Source: Escherichia coli
GTDB taxonomy: Bacteria > Pseudomonadota > Gammaproteobacteria > Enterobacterales > Enterobacteriaceae
DNA: 64,000 nt
Assembly (NCBI RefSeq): GCF_003334385.1
Contig: NZ_QOWN01000017.1
Reading direction: 5' to 3' (one strand)
Shown: positions 1 through 64,000 of the stretch, in pieces
How positions within the stretch are numbered: the stretch's first letter is position 1
How the letters are laid out: each line of letters starts with the position of its first letter
Translations under genes and position numbers: made by a program
The notes under the pieces: generated by a model
What the model saw: only the letters and a program-made list of their open reading frames with translations
The model's database searches: none
Told to the model about the DNA's origin: nothing

Positions 1-477
1 CACGCCCATCACGCTGGAACAGAGAGTCAGCATCAGGCCAAACAGAACCGAGATCCGCGTGCCATAGAGAATGCGTGCCAGCACATCGCCGCCGTTGGCA
101 TCCGTTCCCAGCCAGTTTTGCCGGGAGGGTGGAGAAGGGAAGGGCTTATCGGTAGCAAAGTTGATACTGGTAGCACCAAAGCGAATCGGTGCCCACAGTA
201 CCCAGCCGTTATTTTCCAGCCGTTGTTTCAGCCACGGGTCCTGATAATCAGCCTGACTTGCCAGCGGGCCGCCAAAATCGCTTTCGCTGTAGTTTTTCAA
301 TAACGGGAAATACCAACTGCCGTCATAACGCACCAGCAACGGTTTATCGTTGGCGATAAGTTCAGAACACAAACTCAAACCAAACAAGACGAGGAAAATC
401 CATAACGACCAGTAGCCGCGACGGTTATGACGAAAACGCGCCCAACGGGCCTGATTGACGGGGCTGAGTCGCGACAT
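1..477 (-). CDS. yejE: ABC transporter permease YejE, N-terminal portion only (gene runs off the window start)
   Basis: Minus-strand frame open from 477 to position 1; ATG at 475-477 overlaps the yejB stop (TAATG coupling); translation [34 protein letters not shown]... fits YejE; position after yejB as in the yejABEF operon. Not in ORF track because no stop lies in the window. Confidence 0.75.
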   Translation of the reverse strand, partial: MSRLSPVNQARWARFRHNRRGYWSLWIFLVLFGLSLCSELIANDKPLLVRYDGSWYFPLLKNYSESDFGGPLASQADYQDPWLKQRLENNGWVLWAPIRFGATSINFATDKPFPSPPSRQNWLGTDANGGDVLARILYGTRISVLFGLMLTLCSSVMGV

Positions 478-1571
478 TAACGTCCCTCAAAATCAATACG
501 CGGATCAACCAGCGTATAGCTGATATCACTGACAATATTCAGCAGCAGGCCAATCAGGGTGAAAATATACAAGGTACCAAACATTACAGGATAATCGCGC
601 GAGACGGTCGCTTCGTAGCCCAGTAAGCCCAGACCATTGAGTGAAAACATCACCTCAATCAGCAGCGAGCCGGTAAAAAACATGCTGATAAACGTCGCCG
701 GAAAACCGGCAATCACCAGCAGCATGGCGTTGCGGAACACATGTTTCCAGAGAATATTTTTTTCACTTACCCCTTTCGCACGCGCGGTCACCACGTATTG
801 CTTGCGCACTTCATCAAGGAATGAGTTTTTTGTCAGCATGGTCAGCGCCGCAAAGCCACCAATCACTGTCGCCAGCACCGGCAGTGTGATATGCCACAGA
901 TAATCGGTGATTTTCTGATACCACGGCAGCGAATCAAAGTTAGCGGAAACCAGGCCGCGTAGAGGGAACAGGTCGAAATAGCTGCCGCCCGCGAAGAAGA
1001 CAATCAGCAGGATGGCAAACAAAAAGGCCGGAATGGCGTAGCCGATGATGATAAATGCGCTACTCCAGACGTCAAAGCGGCTCCCATTATAAACAGCTTT
1101 GCGAATGCCTAACGGAATCGACACCAGATAGATAATCAGCGTGCTCCACAATCCGAGGGTGATGGAAACCGGCAGACTGTCTTTAATCAGCGTCAGCACC
1201 GAGGCGCTGCGAAACAGGCTATCGCCAAAATCAAAGCGGATGTAGTCCCAGAGCATTTTGAAGTAACGTTCGTGGATCGGCTTATCAAAACCGTAGCGAT
1301 GAGTGATCTCAGCGATCACTTCTGGATCTAATCCGCGTCCGCCACGGTAATTACTGTCGCTGATATTGCCGACACCCGTTTGCGCATGGCTGGCACGAAC
1401 ACCTTCACCGCCTGCGCCGGGTAATACTCCGGCATTACCAAACTCAATGGCGGCGATGGCCTGGTCGACCGGACCGCCAGGCGCAATTTGCACGATGAAA
1501 AAGTTGATGGTGATAATCGCCCATAATGTTGGGATCACCAGCAACAGACGGCGAATCAGGTAAGCGCCCAT
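477..1571 (-). CDS. yejB: oligopeptide/microcin C ABC transporter permease YejB
   Basis: 364 aa ORF in track; polytopic membrane protein with ABC permease signature; synteny between yejA and yejE. Confidence 0.9.
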
Positions 1572-3386
1572 CTACTCTCCCTGTTTGCTGGCGGACGGCA
1601 GTTTGGCCGCTTTATTGACGTCATACCACCAGGTATCGATACCGAGGCTATAGATGGGGCGCACGGCCGGCTGGGAGAATTTATCCCACCAGGCGAGACG
1701 GTCTTCCGCCATGTACCACATTGGCAGCATGTAATAATTCCACGTTAATACGCGATCCAGTGCTCGCCCCAACGGCAGTAATTTTTCTTTATTTCCCTGC
1801 GCGGCAATAATTTGGTTGATCAGCGAGTCGATAACCGGGCTTTGCACGCCGGGGGCATTATAAGTGGAATTGATATATTCCGATGACCAGGAAATCTGTA
1901 AATCGGAACTGGGTCACGGCATCGCCCGCCATACGCGTGGCATCATGTCATAGTCGCGACTGCGCATGCGGTTAGTGATTTGCGAGTTATCCACCTTGCG
2001 AATGTCCATGTTGATACCTAGCCGTTGCAGGCTGTGCTGGAACGGCAATACCCACTGACTATTGCTGCTTGCGGGAAGCAATAATTCAAAGCTGAGTGGC
2101 TGACCCGTTGTGGCATTAACGCGTTGCTGACCCTTCAGCACCCAGCCCGCTTCGTTGAGAAGTTTGTCGGCTTTTAACAGGTTGTCACGATCGTAGCCAT
2201 CGCCTTTGGATACCGGCGGCTGGTAGATTTGTGTGAAGACTTCTGACGGTAGATCTTTTTTCATTGGTGCCAGAAGCACCAGCTCCGCGGCGTCGGGGTA
2301 ATTTCTGGCCGCGTATTCGGTATTCTGAAAATAACTGTTCGTGCGACTCCAGGCATTGTAAAACAACGCCTTGTTCATCCATTCAAAGTCAAAGGCGAGA
2401 GTGATAGCTTCCCGGACCCGGCGATCGCTGAATACCGGACGTTGGATATTAAACGCCAGCCAACGCGTATCTTGGGCTGATTCGTTCTTTTGCTCATCTT
2501 TGATGATGTATTTTTTATCGAAATTTTTACCGGTATAACGCGTGGCCCAGTTTTTGGCGTCGTTTTCCATACGCAAATCAAAGGCACCTGCTTTAAACGC
2601 TTCAAAGGCGACATTATCATCGAGGTAATAATCGTAGCGAATGGTGTCGAAATTCCAGCGTCCACGGTTTACCGGTAAGTTTGCTGCCCAGTAATCTTTC
2701 ACACGGGAATAGACAATATTTTGCCCCATTTTCCAGGACGTAACGCGGTACGGACCACTGGCAAGCGGAGGCGTGGCGAGCGGGTCGCTAAGTTTGTGAT
2801 CCTTCCAGTACTTTTCTGGAAATACCGGCAGCGAAAACAGACTCAGCATATCTTCTTTGCCGGGTTTAGCTAACTCAATGCGCACGGTTAACGGTGCAAT
2901 GGCTTTGACGGTGGTGCCTTTGTAGACCAGACGAAATTGCGGCACGCCTTCGGTCATAAATTTTTGAAAAGTAAACTCTACATCGCGGGCAGTAATGGGC
3001 GAACCATCATGAAAACGGGCGCGCGGATTAATAGCGACCTCCACCCAGGAATAATCGTCAGCATAGCGTGCGCTTTCAGCAATCAGCGGGTAATAACTGC
3101 CTGGTTCGTCATCGGAAGTCGTAAATAGCGTGTCGTACAGCTGCTCGGTGCGTGCGCCCGGGTTGCCGCGCAGTGCATAGCGGTTGAAATTATCGAAGGT
3201 GCCGAGGGCTGACAACGTTATCTGCCCACCTTTTGGCGCGGCGGGGTTCACATAATCAAAATGGTTGAAATTAAACGCGTACCGGGGTTCGCCCAGCACG
3301 GCAAAGGCATAGCTTTCCTTGATAGCCTGCGCCTGCACACCAAAGGTGAACAGAGCGATAAACAGCAGCAGTATGCGCACAATCAT
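1572..3386 (-). pseudogene. yejA: periplasmic substrate-binding protein YejA interrupted by an in-frame TGA (stop at 1914-1916)
   Basis: Track ORFs 1914..3392 (492 aa) and 1572..1847 (91 aa) are in the same frame, separated only by TGA at 1914-1916; together with start at MIVRILLL (3386) they span 604 codons, the length I recall for intact YejA. Confidence 0.7.
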
Positions 3387-3467
3387 CTGCAACGGATTTC
3401 CTTTTACTCATCATTAGCCGCAATCCGGCATGCTTTCACTATGAATAATAAGGGACGTAAGCACACC

Positions 3468-5024
3468 TTACCACTGCGGCGTATACGGTTTCTTTAGCCA
3501 GCGAACAAAATCGTCCAGCGGTAACGGGCGGCTAATCCAGTAGCCTTGCATGAAATTAACGCCGCGTTCGCTTAGCCATCGCGCCTGTTCCGGCGTTTCG
3601 ACCCCTTCAGCAACCGTCAGCATATTGAGGCGTTTCGCCAGCGTCAGCACCGCGTCAAGTACGGGGGAAGTGATCGTTTCCGTACCGATGGCGTTGATAA
3701 ATCCACGGTCAATTTTCAGATAATCGAGCGTAAAACGCTCAAGATAGATAAGCGCGCTGTGCCCGGTGCCGAAGTCATCAATAGCAATTTCTACGCCGAC
3801 CGAGTGCAGCCAGGCGAAGAGTTGTGTGGCTTCTTGCTCTTTCAACATATCGCGCTCGGTAATTTCCAGCACAATCTGGAAATGGTGTGCGGGCAGGGAA
3901 GTGAGCAGTTTCTGGATATCTGCTTTAAAGCTTTCGCTGTGCAGATGGTCCGGCGCAATGTTAATACCAAATTTGACGCCTACCGGCAGCACTTTTTCTA
4001 ATTCTGCGGCATCGCGGGCAATTAACTCAAACAGGTGCTGAGTCAGCGGCACAATCATCTTTTGCGATTCGGCAAAGTTAATGAAGGCATCCGGGGGAAT
4101 TTCTCCCGCGACAGGATGCCGCCAGCGTAGCAGTACTTCCAGGCCCGTTACTCGCAAAGCTTGTGTATCCACCACCGGTTGATACGCCACGTAAAATTGT
4201 TCGCGCTTGATGGCGGTCATGATTTCTCTGCCGGGGCGCATACGTACGCTCATCAGGTAATAGCAGAGCAGGCCAACGACAGTTCCACTCATGCCGCCCA
4301 GTAAAAATGCGTACCACACATCGTTCCATGTCCAGTCATCTGCATAAAGCCGAACGGTCAGAGGAATGCCCGCAATTTTAGTTTCACGGACTGGCATGTC
4401 GGTTAATTCGTTAACGTTCATCAAACGTGAAGAAAAGGTAGATAGCGCAGTATTGCCAATAATGAGGGCGACGCCATCGTAATCTTCCTGCCGTGAACTA
4501 TAAAAGAGTGAAGGCGTCAGGTTGAGATTCAGAGCGGCAAAGACGCCGCTATTTTTCAGCAAAGGGTTGCGATACCAGATGACGATTGCGGGTTTGTTCG
4601 GCACCATCGGCGTGCCGGGTAAGATCGCCATATCGACGTTTTTATTAATGTCGAGCGCCGGAATCAATTCATTGAGTGGAATGTCCATCTCACCGGTCGC
4701 AGATGAACAGAATGTTTTTTTATCTTTCACCAGCACAAACGTTCGGACATTCATGCTAAACGCTGCGCGGGCGGTCAGTTCGGGGTTAGCTTGCTGGCAG
4801 GTATCTAAGGTCAGCGGCTGGAGCCGGTCAGTAGTGGATTTCAGGTCGGCAAAATAGGTATCGAGATACTTTTGTACGTCGGTAATCAGTGTGTCGTATT
4901 TGACTTCGTGCTTATGCCAGGCCACTAAAAACTGAAGGCAACTCACCAGTATCGCAATCATTACGCCTGCAACAATGCAGGTAAGCAGGAGCTTACGTCC
5001 AAAATTGGGAGCGCGTATGAACAT
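3468..5024 (-). CDS. rtn: membrane-anchored EAL-domain protein Rtn (c-di-GMP phosphodiesterase family)
   Basis: 518 aa ORF; N-terminal TM segment plus C-terminal EAL-like domain; synteny between yejA and mepS. Confidence 0.85.
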   Translation of the reverse strand: MFIRAPNFGRKLLLTCIVAGVMIAILVSCLQFLVAWHKHEVKYDTLITDVQKYLDTYFADLKSTTDRLQPLTLDTCQQANPELTARAAFSMNVRTFVLVKDKKTFCSSATGEMDIPLNELIPALDINKNVDMAILPGTPMVPNKPAIVIWYRNPLLKNSGVFAALNLNLTPSLFYSSRQEDYDGVALIIGNTALSTFSSRLMNVNELTDMPVRETKIAGIPLTVRLYADDWTWNDVWYAFLLGGMSGTVVGLLCYYLMSVRMRPGREIMTAIKREQFYVAYQPVVDTQALRVTGLEVLLRWRHPVAGEIPPDAFINFAESQKMIVPLTQHLFELIARDAAELEKVLPVGVKFGINIAPDHLHSESFKADIQKLLTSLPAHHFQIVLEITERDMLKEQEATQLFAWLHSVGVEIAIDDFGTGHSALIYLERFTLDYLKIDRGFINAIGTETITSPVLDAVLTLAKRLNMLTVAEGVETPEQARWLSERGVNFMQGYWISRPLPLDDFVRWLKKPYTPQW

Positions 5025-5130
5025 GATTCCGTTAATTTCCTGAAATTACGACAACATTTAAAAGATAACAATGACCGGACTATAGCCTGGATCAAGACGC
5101 GGAAACATCATTTTCTCTGATGAATGAAAA

Positions 5131-5158
5131 CAAAAAAGCACTGCCTAAGCAGTGCTTT
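5131..5158 (-). terminator. rho-independent terminator downstream of mepS
   Basis: Inverted repeat aagcactgc/gcagtgctt (5136-5158) with A-run on plus strand (T-run on minus strand) immediately 3' of mepS. Confidence 0.5.
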
Positions 5159-5204
5159 CAGTTAACTCGTCAGGATAGCCAAGGGATTGCATCCAAACGG
5201 TTTA

Positions 5205-5771
5205 TTAGCTGCGGCTGAGAACCCGGCGTGCTTCGTTGTAACGCTTCTTCCAGTACGGTTCATTCATGCTGGAAATAATAACACCACTGCTGGTGGAAGC
5301 ATGGACAAACTGATTGTTGCCGATATAAATACCGACATGGCGTCCCGTTGAACCGGCACGGAACAGAACTAAATCACCCGTACGCAAATTACTGCGGGAA
5401 ACAGATTTACCCATTTCCTGCTGTTCGTAAGTCGAACGCGGAAGTTCTAAGCCAAATTGCTCACGGAATGTACGCTGTACGAAACCAGAACAATCGATAC
5501 CTTTTTTAGTGCTGCCGCCCAGACGATAACGTACGCCTTTCCAGTCAGCATACTGATCCATAATTCGCGATTTTACGTCGACATTACGAACCAGGTTTTC
5601 AAATTCATCCTGAGAAGCTTGCAGTGATGATGTTTCACTACCCACTGCACGTGTCTCAGGATGCATATTCTTTGCGGTGTTATTTGCACTACATGCAGAA
5701 AGCAGAACCGCTACTGCAATCGCGGGAATCCCGCGCAAGATATATCTCAAAATCGGTTGAGATTTGACCAT
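5205..5771 (-). CDS. mepS: peptidoglycan DD-endopeptidase/LD-carboxypeptidase MepS (Spr), NlpC/P60 lipoprotein
   Basis: 188 aa ORF with lipoprotein signal (LLSACS) and NlpC/P60 Cys-His motif region; synteny. Confidence 0.9.
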
Positions 5772-6182
5772 GTTGTTTGTTTTCCCTTGAAGTCCTTAAC
5801 GACAAATATCGTTATAAAAAAATGCCAAGCGACACGAGACTAATTACCTGGGCATGTTGAAACAATTCCTTAAGGCCAAATCTGTGGACTAACGCACAAA
5901 ATTATATGCTGTGAGGATAATCTACCGCCGAGGCAAAACGAGTTCGAGATTACCCGATTGGTGCGGTCTTGGCGAGCGGTTTTACATGATTTTTTATAAG
6001 AAAAAGTGATACAGAAAGTTAATAAGCGGGGTTGGTCAATTAAAGTACAATTGAGTGAAACGCATGCAATCCATTCATTTACTTAGAGAATGATTTTTGC
6101 GTTCGATAGATGAAAGCACGGTGCGCATCATCAGGATTATCCTCACTATAAAAATAACCCTGATGATGTTAATTACTGTGAG

Positions 6183-6896
6183 TTATTTGTTTTGGAAATG
6201 TTTGTTTTTTCCTGGTAGTGATTTGTCAAAAAAGGTGATTAATCGATCACTTAATGGCGTCAGCAACACCCAGGGCAAACCGATCAATATCACGGTCATC
6301 GAACCGACAATGATGTCAGTAAACCAGTGTGCGCCAATCATTACTCTGGGAAATGCAAAAACCACAAAAATAATAAGGGCGATAAGGCCTGCAACTTTGC
6401 CGAAATAACGCCACATGAATGCCGAAAAAATAAGCAGCATCATGCCGTGATCGCCGGGAAAGCTATCTCGTGAGGCATCTTTCGTGGGAACAGAGAGCAG
6501 TTCGCTGACGCGGTTAATATCGGTAAAAGTCAATGTTGGGCTGGCCCGTTTTACAGGAATTAATGCCTGACCCAGCTGGTTTAATACCACTGCAGTTAAT
6601 AGCATGACCAGACCAATAATCACGATACGTCGTCTGCCAGGGGCGTTTTCTTTCAGCCAGAAACTCAGCATCAACATACCCATCGCCAGCAGTGAACAAC
6701 CGTCGAAGGCGCGATTGTTGGTCAATGCAACCAGCCACAAAAAGGCCTTACTTTCGACCAGTTTCTGATTAAAGAAATAAAAAATATCCGCATCAATCGG
6801 CAACCAGAATCCATGATTAACGGGGATATACCAGGAAAGAAACAGCGCGAGGCCGACAATATTCAACAACACTATTTGCGGCAAATTTTTAATCAT
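6183..6896 (-). CDS. lpxT: lipid A 1-diphosphate synthase LpxT (PAP2 family)
   Basis: Track ORF 6183..6932; likely start at MIKNLPQ (6896) giving 237 aa; multi-TM PAP2-like protein; synteny next to yeiR. Confidence 0.8.
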   Translation of the reverse strand: MIKNLPQIVLLNIVGLALFLSWYIPVNHGFWLPIDADIFYFFNQKLVESKAFLWLVALTNNRAFDGCSLLAMGMLMLSFWLKENAPGRRRIVIIGLVMLLTAVVLNQLGQALIPVKRASPTLTFTDINRVSELLSVPTKDASRDSFPGDHGMMLLIFSAFMWRYFGKVAGLIALIIFVVFAFPRVMIGAHWFTDIIVGSMTVILIGLPWVLLTPLSDRLITFFDKSLPGKNKHFQNK

Positions 6897-6934
6897 ATTT
6901 TCTCTAATTATCTTACTGAAAAACGCAGGCAACC

Positions 6935-7921
6935 TTACGCGGTAGTCGCTAAACGAAGCTTCAACAGCGCGCTCTGCAAGGCATTCCAGTCAGCTTCGCT
7001 GCTGGAAATCAGCTCAATACGGCTGTCCGGTGGCGCAACGTTTTGCGTTTCAATGTGCAGGTCATCGCCCTGACGGTTGATTCGCACCAGCCCTTCGGGA
7101 ATACGCAGCACGCCTTTGACGCGTTCCACCGGTGCAAGTCGCGCCCATTCCAGAATGCCAATGGTGTCGAATACCGTATCAGCGTCGAATATCCAGCCGC
7201 AGGCCTGATATCCTTGCCCGCTGTTCAGACTGCGACGCCAGCGTTGATGCTCTGGCAGGCTTAACGCTGCTAACCCTTTTTTCACGACATGCTGATGAGA
7301 ATGCGCGGCGCTGGCGGGCAACTCGGCTAAATTGCGACGCGGCAAATCCAGAAGATGACCGTCAACTTTCCCATGCTCACTGTGAATTAATTGTCGATCG
7401 CCACCATTTTGCTGCCACCAACGCTGTAGCGCTTGCTCACTTTCGGGCGTCGTACGGTCGGATTTATTGGCGACAATGATGTCTGCGGCAGCCAGCTGGT
7501 CACGGAAGTTTTCATTGCTGGCGCTTTTTTCGTCCAGCAGCAAGCGCGGATCGAGAATGCACAAGGTGGCGCGCAGATCTATCCACGGTTCATAGACTGG
7601 TGCGGTTAACAGATCGAGGATCTGTTTCGGATGGCCCAGCCCGGTCGGCTCTATCAACAAGCGGTCTGGTTTTCCCTGACGCAGTAAGGTATTCAACCCT
7701 ACCTGCATGGGTAAACCATTAACGCAGCACATGCAGCCGCCGGGGATCTCTTTCAGCAATGCGCCGCTATCGGCGAGCAAAGCACCATCAATTCCGACTT
7801 CCCCAAATTCATTAACCAGTACCGCCCATTTTTCGTTGGGATCTTTATGGGCTAACAGATGAAGAATCGACGTGGTTTTCCCGCTGCCGAGAAAACCGGT
7901 GATGAGGTTGGTCCTGGTCAC
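6935..7921 (-). CDS. yeiR: CobW/P47K-family zinc-binding GTPase YeiR
   Basis: 328 aa ORF; N-terminal P-loop GFLGSGKTT and CxCC motif; synteny. Confidence 0.85.
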   Translation of the reverse strand: MTRTNLITGFLGSGKTTSILHLLAHKDPNEKWAVLVNEFGEVGIDGALLADSGALLKEIPGGCMCCVNGLPMQVGLNTLLRQGKPDRLLIEPTGLGHPKQILDLLTAPVYEPWIDLRATLCILDPRLLLDEKSASNENFRDQLAAADIIVANKSDRTTPESEQALQRWWQQNGGDRQLIHSEHGKVDGHLLDLPRRNLAELPASAAHSHQHVVKKGLAALSLPEHQRWRRSLNSGQGYQACGWIFDADTVFDTIGILEWARLAPVERVKGVLRIPEGLVRINRQGDDLHIETQNVAPPDSRIELISSSEADWNALQSALLKLRLATTA

Positions 7922-8038
7922 AACGGCTCCGCAATACTCTGGTAAGTTAACTGAGCGTTAATCCTGGCTAAAAAAGGCAGAAAAGAGAAGGGGAGAGCGG
8001 ACGAAGGTGAGCTTCATCCGCTTTAACCGCAGAAATCG

Positions 8039-9505
8039 TTAAATTTTGAGGGTGTTTAATAGCGCCTGATGTGCGCCGAATTGTACGATTTGTTGCCAGG
8101 CTTGTTCGATGGCCTGCACAAAATGCGGGTTATCTGGCAGATCATCACCGAAAACTTCACGCAGGGAAAGCAGGGCGGTTACGCGTTGTTCACTGCTGCT
8201 GCCCGCAACAAGTTCGCGAATTTTATCGCTAAGCGGATCGCGAACATCAATGGCATTTCCGGCATCATCAACGCCGCTGACGTAACGCATCCAGCCTGCA
8301 ACGCCTAATGCCAGCAACGACCAGTCCGTTTCGCGCCCCTGATGTATGCGAATACCTGCCAGCATGCGTTGCGGTAATTTCTGGCTGCCATCCATCGCGA
8401 TTTGCCAGGTCTTATGTTTCAGCGCCGGATTAGCAAAACGTGCAATTAACTTATCCGCATATTGTGTTAAATCGACATCTTTAATTTGCAGTGTCGGCGC
8501 TTGCTCATCCAGCATTAATGTTCTGGCGGCATGGCGAAATGCGCGATCCTGCATGCAATCACTGATATGGGCGAATCCTGAGAGGTAACCCAGATAAGCG
8601 AGAAAAGAGTGGCTGCCATTAAGCATCCGCAGTTTCATCTCTTCCCATGGCAGGACATCATTCACCATTTGTACACCTGCGACTTCCCAGGCAGGACGCC
8701 CAGCGACGAAGTTATCTTCCACCACCCACTGGATAAACGGTTCGCAGCTAATCGCGCAGGGATCATTCACCCCCAGATGCTGGCTGATTTCCACCAGTGA
8801 TTCGTCGGTTGCAGCCGGAACAATGCGGTCGACCATGGTTCCCGGAAAACTGACGTGCTCTTTTATCCACCCGGCGAGTTCTGGCGAACGTTTTTCTGCC
8901 ATTCCCAGCACCGCGTTTTTCACCACATGACCATTGTCGGGAATATTGTCGCAGGAGAGCACGGTAAACGGTGTAAGGCCGCGCTCACGGCGGCGTTTCA
9001 GTGCTTCGACGAGAATACCCGGTGCGGAGTGAGGTTCTTCAGGGGTTTGTAGATCGTGAATAATCCGCGGATTACTGGTGTCGAGTGCACCGGTGGCCGG
9101 GTCAATACAATAGCCTTTTTCGGTAATCGTCAGGGAAACAATTGCCACCTGTGGCTCGCAAAATTTCTCAATAATTGCCGCTAAGGAATCCAGTTTTGCA
9201 TTAAGGCATTCGTGAACGGCACCGACAATTATCACCTGATTGCCGTCCGCACCTTTCTCCAGCACGGTATATAAATGGTTCTGTGCGCGGAGCTGGCTCA
9301 TCAGTTGATCACCGCTGAACAAGCTGATTTCACAGATCCCCCAGTCGCCGCCCTGGGCATTCAGCACACGATCGGTCAGTAACGCCTGATGAGCGCGGTG
9401 AAAGGCTCCAAAGCCAAAATGAACGATACGTGATTGCAACTGCTGGCGATCATAGCGTGGAGCGTGTACATGATGCGGGAGCGTAACGGAGGCGATTGTA
9501 TTCAT
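8039..9505 (-). CDS. yeiQ: mannitol/fructuronate dehydrogenase-family oxidoreductase YeiQ
   Basis: Track ORF 8039..9514; start probably MNTIASV (9505) for 488 aa; long-chain mannitol dehydrogenase family features; synteny. Confidence 0.8.
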   Translation of the reverse strand: MNTIASVTLPHHVHAPRYDRQQLQSRIVHFGFGAFHRAHQALLTDRVLNAQGGDWGICEISLFSGDQLMSQLRAQNHLYTVLEKGADGNQVIIVGAVHECLNAKLDSLAAIIEKFCEPQVAIVSLTITEKGYCIDPATGALDTSNPRIIHDLQTPEEPHSAPGILVEALKRRRERGLTPFTVLSCDNIPDNGHVVKNAVLGMAEKRSPELAGWIKEHVSFPGTMVDRIVPAATDESLVEISQHLGVNDPCAISCEPFIQWVVEDNFVAGRPAWEVAGVQMVNDVLPWEEMKLRMLNGSHSFLAYLGYLSGFAHISDCMQDRAFRHAARTLMLDEQAPTLQIKDVDLTQYADKLIARFANPALKHKTWQIAMDGSQKLPQRMLAGIRIHQGRETDWSLLALGVAGWMRYVSGVDDAGNAIDVRDPLSDKIRELVAGSSSEQRVTALLSLREVFGDDLPDNPHFVQAIEQAWQQIVQFGAHQALLNTLKI

Positions 9506-9727
9506 AGGAGTCACGTCTTAGTAACGATTAATTAACAACGACAGTGTAAAGTTATATGACAGCAATTGAAATTGGTCTGGATTGTTAATGCGATGAAGTG
9601 TGAGGGCGATCAATCAACGAGTGAAAATTGAGGGCGTAAGGTGTTCAGGAAGCGCAAAATAGAAGATTGGTATAATAAATTAAAAAAGGGACAGCCTGAG
9701 CTATCCCTTTTCTGCATGCGGCTGAAG

Positions 9728-10300
9728 TTAGTCAGCACGCCCCATATAACGGCGTTCTTCGATATGGATACGAATTTTTTCGCCCGGGCTTAAGTATTCT
9801 GGTACCTGAATCACCAGACCAGTGCTCAATGTCGCCGGTTTGTTACGGGCGCTGGCAGATGCCCCTTTGATGCCTGGTGCGGTTTCAACGATTTCCAGAT
9901 CAACGGTCTGCGGCAGCTCAAGCGCCAGCAGTTGACCGTCCCAGGTCAGCACCTGCATGTCCGGCATGCCGCCCTCTGGCATAAACAGCAACTCTTCTTC
10001 AATCTGATCTTTGGTGAAGGTATACGGGGTATAGTCTTCTTTATCCATAAAGACATATTCGTTGCCATCGACATAGGAGAAGTCAACGTAACGGCGGGTC
10101 AGCGTCACGGTGTCAACGATATCATCACCTTTGAAACGCTCTTCTACTTTCAGCCCGGTACGGACATCAGAAAAACGCATTTTGTACAGCGTAGCGGCAC
10201 CGCGGGCAGTGGGCGACTGAATATCAATATCCTTAACCAGCAGCAGTTTGCCGTTGTAATTCAGTACCATACCTTTTTTAATTTCGTTCGCTCTTGGCAT
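9728..10300 (-). CDS. yeiP: elongation factor P-like protein YeiP
   Basis: Track ORF is over-extended (275 aa); EF-P-like sequence begins at [10 protein letters not shown] (10300) giving 190 aa. Confidence 0.85.
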
Positions 10301-10454
10301 CGAAAAATTCCTGTAGTCGAAAATGTCAAAAATATCGCGACAAAGTACTCGCGACGGGCCTTTCGGGCAAGTGGTATTCGCACTTTTGCTGGTGCAAAAA
10401 AGGTGGTACTGTGCGCGCTCATCAATCCGGTGGTTAACCTTAAGAGAACAACGT

Positions 10455-10709
10455 ATGGAATGCCGTCCGGGTTGCGGGGCGTGTTGCACTGCCCCTTCAA
10501 TTTCCAGCCCTATTCCCGGTATGCCAGATGGCAAGCCCGCCAATACGCCCTGCATTCAGCTTGATGAACAGCAACGCTGTAAAATTTTCACCTCGCCACT
10601 GCGACCGAAAGTCTGTGCAGGCTTACAAGCCAGCGCTGAAATGTGCGGTAACTCGCGTCAGCAGGCCATGACCTGGCTTATCGATCTGGAAATGCTGACC
10701 GCGCCTTAA
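10455..10709 (+). CDS. yeiW: small cysteine-rich protein YeiW
   Basis: Track ORF 10323..10709; conserved part starts [11 protein letters not shown] (10455), 84 aa; overlaps setB stop by 4 nt. Confidence 0.65.
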
Positions 10710-11887
10710 ACATCTTTAATCCGCAGTAAGCAAAACAGAGTGGCGATAATCATCACCATCGCAAACCAGAACACAGCGTGATAATTCCAGATCTCGGCGA
10801 CGATGCCCGCCACTGATCCTGCGATGATCCAGCCCACGCGCGAAGTGTTGGTATAGAGCGTGGTGGCTGAACCCGCCTGACCGGGCATCAGATCCTGAAA
10901 ATAGAGCATCCCGATGCCGCCCAGAATGCCAATAAAAATAGCATTTAGCAGCTGCAAGCCCAACAGAATGACAGGTGAATGCGCCATCAGCATTCCTGCG
11001 TAAAAACAGACGCCACCCACGGCAGCAACGCGCATTAAGAAACGCTTACCCAGACGTTTGGCGAAATATCCGGCAATCAACATCGTCGGGATTTCCAGCC
11101 CGGCGGCGGTCCCCATCATCACACCGGCCAGTTTCTCGGGAAGATGCAGTTCGTTGATAATAAATAGCGGCATGTTGATGATGTACAGGCTGTTCGAGCC
11201 CCACATCAATGTACAAATGACAAACAGCAGCAGCGTATCGCGACGGTTACGGCGCGGCGCTTCGATCGTGCCGGTCGCCAGCGGAAGCTCTTTTTGCATC
11301 GACGGTAAAAACAGCCACACCATCACACCGCAAACAATAAACGCTACCGCTGCGCTCAGATACATTACCGTAAAGCTGAAACCCATCGCTAAGGCATAAG
11401 CCAGCGGTGGGCCAATGACCCATGCCAGTGAAACCTGAGCGCGTAAAAAAGAGCTGAACATCACCGCCTCACGTCCGGTTTTGTCGGCATGTTCACGGGC
11501 AAGGGCAAACATTTGCGGGTTAGCGGTCGAGCCAAAGCTGCTAAGAAAGACGCCAACGAATAGCAAAACAAAGTAGTTGCGATTCCAGGCAAAAAGGGTG
11601 CAGGCCAGCACGCCTAACAGGCAGCAAAAGACAATCAGCGATTTGCGATCGCCGCGCTTATCAGAGCGCCCGGCGAGAAACTGACTTACCAGAATCCCAA
11701 TGACAGCGCTGCCGGTAAAGAAGAATCCCACCATCGCCGGACGGGCATGTACTTCATCGGTAAGAAAAATACTGAGTGTCGGGGTTTGCAGAGCGCCCGC
11801 AATACCGGTGAGAAAGGCAACGATTAAAAACGCCGTCGAGGTCAGGTCAAACGATTTCGCGCTGGAGACTGCGGGGGAGTTATGCAT
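10706..11887 (-). CDS. setB: sugar efflux MFS transporter SetB
   Basis: 393 aa ORF, 12-TM MFS profile; synteny divergent from fruB. Confidence 0.85.
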
Positions 11888-12154
11888 GCTGGTCGATCAC
11901 TGGAAGAGGAAGACGCGGAGTTTACGCTGCTTGTCAGAAAATAAACAGACAGCGAAATCAAAAGCGCCACGAATAGTCAAAATGCCATTTCACTGTTGCT
12001 GATTGGCTGCTGACGCTGCTGAAATGAAATTGCTGATAACGGATTTTCCCATCAGCAATTAGGAAAAATGGCAAAAAATTGTGCAGCACATCAAACTTTT
12101 GCTCATAACTTTACGGCTTTCCTTGCGTGCTGAAACAGAAGTATTATGCTTTCT

Positions 12155-12240
12155 TGAAACGTTTCAGCGCGATCTTGTCTTTAACCCTAAGCCAGGTTGG
12201 CGCTTTTTTTCTCATAGAGGCTGAATCGTTTCAATTCAGC
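12155..12240 (+). promoter_or_regulatory. fruBKA promoter region with two Cra (FruR) operator-like palindromes
   Basis: tgaaacgtttca at 12155-12166 and gctgaatcgtttcaattcagc at 12220-12240, both matching the Cra half-site TGAAWC/GWTTCA, located just upstream of fruB ATG (12255). Confidence 0.6.
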
Positions 12241-12254
12241 AAGAGAGGAGAACT

Positions 12255-13385
12255 ATGTTCCAGTTATCCGTACAGGACATCCATCCGGGCGAAAAGGCCG
12301 GAGACAAAGAAGAGGCGATTCGCCAGGTCGCTGCGGCGCTGGTGCAGGCCGGTAATGTAGCAGAAGGCTACGTCAATGGCATGCTGGCGCGCGAACAGCA
12401 AACCTCAACGTTCCTCGGCAATGGTATTGCTATTCCACACGGCACTACCGACACCCGCGATCAGGTGCTGAAAACCGGCGTTCAGGTATTTCAGTTCCCG
12501 GAAGGCGTCACCTGGGGTGACGGTCAGGTAGCGTACGTGGCAATCGGTATTGCTGCCAGCTCGGATGAACATCTGGGCCTGCTACGCCAGCTGACCCACG
12601 TACTGAGCGATGATTCCGTTGCTGAACAACTGAAGTCAGCAACAACAGCAGAAGAACTTCGCGCATTACTGATGGGCGAAAAGCAGAGTGAGCAGCTGAA
12701 GCTCGACAACGAAATGCTGACACTGGATATCGTCGCCAGCGATCTGCTGACTCTTCAGGCGCTGAACGCTGCGCGTCTGAAAGAGGCGGGGGCAGTTGAC
12801 GCCACTTTCGTCACCAAAGCCATCAATGAACAACCGCTGAATCTCGGACAGGGTATCTGGCTGAGCGATAGCGCCGAAGGCAATCTGCGTAGCGCGATTG
12901 CGGTAAGCCGTGCGGCAAATGCTTTTGATGTGGACGGCGAAACGGCAGCCATGCTGGTGAGTGTGGCGATGAATGACGATCAGCCCATCGCGGTTCTTAA
13001 GCGTCTCGCTGATTTATTGCTCGACAATAAAGCTGACCGCTTGCTGAAAGCGGATGCGGCAACGTTGCTGGCGCTGCTGACCAGCGATGATGCGCCGACC
13101 GACGACGTGTTAAGCGCGGAGTTTGTGGTGCGCAATGAACACGGCCTGCATGCTCGTCCAGGTACCATGCTGGTCAATACCATTAAACAATTTAACAGTG
13201 ATATTACCGTGACAAACCTTGATGGTACCGGCAAACCGGCAAACGGACGTAGTCTGATGAAAGTTGTGGCACTTGGCGTTAAGAAAGGTCATCGCCTACG
13301 CTTTACCGCCCAGGGTGCAGATGCTGAACAGGCGCTGAAAGCAATCGGCGACGCTATCGCTGCTGGTCTTGGGGAGGGCGCATAA
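12255..13385 (+). CDS. fruB: fructose PTS multiphosphoryl transfer protein FruB (IIA-FPr)
   Basis: 376 aa ORF; N-terminal IIA-like and C-terminal HPr-like domain (GLHARPG); operon with fruK, fruA. Confidence 0.9.
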
Positions 13386-14323
13386 TGAGCAGACGTGTTG
13401 CTACTATCACCCTTAATCCGGCTTATGACCTTGTTGGTTTCTGCCCGGAAATTGAACGCGGCGAAGTGAACCTGGTGAAAACCACCGGTCTGCATGCGGC
13501 GGGTAAAGGCATCAACGTGGCCAAAGTATTAAAAGACCTGGGAATTGATGTCACCGTTGGCGGCTTCCTGGGTAAAGACAATCAGGATGGTTTTCAGCAA
13601 CTGTTCAGCGAGCTGGGCATTGCCAACCGTTTCCAGGTTGTACAGGGGCGCACCCGAATTAACGTTAAGCTGACGGAAAAAGACGGCGAAGTGACCGACT
13701 TCAACTTCTCGGGTTTTGAAGTCACCCCCGCCGACTGGGAACGCTTTGTGACTGATTCTCTGAGCTGGCTCGGTCAGTTCGATATGGTCTGTGTCAGCGG
13801 AAGCTTACCGTCAGGCGTCAGCCCGGAAGCGTTCACCGACTGGATGACTCGCCTGCGTAGTCAGTGTCCTTGCATTATCTTTGATAGTAGCCGTGAAGCG
13901 TTAGTAGCAGGTTTGAAAGCGGCACCGTGGCTGGTGAAACCTAACCGCCGCGAGCTGGAAATCTGGGCAGGCCGTAAACTGCCTGAAATGAAAGATGTGA
14001 TTGAAGCTGCACATGCGCTACGTGAACAAGGCATCGCGCATGTTGTTATTTCACTGGGTGCCGAAGGCGCGCTTTGGGTTAATGCCTCCGGCGAATGGAT
14101 CGCCAAACCACCGTCAGTCGATGTCGTAAGCACCGTTGGCGCAGGGGATTCTATGGTTGGTGGCCTGATTTATGGCTTGCTGATGCGTGAATCCAGTGAA
14201 CACACACTGCGTCTGGCGACAGCTGTTGCAGCCCTGGCGGTAAGTCAAAGCAATGTGGGTATTACCGATCGTCCGCAGTTGGCCGCAATGATGGCGCGCG
14301 TCGACTTACAACCTTTTAACTGA
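13385..14323 (+). CDS. fruK: 1-phosphofructokinase FruK (PfkB family)
   Basis: 312 aa ORF; PfkB motifs (GAGD); start overlaps fruB stop. Confidence 0.9.
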   Translation: MSRRVATITLNPAYDLVGFCPEIERGEVNLVKTTGLHAAGKGINVAKVLKDLGIDVTVGGFLGKDNQDGFQQLFSELGIANRFQVVQGRTRINVKLTEKDGEVTDFNFSGFEVTPADWERFVTDSLSWLGQFDMVCVSGSLPSGVSPEAFTDWMTRLRSQCPCIIFDSSREALVAGLKAAPWLVKPNRRELEIWAGRKLPEMKDVIEAAHALREQGIAHVVISLGAEGALWVNASGEWIAKPPSVDVVSTVGAGDSMVGGLIYGLLMRESSEHTLRLATAVAALAVSQSNVGITDRPQLAAMMARVDLQPFN

Positions 14324-14339
14324 CAGCAGGAGAGGCATA

Positions 14340-16031
14340 ATGAAAACGCTGCTGATTATTGACGCTAATCTCGGTCAGGCACGCGCCTATATGGCGAAGA
14401 CCCTGCTGGGCGCGGCGGCGCGAAAAGCAAAACTGGAAATCATCGACAATCCGAACGACGCTGAAATGGCGATTGTTCTCGGTGATTCCATCCCGAACGA
14501 CAGCGCGCTGAACGGTAAAAATGTCTGGCTGGGCGATATTTCCCGGGCAGTTGCGCACCCTGAGCTGTTCCTGAGTGAAGCCAAAGGCCATGCGAAACCT
14601 TACACTGCGCCGGTCGCTGCGACAGCACCAGTTGCCGCCAGCGGTCCGAAACGCGTAGTTGCGGTGACTGCTTGCCCGACTGGCGTAGCACACACCTTTA
14701 TGGCGGCTGAAGCCATTGAAACCGAAGCGAAAAAACGTGGCTGGTGGGTGAAAGTTGAAACCCGTGGTTCTGTTGGCGCGGGTAATGCAATCACTCCCGA
14801 AGAAGTCGCAGCAGCGGATCTGGTGATTGTGGCGGCAGATATCGAAGTGGATCTGGCGAAATTTGCTGGTAAACCGATGTATCGTACCTCTACCGGTCTG
14901 GCGCTGAAGAAAACCGCGCAGGAACTGGATAAAGCGGTTGCTGAAGCAACGCCGTATGAACCGGCGGGCAAAGCTCAAACGGCGACCACTGAAAGTAAGA
15001 AAGAGAGTGCAGGCGCATACCGTCACTTGCTGACGGGCGTTTCTTACATGCTGCCGATGGTCGTTGCAGGTGGTCTGTGTATCGCGCTTTCTTTTGCTTT
15101 TGGTATCGAAGCGTTTAAAGAGCCGGGTACGTTGGCTGCGGCGCTGATGCAGATTGGTGGTGGTTCAGCCTTTGCGCTGATGGTGCCGGTACTGGCAGGT
15201 TATATTGCCTTTTCCATTGCCGATCGTCCGGGCCTCACTCCGGGTCTGATTGGCGGTATGCTGGCGGTCAGCACCGGTTCTGGCTTCATTGGTGGTATTA
15301 TTGCGGGCTTCCTGGCTGGTTACATTGCGAAGTTAATCAGTACGCAATTGAAACTGCCACAGAGTATGGAGGCGCTGAAACCGATCCTGATCATTCCGCT
15401 AATTTCCAGTCTGGTGGTCGGTCTGGCGATGATCTACCTGATCGGTAAACCAGTTGCTGGCATTCTCGAAGGGCTGACTCACTGGCTGCAGACCATGGGG
15501 ACTGCGAATGCGGTTCTGCTGGGGGCGATCCTCGGTGGCATGATGTGTACTGACATGGGCGGTCCGGTAAACAAAGCAGCGTACGCATTCGGTGTGGGTC
15601 TGCTGAGTACTCAAACCTATGGCCCGATGGCGGCGATTATGGCGGCAGGTATGGTGCCACCGCTGGCAATGGGTCTGGCAACAATGGTGGCGCGTCGCAA
15701 ATTCGACAAAGCGCAGCAGGAAGGTGGCAAAGCCGCTCTGGTATTGGGACTGTGCTTCATTTCGGAAGGTGCAATTCCGTTTGCTGCTCGTGATCCGATG
15801 CGTGTGCTGCCGTGCTGTATCGTGGGTGGGGCGCTGACTGGCGCAATCTCAATGGCGATTGGTGCGAAACTGATGGCACCGCACGGTGGTCTGTTTGTTC
15901 TGCTGATCCCTGGCGCTATTACGCCGGTATTGGGTTACCTGGTAGCAATTATTGCCGGTACGCTGGTGGCGGGTTTGGCCTATGCCTTCCTGAAACGTCC
16001 GGAAGTGGACGCAGTAGCGAAAGCAGCGTAA
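14340..16031 (+). CDS. fruA: fructose PTS EIIB'BC component FruA
   Basis: 563 aa ORF; duplicated IIB domain plus membrane IIC domain. Confidence 0.9.
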   Translation: MKTLLIIDANLGQARAYMAKTLLGAAARKAKLEIIDNPNDAEMAIVLGDSIPNDSALNGKNVWLGDISRAVAHPELFLSEAKGHAKPYTAPVAATAPVAASGPKRVVAVTACPTGVAHTFMAAEAIETEAKKRGWWVKVETRGSVGAGNAITPEEVAAADLVIVAADIEVDLAKFAGKPMYRTSTGLALKKTAQELDKAVAEATPYEPAGKAQTATTESKKESAGAYRHLLTGVSYMLPMVVAGGLCIALSFAFGIEAFKEPGTLAAALMQIGGGSAFALMVPVLAGYIAFSIADRPGLTPGLIGGMLAVSTGSGFIGGIIAGFLAGYIAKLISTQLKLPQSMEALKPILIIPLISSLVVGLAMIYLIGKPVAGILEGLTHWLQTMGTANAVLLGAILGGMMCTDMGGPVNKAAYAFGVGLLSTQTYGPMAAIMAAGMVPPLAMGLATMVARRKFDKAQQEGGKAALVLGLCFISEGAIPFAARDPMRVLPCCIVGGALTGAISMAIGAKLMAPHGGLFVLLIPGAITPVLGYLVAIIAGTLVAGLAYAFLKRPEVDAVAKAA

Positions 16032-16187
16032 TAAAAGGTGTGTTACAGGGCAGAAATTTCCTGTCCTGTAACATTTGATGAGCGCAAAGAGAATGACCGG
16101 TTTGTGAATGTAATTTTATGAATTTAAATGGTTTTATCTTTCAGTAGAAACTTCAAACGTTCATCAAACACTCAGGTTATTTCCTCA

Positions 16188-16217
16188 AGGGCAGATTATT
16201 TTCTGCCCTTTTTTATT
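16188..16217 (+). terminator. rho-independent terminator after fruA
   Basis: Hairpin aagggcaga/tctgccctt followed by TTTTTT; a second weaker hairpin at 16042-16072. Confidence 0.55.
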
Positions 16218-16453
16218 GTTCTGTTCTGTGCATCCCGTCACAAATTCCTCGCTTTTGTAATTCAGGCATTTAATCGCATTTTGTGAGCCTGCTCAAATCT
16301 GCCCATTTTGCCTCTCTGGCGGTAATTTACTTTACGTAAAACATGCATACTATGAGCACATGTTTAAATATGAACACATGTTTAAACCGTCTTTGCAGTA
16401 TCTATATTCTTGTGGATTGACAGGGTTGGTAATTTTTTACCAGAGGACGTGCT

Positions 16454-17395
16454 ATGCGCGAAAAGGATTATGTCGTAATTATAGGTTCGGCGAATATTGA
16501 TGTCGCCGGATATTCACATGAATCATTAAATTATGCGGATTCAAATCCAGGTAAAATAAAATTTACGCCTGGTGGAGTAGGGCGCAATATTGCACAAAAC
16601 CTGGCGTTGCTGGGTAACAAAGCCTGGCTACTGAGCGCCGTAGGCAGTGATTTTTATGGTCAATCGCTGCTAACGCAAACCAATCAATCTGGCGTTTATG
16701 TCGATAAATGCCTGATTGTGCCGGGAGAAAATACGTCGAGTTATTTATCATTACTCGATAATACCGGTGAAATGCTGGTTGCTATAAATGACATGAATAT
16801 TAGCAACGCTATTACAGCTGAATATCTCGCACAGCACGGTGAATTTATTCAGAGGGCAAAGGTCATTGTCGCGGACTGTAATATCAGTGAAGAGGCACTG
16901 GCATGGATTCTGGATAATGCCGCCAACGTACCCGTATTTGTCGATCCGGTTTCGGCATGGAAATGTGTCAAAGTGCGCGACCGTCTAAATCAGATCCACA
17001 CTCTCAAGCCAAACCGCCTTGAAGCGGAAACCCTGAGTGGGATTGCGCTGTCAGGGCGTGAAGATGTGGCAAAAGTTGCTGCCTGGTTCCATCAACATGG
17101 CCTGAACCGACTGGTATTGAGCATGGGCGGCGACGGCGTTTATTACAGCGATATCAGCGGTGAAAGTGGCTGGTCTGCGCCGATCAAAACCAATGTTATT
17201 AATGTTACCGGAGCGGGCGATGCCATGATGGCGGGACTTGCTTCGTGTTGGGTAGACGGAATGCCGTTTGCCGAATCTGTTCGTTTCGCACAGGGATGTT
17301 CGTCAATGGCGCTCTCCTGTGAATACACCAATAACCCCGATTTATCGATTGCCAACGTTATATCGTTAGTGGAGAACGCAGAATGTCTGAATTAA
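16454..17395 (+). CDS. psuK: pseudouridine kinase PsuK (PfkB family)
   Basis: 313 aa ORF, ribokinase/PfkB fold motifs (GAGDAMMAG); synteny with psuG, psuT. Confidence 0.85.
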   Translation: MREKDYVVIIGSANIDVAGYSHESLNYADSNPGKIKFTPGGVGRNIAQNLALLGNKAWLLSAVGSDFYGQSLLTQTNQSGVYVDKCLIVPGENTSSYLSLLDNTGEMLVAINDMNISNAITAEYLAQHGEFIQRAKVIVADCNISEEALAWILDNAANVPVFVDPVSAWKCVKVRDRLNQIHTLKPNRLEAETLSGIALSGREDVAKVAAWFHQHGLNRLVLSMGGDGVYYSDISGESGWSAPIKTNVINVTGAGDAMMAGLASCWVDGMPFAESVRFAQGCSSMALSCEYTNNPDLSIANVISLVENAECLN

Positions 17396-18327
17396 AAATT
17401 TCCCCTGAATTATTACAAATTTCCCCGGAAGTGCAGGACGCTTTAAAAAACAAAAAACCGGTTGTGGCGCTGGAATCGACCATTATTTCTCACGGGATGC
17501 CGTTCCCACAAAATGCCCAGACCGCAATTGAAGTTGAAGAAACTATTCGTAAACAGGGCGCTGTACCTGCCACGATCGCCATTATTGGCGGCGTGATGAA
17601 AGTGGGGTTAAGCAAAGAAGAAATTGAATTACTGGGTCGTGAAGGGCATAACGTGACCAAAGTTAGTCGTCGCGATTTACCTTTTGTTGTTGCCGCCGGA
17701 AAAAATGGCGCAACCACTGTGGCTTCAACGATGATTATTGCGGCGCTTGCCGGAATTAAAGTATTTGCCACCGGGGGAATTGGTGGTGTGCATCGCGGGG
17801 CGGAACATACCTTCGATATTTCTGCCGATTTGCAAGAACTGGCAAATACTAATGTCACCGTTGTTTGTGCCGGGGCGAAATCTATTCTCGATTTAGGATT
17901 AACCACTGAGTATTTAGAAACCTTCGGTGTGCCGTTAATTGGCTATCAGACTAAAGCGCTGCCTGCGTTTTTCTGCCGCACCAGCCCGTTTGACGTCAGC
18001 ATTCGTCTCGACAGCGCCAGCGAAATTGCCCGTGCAATGGCGGTGAAATGGCAAAGCGGTCTGAACGGTGGCCTCGTGGTAGCGAACCCGATCCCGGAAC
18101 AGTTTGCTATGCCGGAACACACTATCAATGCGGCGATCGATCAGGCGGTAGCTGAAGCTGAAGCTGAAGCTCAGGGAGTCATTGGTAAAGAAAGTACGCC
18201 ATTCCTGCTGGCGCGCGTTGCTGAACTGACCGGCGGTGACAGCCTGAAATCCAACATCCAGCTGGTGTTCAACAACGCCATTCTGGCGAGCGAAATTGCC
18301 AAAGAATATCAGCGTCTCGCGGGTTAA
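17383..18327 (+). CDS. psuG: pseudouridine-5'-phosphate glycosidase PsuG
   Basis: 314 aa ORF overlapping psuK by 13 nt; indigoidine synthase A-like family; contains (gctgaa)x3 in-frame repeat at 18151-18168. Confidence 0.85.
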   Translation: MSELKISPELLQISPEVQDALKNKKPVVALESTIISHGMPFPQNAQTAIEVEETIRKQGAVPATIAIIGGVMKVGLSKEEIELLGREGHNVTKVSRRDLPFVVAAGKNGATTVASTMIIAALAGIKVFATGGIGGVHRGAEHTFDISADLQELANTNVTVVCAGAKSILDLGLTTEYLETFGVPLIGYQTKALPAFFCRTSPFDVSIRLDSASEIARAMAVKWQSGLNGGLVVANPIPEQFAMPEHTINAAIDQAVAEAEAEAQGVIGKESTPFLLARVAELTGGDSLKSNIQLVFNNAILASEIAKEYQRLAG

Positions 18328-18420
18328 TTTCTGACGGGCAGAAAGCCGTCGCCCGTACTCATCAAGCATACCAAAACCTGGCGCTGACGCCGGGTTTACC
18401 GGCATGAAGGGAAAATCATT

Positions 18421-19671
18421 ATGGATATAATGAGAAGTGTTGTGGGGATGGTGGTGTTACTGGCAATAGCATTTCTGTTGTCAGTGAATAAAAAGAGCAT
18501 CAGTTTGCGCACGGTTGGAGCCGCACTGCTGCTGCAAATCGCTATTGGTGGCATCATGCTCTACTTCCCACCGGGAAAATGGGCAGTAGAACAGGCGGCA
18601 TTAGGCGTTCATAAAGTGATGTCTTACAGTGATGCCGGTAGCGCCTTCATTTTTGGTTCGCTGGTTGGGCCGAAAATGGATGTCCTGTTTGACGGTGCGG
18701 GTTTTATCTTCGCCTTTCGCGTACTTCCGGCGATTATTTTCGTTACTGCGCTCATCAGTCTGCTGTACTACATTGGCGTGATGGGGCTGCTGATTCGCAT
18801 CCTTGGCAGCATTTTCCAGAAAGCCCTCAACATCAGCAAAATCGAATCTTTTGTTGCGGTTACTACTATTTTCCTCGGGCAAAATGAGATCCCGGCGATC
18901 GTTAAACCGTTTATCGATCGCATGAATCGCAACGAGTTGTTTACCGCAATTTGTCGCGGGATGGCGTCCATTGCTGGTTCGATGATGATTGGTTATGCCG
19001 GAATGGGCGTACCAATTGACTACCTGTTAGCGGCATCGCTGATGGCGATCCCTGGCGGGATTTTGTTTGCACGTATTTTTAGCCCGGCAACCGAGCCTTC
19101 GCAGGTCACATTTGAAAATCTGTCGTTCAGCGAAACGCCGCCAAAAAGCTTTATCGAAGCGGCGGCGAGCGGTGCGATGACCGGGCTAAAAATCGCCGCT
19201 GGTGTGGCGACGGTGGTAATGGCGTTTGTCGCAATTATTGCGCTGATCAACGGCATTATCGGCGGAATTGGCGGCTGGTTTGGTTTCGCCAATGCCTCTC
19301 TGGAAAGTATTTTTGGCTATGTGCTGGCACCGCTGGCGTGGATCATGGGTGTGGACTGGAGTGATGCCAATCTTGCGGGTAGCCTGATTGGGCAGAAACT
19401 GGCGATTAACGAATTCGTCGCTTACCTGAGTTTCTCCCCATACCTGCAAACGGGCGGCACGCTGGAAGTGAAAACCATTGCGATTATCTCCTTTGCGCTT
19501 TGTGGTTTTGCTAACTTTGGTTCTATCGGTGTTGTCGTTGGCGCATTTTCGGCTATTTCGCCAAAACGCGCGCCGGAAATCGCCCAGCTTGGTTTACGGG
19601 CGCTGGCAGCAGCAACGCTTTCCAACCTGATGAGTGCGACTATTGCCGGGTTCTTTATTGGTCTGGCGTAA
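18421..19671 (+). CDS. psuT: concentrative nucleoside (CNT family) transporter, PsuT
   Basis: 416 aa polytopic membrane protein, paralog of the ORF at 21611..22861; directly downstream of psuG. Confidence 0.75.
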   Translation: MDIMRSVVGMVVLLAIAFLLSVNKKSISLRTVGAALLLQIAIGGIMLYFPPGKWAVEQAALGVHKVMSYSDAGSAFIFGSLVGPKMDVLFDGAGFIFAFRVLPAIIFVTALISLLYYIGVMGLLIRILGSIFQKALNISKIESFVAVTTIFLGQNEIPAIVKPFIDRMNRNELFTAICRGMASIAGSMMIGYAGMGVPIDYLLAASLMAIPGGILFARIFSPATEPSQVTFENLSFSETPPKSFIEAAASGAMTGLKIAAGVATVVMAFVAIIALINGIIGGIGGWFGFANASLESIFGYVLAPLAWIMGVDWSDANLAGSLIGQKLAINEFVAYLSFSPYLQTGGTLEVKTIAIISFALCGFANFGSIGVVVGAFSAISPKRAPEIAQLGLRALAAATLSNLMSATIAGFFIGLA

Positions 19672-19680
19672 TGCTCGATT

Positions 19681-19722
19681 TGTAGACCGGATAAAACGTA
19701 TTAAGCGTTGCATCCGGCAATC
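19681..19722. repeat. REP (repetitive extragenic palindrome) element
   Basis: tgtagaccggataaaacgtattaagcgttgcatccggcaa, typical REP/PU palindromic motif. Confidence 0.6.
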
Positions 19723-19741
19723 GCGCTATTGAAAATAATTT

Positions 19742-20401
19742 TTACTGCATCATCCCGGAGAATTTATTCTCCGGGTCCATCTCCAGCGCCAGTCCTGACA
19801 ACTGCTTTCTGTTTTTAATGAGATACCCTTTCTTGCTTTTAATTAATAAACCGTCGTGAATGAACTGCGCGAGAACATATAAAAGATGTCGATAAGAAAC
19901 GCCTAAATACTCTGCCGCTTGCGTATGCTTTTCGTGATAAAGATCACCTTCCTGCGAGAGTAATATAAATGCTGCCAGGCGATTCACTAACGGAAATGAT
20001 TGATTCTGAGTTAAAGAAACAATATTACGATAATTTTTATGACTTAAGGTGACGCAGAGTTTTCGTAAAAATAGCGTGTCGTTTAATAACAGCGGACGGT
20101 AATGTTTCATAGGGAGCGCAAGGCACCAACACTCTTCAATAGCCTGCACCGCACGCGGTTCATGGTCTTTATCGATTAACTCAATCTCGCCAATAAAACA
20201 GGGGGCGGCAAAGAAATCGATCAGCGACACGCGACCATTAGCTAGCGTGGCGTAAAGCCTGGCGCGGCCTCGCGTCAGGTAAAACAGCCAGGACGGCTGT
20301 TGCCCTTCCTGCACAATGTAGTCACGCGCTAAAAAATGAAACAGCCGCGTATCGGCTGAAACATCCGTTAAAAAGCAATCCTTAAACGCGGATTCACTCA
20401 T
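19742..20401 (-). CDS. yeiL: CRP/FNR-family transcriptional regulator YeiL
   Basis: Track ORF 19742..20440; probable start MSESAFKD (20401), 219 aa; cNMP-binding-like N-terminus and C-terminal HTH. Confidence 0.75.
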
Positions 20402-20569
20402 CAATTGCTGCTTAAGATCATTATTGTGGATTTCTTTCACGATGTTTATCCGCTATGAGATTTCTCATATTTAGCATACGTACGCTGTTGTTAAGATTCA
20501 ATCATCGGCCCGGTCGAATTTTCTTTGCTGTAGAAAAAATAACGCAACTGGAAACAGAGGAAATAAACA

Positions 20570-21511
20570 ATGGAAAAGAGAAAAATTATTCTGGATTGTG
20601 AGCCGGGTCATGATGATGCTATTGCTATAATGATGGCGGCGAAACATCCGGCAATAGATTTATTAGGCATCACTATTGTAGCGGGTAATCAGACGCTTGA
20701 TAAAACATTAATTAATGGCCTGAATGTTTGCCAGAAACTGGAGATTAATGTTCCGGTTTATGCGGGGATGCCGCAGCCCATTATGCGTCAACAAATCGTT
20801 GCCGATAATATTCACGGTGAAACCGGACTGGATGGCCCGGTATTCGAGCCGCTGACCCGCCAGGCAGAAAGCACTCATGCGGTGAAATATATCATTGATA
20901 CCCTGATGGCAAGCGATGGCGATATCACTCTGGTGCCGGTTGGTCCGCTTTCAAATATCGCGGTGGCAATGCGTATGCAACCCGCGATCCTGCCCAAAAT
21001 CCGTGAAATTGTGCTAATGGGCGGCGCTTACGGTACAGGCAACTTCACGCCATCTGCCGAGTTCAACATCTTTGCCGACCCGGAAGCCGCACGCGTAGTG
21101 TTCACCTCCGGCGTTCCATTAGTGATGATGGGCCTCGATCTCACCAACCAGACCGTTTGCACCCCGGACGTGATTGCTCGGATGGAAAGGGCAGGCGGCC
21201 CCGCCGGAGAGCTGTTCAGCGACATCATGAACTTCACTCTCAAAACGCAGTTCGAAAACTACGGCCTTGCTGGCGGCCCGGTGCACGACGCCACCTGCAT
21301 CGGTTATCTGATTAACCCTGATGGCATTAAAACCCAGGAGATGTACGTCGAAGTGGACGTCAACAGTGGCCCTTGCTATGGGCGTACCGTCTGCGACGAG
21401 CTGGGCGTTCTTGGCAAGCCCGCCAATACCAAAGTCGGCATCACTATTGATACAGACTGGTTCTGGGGATTAGTCGAAGAGTGCGTGCGCGGCTACATCA
21501 AAACCCATTAA
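20570..21511 (+). CDS. rihB: pyrimidine-specific ribonucleoside hydrolase RihB
   Basis: 313 aa ORF with inosine-uridine nucleoside hydrolase N-terminal DxDxxxDD motif ([11 protein letters not shown]). Confidence 0.85.
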
Positions 21512-21610
21512 GTGTTGATAACAAGCCGGGCCGGTATCGCAAGATGCAGGCCTGGCTATTTCTGATGGGCAGAAAGCCGTCGCCCAATATGACATGAAGA
21601 GATAATCACT

Positions 21611-22861
21611 ATGGATGTCATGAGAAGTGTTCTGGGAATGGTGGTATTGCTGACGATTGCGTTTTTACTGTCAGTAAACAAGAAGAAGATCAGCCTGCGT
21701 ACCGTTGGCGCGGCGTTAGTGTTACAGGTCGTGATTGGCGGCATTATGCTTTGGTTACCGCTAGGGCGTTGGGTCGCTGAAAAAGTCGCTTTTGGCGTGC
21801 ATAAAGTGATGGCGTACAGCGACGCGGGTAGCGCATTTATCTTCGGTTCTCTGGTCGGACCGAAAATGGATACCTTATTTGATGGTGCAGGATTTATCTT
21901 TGGTTTCAGGGTGTTACCGGCAATTATCTTCGTCACCGCGCTGGTGAGTATTCTCTACTACATCGGTGTGATGGGGATTTTAATTCGAATTCTCGGCGGT
22001 ATCTTCCAGAAAGCATTAAATATCAGCAAGATCGAGTCATTCGTCGCGGTCACCACCATTTTCCTCGGGCAAAACGAAATTCCGGCAATCGTCAAACCCT
22101 TTATCGATCGTCTGAATCGCAATGAATTATTTACAGCGATTTGTAGTGGCATGGCCTCGATTGCTGGTTCGACAATGATTGGTTACGCCGCACTGGGCGT
22201 GCCTGTGGAATATCTGCTGGCGGCATCATTAATGGCGATCCCTGGCGGGATCTTGTTTGCCCGCCTGTTAAGCCCGGCAACGGAATCTTCGCAGGTTTCC
22301 TTTAATAACCTCTCTTTCACCGAAACACCGCCAAAAAGCATTATTGAAGCCGCTGCGACAGGGGCAATGACCGGGCTGAAAATCGCCGCAGGTGTGGCAA
22401 CAGTGGTGATGGCATTTGTTGCAATAATTGCGTTGATTAACGGTATTATCGGCGGCGTTGGTGGCTGGTTTGGTTTTGAACATGCCTCGCTGGAGTCCAT
22501 TTTAGGTTACCTGCTGGCTCCACTGGCGTGGGTGATGGGTGTGGACTGGAGTGATGCGAATCTTGCCGGGAGTTTGATTGGACAGAAACTGGCAATAAAT
22601 GAATTTGTCGCTTATCTCAATTTCTCACCCTATCTGCAAACGGCTGGCACTCTCGATGCTAAAACTGTGGCGATTATTTCCTTCGCGTTGTGCGGTTTCG
22701 CTAACTTTGGTTCTATCGGGGTGGTGGTGGGGGCGTTTTCTGCGGTTGCGCCACACCGTGCGCCGGAAATCGCCCAGCTTGGTTTACGGGCGCTGGCGGC
22801 GGCGACGCTTTCCAACTTGATGAGTGCGACCATTGCCGGGTTCTTTATTGGTTTAGCTTGA
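21611..22861 (+). CDS. nupX: concentrative nucleoside (CNT family) transporter NupX
   Basis: 416 aa, highly similar along its length to the psuT product at 18421..19671; synteny next to yeiI. Confidence 0.75.
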   Translation: MDVMRSVLGMVVLLTIAFLLSVNKKKISLRTVGAALVLQVVIGGIMLWLPLGRWVAEKVAFGVHKVMAYSDAGSAFIFGSLVGPKMDTLFDGAGFIFGFRVLPAIIFVTALVSILYYIGVMGILIRILGGIFQKALNISKIESFVAVTTIFLGQNEIPAIVKPFIDRLNRNELFTAICSGMASIAGSTMIGYAALGVPVEYLLAASLMAIPGGILFARLLSPATESSQVSFNNLSFTETPPKSIIEAAATGAMTGLKIAAGVATVVMAFVAIIALINGIIGGVGGWFGFEHASLESILGYLLAPLAWVMGVDWSDANLAGSLIGQKLAINEFVAYLNFSPYLQTAGTLDAKTVAIISFALCGFANFGSIGVVVGAFSAVAPHRAPEIAQLGLRALAAATLSNLMSATIAGFFIGLA

Positions 22862-22869
22862 GTGTCATT

Positions 22870-22965
22870 GCCTGATGCGCAAGCTTATCAGGCCTACATT
22901 TACTTGCTGAAATTGCCTGATTTGTAGGCCGGATAAGACGCGTTAAGCGTCGCATCCGGCAACAT
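22870..22965. repeat. REP element pair (BIME-like)
   Basis: gcctgatgcgcaagcttatcaggcctaca and tgtaggccggataagacgcgttaagcgtcgcatccggcaa in opposite orientation. Confidence 0.6.
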
Positions 22966-22967
22966 TG

Positions 22968-24056
22968 TTACACCATTGGCACTAATGAAAGCGCGTTATC
23001 GGCAGACAGGGTAGGGTTGTTTAAGCTGCCGCTGGCGCGCGAAATTGCCGCGCAGGCTACCGCAAAACGGGCGCTGTCGCGGAAACTGTATCCTTCAAGA
23101 AAGCTATATACCAGGCCCGCCATAAAACCATCGTCAGCACCAAAACTGTCTACTGTCGTATGCGCTGGCGCGGTCAGCAAAAATTGTTCTCCATCCTTTT
23201 CGCTGCAATAAACTGACTCATCGGGCAAATAAACAAACAGTTGCTGAACACCTTGCTGATGCAATGCATTCACTGCGGTATTACGGTCAGCATCGCTGGT
23301 GATCGCCTGTCCCCATAAAATTTCCAGCTCCGGTAAAGTGGGTTTCAGGGTGTGAATATGCGCCAGCCAGTGTTTGATTTTGCCCGCTTTGAATTCTGAA
23401 ACGGTATCGACAAACACCGGGATTTCATCAGCGAGGGTAAAGACCCATTCCAGCGCCTCGGCTGTCAGGTTGCAATCAGCCAGTACCACGCCCGCATGAC
23501 GAAGTAAATCGCGCGACCCGTTCAGTAGTTGCGGTGTCAACTGTTCCAGCAGATGGGTATCGTTAATCGCCAGCACGGTTTGATCGTCTCGATTGGCAAT
23601 TGCCAGATACGTCGATGTGCTTTGACCATGCAAACGAACGCAGCCGGAGACATTCACGCCGGCACGGCGCGTTTCTTCCAGGAGCATTTCGCCATAAAAG
23701 TCATCGCCAATCACTGAAAGCAAATGGACGTCACGGCCTAACAGCGCCAGATTGTGGGCGATGTTGCGTCCCACGCCGCCCGCTGAGCAATGAATTGTAC
23801 CGGGATGAGAAGCCGATTGCGGGTAACGGATATCCGCCATCCCGCGAATATCCATATTGATTGTCCCCACCACTACGCAGTATTCCTGCTCGGTGAGAAT
23901 GTAACCTTTGCCTTTAATCCGGCCTTTGCGCATTAAATCCATAATATGCGCCGCAACGCGCGAACGGCTGATTTGCAGCATGTCCGCAATTTCGTTCTGC
24001 TGAATCAGCGGGTTACGCCGTAAAATTGCAAGGATCTCCTTTTCCCGGTTATTCAT
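22968..24056 (-). CDS. yeiI: PfkB-family sugar/nucleoside kinase with N-terminal HTH domain, YeiI
   Basis: 362 aa ORF; N-terminal winged-helix-like segment followed by ribokinase-like domain; paralogous to psuK. Confidence 0.8.
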   Translation of the reverse strand: MNNREKEILAILRRNPLIQQNEIADMLQISRSRVAAHIMDLMRKGRIKGKGYILTEQEYCVVVGTINMDIRGMADIRYPQSASHPGTIHCSAGGVGRNIAHNLALLGRDVHLLSVIGDDFYGEMLLEETRRAGVNVSGCVRLHGQSTSTYLAIANRDDQTVLAINDTHLLEQLTPQLLNGSRDLLRHAGVVLADCNLTAEALEWVFTLADEIPVFVDTVSEFKAGKIKHWLAHIHTLKPTLPELEILWGQAITSDADRNTAVNALHQQGVQQLFVYLPDESVYCSEKDGEQFLLTAPAHTTVDSFGADDGFMAGLVYSFLEGYSFRDSARFAVACAAISRASGSLNNPTLSADNALSLVPMV

Positions 24057-24058
24057 CT

Positions 24059-24916
24059 TCAGGCTACCGCTTTTTCAGTTTGTTGCGCTTTCAGCCAGGC
24101 GATCTCTTCTGCCCAGATATCCGGGTTGATGGTTTCGAGGATCAGCGGAATGCCGTCGAAACGGTCGTCCTGCATGATCCAGCGGAACGCATCATGACCG
24201 ATATTGCCTTCACCGAGGCTATGATGGCGGTCAACGCGGCTGCCAAAGGTGCTTTTCGCATCGTTAAGGTGCATCCCGCGCAGATACTTAAAGCCGACAG
24301 TACGGGCAAAATCCGCGAATGTTTTCTCGCATTCGGCTGGAGTACGCAAATCATACCCGGCAGCGAAAGCATGGCAGGTATCAATGCAGACGCCGACGCG
24401 GGATTTATCTTCCACGCCGTCGATAATCGCCGCGAGATGTTCGAATTTAAACCCTAAGTTACTGCCCTGACCGGCGGTGTTTTCTATCACCGCTGTCACA
24501 CCTTGAGTTTTATCCAGCGCAATGTTGATGGATTCGGCAATACGCGCAAGGCAATCCTCTTCTGAAATCTGCATCAGATGGCTGCCAGGGTGGAAGTTGA
24601 GCAAAGAAAGCCCCAGCTGTTCGCAACGCTGCATTTCATCTATAAAGGCATCGCGCGATTTTTCCAGAGCTTCAGTGACCGGATGTCCGAGGTTAATCAG
24701 ATAACTGTCGTGGGGAAGAATTTGCGCCGATGTGTAGTGATATTTTTCACAGGCGGCTTTGAATTCATCGATGGTTTGCGTCGTGAGCGGTGCGGCACGC
24801 CACTGACGTTGGTTTTTGGTGAACAAGGCAAACGCGGTTGCGTCGATTTCGGCGGCGCGAATTGCGGCATTTGCCAGACCGCCAGCAGCACTAACGTGCG
24901 CTCCAATGTATTTCAT
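24059..24916 (-). CDS. nfo: endonuclease IV (AP endonuclease) Nfo
   Basis: 285 aa ORF starting [16 protein letters not shown]-barrel AP endonuclease 2 family. Confidence 0.9.
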
Positions 24917-24989
24917 GCGAGGACTCCTGTTAAACCCGCTGGAGGAAAACGGTAATGATAGCGGGTTAACAGGAGCAAGATGTAGTGGT

Positions 24990-26039
24990 TTATGCGATGA
25001 CGCTTTGAATCACATAGTTAATCGCACCACCACCAACAATCAGCCAGGCAAACAGTACCAGTGCCATCAGCAGAGGTTTCGCCCCAGCTTTTTTCAGCGC
25101 GCTGACGTGAGTGGTCAGACCCAGCGCCGCCATCGCCATTGCCAGCAGGAAGGTATCCAGCGTTACCAGCATGTTCACCACGCTCTGCGGTAACAGGTGG
25201 AACGAGTTAAAGATGGCAACTACGATGAACAAGATGGCAAACCACGGAATAGTGATTTTGCTTTTCTCGCCGCTGTTCGCCCCAGACAGCTGTTTAACAC
25301 GCGCCGCCAGCAGGATGAGGAACGGAGCCAGCATCATCACGCGCAGCATTTTGGAAATAACTGCTGCGTTTTCCGCATCCGGGCTGATGGCATGACCTGC
25401 CGCCACCACCTGCGCCACTTCGTGCACAGTAGAACCAATGTAGATACCGAAAGTTTCCGGACTAAACCATTGAGACATCAGCGGATATATCGCCGGGTAG
25501 AGGAAAATCGCGACGGTCCCGAAGATAACAACGGTTGCAACAGCCACGGTTACTTTACTGGCTTCCGCTTTCACTACCGGCTCAGTCGCCAGTACCGCGG
25601 CAGCACCACAGATACTGCTACCGGCACCGATCAACCAGCTGGTGTGCTTATCCAGACCAAACACTTTCTGCCCCAGGAAGCAAGCCAGCAGGAAGGTACT
25701 GGACAGCGTCAACACGTCAATGATGATCCCACTGATACCGACATCGGCAATTTGCGAGAACGTCAGACGGAAGCCATAAAGAATGATACCCAGACGTAAT
25801 AAATATTGCTTGGCAAACAGCACACCACCGTCACAGCTTTTCCAGATGTGCGGATAGATGGTGTTGCCTAAAACCATCCCCAACAAGATTGCGAGGGTGA
25901 GGGCACTAAACCCGGCACCCGCAACCGCGGGAATGGAACCACCCCACAGGGCGACCCCGGTGATAACTGCACTCAGGGCTAACCCCGGAATAAAATGCCA
26001 CAGTGTACGATGTTGTTTCTGTAAGGTGATATTCGTCAT
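24990..26039 (-). CDS. yeiH: UPF0324 family inner membrane protein YeiH
   Basis: 349 aa polytopic membrane protein; divergent from LysR regulator yeiE. Confidence 0.8.
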
Positions 26040-26137
26040 AACCCTCTCCTTTAACCGGGCATAAGGTTACGACTAACTGGTTTAAAAATAAAATTGATTA
26101 TATATTTATAATTAATCTTTATAAGTGGTAAGCGACT

Positions 26138-27019
26138 ATGCACATCACCCTCCGGCAGTTGGAAGTTTTTGCAGAAGTATTGAAAAGTGGATCAACCACC
26201 CAGGCGTCGGTGATGCTGGCGTTGTCGCAATCAGCAGTGAGCGCAGCCTTGACCGACCTGGAAGGGCAGCTTGGCGTGCAACTGTTTGATCGCGTGGGGA
26301 AAAGACTGGTTGTTAATGAACACGGGCGGCTGCTCTATCCGCGTGCGTTGGCATTGCTTGAACAGGCGGTTGAAATCGAACAACTGTTTCGCGAAGACAA
26401 CGGCGCGATTCGTATCTATGCCAGTAGTACCATCGGTAACTACATTCTGCCTGCAGTTATCGCCCGTTATCGCCATGATTATCCGCAGTTGCCGATTGAA
26501 CTTAGCGTTGGGAATAGCCAGGACGTGATGCAAGCGGTGCTGGATTTCCGCGTTGATATTGGCTTTATTGAAGGACCGTGCCACAGCACTGAAATCATTT
26601 CTGAACCGTGGCTGGAAGACGAGCTGGTGGTTTTCGCCGCGCCGACTTCGCCGTTGGCCCGTGGTCCGGTCACCTTAGAACAGCTGGCCGCTGCGCCGTG
26701 GATCCTGCGTGAACGCGGTTCCGGCACGCGGGAGATTGTCGATTATCTGTTGCTGTCACATTTACCGAAGTTTGAGATGGCGATGGAATTAGGTAACTCC
26801 GAGGCAATCAAACATGCGGTGCGTCATGGGTTGGGAATTAGTTGCCTGTCGCGACGTGTGATTGAAGATCAATTGCAGGCAGGCACATTAAGTGAAGTTG
26901 CGGTCCCTCTGCCGCGCCTGATGCGTACGTTGTGGCGTATACATCATCGGCAAAAACACCTTTCCAACGCGCTACGGCGCTTTCTGGACTATTGCGATCC
27001 CGCAAATGTGCCGCGTTAA
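26138..27019 (+). CDS. yeiE: LysR-family transcriptional regulator YeiE
   Basis: 293 aa; N-terminal HTH and LysR substrate-binding domain; divergent arrangement with yeiH. Confidence 0.8.
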
Positions 27020-27223
27020 GTTGCTGTACAAGAACATGCTGGTGCTGTGTCGATTTCGTGACGCAGCGCCTTCAGCATGCATTCGCCAGAAAAGAGATTG
27101 GCTGCTTTACTTATAATCCCTGGGCGATCATGAAGGTGTCTTATAACCGTGTATTTCTGCCGGAAGGATTGCCAATCGTCTGCTACAATCGCGCCTCATT
27201 TTTAAGATGGATAGCATTTTTGT

Positions 27224-28693
27224 ATGGTTTCCGAAACTAAAACCACAGAAGCGCCGGGCTTACGCCGTGAATTAAAGGCGCGTCACCTGACGATGATTGC
27301 CATTGGCGGTTCCATCGGTACAGGTCTTTTTGTTGCCTCTGGCGCAACGATTTCTCAGGCAGGTCCGGGCGGGGCATTGCTCTCGTATATGCTGATTGGC
27401 CTGATGGTTTACTTCCTGATGACCAGTCTCGGTGAACTGGCTGCATATATGCCGGTTTCCGGTTCGTTTGCCACTTACGGTCAGAACTATGTTGAAGAAG
27501 GCTTTGGCTTCGCGCTGGGCTGGAACTACTGGTACAACTGGGCGGTGACTATCGCCGTTGACCTGGTTGCAGCTCAGCTGGTCATGAGCTGGTGGTTCCC
27601 GGATACACCGGGCTGGATCTGGAGTGCGTTGTTCCTCGGCGTTATCTTCCTGCTGAACTACATCTCAGTTCGTGGCTTTGGTGAAGCGGAATACTGGTTC
27701 TCACTGATCAAAGTCACGACAGTTATTGTCTTTATCATCGTTGGCGTGCTGATGATTATCGGTATCTTCAAAGGCGCGCAGCCTGCGGGCTGGAGCAACT
27801 GGACAATCGGCGAAGCGCCGTTTGCTGGTGGTTTTGCGGCGATGATCGGCGTAGCTATGATTGTCGGCTTCTCTTTCCAGGGAACCGAGCTGATCGGTAT
27901 TGCTGCAGGCGAGTCCGAAGATCCGGCGAAAAACATTCCACGCGCGGTACGTCAGGTGTTCTGGCGAATCCTGTTGTTCTATGTGTTCGCGATCCTGATT
28001 ATCAGCCTGATTATTCCGTACACCGATCCGAGCCTGCTGCGTAACGATGTTAAAGACATCAGCGTTAGTCCGTTCACCCTGGTGTTCCAGCACGCGGGTC
28101 TGCTCTCTGCGGCGGCGGTGATGAACGCAGTTATTCTGACGGCGGTGCTGTCAGCGGGTAACTCCGGTATGTATGCGTCTACTCGTATGCTGTACACCCT
28201 GGCGTGTGACGGTAAAGCGCCGCGCATTTTCGCTAAACTGTCGCGTGGTGGCGTGCCGCGTAATGCGCTGTATGCGACGACGGTGATTGCCGGTCTGTGC
28301 TTCCTGACCTCCATGTTTGGCAACCAGACGGTATACCTGTGGCTGCTGAACACCTCCGGGATGACGGGTTTTATCGCCTGGCTGGGGATTGCCATTAGCC
28401 ACTATCGCTTCCGTCGCGGTTACGTATTGCAGGGACACGACATTAACGATCTGCCGTACCGTTCAGGTTTCTTCCCACTGGGGCCGATCTTCGCATTCAT
28501 TCTGTGTCTGATTATCACTTTGGGCCAGAACTACGAAGCGTTCCTGAAAGATACTATTGACTGGGGCGGCGTAGCGGCAACGTATATTGGTATCCCGCTG
28601 TTCCTGATTATTTGGTTCGGCTACAAGCTGATTAAAGGAACTCACTTCGTACGCTACAGCGAAATGAAGTTCCCGCAGAACGATAAGAAATAA
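27224..28693 (+). CDS. lysP: lysine-specific permease LysP (APC family)
   Basis: 489 aa 12-TM amino acid permease; synteny. Confidence 0.9.
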   Translation: MVSETKTTEAPGLRRELKARHLTMIAIGGSIGTGLFVASGATISQAGPGGALLSYMLIGLMVYFLMTSLGELAAYMPVSGSFATYGQNYVEEGFGFALGWNYWYNWAVTIAVDLVAAQLVMSWWFPDTPGWIWSALFLGVIFLLNYISVRGFGEAEYWFSLIKVTTVIVFIIVGVLMIIGIFKGAQPAGWSNWTIGEAPFAGGFAAMIGVAMIVGFSFQGTELIGIAAGESEDPAKNIPRAVRQVFWRILLFYVFAILIISLIIPYTDPSLLRNDVKDISVSPFTLVFQHAGLLSAAAVMNAVILTAVLSAGNSGMYASTRMLYTLACDGKAPRIFAKLSRGGVPRNALYATTVIAGLCFLTSMFGNQTVYLWLLNTSGMTGFIAWLGIAISHYRFRRGYVLQGHDINDLPYRSGFFPLGPIFAFILCLIITLGQNYEAFLKDTIDWGGVAATYIGIPLFLIIWFGYKLIKGTHFVRYSEMKFPQNDKK

Positions 28694-28713
28694 GTTTCCT
28701 CCCTTCCTTGCTA

Positions 28714-28740
28714 AGCCCTCTCAACCGAGAGGGCTTTTTC
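28714..28740 (+). terminator. rho-independent terminator after lysP
   Basis: agccctctc aacc gagagggct followed by TTTTT. Confidence 0.6.
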
Positions 28741-28787
28741 AATTCCATTTCCCTGACAAATCATGCGGATATAAAATTTAACATTTG

Positions 28788-28818
28788 GATTGATAATTGT
28801 TATCGTTTGCATTATCGT
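28788..28818 (+). promoter_or_regulatory. Fur box-like operator in cirA promoter
   Basis: attgataattgttatcgtttgcattatcgtt resembles the GATAATGATAATCATTATC Fur consensus, located about 170 bp upstream of the cirA start. Confidence 0.55.
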
Positions 28819-28986
28819 TACACCGCAATCAAAAAAGGCTGACAAATCAGAGGCTGTTCCGGCTTTCTGGGATGATCACCTGCATAAAAAATAAGTCCAC
28901 CGCGATGCTGCCGTACGCAAGGGGACGTGAAGAAGATGTGAGCGATAACCCATTTTATTTTCGTAGTTACCTCATGGAGATATGGA

Positions 28987-30979
28987 ATGTTTAGGTTGAA
29001 CCCTTTCGTACGGGTCGGGCTGTGTTTGTCCGCTATTTCTTGTGCATGGCCTGTGTTAGCGGTCGATGATGATGGCGAAACGATGGTTGTCACTGCATCT
29101 TCCGTGGAACAAAATCTTAAAGATGCACCTGCCAGTATCAGCGTCATTACCCAGGAAGACCTGCAGCGAAAACCGGTACAGAATCTGAAGGATGTCCTCA
29201 AAGAAGTGCCTGGCGTACAACTGACGAACGAAGGGGATAACCGTAAGGGCGTTAGTATTCGTGGTCTGGACAGCAGCTATACCCTGATTCTCGTCGACGG
29301 TAAACGCGTGAACTCCCGCAATGCCGTCTTCCGCCACAATGATTTCGATCTGAACTGGATCCCGGTCGATTCCATCGAACGTATTGAAGTGGTCCGTGGC
29401 CCGATGTCGTCGCTGTACGGTTCCGATGCGCTCGGCGGTGTAGTGAATATCATCACCAAAAAAATCGGTCAGAAATGGTCGGGTACCGTTACCGTCGATA
29501 CCACCATTCAGGAACATCGCGATCGCGGTGACACCTATAACGGTCAGTTCTTTACCAGTGGACCATTAATTGATGGTGTGCTGGGAATGAAAGCTTACGG
29601 CAGCCTGGCAAAACGTGAAAAGGATGACCCGCAAAACTCAACGACCACCGATACCGGAGAAACGCCGCGTATTGAAGGATTCTCCAGCCGCGACGGCAAT
29701 GTCGAATTTGCCTGGACACCGAATCAAAATCACGATTTTACTGCCGGATACGGTTTCGACCGTCAGGATCGTGATTCCGACTCGCTGGACAAAAACCGCC
29801 TGGAACGCCAGAACTACTCCGTCAGCCATAATGGGCGTTGGGATTACGGCACCAGCGAACTGAAATACTACGGTGAGAAAGTCGAGAACAAAAACCCTGG
29901 CAACAGCAGCCCGATAACTTCCGAAAGCAATACGGTCGACGGCAAATACACGTTGCCGCTGACGGCGATTAATCAGTTTCTCACGGTTGGCGGTGAATGG
30001 CGTCACGACAAACTTAGCGATGCGGTGAACCTGACCGGGGGAACCAGCTCCAAAACGTCTGCCAGCCAGTACGCGCTGTTTGTGGAAGATGAATGGCGGA
30101 TCTTCGAGCCGCTGGCGCTGACGACCGGCGTGCGTATGGACGATCACGAAACCTACGGTGAACACTGGAGTCCGCGTGCCTACCTGGTTTTATAACGCCA
30201 CCGACACCGTAACGGTGAAAGGGGGCTGGGCGACGGCATTTAAAGCACCTTCTCTGTTGCAACTTAGCCCTGACTGGACGAGCAATTCCTGCCGTGGCGC
30301 ATGTAAGATTGTGGGTAGCCCGGATCTGAAACCAGAAACCAGCGAAAGTTGGGAGCTGGGGCTTTACTACATGGGTGAAGAAGGCTGGCTGGAAGGGGTT
30401 GAATCCAGCGTTACCGTTTTCCGTAACGATGTGAAAGATCGTATCAGCATCAGCCGTACGTCTGACGTCAACGCTGCACCGGGCTACCAAAACTTTGTTG
30501 GTTTTGAGACGGGCGCTAACGGACGGCGCATACCGGTATTTAGCTACTACAACGTTAACAAAGCTCGTATTCAGGGCGTGGAAACCGAACTGAAAATTCC
30601 GTTCAACGATGAATGGAAACTGTCGATCAACTACACCTACAACGATGGTCGTGATGTCAGCAACGGCGAAAACAAACCGCTATCCGATCTGCCGTTCCAT
30701 ACTGCTAACGGTACGCTGGACTGGAAACCGCTGGCGCTGGAAGACTGGTCATTCTATGTTTCTGGGCACTATACCGGGCAGAAACGCGCCGACAGCGCGA
30801 CGGCTAAAACACCGGGCGGTTATACCATCTGGAATACCGGCGCGGCCTGGCAGGTGACTAAAGACGTCAAACTGCGCGCAGGCGTGCTGAACCTTGGCGA
30901 CAAGGATCTCAGTCGTGACGACTACAGCTATAACGAAGACGGACGTCGTTACTTTATGGCAGTGGATTATCGCTTCTGA
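28987..30979 (+). pseudogene. cirA: catecholate siderophore / colicin I receptor CirA disrupted by a +1 frameshift (T-run 30188-30191)
   Basis: Two overlapping track ORFs (28987..30195, 402 aa; 30158..30979, 273 aa) that together give a TonB-dependent receptor once one T is removed from the TTTT run at 30188-30191; total span 1993 nt = 664 codons + 1 nt. Confidence 0.8.
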
Positions 30980-31010
30980 TGAGAAGATGCCCGGCGAACC
31001 GGGCGGACTT

Positions 31011-31880
<870 letters not shown>

Positions 31881-32104
31881 TCATCATACCGTTTATTCAA
31901 TGTGCTGTGAGTAACTTTCACTTCCGTATTTGCATAACGATGTTTTAACATCTGCTGATGAAAGGCAGCGGCAATTACAATAATTATCGCTGTGAATACT
32001 GGATTATGTGCGCCGCCTCACGCACAATAATCAGGCTGTAAATCAGCTTAATAACTTTGCCCCCACGCAGGGCGGAGGCGTCACACCTGCAGGAGAAATC
32101 ATAA

Positions 32105-32773
32105 ATGCCATCACTCAGTAAAGAAGCGGCCCTGGTTCATGAAGCGTTAGTTGCGCGAGGACTGGAAACACCGCTGCGCCCGCCCGTGCATGAAATGGAT
32201 AACGAAACGCGCAAAAGCCTTATTGCTGGTCATATGACCGAAATCATGCAGCTGCTGAATCTCGACTTGGCTGATGACAGTTTGATGGAAACGCCGCATC
32301 GCATCGCTAAAATGTATGTCGATGAAATTTTCTCCGGTCTGGATTACGCCAATTTCCCGAAAATCACCCTCATTGAAAACAAAATGAAGGTCGATGAAAT
32401 GGTCACCGTGCGCGATATCACTCTGACCAGCACCTGTGAACACCATTTTGTTACCATCGATGGCAAAGCGACGGTGGCCTATATCCCGAAAGATTCGGTG
32501 ATCGGTCTGTCAAAAATTAACCGCATTGTGCAGTTCTTTGCCCAGCGTCCGCAGGTGCAGGAACGTCTGACGCAGCAAATTCTTATTGCGCTACAAACGC
32601 TGCTGGGCACCAATAACGTGGCTGTCTCGATCGACGCGGTGCATTACTGCGTGAAGGCGCGTGGCATCCGCGATGCAACCAGTGCCACGACAACGACCTC
32701 TCTTGGTGGATTGTTCAAATCCAGTCAGAATACGCGCCACGAGTTTCTGCGCGCTGTGCGTCATCACAACTGA
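32105..32773 (+). CDS. folE: GTP cyclohydrolase I FolE
   Basis: 222 aa ORF; strong match to GTP cyclohydrolase I core (CEHH motif region). Confidence 0.9.
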
Positions 32774-32789
32774 TTAAAAGGCAGGAACC

Positions 32790-33947
32790 ATGGAGCGCAA
32801 CGTCACGCTCGATTTTGTTCGCGGCGTCGCCATTCTGGGGATCCTGCTATTAAACATCAGCGCCTTTGGGCTACCAAAGGCGGCTTATCTCAATCCCGCC
32901 TGGTACGGTGCTATTACGCCGCGGGATGCATGGACTTGGGCATTTCTTGATCTCATCGGCCAGGTGAAATTCCTCACGCTTTTTGCGCTACTGTTTGGTG
33001 CGGGCCTGCAAATGTTGCTGCCCCGTGGCAGACGCTGGATCCAGTCGCGGTTAACGCTGTTAGTCTTGTTGGGCTTTATTCACGGTTTATTGTTCTGGGA
33101 CGGCGATATTTTGCTGGCTTACGGGCTGGTGGGCTTAATCTGCTGGCGGCTGGTGCGCGATGCGCCATCGGTAAAAAGCCTGTTTAATACAGGCGTCATG
33201 CTTTATCTGGTGGGGCTTGGCGTTTTGCTGTTATTGGGGCTGATTTCCGACAGCCAGACCAGCCGCGCCTGGACGCCGGATGCATCGGCTATTTTGTATG
33301 AAAAATACTGGAAGCTTCACGGCGGCGTTGAAGCGATCAGTAATCGTGCCGATGGTGTTGGCAACAGTTTACTGGCACTGGGCGCACAGTATGGCTGGCA
33401 ACTGGCAGGGATGATGCTCATTGGTGCGGCGCTGATGCGCAGCGGCTGGCTGAAAGGGCAGTTCAGCTTACGTCACTATCGTCGTACTGGTTTTGTGCTG
33501 GTGGCGATTGGGGTGACCATTAACCTTCCTGCCATCGCCCTGCAATGGCAGCTGGACTGGGCGTATCGCTGGTGTGCCTTCTTACTTCAAATGCCGCGGG
33601 AACTGAGTGCGCCGTTTCAGGCGATTGGCTATGCGTCGCTGTTTTATGGCTTCTGGCCGCAATTGAGCCGCTTTAAGCTGGTGCTTGCGATCGCCTGCGT
33701 CGGACGGATGGCGCTGACCAACTATCTATTGCAAACGCTGATTTGTACCACGCTTTTTTACCACCTCGGTTTGTTTATGCATTTTGACCGCCTGGAGCTG
33801 CTGGCGTTTGTTATTCCGGTATGGCTGGCGAATATCCTCTTCTCTGTTATCTGGCTGCGTTACTTCCGCCAGGGGCCGGTGGAATGGCTCTGGCGTCAGT
33901 TAACTTTGCGTGCTGCCGGACCGGCAATATCTAAAACATCAAGATAA
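32790..33947 (+). CDS. yeiB: DUF418-family inner membrane protein YeiB
   Basis: 385 aa polytopic membrane protein 16 nt downstream of folE. Confidence 0.8.
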   Translation: MERNVTLDFVRGVAILGILLLNISAFGLPKAAYLNPAWYGAITPRDAWTWAFLDLIGQVKFLTLFALLFGAGLQMLLPRGRRWIQSRLTLLVLLGFIHGLLFWDGDILLAYGLVGLICWRLVRDAPSVKSLFNTGVMLYLVGLGVLLLLGLISDSQTSRAWTPDASAILYEKYWKLHGGVEAISNRADGVGNSLLALGAQYGWQLAGMMLIGAALMRSGWLKGQFSLRHYRRTGFVLVAIGVTINLPAIALQWQLDWAYRWCAFLLQMPRELSAPFQAIGYASLFYGFWPQLSRFKLVLAIACVGRMALTNYLLQTLICTTLFYHLGLFMHFDRLELLAFVIPVWLANILFSVIWLRYFRQGPVEWLWRQLTLRAAGPAISKTSR

Positions 33948-33977
33948 CGATCTGGATCACATTCGTTAACAAAACGG

Positions 33978-34012
33978 CTGTAACCGTTTCCATTGCTGTG
34001 ACTCGATTCACG
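33978..34012 (+). promoter_or_regulatory. galS promoter: gal operator-like site plus CRP-like site
   Basis: ctgtaaccgtttccat (33978-33993) resembles GalR/GalS operator GTGKAANCGNTTNCAC; tgtgactcgattcacg (33997-34012) resembles CRP TGTGA-N6-TCACA. Confidence 0.45.
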
Positions 34013-34088
34013 AAGTCCAGTATTCAGTGCTGACAAAATAGCCGCCAGCAAGCAGTCATTTACTGCAATCTCATAACAGGTAGTGAAT

Positions 34089-35129
34089 ATGATCACCATT
34101 CGTGATGTAGCGCGTCAGGCTGGCGTCTCTGTGGCAACGGTTTCCCGGGTGCTCAATAACAGCACGCTGGTCAGTGCCGACACGCGTGAAGCAGTAATGA
34201 AAGCCGTGAGTGAGCTGGATTATCGGCCAAACGCCAATGCCCAGGCGCTGGCAACTCAGGTTAGCGACACCATTGGCGTGGTGGTGATGGACGTTTCTGA
34301 TGCGTTTTTCGGCGCGCTGGTAAAAGCGGTGGATCTGGTCGCTCAGCAGCATCAGAAATACGTGCTAATCGGCAATAGCTATCATGAAGCGGAAAAAGAG
34401 CGTCACGCCATTGAGGTGTTAATTCGCCAGCGTTGTAATGCGTTGATTGTTCACTCAAAAGCATTGAGTGACGATGAACTGGCGCAATTTATGGATAACA
34501 TTCCCGGTATGGTGTTAATCAACCGCGTTGTGCCGGGGTACGCCCATCGTTGCGTTTGCCTGGATAATCTCAGCGGTGCCCGAATGGCGACGCGCATGTT
34601 GCTGAATAACGGTCATCAACGTATTGGTTATCTTTCTTCCAGCCACGGCATTGAAGATGACGCCATGCGTAAAGCAGGCTGGATGAGTGCGTTGAAAGAG
34701 CAGGATATTATTCCGCCGGAAAGCTGGATTGGCGCTGGTACGCCGGACATGCCGGGCGGTGAGGCGGCGATGGTTGAACTGCTGGGGCGCAATCTACAAC
34801 TTACCGCTGTATTTGCTTATAACGACAATATGGCCGCTGGCGCACTGACAGCATTAAAAGATAATGGCATTGCGATTCCGTTACATCTCTCAATCATCGG
34901 TTTCGATGATATTCCCATCGCCCGTTACACCGACCCGCAATTAACGACCGTGCGTTATCCCATTGCTTCAATGGCGAAATTAGCCACCGAACTGGCCTTG
35001 CAGGGGGCAGCAGGCAATATTGATCCTCGTGCCAGCCACTGTTTTATGCCGACGTTAGTGCGTCGCCATTCTGTCGCAACACGCCAGAATGCGGCGGCGA
35101 TCACTAACTCAACAAATCAGGCGATGTAA
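34089..35129 (+). CDS. galS: galactose operon isorepressor GalS (LacI family)
   Basis: Track ORF 34083..35129; start [23 protein letters not shown] (LacI HTH) gives 346 aa. Confidence 0.85.
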
Positions 35130-35158
35130 CCGCTTTCAATCTGTGAGTGATTTCACAG
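35125..35158 (+). promoter_or_regulatory. mglBAC promoter: gal operator-like site adjacent to consensus CRP site
   Basis: tgtaaccgctttcaat (35125-35140) gal-operator-like; tgtgagtgatttcaca (35143-35158) is a near-perfect CRP palindrome; about 250 bp upstream of mglB. Confidence 0.6.
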
Positions 35159-35408
35159 TATCTTAACAATGTGATAGCTATGATTGCACCGTTTTAACGT
35201 TGTAACCCGTATGTAACAGTGAATAATCACTTTTGCCGAGGTAACAGCGTCATAACAACAATTAAAGCCGTTTTCTGGAGCGTTACCGGGCATGGAAGAA
35301 CGAATTTTAAAAAGTGAGCTTCGGCGTTCAGTAACACTTCATTAACTCTACTGCCCCGCCGAGCATTTATCTCAAGCACTACCCTGCATAAGAAAAACCG
35401 GAGATACC

Positions 35409-36407
35409 ATGAATAAGAAGGTGTTAACCCTGTCTGCTGTGATGGCCAGCATGTTATTCGGTGCCGCTGCACACGCTGCTGATACTCGCATTGGTGTAAC
35501 AATCTATAAGTACGACGATAACTTTATGTCTGTAGTGCGCAAGGCTATTGAGCAAGATGCGAAAGCCGCGCCAGATGTTCAGCTGCTGATGAATGATTCT
35601 CAGAATGACCAGTCCAAGCAGAACGATCAGATCGACGTATTGCTGGCGAAAGGGGTGAAGGCACTGGCAATCAACCTGGTTGACCCGGCAGCTGCGGGTA
35701 CGGTGATTGAGAAAGCGCGTGGGCAAAACGTGCCGGTGGTTTTCTTCAACAAAGAACCGTCTCGTAAGGCGCTGGATAGCTACGACAAAGCCTACTACGT
35801 TGGCACTGACTCCAAAGAGTCCGGCATTATTCAAGGCGATTTGATTGCTAAACACTGGGCGGCGAATCAGGGTTGGGATCTGAACAAAGACGGTCAGATT
35901 CAGTTCGTACTGCTGAAAGGTGAACCGGGCCATCCGGATGCAGAAGCACGTACCACTTACGTGATTAAAGAATTGAACGATAAAGGCATCAAAACTGAAC
36001 AGTTACAGTTAGATACCGCAATGTGGGACACCGCTCAGGCGAAAGATAAGATGGACGCCTGGCTGTCTGGCCCGAACGCCAACAAAATCGAAGTGGTTAT
36101 CGCCAACAACGATGCGATGGCAATGGGCGCGGTTGAAGCGCTGAAAGCACACAACAAGTCCAGCATTCCGGTGTTTGGCGTCGATGCGCTGCCAGAAGCG
36201 CTGGCGCTGGTGAAATCCGGTGCACTGGCGGGCACCGTACTGAACGATGCTAACAACCAGGCGAAAGCGACCTTTGATCTGGCGAAAAACCTGGCCGATG
36301 GTAAAGGTGCGGCTGATGGCACCAACTGGAAAATCGACAACAAAGTGGTCCGCGTACCTTATGTTGGCGTAGATAAAGACAACCTGGCTGAATTCAGCAA
36401 GAAATAA
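35409..36407 (+). CDS. mglB: periplasmic D-galactose/D-glucose-binding protein MglB
   Basis: 332 aa with signal peptide ([11 protein letters not shown]). Confidence 0.9.
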
Positions 36408-36415
36408 GACTGATT

Positions 36416-36440
36416 GGGCGCAGTCTATTACTGCGCCCTT
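36416..36440 (+). terminator. intra-operon hairpin between mglB and mglA (attenuating terminator-like)
   Basis: gggcgcagt ctatt actgcgccc followed by TTATT. Confidence 0.45.
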
Positions 36441-36467
36441 ATTGTATGGCCAACAAGGTAAAATTAT

Positions 36468-37988
36468 ATGGTCAGCTCAACGACTCCGTCCTCCGGGGAA
36501 TACTTGTTGGAAATGAGCGGTATCAACAAGTCCTTTCCTGGTGTTAAGGCACTTGATAACGTTAATTTAAAAGTCCGGCCACATTCTATCCATGCATTAA
36601 TGGGGGAAAACGGTGCAGGAAAATCGACATTATTAAAATGCCTGTTTGGTATTTATCAAAAAGACTCCGGCACCATTTTATTCCAGGGTAAAGAGATCGA
36701 TTTCCATTCTGCAAAAGAAGCCCTGGAAAATGGTATTTCGATGGTACACCAGGAGTTAAACCTGGTATTACAACGTTCGGTGATGGATAACATGTGGCTG
36801 GGGCGATATCCCACCAAAGGCATGTTTGTCGATCAGGACAAAATGTACCGCGAAACCAAAGCGATTTTTGACGAACTGGATATTGATATCGATCCGCGTG
36901 CGCGCGTCGGCACATTATCCGTTTCGCAAATGCAGATGATCGAAATCGCCAAAGCGTTTTCCTATAACGCGAAAATTGTGATTATGGATGAACCGACTTC
37001 TTCGTTAACCGAAAAAGAGGTCAATCATCTGTTCACTATTATTCGTAAATTAAAAGAGCGCGGCTGCGGTATTGTTTATATCTCGCATAAAATGGAAGAA
37101 ATCTTCCAGTTATGTGATGAAGTTACCGTATTGCGCGACGGTCAGTGGATCGCCACCGAACCGCTGGCAGGACTGACGATGGACAAGATCATCGCCATGA
37201 TGGTTGGGCGTTCTCTTAACCAGCGTTTCCCTGACAAAGAAAACAAACCGGGCGAAGTCATCCTCGAGGTACGTAACCTGACGTCTCTGCGCCAGCCGTC
37301 GATTCGCGATGTCTCGTTTGATCTGCATAAAGGGGAGATCCTCGGTATTGCCGGTCTGGTGGGGGCGAAACGTACCGATATTGTTGAGACGTTATTTGGT
37401 ATTCGCGAGAAATCGGCTGGCACCATAACGTTGCACGGCAAACAGATCAATAACCATAATGCCAACGAAGCCATAAACCATGGATTTGCACTGGTAACTG
37501 AGGAGCGCCGCTCAACGGGAATTTATGCCTATCTGGATATTGGTTTTAACTCGTTAATTTCCAATATTCGCAACTACAAAAATAAAGTTGGTTTACTGGA
37601 TAACTCGCGGATGAAAAGCGATACCCAGTGGGTGATTGATTCGATGCGGGTAAAAACGCCGGGTCATCGGACGCAAATTGGTTCGCTCTCCGGTGGTAAT
37701 CAGCAAAAGGTGATTATTGGTCGCTGGCTACTAACGCAACCAGAAATATTAATGCTCGATGAACCGACGCGCGGTATTGATGTCGGGGCGAAGTTTGAAA
37801 TTTATCAGTTAATTGCCGAACTGGCGAAGAAAGGCAAGGGGATTATTATTATCTCCTCTGAAATGCCTGAGTTGTTAGGGATAACAGACCGTATTCTGGT
37901 CATGAGCAATGGTCTCGTTTCCGGAATTGTCGATACAAAAACAACAACGCAAAACGAAATTCTGCGTCTTGCGTCTTTGCACCTTTAA
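36468..37988 (+). CDS. mglA: galactose/methyl-galactoside ABC transporter ATP-binding protein MglA
   Basis: 506 aa with two ABC ATPase domains (Walker [10 protein letters not shown], signature LSGGNQQK). Confidence 0.9.
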
Positions 37989-38003
37989 GATTAGGGGCTT
38001 CCC

Positions 38004-39014
38004 ATGAGTGCGTTAAATAAGAAAAGTTTTCTTACTTACCTGAAAGAGGGCGGTATTTACGTCGTTCTTTTAGTTTTGCTGGCGATTATTATTTTCCAGG
38101 ACCCAACATTTTTAAGTCTGTTGAACTTAAGTAATATTCTCACCCAGTCATCGGTGCGTATTATTATCGCGCTCGGTGTGGCAGGGTTAATTGTCACCCA
38201 GGGGACCGATCTTTCTGCTGGTCGTCAGGTAGGGCTGGCGGCAGTGGTGGCTGCGACATTATTGCAGTCCATGGATAACGCCAACAAAGTGTTCCCGGAA
38301 ATGGCGACGATGCCGATTGCGCTGGTTATTCTGATTGTCTGTGCCATTGGTGCGGTGATCGGTTTGATCAACGGTCTGATTATCGCTTATCTCAACGTGA
38401 CGCCGTTCATTACCACGCTCGGCACGATGATCATCGTCTATGGCATCAACTCGCTCTATTACGACTTTGTCGGGGCGTCGCCAATTTCTGGTTTTGACAG
38501 TGGCTTCTCTACCTTTGCTCAGGGCTTTGTCGCGCTGGGGAGTTTCCGTCTCTCTTACATCACCTTCTACGCGTTGATTGCGGTGGCGTTCGTCTGGGTG
38601 TTGTGGAACAAAACCCGCTTCGGTAAGAACATTTTTGCCATTGGCGGTAACCCGGAAGCGGCAAAAGTATCTGGTGTCAACGTCGGCCTGAACCTGCTGA
38701 TGATCTACGCGTTGTCTGGCGTGTTCTATGCCTTTGGCGGGATGTTAGAAGCCGGACGTATCGGCTCTGCCACCAACAACCTCGGCTTTATGTATGAGCT
38801 GGATGCTATCGCGGCGTGCGTGGTAGGCGGTGTATCGTTCAGCGGCGGTGTGGGGACGGTGATTGGCGTGGTGACCGGGGTAATTATTTTTACCGTCATC
38901 AACTATGGCCTGACGTATATCGGCGTAAACCCATACTGGCAGTACATCATCAAAGGGGCGATTATTATCTTCGCCGTAGCGCTGGATTCACTGAAATACG
39001 CGCGTAAGAAATGA
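38004..39014 (+). CDS. mglC: galactose ABC transporter permease MglC
   Basis: 336 aa polytopic permease directly after mglA. Confidence 0.9.
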   Translation: MSALNKKSFLTYLKEGGIYVVLLVLLAIIIFQDPTFLSLLNLSNILTQSSVRIIIALGVAGLIVTQGTDLSAGRQVGLAAVVAATLLQSMDNANKVFPEMATMPIALVILIVCAIGAVIGLINGLIIAYLNVTPFITTLGTMIIVYGINSLYYDFVGASPISGFDSGFSTFAQGFVALGSFRLSYITFYALIAVAFVWVLWNKTRFGKNIFAIGGNPEAAKVSGVNVGLNLLMIYALSGVFYAFGGMLEAGRIGSATNNLGFMYELDAIAACVVGGVSFSGGVGTVIGVVTGVIIFTVINYGLTYIGVNPYWQYIIKGAIIIFAVALDSLKYARKK

Positions 39015-39059
39015 TGTGAATGTGGTCCGCATTCGGTCATAAACGCACATAACATCATG

Positions 39060-39250
39060 ATCTGTGTGGTTTTGTAGGCCGGATAAGGCGTTCACGCCGC
39101 ATCCGGCAACAGGAGCCAAATGCCGGATGCAACGCTGGCGCGTTTTATCCGGCCTACAATAAGCTCAACATACTGATTTGTATGGTTTTGTAGGCCGGAT
39201 AAGGCGTTCAAGCCGCATCCGGCGACAGGAACCAAATGCCGGATGCGTCT
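39060..39250. repeat. BIME cluster (two REP pairs)
   Basis: Two copies of tgtaggccggataaggcgttcaNgccgcatccggc with inverted partners gccggatgc..., between mglC and preA. Confidence 0.7.
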
Positions 39251-39256
39251 CTGGTT

Positions 39257-40492
39257 TTACAACGTTACCGGGTGTTCTTTCTCGCCTTTCTTAAACTTCA
39301 CTTCCCCGAGCTCAATACAACCCACCGGGCAGACGTGACCACAAAGCAGACAACCCACACATTTCTCGGTATTACAATGCGGTGTGCGGGTTTTCTCGCT
39401 CCATTCCATCGCCTGGTGACCGCCGTCGTAACAGGAAATATAACAGCGTCCACAGCCAACACATTTATCAAGATTGATACGGGGATAGACAATATAACTG
39501 CGGTCTAAATCTTCCGCCGGGACAATATTGTTATTCGCCAGACCTACCATCTCCTGCAGCGAATCAAATCCCTGATCGGCGAGATAATGCGACAACCCGC
39601 TTGCCATATCTTCCACTATCCGATACCCGTACTGCATGATGCCGGTGGTCACCTGTAACGTTGCTGCGCCGAGCAATAAAAACTCAGCCGCATCCTCCCA
39701 GGTTTCAATGCCGCCGATACCGCTGATTGGGAAATCGCGCAGTTCTGGATGGGTGCGCATTTGCTGAATGAAGCGCAGGGCGATCGGTTTTACCGCTTTA
39801 CCGGAATATCCGGAAATACTCGATTTTCCGTTAACGATCGGCATACCGATTTTCTGATTAAGATCGATATTGGTGATGGATTTAACGGTGTTAATCGCCG
39901 CAATGCCATCTGCGCCGCCGCGCTTCGCCGCCAGCGCCACTTCGCACATATCACCGATATTCGGCGTCATCTTCGCCAGCATTGGCAGCGTGGAACCCCG
40001 TTTCACTGCCCGACAATATTTTTCTACCAGCTCCGGGCTTTGCCCGACATCGCTACCCATCGCATGAGAAGTCATTTGCGGACAGGAGAAGTTACACTCG
40101 ATCATATCCGCGCCAGCTTCTTGCACCAGGCGCGCCAGCTCCTCCCATTGCTGCTCATTTTCCCCCATGATCGAAGCGATCAATACTTTGTCCGGGTAAT
40201 CTTCCTTCAGCCGACGCAGGGCGGCCAGATTCTCTTCCAACGGATGTTCAGCAATCTGCTCCATATTTTTGAAGCCGATAAAACCGGTATCTTCTTTCAC
40301 CAGATGATCAAAACGCGGCGAGACTTCGTTGGCGATAAAAAAGCCGATCGTTTTAAACACCACACCGCCCCAACCTGTGTCGTAGGCTTTGGCACACATC
40401 TCATAGCAGTTGCCTACCGGCGAAGAAGAGAGGCAGAACGGGTTGGGAAACTTCACGCCGCAAAAAGTAATCGAAAGATCTTTCGTTAACAT
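39257..40492 (-). CDS. preA: NAD-dependent dihydropyrimidine dehydrogenase subunit PreA
   Basis: Track ORF 39257..40498; DHOD-like TIM barrel plus C-terminal 2x[4Fe-4S] ferredoxin cysteine clusters; about 411 aa from MLTKDLS. Confidence 0.85.
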
Positions 40493-41724
40493 GAGCAAGC
40501 TCCCTCTAAATAGTGATGAATCGCCTCGGCGGCTTCTTTCCCGGTTTTCACGGCATAGACCACGGTTTTGTCACCCTCAACAATATCGCCAGCAGCAAAG
40601 ACTTGCGGGTCGCGGGTCTGGTAATTTTGTGTTTTGATGGTGTTACGCTGCGGCTCTAACTCCGCAAAGGCATCTAGTCTGGCATGCTGACCGACGGCGA
40701 GAATAATTTTATCTGCCGCCATCGTCAGTTCGCCCGATAACCGTACATGCTTAAACGTGACTTTATTGCCTTCCACGGCTACTGGCGTGAATCCATCGAT
40801 GATCGAAACGCCCAGCTCCCGGGCGCTGGTAAACTCTTTTTCGCTTGCCGGAAACTCATCTAACTCTTCACGCGCTACGCAAGTTACCGCCTGACAGCCG
40901 AGAACTTTCAGCGTGCTGGCTACGTCCATCGCGACATCACCGCCGCCGATAATTAATGCGCTTTGTGGAATGCTGATATCGCCTTGCGCCTGTCGTGCAC
41001 GTTGCAAGAAGTCGACGGCAATCTCAACGTCACTATGCTCAAACAGCGGTAGCCCGGAACCGCTTGATAACCCCACGGTGACCAGTACCGCGCGGTTTTC
41101 TGCTTTCAGCTGCTCAAGGGTGAGTGTGTTACCGACTTCGTTGTTGCACTTAATGGTCACGCCCATTTTTTCAATACGGGCGATCTCTGCATCCAGCACT
41201 GATTGCGGTAACCGGAATTGCGGAATACCGTTACGCAACCAGCCACCGGGGTGCGCTTCTTTCTCATAAATCGTGACGTCATAACCCTGGTTTGTCAGTG
41301 TCACACTGGCCTGCAATCCGGCAGGACCTGCGCCAATAATCGCGACTTTGCCGAGCGTTTTAGTACCGGGCTGATAAATTTCCATTCCGGTTTGTTGTTC
41401 AAAATCAGTAACAAAACGCTGTAAGCGGCCGATATCAATGGGAGCATCAACACCGGCACGGGTACAACCGCTTTGGCATAATTTCTCCGTCGGGCACACT
41501 CTGGCACAAACGGCACCGAGGGCATTATTTTCGCGAATTGTCTCGGCAGCGCCTTTAAAATTACGAAAGTAGATTGAGCGAATAAATTTCCCCGGATCGG
41601 TCTGTGCCGGGCAAGCCTGACTACAGGGAGCGTCGTGACATAATAAACAGCGAGAGGCTTCTTTAATCGCCAGTAAAGACGTAAAAGCCGGAGTGAGTTC
41701 ATCCAGATAATTTTGTTGCGGCAT
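40486..41724 (-). CDS. preT: dihydropyrimidine dehydrogenase subunit PreT
   Basis: 412 aa; Fe-S cysteine cluster N-terminus and FAD/NAD Rossmann motif (GAGPAG). Confidence 0.85.
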
Positions 41725-41917
41725 GTGATCTTCCTTAATGCTATAGGTAATTAAGGCGAGCGTTTAGTAAATAATAATGTACTGATATTAAGGCTAAGCG
41801 TGCGGGGGAATTTAAACTGTGAAAAGATTCACAAATAGCTGCGGTTAGGAATGTGATATCCGCAGCTTATCAGGTGAAGTAATAATTATTCTCAATAATT
41901 AACTGGAGAGGGGAATA

Positions 41918-43913
<1,996 letters not shown>

Positions 43914-44042
43914 GGCGTTGCCTCATAATCATGTAATGGGATAACAGTTTACGAACCCGTTGTGGCTTTATATGTGATCTGAATCTCATTAATTATGCAA
44001 CGCGTGAAACATACATCAAAAATGCGCGACGCATCGCAAATT

Positions 44043-45169
<1,127 letters not shown>

Positions 45170-45371
45170 TTAATTCGTAAAACGTGCTACCGATCACATT
45201 AAGAAATCAGCGCTTATTTTTTCGCTCCCCGGCATTACGCAATGCGCAGCGAACTCAGGCATACATCAAGCATAGAGAGGGATTGCAGTTTGCAGCAATC
45301 CCTCTTTGCAGACCTTTAATCCGCTGACCATAGGCGCTAACATAGCGCCTCATTTTTTTGCGGGTGATGAT

Positions 45372-46319
45372 ATGCGTGTGTTACTGGCACCGATGGAGGG
45401 AGTGCTTGACTCTCTGGTGCGTGAATTGCTGACCGAAGTTAACGACTACGATCTGTGCATCACCGAGTTTGTCCGCGTGGTGGATCAACTGCTGCCGGTA
45501 AAAGTCTTTCATCGCATTTGCCCTGAGCTACAAAACGCCAGCCGGACACCATCTGGTACGCTGGTGCGCGTGCAGTTGTTAGGTCAGTTCCCACAATGGC
45601 TGGCAGAGAACGCCGCCCGTGCGGTGGAGTTAGGTTCCTGGGGCGTGGATCTCAATTGCGGCTGCCCGTCGAAAACGGTTAACGGTAGCGGCGGCGGGGC
45701 GACGTTACTCAAAGATCCTGAACTCATCTACCAGGGTGCAAAAGCGATGCGTGAAGCTGTACCGGCGCATTTGCCCGTCAGCGTGAAAGTGCGTCTGGGC
45801 TGGGACAGCGGTGAGAAGAAATTTGAAATCGCCGATGCGGTTCAACAGGCTGGCGCTACGGAGCTGGTGGTGCATGGGCGGACGAAAGAGCAGGGTTACC
45901 GCGCGGAGCATATTGACTGGCAGGCGATTGGCGATATTCGCCAGCGGCTGAATATTCCGGTGATTGCCAACGGTGAAATCTGGGACTGGCAGAGCGCGCA
46001 ACAATGCATGGCGATCAGCGGTTGCGACGCAGTGATGATTGGTCGCGGGGCGCTCAATATTCCCAACCTGAGCCGGGTGGTAAAATATAACGAACCGCGA
46101 ATGCCGTGGCCGGAGGTGGTTGCTTTGCTGCAAAAATATACCCGTCTGGAAAAGCAGGGCGATACCGGGTTATATCACGTTGCGCGGATTAAACAGTGGT
46201 TGAGTTATTTGCGTAAAGAATACGATGAAGCAACGGAATTATTTCAGCATGTTCGGGTGTTGAATAATTCCCCTGATATTGCAAGGGCTATTCAGGCAAT
46301 TGATATCGAGAAACTCTAA
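45372..46319 (+). CDS. dusC: tRNA-dihydrouridine synthase C DusC
   Basis: Track ORF 45306..46319; conserved protein begins [11 protein letters not shown] (45372), 315 aa. Confidence 0.8.
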
Positions 46320-46360
46320 AAAACCATAGTGATGTTTTTTGACAATGTGTTAGCTCTTTA

Positions 46361-46625
46361 TCAATAGGCCGCACGGTTGTTTGGTGGCGTCAAAATTGCC
46401 GAGGCGTTCCCTGAAGGCCGGGGCAGCCCACATGGATGTGGGCTGAGGGCGCGTTTTACAGGGATGTTACCTCGCGCCCGACCCGGTAGCCGTAAGGGAT
46501 AAGTCGAGGGCACCGCGCAGCGGCGATTTTGTTCGCCAGAGCCCGGGGGTGCAGGGGGCGGCGGCGATTGGCCGCCCCCTGCGCGCTCCTTGCGCCAGTG
46601 ATTATATGAAGCAATGCACATGACA
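46361..46625. other. GC-rich, hairpin-dense intergenic element of unknown nature (possible structured RNA or repeat)
   Basis: About 265 bp of markedly higher GC than flanking AT-rich intergenic DNA; contains perfect inverted repeats gcagggggcggc/gccgccccctgc, gcccacat/atgtgggc, gggcgcg/cgcgccc; the 86 aa ORF called here is low-complexity and likely spurious. Confidence 0.35.
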
Positions 46626-46691
46626 GGAGCGCAACAGGATGAGAGACTGAAATATTCTCGTTATTTTCGGACCTGATGACATTAATTAATT

Positions 46692-46775
46692 TTAAAATAT
46701 CATCTTAAATACGCCAGTCACCACCAGTAGCCCAATCAGGAAAATAATCAATACAGCCCAGAGTATAATTTTCAT
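46692..46775 (-). CDS. yohP: small hydrophobic membrane protein YohP (27 aa)
   Basis: Minus-strand ORF MKIILWAVLIIFLIGLLVVTGVFKMIF; not in ORF track because under 60 aa. Confidence 0.6.
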   Translation of the reverse strand: MKIILWAVLIIFLIGLLVVTGVFKMIF

Positions 46776-46998
46776 TGGCGTTCCTTTATTTGTGAGTGCT
46801 GAATAAGTATAGGAAAAAACGAAGCCCTTTGCCGTTATCCATAAACGATTAAGATAAATCGGAAGATATCATTCACTTAGTGTATATTTTTCTGGATATG
46901 TCGTTTTATTGCCACTGATGTATTGCCACGCGAAACTAAAAAATATATCGCAACACACGGTAATCTCCGCGCACCTTTTCTTACCTGATTATTCCCCC

Positions 46999-48435
46999 AT
47001 GAATCGTGATTCCTTTTATCCAGCCATCGCCTGTTTTCCGCTGTTACTGATGCTGGCCGGGTGTGCGCCTATGCATGAAACCCGCCAGGCGTTAAGCCAG
47101 CAAACGCCCGCTGCACAAGTTGACACCGCATTACCCACGGCGCTGAAAAATGGTTGGCCAGACAGCCAATGGTGGCTGGAGTATCACGATAATCAACTCA
47201 CTTCCTTAATTAACAATGCACTACAGAACGCACCGGATATGCAGGTGGCTGAACAGCGCATTCAGCTAGCTGAAGCCCAGGCGAAGGCAGTTGCCACTCA
47301 GGATGGTCCGCAGATCGACTTTTCGGCGGATATGGAGCGGCAAAAAATGTCGGCAGAAGGCTTAATGGGGCCGTTTGCTCTGAACGATCCGGCCGCAGGT
47401 ACGACCGGCCCGTGGTACACCAACGGTACTTTTGGCTTAACGGCGGGCTGGCATCTCGATATCTGGGGAAAGAATCGGGCGGAGGTTACTGCCCGCCTGG
47501 GTACGGTTAAAGCACGGGCGGCGGAACGCGAGCAAACCCGCCAATTGCTGGCTGGCAGCGTAGCCCGCCTGTACTGGGAGTGGCAAACCCAGGCGGCGTT
47601 AAACACGGTCTTGCAGCAAATAGAAAAAGAGCAGAACACCATTATCGCGACCGATCGCCAGCTATATCAGAACGGGATTACTTCTTCAGTTGAAGGTGTG
47701 GAAACCGATATTAATGCCAGCAAAACCCGGCAGCAGCTCAACGATGTCGCGGGGAAAATGAAAATTATTGAGGCACGGTTAAGCGCACTTACAAATAACC
47801 AGACAAAGTCATTGAAGCTTAAACCGGTCGCGTTGCCGAAAGTGGCAAGCCAGCTTCCTGATGAACTGGGGTACTCCTTACTGGCCCGGCGGGCAGATTT
47901 GCAGGCGGCGCACTGGTACGTTGAGTCATCGCTAAGCACCATTGATGCGGCAAAAGCGGCATTTTATCCTGACATCAACCTGATGGCCTTCCTGCAACAG
48001 GATGCGTTGCACTTAAGCGATCTGTTCCGTCATTCCGCGCAGCAAATGGGCGTTACGGCAGGCCTGACGCTACCCATTTTCGATAGTGGTCGTCTTAACG
48101 CCAATCTCGATATCGCAAAAGCCGAAAGCAACTTGTCTATCGCCAGCTACAACAAAGCGGTGGTTGAAGCGGTGAATGACGTGGCGCGGGCAGCCAGTCA
48201 GGTTCAGACACTGGCGGAGAAAAACCAGCATCAGGCGCAAATTGAGCGCGATGCCTTGCGTGTGGTAGGTCTTGCGCAGGCGCGCTTTAACGCGGGCATC
48301 ATTGCTGGTTCCCGCGTCAGCGAAGCCAGAATCCCCGCGCTGCGTGAGCGGGCCAATGGCCTGTTATTGCAAGGGCAGTGGCTGGATGCCTCCATTCAAC
48401 TCACTGGTGCGTTGGGCGGGGGTTACAAACGCTGA
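46999..48435 (+). CDS. mdtQ: outer membrane efflux lipoprotein (OMF/NodT family) MdtQ, apparently intact
   Basis: Track ORF 46909..48435 uninterrupted; lipoprotein signal with lipobox LLMLAGC from MNRDSFYPA (46999), 478 aa; OMF-type coiled-coil/beta-barrel repeats. Confidence 0.75.
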   Translation: MNRDSFYPAIACFPLLLMLAGCAPMHETRQALSQQTPAAQVDTALPTALKNGWPDSQWWLEYHDNQLTSLINNALQNAPDMQVAEQRIQLAEAQAKAVATQDGPQIDFSADMERQKMSAEGLMGPFALNDPAAGTTGPWYTNGTFGLTAGWHLDIWGKNRAEVTARLGTVKARAAEREQTRQLLAGSVARLYWEWQTQAALNTVLQQIEKEQNTIIATDRQLYQNGITSSVEGVETDINASKTRQQLNDVAGKMKIIEARLSALTNNQTKSLKLKPVALPKVASQLPDELGYSLLARRADLQAAHWYVESSLSTIDAAKAAFYPDINLMAFLQQDALHLSDLFRHSAQQMGVTAGLTLPIFDSGRLNANLDIAKAESNLSIASYNKAVVEAVNDVARAASQVQTLAEKNQHQAQIERDALRVVGLAQARFNAGIIAGSRVSEARIPALRERANGLLLQGQWLDASIQLTGALGGGYKR

Positions 48436-48487
48436 TGATATGCGCCTTCTATACTTAACGTTTATTCAGCGTTAAGTGGAGAACTCG

Positions 48488-49249
48488 ATGGCACAGGTTG
48501 CGATTATTACCGCCTCCGATTCGGGGATCGGCAAAGAGTGCGCGTTATTACTGGCGCAGCAGGGGTTTGATATTGGTATTACCTGGCACTCAGATGAAGA
48601 AGGGGCAAAAGATACCGCGCGTGAGGTAGTTAGCCACGGCGTACGTGCGGAGATCGTGCAGCTGGATCTCGGCAATCTACCAGAAGGGGCACTGGCTCTG
48701 GAGAAACTCATTCAACGGCTGGGGCGCATTGATGTGCTGGTGAATAATGCGGGTGCAATGACCAAAGCGCCGTTTCTTGATATGGCTTTTGATGAGTGGC
48801 GCAAGATTTTTACCGTTGATGTCGATGGTGCATTCTTATGCTCGCAAATTGCGGCTCGTCAGATGGTGAAACAAGGGCAGGGCGGTCGCATCATCAACAT
48901 TACGTCGGTACATGAACATACGCCGCTGCCGGATGCCAGCGCCTACACAGCCGCTAAACATGCGCTCGGTGGGTTAACCAAAGCGATGGCGCTGGAGCTG
49001 GTCAGGCATAAGATTTTGGTGAACGCAGTCGCGCCTGGGGCGATCGCCACGCCAATGAATGGCATGGATGACAGCGACGTGAAGCCCGACGCGGAGCCTT
49101 CGATTCCCTTGCGGCGTTTTGGCGCAACGCATGAGATTGCCAGCCTGGTGGTGTGGCTTTGTTCGGAGGGCGCAAATTACACCACCGGGCAGTCGTTGAT
49201 AGTGGATGGCGGCTTTATGTTGGCGAATCCACAGTTCAACCCAGAATAG
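48488..49249 (+). CDS. yohF: short-chain dehydrogenase/reductase YohF
   Basis: Track ORF 48476..49249; SDR Rossmann motif TASDSGIG and catalytic YxxxK (YTAAK). Confidence 0.8.
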   Translation: MAQVAIITASDSGIGKECALLLAQQGFDIGITWHSDEEGAKDTAREVVSHGVRAEIVQLDLGNLPEGALALEKLIQRLGRIDVLVNNAGAMTKAPFLDMAFDEWRKIFTVDVDGAFLCSQIAARQMVKQGQGGRIINITSVHEHTPLPDASAYTAAKHALGGLTKAMALELVRHKILVNAVAPGAIATPMNGMDDSDVKPDAEPSIPLRRFGATHEIASLVVWLCSEGANYTTGQSLIVDGGFMLANPQFNPE

Positions 49250-49299
49250 CGCAGTGAGGTGCGTGGATATTTCATTGGGTAATATTTTGGTCGGCATGA

Positions 49300-49370
49300 A
49301 AAGACGCACAAGCGTCGTATCAGGCATGGTACTCCGGATGTCGGATGCGGCGCGAACGCCTTATCCAGGG
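49300..49370. repeat. REP-like palindromic element
   Basis: ccggatgtcggatgcggcgcgaacgccttatcc. Confidence 0.4.
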
Positions 49371-49378
49371 CAATGGTT

Positions 49379-49957
49379 TTACGCCTGATGATCCGGCTTT
49401 TTCTTCCCGCGTCGTTTCAGCCACCAGCGCACGCCCACCACCAGAACCACGACCAGAATCAACCAGACCCAGTGCTTCAAATGCTGGTCGAGATTGTGCA
49501 ACCACGGCGCAATCACCTGACCACCAGCGTAACCAATAGTGGTAAAAATCAACGCCCAGGCAAATGCGCCGAGAATATTCAGCGGCAGAAAGATTTTCGG
49601 CGGCAGCTGGCTGGCACCAATCAGCGTCGGGCCAATCACCCGAAAGCCATACATAAAGCGCGTACCAATGACAAACAGATACGGATGGCGTTGGATAAGT
49701 TTCTGCGCCCGCTCAATTTTATCCTGATGTTTCGAGAAACGGCGTAACAGCTTGCCGCCAAACCGCCGCCCGCACAGATAGAGCACCTGGTCGCCAATCA
49801 TGCCGCCAAGCGCCACAGAAAGTACCACCAGCGGGAACTTTAATAGCCCCTGATGCGCCGCAACGCCTCCCAGCAAAGTCACGGTTTCACCTTCCGCCAG
49901 GCTACCGATCACCAGCGCGGCATAACCATATTGTGAGATAAGTGTATTGAGATCCAT
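49379..49957 (-). CDS. yohD: DedA-family inner membrane protein YohD
   Basis: Track ORF 49379..49993; start MDLNTLISQYGYAAL (49957), 192 aa. Confidence 0.8.
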   Translation of the reverse strand: MDLNTLISQYGYAALVIGSLAEGETVTLLGGVAAHQGLLKFPLVVLSVALGGMIGDQVLYLCGRRFGGKLLRRFSKHQDKIERAQKLIQRHPYLFVIGTRFMYGFRVIGPTLIGASQLPPKIFLPLNILGAFAWALIFTTIGYAGGQVIAPWLHNLDQHLKHWVWLILVVVLVVGVRWWLKRRGKKKPDHQA

Positions 49958-50126
49958 AGGCCAGTCTGTCTCCCTTTGGTTGCCAGTAAGCATACACCCT
50001 GTGAATCATTCACGCTGAAAAAGGACGTTCATCAGACAGTGAAAATTACATGGGCGAACAAAAAATAATCACAAGCTGACTTATACTTGAACTGTCAGGT
50101 TCATGAACTCACAACAAGGGGGCGGT

Positions 50127-50714
50127 ATGAGCCATGTCTGGGGACTGTTTTCCCATCCCGATCGTGAAATGCAGGTGATTAATCGCGAAAACGAAACGAT
50201 TTCTCACCATTACACCCACCACGTTTTGCTGATGGCGGCGATTCCGGTGATTTGCGCCTTCATTGGCACTACACAGATTGGCTGGAATTTTGGCGATGGC
50301 ACTATCCTGAAGTTATCCTGGTTTACCGGACTGGCGCTGGCTGTCTTGTTTTACGGCGTTATGCTGGCTGGGGTCGCGGTGATGGGGCGGGTCATCTGGT
50401 GGATGGCGCGTAATTATCCGCAGCGTCCGTCACTTGCGCACTGCATGGTCTTCGCGGGCTACGTTGCAACTCCGCTGTTTTTAAGCGGTCTGGTGGCGCT
50501 TTATCCACTGGTCTGGTTGTGTGCGCTGGTCGGCACGGTGGCGCTGTTTTACACCGGCTACCTGCTTTACCTTGGTATTCCGAGCTTCCTGAATATCAAC
50601 AAAGAGGAAGGCCTTAGCTTCTCTAGTTCGACGCTGGCGATTGGCGTGCTGGTACTGGAAGTGCTGCTCGCCCTAACCGTTATACTATGGGGCTACGGTT
50701 ATCGTTTGTTCTAG
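50127..50714 (+). CDS. yohC: Yip1-family inner membrane protein YohC
   Basis: Track ORF 50103..50714; start MSHVWGLFSHP, 195 aa, multi-TM. Confidence 0.75.
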   Translation: MSHVWGLFSHPDREMQVINRENETISHHYTHHVLLMAAIPVICAFIGTTQIGWNFGDGTILKLSWFTGLALAVLFYGVMLAGVAVMGRVIWWMARNYPQRPSLAHCMVFAGYVATPLFLSGLVALYPLVWLCALVGTVALFYTGYLLYLGIPSFLNINKEEGLSFSSSTLAIGVLVLEVLLALTVILWGYGYRLF

Positions 50715-50887
50715 AAAGTTCTTTGACGTTGCATTGCTGGCGTAAATGTCAGCAATGCAGCATTTCCTCACGATTCTCCTTTGACGATCGCACTTTTTGC
50801 TCGTTATGATGGCGTCGCTAGCCTCAGTAAATCCTTACTCCGGCGGTGCGCAACCCGTGCGCGTGAACCACTATCTGAATGCTCATC

Positions 50888-51820
50888 ATGCCGAAATTTC
50901 GAGTTTCTTTATTTAGCCTGGCCCTGATGCTGGCTGTGCCTTTTGCACCGCAGGCCGTTGCGAAAACGGCAGCCGCTACCACCGCTTCACAACCGGAAAT
51001 TGCCTCCGGTAGCGCGATGATTGTTGATCTGAATACCAACAAAGTGATCTATTCGAACCACCCGGATCTGGTGCGTCCGATTGCGTCTATCAGCAAATTA
51101 ATGACCGCGATGGTTGTGCTGGATGCACGACTGCCGCTGGATGAAAAACTAAAAGTGGATATCAGCCAGACGCCGGAGATGAAAGGGGTCTATTCGCGCG
51201 TACGACTGAATAGCGAAATCAGCCGTAAAGATATGCTGTTGCTGGCGCTGATGTCTTCAGAAAACCGCGCGGCGGCAAGCCTTGCGCACCATTATCCCGG
51301 TGGTTACAAAGCCTTTATTAAGGCAATGAATGCGAAAGCGAAATCGCTCGGAATGAACAACACGCGCTTTGTTGAACCTACCGGATTGTCGGTGCATAAC
51401 GTTTCAACTGCCCGTGACTTAACCAAACTGCTCATTGCCAGCAAACAATATCCGTTGATCGGGCAGTTAAGTACTACCCGGGAAGATATGGCAACCTTCT
51501 CTAATCCGACGTATACGCTGCCGTTCCGCAATACTAATCATCTGGTGTATCGCGATAACTGGAATATTCAGTTAACCAAAACCGGCTTTACCAATGCGGC
51601 GGGCCATTGTCTGGTGATGCGTACGGTTATCAATAATAAACCGGTGGCGCTGGTAGTGATGGACGCGTTTGGCAAATATACCCATTTTGCCGATGCCAGC
51701 CGCCTGCGTACCTGGATTGAAACCGGTAAAGTGATGCCTGTGCCGGCAGCAGCGTTGAGCTATAAAAAACAAAAAGCCGCCCAAATGGCGGCGGCGGGGC
51801 AGACGGCACAGAACGATTAA
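50888..51820 (+). CDS. pbpG: D-alanyl-D-alanine endopeptidase PBP7 (PbpG)
   Basis: Track ORF 50879..51820; signal peptide then SxxK (SISK), SxN and KTG motifs of class C low-MW PBPs. Confidence 0.85.
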
Positions 51821-51827
51821 GTGAATT

Positions 51828-51857
51828 CGGATGGCGATACTCTGCCATCCGTAATTT
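51828..51857. terminator. bidirectional terminator hairpin between convergent pbpG and dld
   Basis: cggatggc gatactct gccatccg flanked by T-run on plus strand. Confidence 0.5.
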
Positions 51858-53573
51858 TTACTCCACTTCCTGCCAGTTTTTCCGTTTACTGGTTTTACCG
51901 ATCCCCGGATTCATGCTGTTGGTCGGATCGTTCTCGCGATAGAACTTCTGCAACGTCTCCGGTGCTTTATACAAATGACCGACGTTATGCTCGGCAGGGT
52001 ACTGCGCGCCGCGCTGCTGTAGCAGTTCCAGCATCTGTTCTTTTAACGCATGCACATCCACGCCTTTTTTCACTATGTAATCCTGATGGAAGACATAGCA
52101 CATAAAATGGCCGTAATAGAGCTTGTGCACCAGCTGGCTGTCGATCTCCGGCGGTAAATGCTCATACCACTCGGTGTCGTTACGCCGCAGAGCGATATCC
52201 AACGCCAGAATGTCTTCGACTTCATCGGAATGCACCGCCTGATAACGAATTGCTGCGCCCGCAGCGGCGAAACGGTGTAAAAACGCTTTGCTGCCTTCCT
52301 CCGGCGTACAGACAAAGAAATCGCCTTCGGCCTGTTTGAAATAATCCACCAGCCACGATTTGGCTTCGCCCACGCCATCGCCCGCCATTTTTAACAGCAG
52401 ATGATGCTCGTATTTATCGCGCCAGTTTTTCATGCGCGGCGGTAAATGGCTGGGGAACAGGTGACCGAATTTTTGCATCGCACGGTCAGTAAAATGCGGA
52501 CGGAAGAATTTCACTTTCTCCAGCATCGCATCGGTGCGTCCCTTGAGATTAAAGAAGAACGGCATCTTGTCGGTGCCTAACTTATCAATCATCAGGAAGG
52601 TGTCTTTGCCGTATTTTTCCGCAATATCGTAGATATTCCGGTGCATATATTCCCCGGCAACCGGCAGATTTTCGAAGTTAGCCAGAATATGACGGCGGAT
52701 TTCGGTCAGCACTTCCGGCTGGTTGGTGCCGATATAAAACACCTGCTGATTTTTTTCCGCTTCGAAGGTATCAAGACGTACTGCAAAGACCGCCAGCTTC
52801 CCGGCGCAACCAGAAGATTCAAATAACCGATCAGGATCGGCGTTATAACGTGCGGGCGTGTCGGCTTCAATATCACGAACGCGGTGGACATAGTCATAAT
52901 CGTGGGCGTGACGACCATCGTGACGCACATCGTCATCTTTGATGCGATCATCATCCAGCTTGCTAAGGATCTGCTCCGGCGTTTCGCCCAGATCAATCCC
53001 CAGATGGTTCACCAGCGTCAGTTTGCCGTCTTCATTTATACGCGCGAATAACGACATTTCGGTATACGCCGGGCCACGTTGCACCAGCGAGCCGCCGGAG
53101 TTGTTACAAATACCGCCGATGACCGATGCGCCTATACACGATGATCCAATCACTGAGTGCGGTTCGCGTCCCAGCGGTTTGAGGGCTTTTTCCAGCGAAT
53201 AGAGCGTGGTGCCCGGATAGGCCAGCACCTGTTCGCCCTTGCCAAGAACGTGCAGCTTGTCGAGACGCAGGGTGCTGATGATAACGACATCGCGATCATA
53301 ATCGTTACCGTTTGGCGTCGATCCTTCGGTCAGGCCTGTATTGGCGGCCTGCATCAGAATAATTTTGTCGGCGGTGACGCAGGCTTTCAGCACCCGCCAC
53401 AATTCTAGTAGTGAGCCAGGGAAAACGACAGCCAGCGCGTCGCCCTGACCAGAACGGAAGCCCTTGCGATAGCGGGCCGTTTTTGCGGGATCGGTGAGCA
53501 GGTGTGAAGAACCCACCAGACGAGCAAGTTCATTCAAAAAGGCTTTATTATCAGTTGTTGTCATGGAAGACAT
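51858..53573 (-). CDS. dld: FAD-dependent D-lactate dehydrogenase Dld
   Basis: Track ORF 51858..53606; start MSSMTTTDNKAFLNEL (53573), 571 aa. Confidence 0.9.
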   Translation of the reverse strand: MSSMTTTDNKAFLNELARLVGSSHLLTDPAKTARYRKGFRSGQGDALAVVFPGSLLELWRVLKACVTADKIILMQAANTGLTEGSTPNGNDYDRDVVIISTLRLDKLHVLGKGEQVLAYPGTTLYSLEKALKPLGREPHSVIGSSCIGASVIGGICNNSGGSLVQRGPAYTEMSLFARINEDGKLTLVNHLGIDLGETPEQILSKLDDDRIKDDDVRHDGRHAHDYDYVHRVRDIEADTPARYNADPDRLFESSGCAGKLAVFAVRLDTFEAEKNQQVFYIGTNQPEVLTEIRRHILANFENLPVAGEYMHRNIYDIAEKYGKDTFLMIDKLGTDKMPFFFNLKGRTDAMLEKVKFFRPHFTDRAMQKFGHLFPSHLPPRMKNWRDKYEHHLLLKMAGDGVGEAKSWLVDYFKQAEGDFFVCTPEEGSKAFLHRFAAAGAAIRYQAVHSDEVEDILALDIALRRNDTEWYEHLPPEIDSQLVHKLYYGHFMCYVFHQDYIVKKGVDVHALKEQMLELLQQRGAQYPAEHNVGHLYKAPETLQKFYRENDPTNSMNPGIGKTSKRKNWQEVE

Positions 53574-53768
53574 TTTCCACTCCTTGTGGTGGCGAAAAAA
53601 TATCACAAACTAGAATAGCGCCTTGTATAACAATTCAGCGAGTGAATATTTTGAAAATTCAGACAATAAACTGAGCATTCTTTTTCTCTCTCCATCATGC
53701 TTATGGCAAACTACGGTTTTTGCACCATTTTCGCTGCCACGTCGGGCAACAAAGGAAGAAAAATCCAT

Positions 53769-56066
53769 ATGAAATGGCTATGTTCAGTAGGAATCGCGGT
53801 GAGTCTGGCCCTGCAGCCAGCACTGGCGGATGATTTATTCGGCAACCATCCATTAACGCCCGAAGCGCGGGATGCGTTCGTCACCGAACTGCTTAAGAAA
53901 ATGACAGTTGATGAGAAAATTGGTCAGCTGCGCTTAATCAGCGTCGGCCCGGATAACCCGAAAGAGGCGATCCGCGAGATGATCAAAGACGGTCAGGTTG
54001 GGGCGATTTTCAACACCGTAACCCGTCAGGATATCCGCGCCATGCAGGATCAGGTGATGGAATTAAGCCGCCTGAAAATTCCTCTTTTCTTTGCTTACGA
54101 CGTGCTGCACGGTCAGCGCACGGTGTTCCCGATTAGCCTCGGTCTGGCCTCGTCTTTTAACCTCGATGCAGTGAAAACGGTCGGACGTGTCTCTGCTTAT
54201 GAAGCGGCAGATGATGGCCTGAATATGACCTGGGCACCGATGGTCGATGTCTCGCGCGATCCGCGCTGGGGACGTGCTTCCGAAGGTTTTGGCGAAGATA
54301 CGTATCTCACCTCAACAATGGGTAAAACCATGGTGGAAGCGATGCAGGGTAAAAGCCCGGCAGATCGCTACTCGGTGATGACCAGCGTCAAACACTTTGC
54401 CGCATACGGCGCGGTAGAAGGCGGTAAAGAGTACAACACCGTCGATATGAGTCCGCAGCGCCTGTTTAATGATTATATGCCGCCGTACAAAGCGGGGCTG
54501 GACGCAGGCAGCGGCGCGGTGATGGTGGCGCTGAACTCGCTGAACGGCACGCCAGCCACCTCCGATTCCTGGCTGCTGAAAGATGTTCTGCGCGACCAGT
54601 GGGGCTTTAAAGGCATCACCGTTTCCGATCACGGTGCAATCAAAGAGCTGATTAAACATGGCACGGCGGCAGACCCGGAAGATGCGGTGCGCGTGGCGCT
54701 GAAATCCGGAATCAACATGAGCATGAGCGACGAGTACTACTCGAAGTATCTGCCTGGGTTGATTAAATCCGGCAAAGTGACGATGGCAGAGCTGGACGAT
54801 GCTGCCCGCCATGTACTGAACGTTAAATATGATATGGGGTTGTTTAACGACCCATACAGCCATTTGGGGCCGAAAGAGTCTGACCCGGTGGATACCAATG
54901 CCGAAAGCCGCCTGCACCGTAAAGAAGCGCGTGAAGTGGCGCGCGAAAGCTTGGTGTTGCTGAAAAACCGTCTCGAAACGTTACCGCTGAAAAAATCGGC
55001 CACCATTGCGGTGGTTGGGCCACTGGCGGACAGTAAACGTGACGTGATGGGCAGCTGGTCCGCAGCCGGTGTTGCCGATCAATCCGTGACCGTACTGACC
55101 GGGATTAAAAATGCCGTCGGTGAAAACGGTAAAGTGCTGTATGCCAAAGGGGCGAACGTTACCAGTGACAAAGGCATTATCGATTTCCTGAATCAGTATG
55201 AAGAAGCGGTCAAAGTCGATCCGCGTTCGCCGCAAGAGATGATTGATGAAGCGGTGCAGACGGCGAAACAATCTGATGTGGTGGTGGCTGTAGTCGGTGA
55301 AGCACAGGGGATGGCGCACGAAGCCTCCAGCCGGACCGATATCACTATTCCGCAAAGCCAACGTGACTTGATTGCGGCGCTGAAAGCCACCGGTAAACCG
55401 CTGGTGCTGGTGCTGATGAACGGGCGTCCGCTGGCGCTGGTGAAAGAAGATCAGCAGGCTGATGCGATTCTGGAAACCTGGTTTGCGGGGACTGAAGGCG
55501 GTAATGCAATTGCCGATGTATTGTTTGGCGATTACAACCCGTCCGGCAAGCTGCCAATGTCCTTCCCGCGTTCTGTCGGGCAGATCCCGGTGTACTACAG
55601 CCATCTGAATACCGGTCGCCCGTATAATGCCGACAAGCCGAACAAATACACTTCGCGTTATTTTGATGAAGCTAACGGGGCGTTGTATCCGTTCGGCTAT
55701 GGGCTGAGCTACACCACTTTCACCGTCTCTGATGTGAAACTTTCTGCGCCGACCATGAAGCGTGACGGCAAAGTGACTGCCAGCGTGCAGGTGACGAACA
55801 CCGGTAAGCGCGAGGGTGCCACGGTAGTGCAGATGTACTTGCAGGATGTGACGGCTTCCATGAGTCGCCCTGTGAAACAGCTGAAAGGCTTTGAGAAAAT
55901 CACCCTGAAACCGGGCGAAACTCAGACTGTCAGCTTCCCGATCGATATTGAGGCGCTGAAGTTCTGGAATCAACAGATGAAATATGACGCCGAGCCTGGC
56001 AAGTTCAATGTCTTTATCGGCACTGATTCCGCACGCGTTAAGAAAGGCGAGTTTGAGTTGCTGTAA
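53769..56066 (+). CDS. bglX: periplasmic beta-glucosidase BglX (GH3)
   Basis: Track ORF 53697..56066; signal peptide MKWLCSVGIAVSLALQPALA; glycoside hydrolase family 3 domains; 765 aa. Confidence 0.85.
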   Translation: MKWLCSVGIAVSLALQPALADDLFGNHPLTPEARDAFVTELLKKMTVDEKIGQLRLISVGPDNPKEAIREMIKDGQVGAIFNTVTRQDIRAMQDQVMELSRLKIPLFFAYDVLHGQRTVFPISLGLASSFNLDAVKTVGRVSAYEAADDGLNMTWAPMVDVSRDPRWGRASEGFGEDTYLTSTMGKTMVEAMQGKSPADRYSVMTSVKHFAAYGAVEGGKEYNTVDMSPQRLFNDYMPPYKAGLDAGSGAVMVALNSLNGTPATSDSWLLKDVLRDQWGFKGITVSDHGAIKELIKHGTAADPEDAVRVALKSGINMSMSDEYYSKYLPGLIKSGKVTMAELDDAARHVLNVKYDMGLFNDPYSHLGPKESDPVDTNAESRLHRKEAREVARESLVLLKNRLETLPLKKSATIAVVGPLADSKRDVMGSWSAAGVADQSVTVLTGIKNAVGENGKVLYAKGANVTSDKGIIDFLNQYEEAVKVDPRSPQEMIDEAVQTAKQSDVVVAVVGEAQGMAHEASSRTDITIPQSQRDLIAALKATGKPLVLVLMNGRPLALVKEDQQADAILETWFAGTEGGNAIADVLFGDYNPSGKLPMSFPRSVGQIPVYYSHLNTGRPYNADKPNKYTSRYFDEANGALYPFGYGLSYTTFTVSDVKLSAPTMKRDGKVTASVQVTNTGKREGATVVQMYLQDVTASMSRPVKQLKGFEKITLKPGETQTVSFPIDIEALKFWNQQMKYDAEPGKFNVFIGTDSARVKKGEFELL

Positions 56067-56076
56067 TGCTTTAGTA

Positions 56077-56150
56077 AGGGCGCGACGTTTGCGCCCTTTG
56101 TAGGCCGGATAAGGCGCTCGCGCCGCATCCGGCAGGAAACGCCGGACCGA
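56077..56150 (+). terminator. terminator hairpin after bglX followed by a REP element
   Basis: agggcgc gacgttt gcgccct then tgtaggccggataaggcgctcgcgccgcatccggcagg. Confidence 0.5.
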
Positions 56151-56276
56151 ATATGCCTCTTAAGTATTTATCTGATTCTGCAACTGAATCCTTCCGCTCA
56201 AGCTAACCCCGCCATTATCAACTATGCTTTTCTCTTAATTCGCTGAAAACAACAGTAAAAGAATGAGGAAAGCATC

Positions 56277-57194
56277 ATGCCACTCTTAAAGCTCTGGGCA
56301 GGTTCACTGGTTATGTTGGCAGCCGTGAGCCTGCCGCTACAGGCGGCTTCCCCCGTTAAAGTCGGTTCAAAAATCGATACCGAAGGTGCGCTACTCGGCA
56401 ATATCATTTTGCAGGTGCTGGAAAGCCACGGCGTACCGACGGTGAATAAAGTGCAACTCGGAACGACTCCTGTGGTGCGCGGGGCGATTACTTCCGGTGA
56501 ACTGGATATCTATCCGGAATATACCGGCAATGGCGCTTTCTTCTTTAAAGATGAAAACGATGCAGCGTGGAAAAACGCGCAGCAAGGTTACGAGAAAGTC
56601 AAAAAGCTCGATTCGGAGCACAACAAGTTAATCTGGCTGACGCCCGCGCCTGCAAATAACACCTGGACTATCGCCGTGCGTCAGGATGTGGCAGAGAAAA
56701 ATAAACTCACTTCGCTTGCCGACCTGAGTCGTTATCTGCAAGAGGGCGGCACCTTCAAACTGGCAGCCTCGGCAGAGTTTATCGAACGCGCCGATGCGTT
56801 ACCCGCGTTTGAAAAAGCCTATGGCTTTAAGCTCGGTCAGGATCAGTTGCTGTCACTGGCTGGTGGCGACACGGCGGTGACGATCAAAGCCGCTGCCCAG
56901 CAAACCTCTGGCGTTAATGCTGCAATGGCTTACGGCACTGACGGCCCGGTAGCGGCGCTGGGGCTGCAAACCTTAAGCGATCCGCAAGGTGTGCAACCTA
57001 TCTACGCGCCTGCACCAGTGGTGCGTGAGTCGGTGTTGAGGGAGTATCCGCAAATGGCACAGTGGCTACAGCCAGTCTTCGCCAGCCTCGATGCAAAAAC
57101 ATTGCAGCAACTGAATGCCAGCATTGCTGTGGAAGGACTGGATGCCAAAAAAGTGGCTGCCGACTACCTGAAACAAAAAGGGTGGACGAAGTAA
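56277..57194 (+). CDS. osmF: glycine betaine-binding periplasmic protein OsmF (YehZ)
   Basis: 305 aa with signal peptide; first gene of yehZYXW-type ABC operon. Confidence 0.85.
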   Translation: MPLLKLWAGSLVMLAAVSLPLQAASPVKVGSKIDTEGALLGNIILQVLESHGVPTVNKVQLGTTPVVRGAITSGELDIYPEYTGNGAFFFKDENDAAWKNAQQGYEKVKKLDSEHNKLIWLTPAPANNTWTIAVRQDVAEKNKLTSLADLSRYLQEGGTFKLAASAEFIERADALPAFEKAYGFKLGQDQLLSLAGGDTAVTIKAAAQQTSGVNAAMAYGTDGPVAALGLQTLSDPQGVQPIYAPAPVVRESVLREYPQMAQWLQPVFASLDAKTLQQLNASIAVEGLDAKKVAADYLKQKGWTK

Positions 57195-57200
57195 TTTCCC

Positions 57201-58358
57201 GTGACTTATTTCCGTATTAATCCTGTTCTGGCGCTGCTGCTGTTGCTGACGGCAATCGCAGCGGCGCTGCCGTTTATCAGTTACGCGCCTAATCGTTTAG
57301 TTTCGGGTGAGGGGCGTCATCTCTGGCAGCTGTGGCCGCAAACGATCTGGATGCTGGTGGGCGTTGGTTGCGCCTGGCTGACGGCCTGTTTTATTCCCGG
57401 TAAAAAAGGCAGCATTTGTGCACTCATTCTGGCGCAATTCGTCTTCGTATTGCTGGTGTGGGGAGCTGGAAAGGCGGCGACCCAACTGGCGCAAAATGGC
57501 AGTGCGCTGGCGCGTACCAGCCTCGGCAGTGGTTTCTGGCTGGCTGCGGCGCTGGCATTGCTGGCCTGTAGCGATGCCATCCGCCGAATCTCCACGCATC
57601 CGCTGTGGCGCTGGTTGTTGCATATGCAGATTGCCATTATTCCGCTGTGGTTGCTGTACTCCGGCACGCTTAACGATCTCTCACTAATGAAAGAATACGC
57701 CAACCGTCAGGATGTGTTTGACGACGCGCTGGCACAACATCTGACGTTGCTGTTTGGTGCGGTGCTGCCTGCGTTAGTGATTGGTGTGCCGTTGGGCATC
57801 TGGTGCTACTTTTCCACTGCTCGGCAGGGGGCAATTTTTTCTCTGCTCAATGTGATTCAGACCGTGCCTTCGGTGGCGCTCTTTGGCCTGTTGATTGCGC
57901 CGCTTGCCGCGCTGGTTACGGCCTTTCCGTGGCTGGGGACGCTCGGCATAGCAGGAACCGGAATGACACCCGCACTGATTGCGCTGGTGCTCTATGCCTT
58001 GCTGCCGCTGGTGCGCGGCGTGGTAGTCGGTTTGAACCAGATCCCGCGCGATGTGCTGGAAAGCGCCAGAGCGATGGGGATGAGCGGGGCGCAGCGTTTC
58101 CTGCATGTTCAGTTACCGCTGGCGTTACCGGTATTTCTGCGCAGCCTGCGGGTGGTGATGGTGCAAACTGTAGGTATGGCGGTGATTGCGGCGTTAATCG
58201 GTGCAGGCGGTTTTGGTGCGCTGGTTTTCCAGGGGCTGCTAAGCAGCGCCATTGATTTAGTGTTGCTGGGGGTGATCCCGGTAATTGTTCTGGCGGTGCT
58301 TACCGACGCGCTGTTCGATTTGCTTATCGCACTGCTGAAGGTGAAACGTAATGATTGA
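57201..58358 (+). CDS. yehY: osmoprotectant ABC transporter permease YehY
   Basis: 385 aa polytopic permease. Confidence 0.85.
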
Positions 58359-59277
58359 ATTTAGCCATGTCAGCAAACTGTTCGGCGCACAAAAAGCCGT
58401 TAACGATCTCAATCTCAATTTTCAGGAAGGGAGTTTTTCGGTGCTGATTGGCACATCTGGCTCCGGCAAATCCACCACCCTGAAAATGATTAACCGCCTG
58501 GTGGAGCATGACAGCGGAGAGATCCGCTTTGCCGGAGAAGAAATTCGCTCGCTGCCAGTACTGGAGTTGCGCCGCCGGATGGGCTATGCCATTCAATCTA
58601 TTGGCCTGTTCCCCCACTGGAGCGTGGCGCAAAACATCGCTACCGTGCCGCAATTACAAAAATGGTCGCGGGCGCGGATTGACGATCGTATCGACGAATT
58701 AATGGCGCTACTGGGGCTGGAGTCAAATTTGCGTGAGCGTTATCCGCATCAGCTTTCCGGTGGTCAGCAGCAACGTGTGGGAGTGGCGCGTGCACTGGCT
58801 GCCGATCCGCAAGTCTTACTAATGGATGAACCTTTTGGCGCACTGGACCCGGTAACGCGCGGCGCGTTGCAACAAGAGATGACGCGCATTCACCGTTTGC
58901 TGGGGCGTACCATTGTGCTGGTCACTCATGATATTGATGAGGCGCTACGGCTGGCAGAACATCTGGTATTGATGGATCACGGTGAAGTAGTGCAGCAGGG
59001 CAATCCGCTGACGATGCTGACTCGTCCGGCGAATGATTTTGTCCGCCAGTTTTTTGGACGTAGTGAACTGGGTGTGCGCCTGCTTTCGTTACGTAGTGTG
59101 GCGGATTACGTGCGTCGCGAAGAACGAGCAGATGGTGAGGCACTGGCAGAAGAGATGACGCTACGCGATGCGCTCTCTCTGTTTGTTGCGCGGGGATGCG
59201 AGGTGCTGCCGGTGGTGAACATGCAGGGCCAGCCTTGCGGCACGCTGCATTTTCAGGATCTGCTGGTGGAGGCGTAA
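58351..59277 (+). CDS. yehX: osmoprotectant ABC transporter ATP-binding protein YehX
   Basis: 308 aa; Walker [10 protein letters not shown], signature LSGGQQQR, Walker B LLMDEP. Confidence 0.85.
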
Positions 59278-59281
59278 GCGT

Positions 59282-60013
59282 ATGAAGATGTTGCGCGATC
59301 CGCTGTTCTGGCTCATTGCTCTGTTTGTGGCGCTGATTTTCTGGCTGCCTTACAGCCAGCCGCTGTTTGCTGCCTTGTTCCCACAACTGCCACGACCCGT
59401 TTATCAGCAAGAAAGTTTTGCAGCTCTGGCACTGGCTCATTTCTGGCTGGTGGGAATTTCGAGTTTGTTTGCGGTGATCATTGGCACTGGTGCCGGAATT
59501 GCTGTCACTCGCCCGTGGGGCGCGGAATTTCGCCCACTGGTGGAAACTATTGCCGCCGTTGGACAGACTTTTCCGCCCGTCGCAGTGCTGGCGATCGCCG
59601 TTCCGGTGATCGGCTTTGGTCTGCAACCAGCGATTATCGCCTTGATCCTTTACGGTGTGCTGCCCGTCCTGCAGGCGACACTTGCCGGGCTGGGAGCGAT
59701 TGATGCCAGCGTGACAGAAGTTGCGAAAGGTATGGGAATGAGTCGTGGTCAGCGACTGCGTAAGGTCGAGCTACCGCTGGCGGCTCCGGTGATTCTGGCG
59801 GGCGTGCGAACTTCGGTGATTATCAACATTGGTACGGCGACGATCGCCTCAACGGTAGGGGCCAGCACGCTGGGTACGCCCATCATCATCGGGCTTAGCG
59901 GATTTAATACCGCGTATGTGATCCAGGGGGCGTTACTGGTGGCACTGGCGGCGATCATCGCAGACCGCCTGTTTGAAAGGCTGGTGCAGGCGCTTAGCCA
60001 GCACGCAAAATAA
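59282..60013 (+). CDS. yehW: osmoprotectant ABC transporter permease YehW
   Basis: 243 aa polytopic permease. Confidence 0.85.
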
Positions 60014-60101
60014 AGGTATAACCTGCGAGCATGACGCCACCAATTCCGCCTAACGCCATAAACAGGAACAGGGCGATGACCCCAATTTTAGCTATGCGCA
60101 T
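59994..60101 (-). CDS. yohO: small membrane protein YohO (35 aa)
   Basis: Minus-strand [38 protein letters not shown] overlapping the yehW 3' end convergently by 20 nt; absent from ORF track (under 60 aa). Confidence 0.6.
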
Positions 60102-60160
60102 AATGCACTCCTTATGTTAACGAAAGGATTGTACAGTAAAGCGCATTTGTTAACGAATCA

Positions 60161-60845
60161 TTAAATGCCGAGTGGGAAAATATCATGGCCTTGTTCTTGC
60201 CAACTGGTGAGTTGCTGCTGTTGGGCGGAGGTTCGATTTTCACCGCACCACACCAGCAATGTACGGCCTTCGAATAGTTCAGGGCGTAGTTGATTGAGCG
60301 AGTGGGCGAGGACATCAATGCGCCATCCTTGTTGACTGGCAATCCAGCCCTCCAGCCACAGACGGGTGGTATCCTGAATATTCCAGCCAACCACCAGCGC
60401 ATCTTTACCCTGTTTTTTACGTGCCGAAGCCAGACAAATGGCGATGTAGTTGATCAGTACGCCGTCGAGGATCGCCAGCAGCGCCTGGAGAGTCGGTTGT
60501 TGGCACTGAAGCCGTCGGCGCAGAGGAATAAACAGATGTGTGGTGAGTGTCTGGGCGGGGTAATCCTGACCGCGCTCTTTGATCCACGTTCGCAGGCTAT
60601 GTAGATTGCCGCTTTGCAGGTAAGTCAGTAATGTTTCTTGCTGATCGCGCCAGCCGTTCTGCACATCAACATTTTCATTACTGAGCAGCATTTTAACTTT
60701 GCTGACCTGCACGCCGTTGTCGATCCAGCGTTTGATCTCGCGGATCCGGTCAATATCGGCATCGTTGAACAGCCGATGACCGCCGTCTGTCCGTTGCGGT
60801 TTCAGCAATCCGTAACGCCTCTGCCACGCGCGTAACGTGACAGGG
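60161..60845 (-). pseudogene. mlrA: MerR-family regulator MlrA (YehV), 3' fragment truncated by prophage insertion
   Basis: Minus-strand frame encodes ...PVTLRAWQRRYGLLKPQRTDGGHRLFNDADIDRIREIKRW... but the N-terminal HTH start is missing; similarity to MlrA ends near 60845, where integrase-adjacent phage DNA begins. Confidence 0.8.
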
Positions 60846-60882
60846 ATTAAGGGTAAACTAATTGATTTTGCAAGTTTTTATT

Positions 60883-64000: not shown

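Follow-up and report, generated by a model that had tools for sequence, protein, structure and literature searches.

The mdtQ (yohG) gene is intact in the 64,000-nt stretch of Escherichia coli DNA analysed here (hereafter the window), and only K-12 and its derivatives carry the frameshift; the intact gene is the norm of the species and K-12 is the deviant. As a whole, our results are very probably best explained by a wild-type mdtQ under purifying selection, for which K-12 is null and whose product is a predicted outer-membrane factor (OMF) that would serve as an efflux duct for a partner encoded elsewhere.

Both the list of ORFs and the sequence itself show the mdtQ frame running uninterrupted on the plus strand from an ATG at 46999 to a TGA at 48433-48435 (1437 nt, or 478 codons plus the TGA). 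A longer mechanical ORF starts at a TTG at 46909, but we took the ATG at 46999 as the start because PGAP uses it in strain C9 and the NCBIfam model begins there. The CDS called by PGAP in C9, a strain listed as 100.0% identical to the window over 36000-60000, is likewise intact and has identical coordinates (WP_001078139.1). The N-terminus of the product is MNRDSFYPAIACFPLLLMLAGC, with lipobox L-A-G-C. Its beginning, MNRDSFYPAIACFPLLLMLAGCAP, is a lipoprotein signal peptide with LLMLAGC, in which Cys22 (codon TGT, 47062-47064) is followed by Ala. This cysteine is invariant in an alignment of 60 homologues, and under the Lol-sorting rules Ala at position +2 sends a lipoprotein to the outer membrane. 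The first-pass annotation had described an intact ORF of 478 aa with lipobox LAGC at this locus, and it was right about the coordinates, the length and the lipobox. The features considered below, and the evidence for them where it is particular to the feature, are as follows.

46692..46775, minus strand: yohP, which encodes a 27-aa small membrane protein and is conserved as the upstream neighbour (annotation, synteny)
46999..48435, plus strand: mdtQ (yohG) CDS, intact, 478 aa plus stop (sequence, HMM, alignment, annotation)
46999..47064, plus strand: signal peptide (residues 1-21) and lipobox L-A-G-C (read off the sequence)
47146..47150, plus strand: A5 homopolymer, A4 in K-12 (pairwise alignment, population counts)
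47203..47796, plus strand: OEP repeat 1 (residues 69-266), with strands predicted at 105-116 and 139-153, followed by a helical hairpin at 158-265
47482..47493, plus strand: 12-bp IS421 target, duplicated on insertion and unoccupied in the window (comparison of disrupted genomes)
47875..48417, plus strand: OEP repeat 2 (residues 293-473), with strands predicted at 325-336 and 348-357, followed by a helical hairpin at 359-472
48423, plus strand: synonymous difference, T in the window and G in K-12 (codon 475, GGT/GGG; alignment)
48488..49249, plus strand: yohF, which encodes an SDR oxidoreductase and is conserved as the downstream neighbour, 52 nt after mdtQ (annotation, synteny)

In MG1655 (NC_000913.3), mdtQ (b2139) lies between yohF and yohP and is annotated as a pseudogene. 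Pairwise alignment with the window gave 1435 identical positions out of 1437 and exactly two differences, one of which is the synonymous change in codon 475. The other lies in codons 50-51 (AAA AAT, Lys-Asn), where K-12 has AAAA in place of the AAAAA of the window. This one-base deletion shifts the frame and so makes the K-12 gene a pseudogene: its frame is stopped at 69 aa, and the remainder stays open in another frame, without a signal peptide. Because only one other substitution separates the two alleles, their comparison indicates a recent frameshift. The first-pass annotation had given the K-12 gene as interrupted and had proposed an alignment to locate the lesion. This was right, b2139 being a frameshifted pseudogene of 1436 nt and hence neither intact nor equal in length to the 1437-nt window gene, and the alignment traced the lesion to the single A lost from the run at 47146-47150.

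We examined the distribution of the two alleles in 5426 complete E. coli genomes. The 1.8-kb mdtQ region was found in 5424 of them, and a segment of 81 nt with the A-run at its centre was found in 5412 and was identical to that of the window in 3809. The K-12 A4 version had exact matches in 355 of the 5412 genomes with the segment; a 50-nt query over the A4 junction matched A5 carriers too, and the 355 exact matches were read from identity bands. At least 4595 genomes carry A5 with otherwise identical 50-nt flanks. Among A4 carriers, the 40 best matches and five exact matches sampled across their spread were all (45/45) K-12 or lab-derived strains, among them MG1655, W3110, DH5alpha, C600, J53, TG1, RP437 and evolved MG1655 lines. 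PGAP names an intact mdtQ in thousands of genomes. The contrast with K-12 drawn in the first-pass annotation therefore stands, but intactness is no peculiarity of the window strain.

The window chromosome is phylogroup-A-like. Over 36000-60000 strains WP7-S17-ESBL-04 and cM8a are, like C9, listed as 100.0% identical to it, while the scores of E. coli C and some others lie only slightly below these three, and over 1332-60850 its identity with C9 is 99.9%. Strain C9 has an ISVsa5 element (IS4-like) between psuT and yeiL that is absent from the window (at ~19700). Homology to the reference chromosome ends inside the 5' end of mlrA (yehV), beyond which 60851-64000 is the end of a lambdoid prophage with the following features.

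60883-62169, minus strand: prophage integrase (int)
62203-62457, minus strand: excisionase-like ORF (xis)
62941-63885, minus strand: Ea22-like ORF (ea22)

The identity of this prophage end is 97.5% with Escherichia phage PhiR5_1, whose host is E. coli C, and 94-95% with the int-xis ends of Stx-converting phages, VT1-Sakai among them; any stx gene would lie outside the window's view. Since the prophage end begins within mlrA, this gene, which encodes a curli regulator, is disrupted in the window strain.

E. coli has four OMF genes, tolC, cusC, mdtP and mdtQ. By profile searches and synteny, the window gene is MdtQ, a predicted NodT-family OMF lipoprotein with two OEP repeats. The MdtQ equivalog model (NCBIfam NF008524) matched end to end, with residues 1-478 on model positions 1-478, at 1024.4 bits (E = 0) where the cut-off is 650, which identifies the protein as the equivalog. 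The gene order dusC-yohP-mdtQ-yohF is common to the window, MG1655 (around b2139), strain C9 and Salmonella, and so places the gene in the orthologous position. The NodT-family OMF model TIGR01845 was also passed (274 bits over residues 16-475, the cut-off being 210.05), Cys22, with its predicted acylation, supplies the lipobox cysteine of NodT OMF lipoproteins, and two Pfam PF02321 OEP repeats were found at residues 69-266 and 293-473. Three other assignments were rejected. The MdtP family model (NF007390) scored 356.2 bits, below its cut-off of 597, as for a paralogue; TIGR01844, the model of the TolC subfamily of type I secretion OMFs, scored 54.2 bits against 225.15; and MdtQ failed the CusC-type model in the NCBIfam profile search.

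An AlphaFold2 monomer model, built from the 60-sequence alignment, had a mean pLDDT of 85.5 and the form of a canonical OMF protomer, with four beta-strands and a pair of long helical hairpins (helices 158-224/230-265 and 359-431/437-472). In Foldseek searches against the PDB, this model matched VceC first (TM 0.87, normalised to the target) and then OprN and CusC, at a probability of 1.00, and the top 25 matches were all lipoprotein OMFs. Sequence matches in the PDB were likewise headed by VceC (1yc9, E 1e-39), followed by OprM, CmeC, SilC, CusC and OprN. The modelled MdtQ protomer is therefore like those of VceC, OprN, OprM and CusC. If MdtQ behaves as other members of the OMF family do, its precursor would leave the cytoplasm through Sec, receive its lipid on Cys22 and be taken by Lol to the outer membrane (Ala at +2). 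There it would trimerise into a 12-stranded beta-barrel continued by a long periplasmic alpha-helical tunnel, and, docked on the hairpin tips of a periplasmic adaptor (MFP) hexamer, it would form the exit duct of a tripartite efflux pump.

For the class of pump involved, we turned to MdtQ relatives beyond the orthologues, collected by an exhaustive search. Some of the contigs were short; local BLASTP assigned partial neighbours where it could, though not those of one locus, and there were five informative neighbourhoods.

42%-identity relative: YtcA-MFP(AaeA-like)-FUSC-OMF operon
37%-identity relative: YtcA-MFP(AaeA-like)-FUSC-OMF operon
a further 42%-identity relative: FUSC-OMF
39%-identity relatives, two: MFS-OMF-MFP(EmrA-like) operons

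The operons of the FUSC-type relatives are MdtNOP/AaeAB-like, and an RND operon was absent from all five informative neighbourhoods. These non-RND contexts agree with MdtP (ytcA-mdtNOP) as the closest paralogue family and with VceC as the closest structure. By analogy, they suggest that MdtQ may dock with AaeA/EmrA/MdtN-type adaptors, although five neighbourhoods of paralogue-level relatives are no demonstration of a partner class. The partner would be encoded elsewhere in the genome, and an adaptor of this type with a FUSC-type or MFS transporter would be likelier than an RND pump.

A more specific proposal is that in wild strains MdtQ serves E. coli pumps with AaeA/EmrA-type adaptors, most attractively AaeAB, as their exit duct. 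We consider it unlikely in this specific form. AaeAB has reportedly been characterised in K-12, that is, without MdtQ, and so cannot strictly need it. What makes AaeAB an attractive candidate is that its OMF is given as 'AaeAB-?' in a comprehensive review (PMC8277102). If the proposal is true, TolC-independent export in wild strains has been missed systematically, efflux genetics being almost all done in K-12. [quoted passage not shown] A passage of a later review (PMC11762307) cites Sulavik et al. 2001 for an mdtQ (yohG) null that was more susceptible to drugs. If that null was made in a K-12 background, a broken gene was deleted and no effect would be expected, and the phenotype could be due to polarity on yohF or to noise.

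Alternatively, MdtQ might be a back-up exit duct for RND pumps (AcrAB, AcrEF, MdtABC and others) and substitute directly for TolC. Its fold is common to the RND-associated OMFs OprM, OprN, OprJ, CusC and MtrE, and its family, called 'multidrug resistance outer membrane protein', points to such a role by its name. However, all five informative neighbourhoods are FUSC- or MFS-type with AaeA/EmrA-like adaptors and none has an RND gene, the best match by sequence and structure is VceC, part of the MFS-type VceCAB pump, and MdtQ falls far short of the TolC subfamily model (54 bits against 225). We therefore regard a direct substitution for TolC as improbable.

On the chromosome mdtQ stands among yohJK, dusC, yohP, yohF, yohD, yohC, pbpG and dld. 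No MFP, RND, ABC, MFS or FUSC pump gene adjoins it, and no partner gene was found within the 64-kb window. The first-pass annotation had called mdtQ, as an OMF gene without an adjacent pump partner, a candidate alternative outer-membrane channel, which our examination upholds and which is also the published view: the gene is 'encoded independently' and its function 'not elucidated' (PMC11762307). The order dusC-yohP-mdtQ-yohF-yohD-yohC-pbpG-dld is kept in Salmonella, where MdtQ is 82% identical, and downstream of a 60%-identity MdtQ orthologue lies a yohF orthologue (73% identical). Two further observations concern this region. The Salmonella sequences L003/L004 have, at 476-6495 between yohJ and dusC, a gene block that E. 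coli lacks, with products comprising a LysR regulator, an MFS transporter, a cupin dioxygenase, an FAA hydrolase, a GST-like protein and an FAD monooxygenase; judged by these Pfam families, it resembles a gentisate-type aromatic degradation cluster. A G+C-rich repeat region at ~46360-46640, between dusC and yohP, corresponds to the repeat published as TRIP1c, 363 bp upstream of yohG; TRIP1 repeats mediate chromosomal rearrangements, TRIP1a/1c most often (PMC10888264).

The constancy of yohF as a neighbour raises the possibility that MdtQ and YohF are a functional pair, in which YohF modifies a compound that needs MdtQ to cross the outer membrane, and the pairing, not a classical tripartite drug pump, explains why mdtQ is retained. 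The two genes follow each other on the same strand, 52-66 nt apart, in E. coli, Salmonella and the genome with the 60%-identity orthologue, and no terminator-like site lies between them. Yet their spacer holds a TATACT/TATAAT-like motif (48450-48455), conserved in all four sequences compared, which may be a -10 element and suggests that yohF has a promoter of its own. YohF has no signal peptide and so is cytoplasmic, no inner-membrane component joins it to MdtQ, and the adjacency may be the mere inherited synteny of close relatives. We thus give the pairing little credence. The same spacer can form a stable hairpin (48441-48495; -18.1 kcal/mol, z = -3.3), the 3' arm of which includes the yohF Shine-Dalgarno sequence GGAG (48478-48481); we rejected it as a functional element because it is not conserved in Salmonella.

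We estimated selection on mdtQ with the Nei-Gojobori method. The dN/dS ratios of the window allele were 0.07-0.09 against three divergent E. coli alleles and 0.064 against Salmonella, where dS is saturated, and they are indistinguishable from those of the neighbouring genes yohF (0.057) and dusC (0.062). Because its dN/dS equals that of these housekeeping neighbours, mdtQ is kept by purifying selection. The sole other recurrent lesion that we found is an insertion of IS421 (IS4-like) at one precise site, after window position 47493, which occurs in both orientations and in 15 of the 5426 genomes, ten of them from a single strain series (OkiPb). IS4 has strong target specificity, with which a recurrent IS421 site in mdtQ is consistent. 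Sporadic mdtQ truncations occur in some isolates of Salmonella Typhi and Paratyphi A (PMC9241588). Given the K-12 null, the 15 IS421 genomes and these truncations, mdtQ is dispensable in at least some settings.

Such independent inactivations (K-12, the 15 IS421 genomes and Salmonella Typhi/Paratyphi A) might instead be the first steps in the loss of a cryptic, effectively silent gene, in which case intactness would have no functional meaning. In line with silence, reading the sequence upstream of the mdtQ ATG revealed no Shine-Dalgarno motif, a promoter/terminator scan of 46300-49500 gave two promoter-like sites where 3.1 are expected by chance, and the review PMC11762307 reports no strong mdtQ phenotype. 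A gene drifting to loss is hard to reconcile, however, with dN/dS at housekeeping levels both within E. coli and against Salmonella, with the presence of the mdtQ segment in 5412 of 5426 genomes, or with the rarity of lesions outside K-12 (the 15 IS421 genomes, mostly OkiPb). Nor does silence fit the data from related species, in which K. pneumoniae YohG was identified in the outer-membrane proteome (PMC4404324) and the Salmonella gene is inducible, with a 5.3-fold rise of yohG in a strain selected with ciprofloxacin and an induction by hypochlorite (PMC5381912 and PMC9065344). It is therefore very unlikely that mdtQ is a silent gene. Finally, although a 1-nt length change in a homopolymer is a classic type of sequencing error, an error of sequencing or assembly in the window or in the K-12 reference has a negligible chance of explaining the A5/A4 difference, since A4 is common to 355 separately assembled genomes (all of those listed being K-12 derivatives), A5 is carried by at least 4595 others and all platforms read a run as short as A5 reliably.

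[quoted passage not shown] To this we make the small additions of the exact lesion, its restriction to K-12 among 5426 genomes, the dN/dS values, the IS421 site and the relatives in FUSC- and MFS-type operons. For a wild-type gene under selection of which K-12 is a natural null, the consequence is that what is concluded in K-12 on TolC as sole drug duct and on the pairings of pumps with OMFs is not automatically valid for wild and clinical E. coli.

The predicted MdtQ can be compared with four known proteins. TolC of E. coli (1ek9) has the channel-tunnel fold in common with MdtQ (Foldseek probability 1.00, TM 0.67-0.74), and neither protein is encoded beside a pump or adaptor gene. However, the two are 13% identical, TolC ranks below the lipoprotein OMFs among the Foldseek matches and it is not a lipoprotein, whereas MdtQ has a lipobox. 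VceC of Vibrio cholerae (1yc9) is the best solved structure by both sequence and fold and shares the two-repeat protomer, although it is only 25% identical to MdtQ. VceC is encoded with its MFS pump VceAB, whereas MdtQ has no adjoining pump. MdtP, the OMF of E. coli ytcA-mdtNOP, represents the closest paralogue family (356 bits, residues 17-477) and is also a NodT-type lipoprotein OMF, but it is encoded together with its adaptor and transporter while MdtQ stands alone. The direct counterpart is MdtQ of E. coli O157:H7 and other non-K-12 strains (UniProt Q8X659 being the sequence behind the AlphaFold model in PMC11762307), which is encoded by the same gene in the same synteny and has the lipobox and the 478-aa length of the window MdtQ; the O157 allele differs by three non-synonymous and 13 synonymous changes, and the two are in substance the same protein.

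Follow-up and report, generated by a model that had tools for sequence, protein, structure and literature searches.

Related Arrangements in Escherichia coli

Convergent genes with overlapping transcripts have been described in Escherichia coli as excludons, and the yohO–yehW pair is itself a listed member of this class. ExcludonFinder (NAR 2025) includes it among 165 convergent excludons of E. coli MG1655, with transcript overlap in at least 50% of 58 RNA-seq samples. Like the other listed pairs, it is convergent, its transcripts overlap, and no terminator separates the genes. The hallmark of an excludon is reciprocal repression, however, whereas yohO–yehW has been assigned on the basis of transcript overlap, with a mapped 3′ end on the yohO strand only. 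The same table contains pmrR–basS and ymiD–pdeR, to which the present locus is likened by this listing. In these pairs, a small membrane-protein ORF that is missed by length filters abuts a larger gene at its 3′ end or extends into it. Genes of this group, like yohO, were found by means of ribosome-binding-site models and conservation.

Two further kinds of system resemble the locus in part. Bidirectional intrinsic terminators are found at the corresponding place, where two convergent transcription units meet, but are absent between yohO and yehW, where termination of yohO is associated with Rho. Type I toxin–antitoxin loci, such as hok/sok, ibs/sib, and ldr/rdl, share with yohO a small hydrophobic peptide gene and an antisense transcript. 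In contrast to these loci, yohO has no dedicated antitoxin sRNA, shows no sign of toxicity, occurs in a single copy, and is broadly and vertically conserved.

The closest described counterpart is the K-12 gene (b4542). Its protein is identical to the one analyzed here, it has the same neighbors (mlrA upstream and yehW convergent), and the overlap with yehW has the same length of 20 nt. The two strains show no difference at the overlap; in the strain studied here, mlrA is interrupted by a prophage.

Geometry and Annotation of the Locus

The window, a stretch of 64,000 nt of E. coli DNA, carries yehW at 59282..60013 on the plus strand and yohO at 59994..60101 on the minus strand. The yehW gene encodes a protein of 243 aa ending in ...LSQHAK, assigned to the permeases by its family matches and the RefSeq annotation. 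Its 3′ end reads ...CTT AGC CAG CAC GCA AAA TAA, with the stop codon TAA at 60011–60013. The yohO gene encodes a single-span small membrane protein of 35 aa (UPF0387 / NF010225), with an ATG complementary to 60099–60101 and a TAA stop complementary to 59994–59996. Both the sequence and RefSeq place the two genes on opposite strands with their 3′ ends facing, in a tail-to-tail arrangement. Their coding sequences overlap on the two strands by 20 nt (59994..60013), where codons 30–35 and the stop of yohO lie opposite codons 238–243 and the stop of yehW.

This geometry is not specific to one assembly. The RefSeq entry for 100% identical DNA (L001) contains both coding sequences with an identical 20-nt overlap, and in K-12 MG1655 the genes lie at 2215657..2215764 (yohO) and 2215745..2216476 (yehW), again overlapping by 20 nt. 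The names, coordinates, and convergent overlap proposed in the first-pass annotation consequently agree to the base with the sequence, RefSeq, and K-12. Complete E. coli genomes contain DNA identical at 100% over 59282–60900, and 5424 of 5426 genomes possess the region. K-12 and the window do not differ over the interval that begins 60 nt before the yohO ATG and ends 340 nt after it. Because the DNA around yohO is identical, experimental coordinates from K-12 can be transferred to the window.

The same annotation had also called the small protein invisible to size-filtered ORF calling. This is correct for any filter set above 35 aa, such as a default list with a 60-aa limit, which misses yohO; it does not hold for PGAP and EcoGene, which already annotate the gene.

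Evidence That yohO Is a Functional Gene

The length of the yohO reading frame proves nothing by itself because the surrounding 3 kb contain 49 ORFs of at least 20 aa. This abundance, together with the lack of a Pfam family matching YohO, is what could be said in favor of regarding the minus-strand ORF as a product of chance and the overlap as an annotation artefact. Such an explanation is contradicted by several independent observations. The YohO sequence scores 80.1 bits with the NCBIfam equivalog NF010225 (PRK13681), above the curated cut-off of 57, and its residues 1–35 align to positions 1–35 of the 35-position profile. A Shine–Dalgarno sequence, AAGGAG, lies at 60108..60113 on the minus strand, 6 nt before the ATG. 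Among 40–52 distinct orthologous upstream regions, AGGA is invariant and the following G nearly so, and the ATG and the Shine–Dalgarno sequence are conserved in all loci. Pairwise pN/pS in the yohO frame ranges from 0.07 to 0.17, which indicates purifying selection specific to this frame. Taken with published Ribo-seq coverage of yohO and detection of the protein by top-down mass spectrometry (2025 top-down proteomics study), these observations exclude a chance ORF as a candidate and leave it practically no probability. The mapped 3′ end discussed below, the ribosome coverage, and the detected protein together indicate that the minus-strand ORF is both transcribed and translated.

The properties of the protein fit the description of a small membrane protein that the first-pass annotation had given. 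Its GRAVY value is 1.58, and it has one hydrophobic span; the best 19-residue window (2.41) covers residues 8–26 and is flanked by R2/K5 and R33. An 11-residue core is invariant across the alignments, and the sequence contains a glycine-rich packing motif. In published work citing Hemm 2008, YohO is called membrane-bound. No informative match to YohO was obtained among PDB sequences. The yohO level has been reported to be lower under anaerobiosis in Shigella.

The small size and hydrophobicity of YohO also raise the question of a type I toxin–antitoxin-like module, in which a small hydrophobic toxic peptide would be restrained by an antisense RNA, here the 3′ end of yehW. The likeness is superficial and lies in the pairing of a short hydrophobic ORF with an overlapping transcript from the other strand. 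What runs antisense to yohO is the 3′ portion of an operon mRNA and not a dedicated sRNA, and no Rfam family was found in 58500–61500. Moreover, yohO is a vertically conserved single-copy gene with a strong and accessible Shine–Dalgarno sequence, and it is expressed in ordinary cultures. An ASKA yohO clone induced with IPTG came through a growth-based screen alive. A leader hairpin sequestering the Shine–Dalgarno sequence (UCCUU / AAGGA) was considered and rejected; it shows no covariation (71.5% vs 70.6%), and 82 of 500 shuffles were as good. A toxin–antitoxin function is consequently highly improbable.

Distribution of the YohO Family

The YohO family is small and tight, with 17 matches among 1.84 billion cluster representatives, while a separate scan of one genome per species found orthologues in 136 species. 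The comparative set consisted of 80 retrieved loci from Enterobacteriaceae and Erwiniaceae, in each of which yohO, yehW, and mlrA were located. The genera covered are Escherichia, Salmonella, Citrobacter, Klebsiella, Raoultella, Kosakonia, Enterobacter, Phytobacter, Trabulsiella, Pluralibacter, Shimwellia, Erwinia, and Pantoea. The alignments show members of about 34–37 aa with one hydrophobic span and a conserved core of 11 residues. The genomic context in the window is the orthologous one, with yohO downstream of mlrA and convergent with yehW. The yehW gene adjoins yohO in 71 of the 80 loci, in one of them in a broken form, and in 69 of 80 mlrA precedes yohO in the same orientation, usually at a distance of 51–74 nt.

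The nine loci in which yohO has no adjacent yehW are of the Erwinia/Pantoea type (L029, L034, L037, L047, L052, L069, L073, L078, and L079; positions about 2400–2730 in each), and six of them also lack mlrA. In these loci, the box GCGCTATA(A/C)T is kept upstream of yohO, and in most of them a G+C-rich hairpin, for example GGCGGCA...TGCCGCC, follows shortly after the yohO stop. They illustrate the form that a yohO unit takes on its own, free of any overlapping gene.

Two loci of the set deserve separate mention. In Trabulsiella odontotermitis strain 01 (L057, about 2590–3340), DNA homologous to the yehW 3′ end is present in a broken frame, the best ORF ending 135 nt from yohO, which is a frameshift or an assembly error. 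A locus labelled Chryseobacterium sp. 18061 (L067, CACSKA010000001.1) carries an enterobacterial mlrA–yohO–yehW arrangement, with a YohO and a YehW tail as in Citrobacter sp. 18056 (L066) from the same project; it is probably a mislabelled or contaminated assembly.

The close linkage could be taken as a sign of co-function, with YohO serving the YehZYXW transporter as a regulatory or accessory subunit, a role that certain small membrane proteins play in other transporters. The adjacency in 71 of 80 loci, which includes the locus with a broken yehW, would agree with such a partnership, as would the glycine-rich packing motif in a single-span membrane protein. However, the two convergent genes do not share a transcript, the nine loci described above have kept yohO in the absence of an adjacent yehW, and linkage to mlrA is about as tight. 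In addition, no Pfam or PDB relative hints at a function. A partnership of this kind is accordingly considered quite improbable.

Conservation of the Overlap and Its Constraints

The convergent overlap is kept in 70 of the 80 species loci, with a length of 14, 17, 20, or 26 nt. An overlap of 20 nt occurs in 32 loci (Escherichia, Salmonella, Citrobacter, and others) with a YohO of 35 aa, and one of 26 nt in 31 loci (Klebsiella, Raoultella, Kosakonia, and others) with a YohO of 37 aa ending in ...RGGVG. The 14-nt overlap is found in six loci of Erwinia and Pantoea with a YohO of 34 aa, and the 17-nt overlap in a single locus.

Selection on the two frames is markedly asymmetric. Within the overlap, pN/pS is 0.07–0.16 in the yohO frame vs 1.0–1.9 in the yehW frame. 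Along yehW, the eight codons ending in FERL have values of 0.14–0.16, and the next three, which precede the overlap, 0.83–1.05. The constrained portion of YehW stops at ...FERL, whose codons end at 59984, 9 nt from the yohO stop. These ratios point to neutral evolution of the YehW tail beyond FERL, which comprises the last 9–11 residues (59985..60010 in the window), and such a tail would be dispensable. The register of the frames contributes to this pattern. As read from the sequence, the wobble position of yohO faces codon position 2 of yehW, so that synonymous changes in yohO recode the YehW tail.

The position of the yehW stop follows from the same relationship. The yohO codons Phe30–Ile31 (TTT ATT) occupy 60009..60014 on the minus strand, and their complement contains the yehW stop TAA at 60011–60013. 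In all 71 overlap sequences, the bases of the yehW stop pair with yohO codon 30 or 31 (NTT/NTC, encoding Phe, Leu, or Val) and with the Ile codon that follows it, which begins with A. The stop is TAA in 58 sequences and TGA in 13, the latter being those in which the yohO Phe codon is TTC. It always lies 88–91 nt after the yohO start, a constant spacing that is due to the conserved YohO dipeptide fixing the yehW stop. An early stop in the neutral yehW tail that would resolve the overlap was found nowhere in the species set, and just three unconstrained codons offer that chance.

Given the coding constraint on YohO and the neutral YehW tail, conservation of the overlap does not require that the overlap itself be under selection. 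On comparative grounds, the overlap looks locked by constraint and not selected, although locking of this kind may be compatible with additional selection.

Transcript Ends and Termination

The yehW gene belongs to the osmF–yehYXW operon, which encodes a glycine betaine ABC transporter, and osmF, yehW, and mlrA are RpoS-dependent. A genomic-SELEX peak has been reported inside yehW (approximately at 59600 in the window; K-12 U00096.2 2214150) with an intensity of 4.0, in the section on promoters of the extracytoplasmic-stress sigma factor (PMC5493296).

At the junction itself, a consensus scan gave no intrinsic or bidirectional terminator on either strand, and there is no GC hairpin with A and U tracts. 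Folding of the junction is unremarkable (z = −0.10 and −0.75 for the two strands). Since there is neither intergenic space nor a terminator, each transcript must end inside the other gene.

On the yohO strand, such an end has been mapped. Supplementary file 1 of Adams et al. 2021 (eLife), which has one tab per growth condition and in which yohO is entered three times, lists a Term-seq 3′ end at MG1655 2215813(+) as “primary yohO, antisense yehW”. Converted to the window, this end corresponds to 59945 on the minus strand, 49 nt past the yohO stop and inside yehW in antisense orientation. With its end at this listed position, the yohO mRNA spans, on the opposite strand, the final 69 nt of the yehW coding sequence. 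Supplementary file 2 of the same work lists a Rho termination region at K-12 2215995(+), with a Rho score of 5.6 and p = 9e-16; its center in the window is 59763 on the minus strand, again antisense to yehW. The C/G ratio on the strand antisense to yehW is 1.3 in this region. According to the account in Adams et al. 2021, exonucleases trim Rho-terminated RNAs back.

A 7-bp G+C-rich hairpin (GGCGGUC-UGCGAU-GAUCGCC) is predicted at 59950..59969 on the minus strand, 5 nt before the 3′ end of the yohO mRNA. The fold has no U tract, and the hairpin probably serves to block trimming by 3′ exonucleases and is not an intrinsic terminator. A covariation test lends weak support to it as a selected structure: 78.4% of cells are paired vs 75.2% after shuffling, and about half of the species have broken closing pairs. 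The coding constraint on AAII.DR accounts for most of the signal. The data are consistent with yohO transcripts that would end in a Rho-dependent manner inside yehW and would then be trimmed to the hairpin.

For the opposite strand, the entries for this region in the Term-seq tables of Adams et al. 2021 include no yehW-strand 3′ end. The yehW strand is C-rich immediately after the yehW stop, with a C/G ratio of 1.37 over 60014–60100. To act, Rho first needs a stretch of untranslated, C-rich RNA that is tens of nucleotides long. Transcripts of yehW would be expected to run through the greater part of yohO, if not all of it, and may extend as far as its promoter.

The first-pass annotation held that the overlap of the two genes implied antisense transcriptional interference. 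Overlapping transcripts are indeed documented by both Term-seq and ExcludonFinder; the further step to a regulatory role is not needed, as the comparative data explain the overlap without one having been selected. If the overlap were maintained as a selected excludon, convergent transcription would keep YohO and the YehZYXW transporter from being made together, by collision of RNA polymerases or by promoter occlusion, in combination with RNase III cleavage of a duplex of at least 69 bp. The inclusion of yohO–yehW in the published E. coli “excludome” supports such a proposal, as does the lack of a terminator between genes of which one has an mRNA ending inside the other and a Rho region lying further in. 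The putative yohO promoter is located just about 115 nt past the yehW stop, and the arrangement is conserved across two families. Excludon pairs are, moreover, less co-expressed in single cells than non-excludon pairs, which favors a regulatory reading, although this was reported for the class and not for yohO–yehW specifically.

Several considerations weigh against selection for exclusion. No expression data tying yohO to yehW were found. The yohO gene is independent of yehW, its promoter box being kept and a downstream hairpin gained where yehW is not adjacent. The coding constraint on YohO and the neutral YehW tail fully explain the conservation of the overlap. A detector of transcript overlap is also bound to flag any pair whose coding sequences overlap; because the overlap reaches both coding sequences, transcript overlap is unavoidable and is not evidence of design. 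An excludon maintained by selection is consequently possible, if rather unlikely. A more elaborate version treats the overlap as a selected switch: RpoS-induced transcription of osmF–yehYXW would cross yohO and its promoter, transcription of yohO, terminated by Rho within yehW, would trim yehW, and the cell would make either YohO or the full transporter. Such a switch could possibly be explained by an action of YohO on the YehZYXW transporter or on the neighboring MlrA/curli pathway, and it is regarded as doubtful.

The Region Upstream of yohO

An alignment of the mlrA–yohO intergenic regions points to a putative −10 box, TACAAT, at 60133..60128 on the minus strand, conserved across genera; in most genera it reads TATAAT or TATACT. 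The transcription start would be near 60121, and the −35 element is weak. A conserved TTAACA lies 14 nt upstream of the −10 box, too close for a normal −35. The consensus promoter scan made no call at the −10 box. No transcription start site of yohO was found in the literature consulted, and the supplements of Dar & Sorek 2018, Conway 2014, and SMRT-Cappable-seq do not contain the gene. A separate yohO promoter is nevertheless inferred because the −10 box is conserved and is kept, with a downstream GC hairpin, in loci without yehW and mlrA. These features argue for yohO as an autonomous transcription unit; co-transcription with mlrA would be the alternative.

Two copies of TTCGTTAACA, at 60157..60148 and 60124..60115 on the minus strand, lie 33 nt apart and flank the −10 box. 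The TTAACA core of both copies is conserved in most genera, and they may represent a candidate binding site for a regulator.

The putative promoter (60128..60153, minus strand) can also be written as TTAACA-12 nt-TGTACAAT. The MlrA site at csgD is AAAGTTGTACA(12N)TGCACAATTTT, and the MlrA paralogue BluR binds a GTACA motif (PMC3509220). Compared with the MlrA site at csgD, the right half of the promoter sequence matches at 8 of 11 positions and the left half at 5 of 11. A count of ACA-N12-TGYACAAT over the 64-kb window gives a single occurrence vs 0.15 expected, with at least one match in 14 of 100 shuffles. In most other genera, the right half reads CGTATAAT. That MlrA, the product of the adjacent gene, might act on yohO is a weak lead of post hoc origin, resting on motif resemblance.

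The mlrA gene itself is not intact in the window. A remnant of it lies at 60161..60862 on the minus strand, upstream of yohO on the same strand and separated from it by 59 nt. The gene is interrupted by a lambdoid prophage; going back from the mlrA stop, the sequence matches K-12 perfectly as far as about 60845, where the identity is lost. Phage DNA takes the place of the first 15 codons (MALYTIGEVALLCDIN), with which the MerR-type HTH begins. The prophage occupies the 5′ end of mlrA and extends over 60845–64000, with an integrase at 60883..62169 on the minus strand followed by excisionase, exo, and bet. RefSeq nonetheless annotates a MlrA of 234 aa with an ATT start. In STEC, curli and biofilm deficiency is known to result from prophage insertion into mlrA (PMC3874044, PMC5931665). 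In K-12, the Term-seq entries for this region include an ORF-internal 3′ end at 2214904(+), 38 nt into mlrA, an indication that transcription is attenuated or terminates prematurely early in the gene. In the present strain, the prophage splits the segment carrying this end from the remainder of mlrA.

Interpretation and Significance

The evidence is best accommodated by a tail-to-tail overlap, already annotated, of two independent functional genes, in which the overlap of the coding sequences is a constraint-locked by-product of end-to-end abutment and yohO forms an autonomous unit. This explanation is considered probable. The yohO gene would be expressed from its own putative promoter, with the −10 box at 60133..60128, and its strong Shine–Dalgarno sequence would direct translation of 35 codons for a single-span membrane protein. 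On the other strand, yehW closes the RpoS-dependent osmF–yehYXW operon, and translation past FERL continues through 9 unconstrained codons to a stop complementary to the YohO Phe30–Ile31 codons. YohO would set the sequence in the overlap, and the YehW tail would follow.

At the level of transcription, the yohO mRNA has its mapped end 49 nt inside yehW, behind the hairpin, and Rho-dependent termination has been located about 230 nt into yehW. A Rho-terminated yehW transcript would cross yohO and possibly reach the putative yohO promoter about 115 nt downstream. When both are made in one cell, the yohO and yehW mRNAs would be complementary over at least 69 nt, so that polymerase collision or RNase III cleavage, the “excludon” effect, would be possible. 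Such an effect would probably be a side effect of modest size and not the reason for the overlap.

The gene yohO, its overlap with yehW, its translation, its 3′ end, and the excludon listing were all already public, in annotation or in papers. The contribution of the present analysis is small: the overlap is kept in two families, selection on it is asymmetric, and the yehW stop is pinned by the Phe/Leu–Ile codons of YohO.

The locus is a textbook case in three respects. Length-filtered ORF calling overlooks real small membrane proteins; an antiparallel overlap turns the synonymous changes of one gene into amino-acid changes of the other; and convergent genes without a terminator depend on Rho. 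Beyond housekeeping, its importance is slight, as the arrangement is old, conserved, and ordinary. If interference with the RpoS-dependent betaine transporter were true, it would add one more validated excludon in E. coli and provide a first functional handle on YohO, while the general view would be unchanged.
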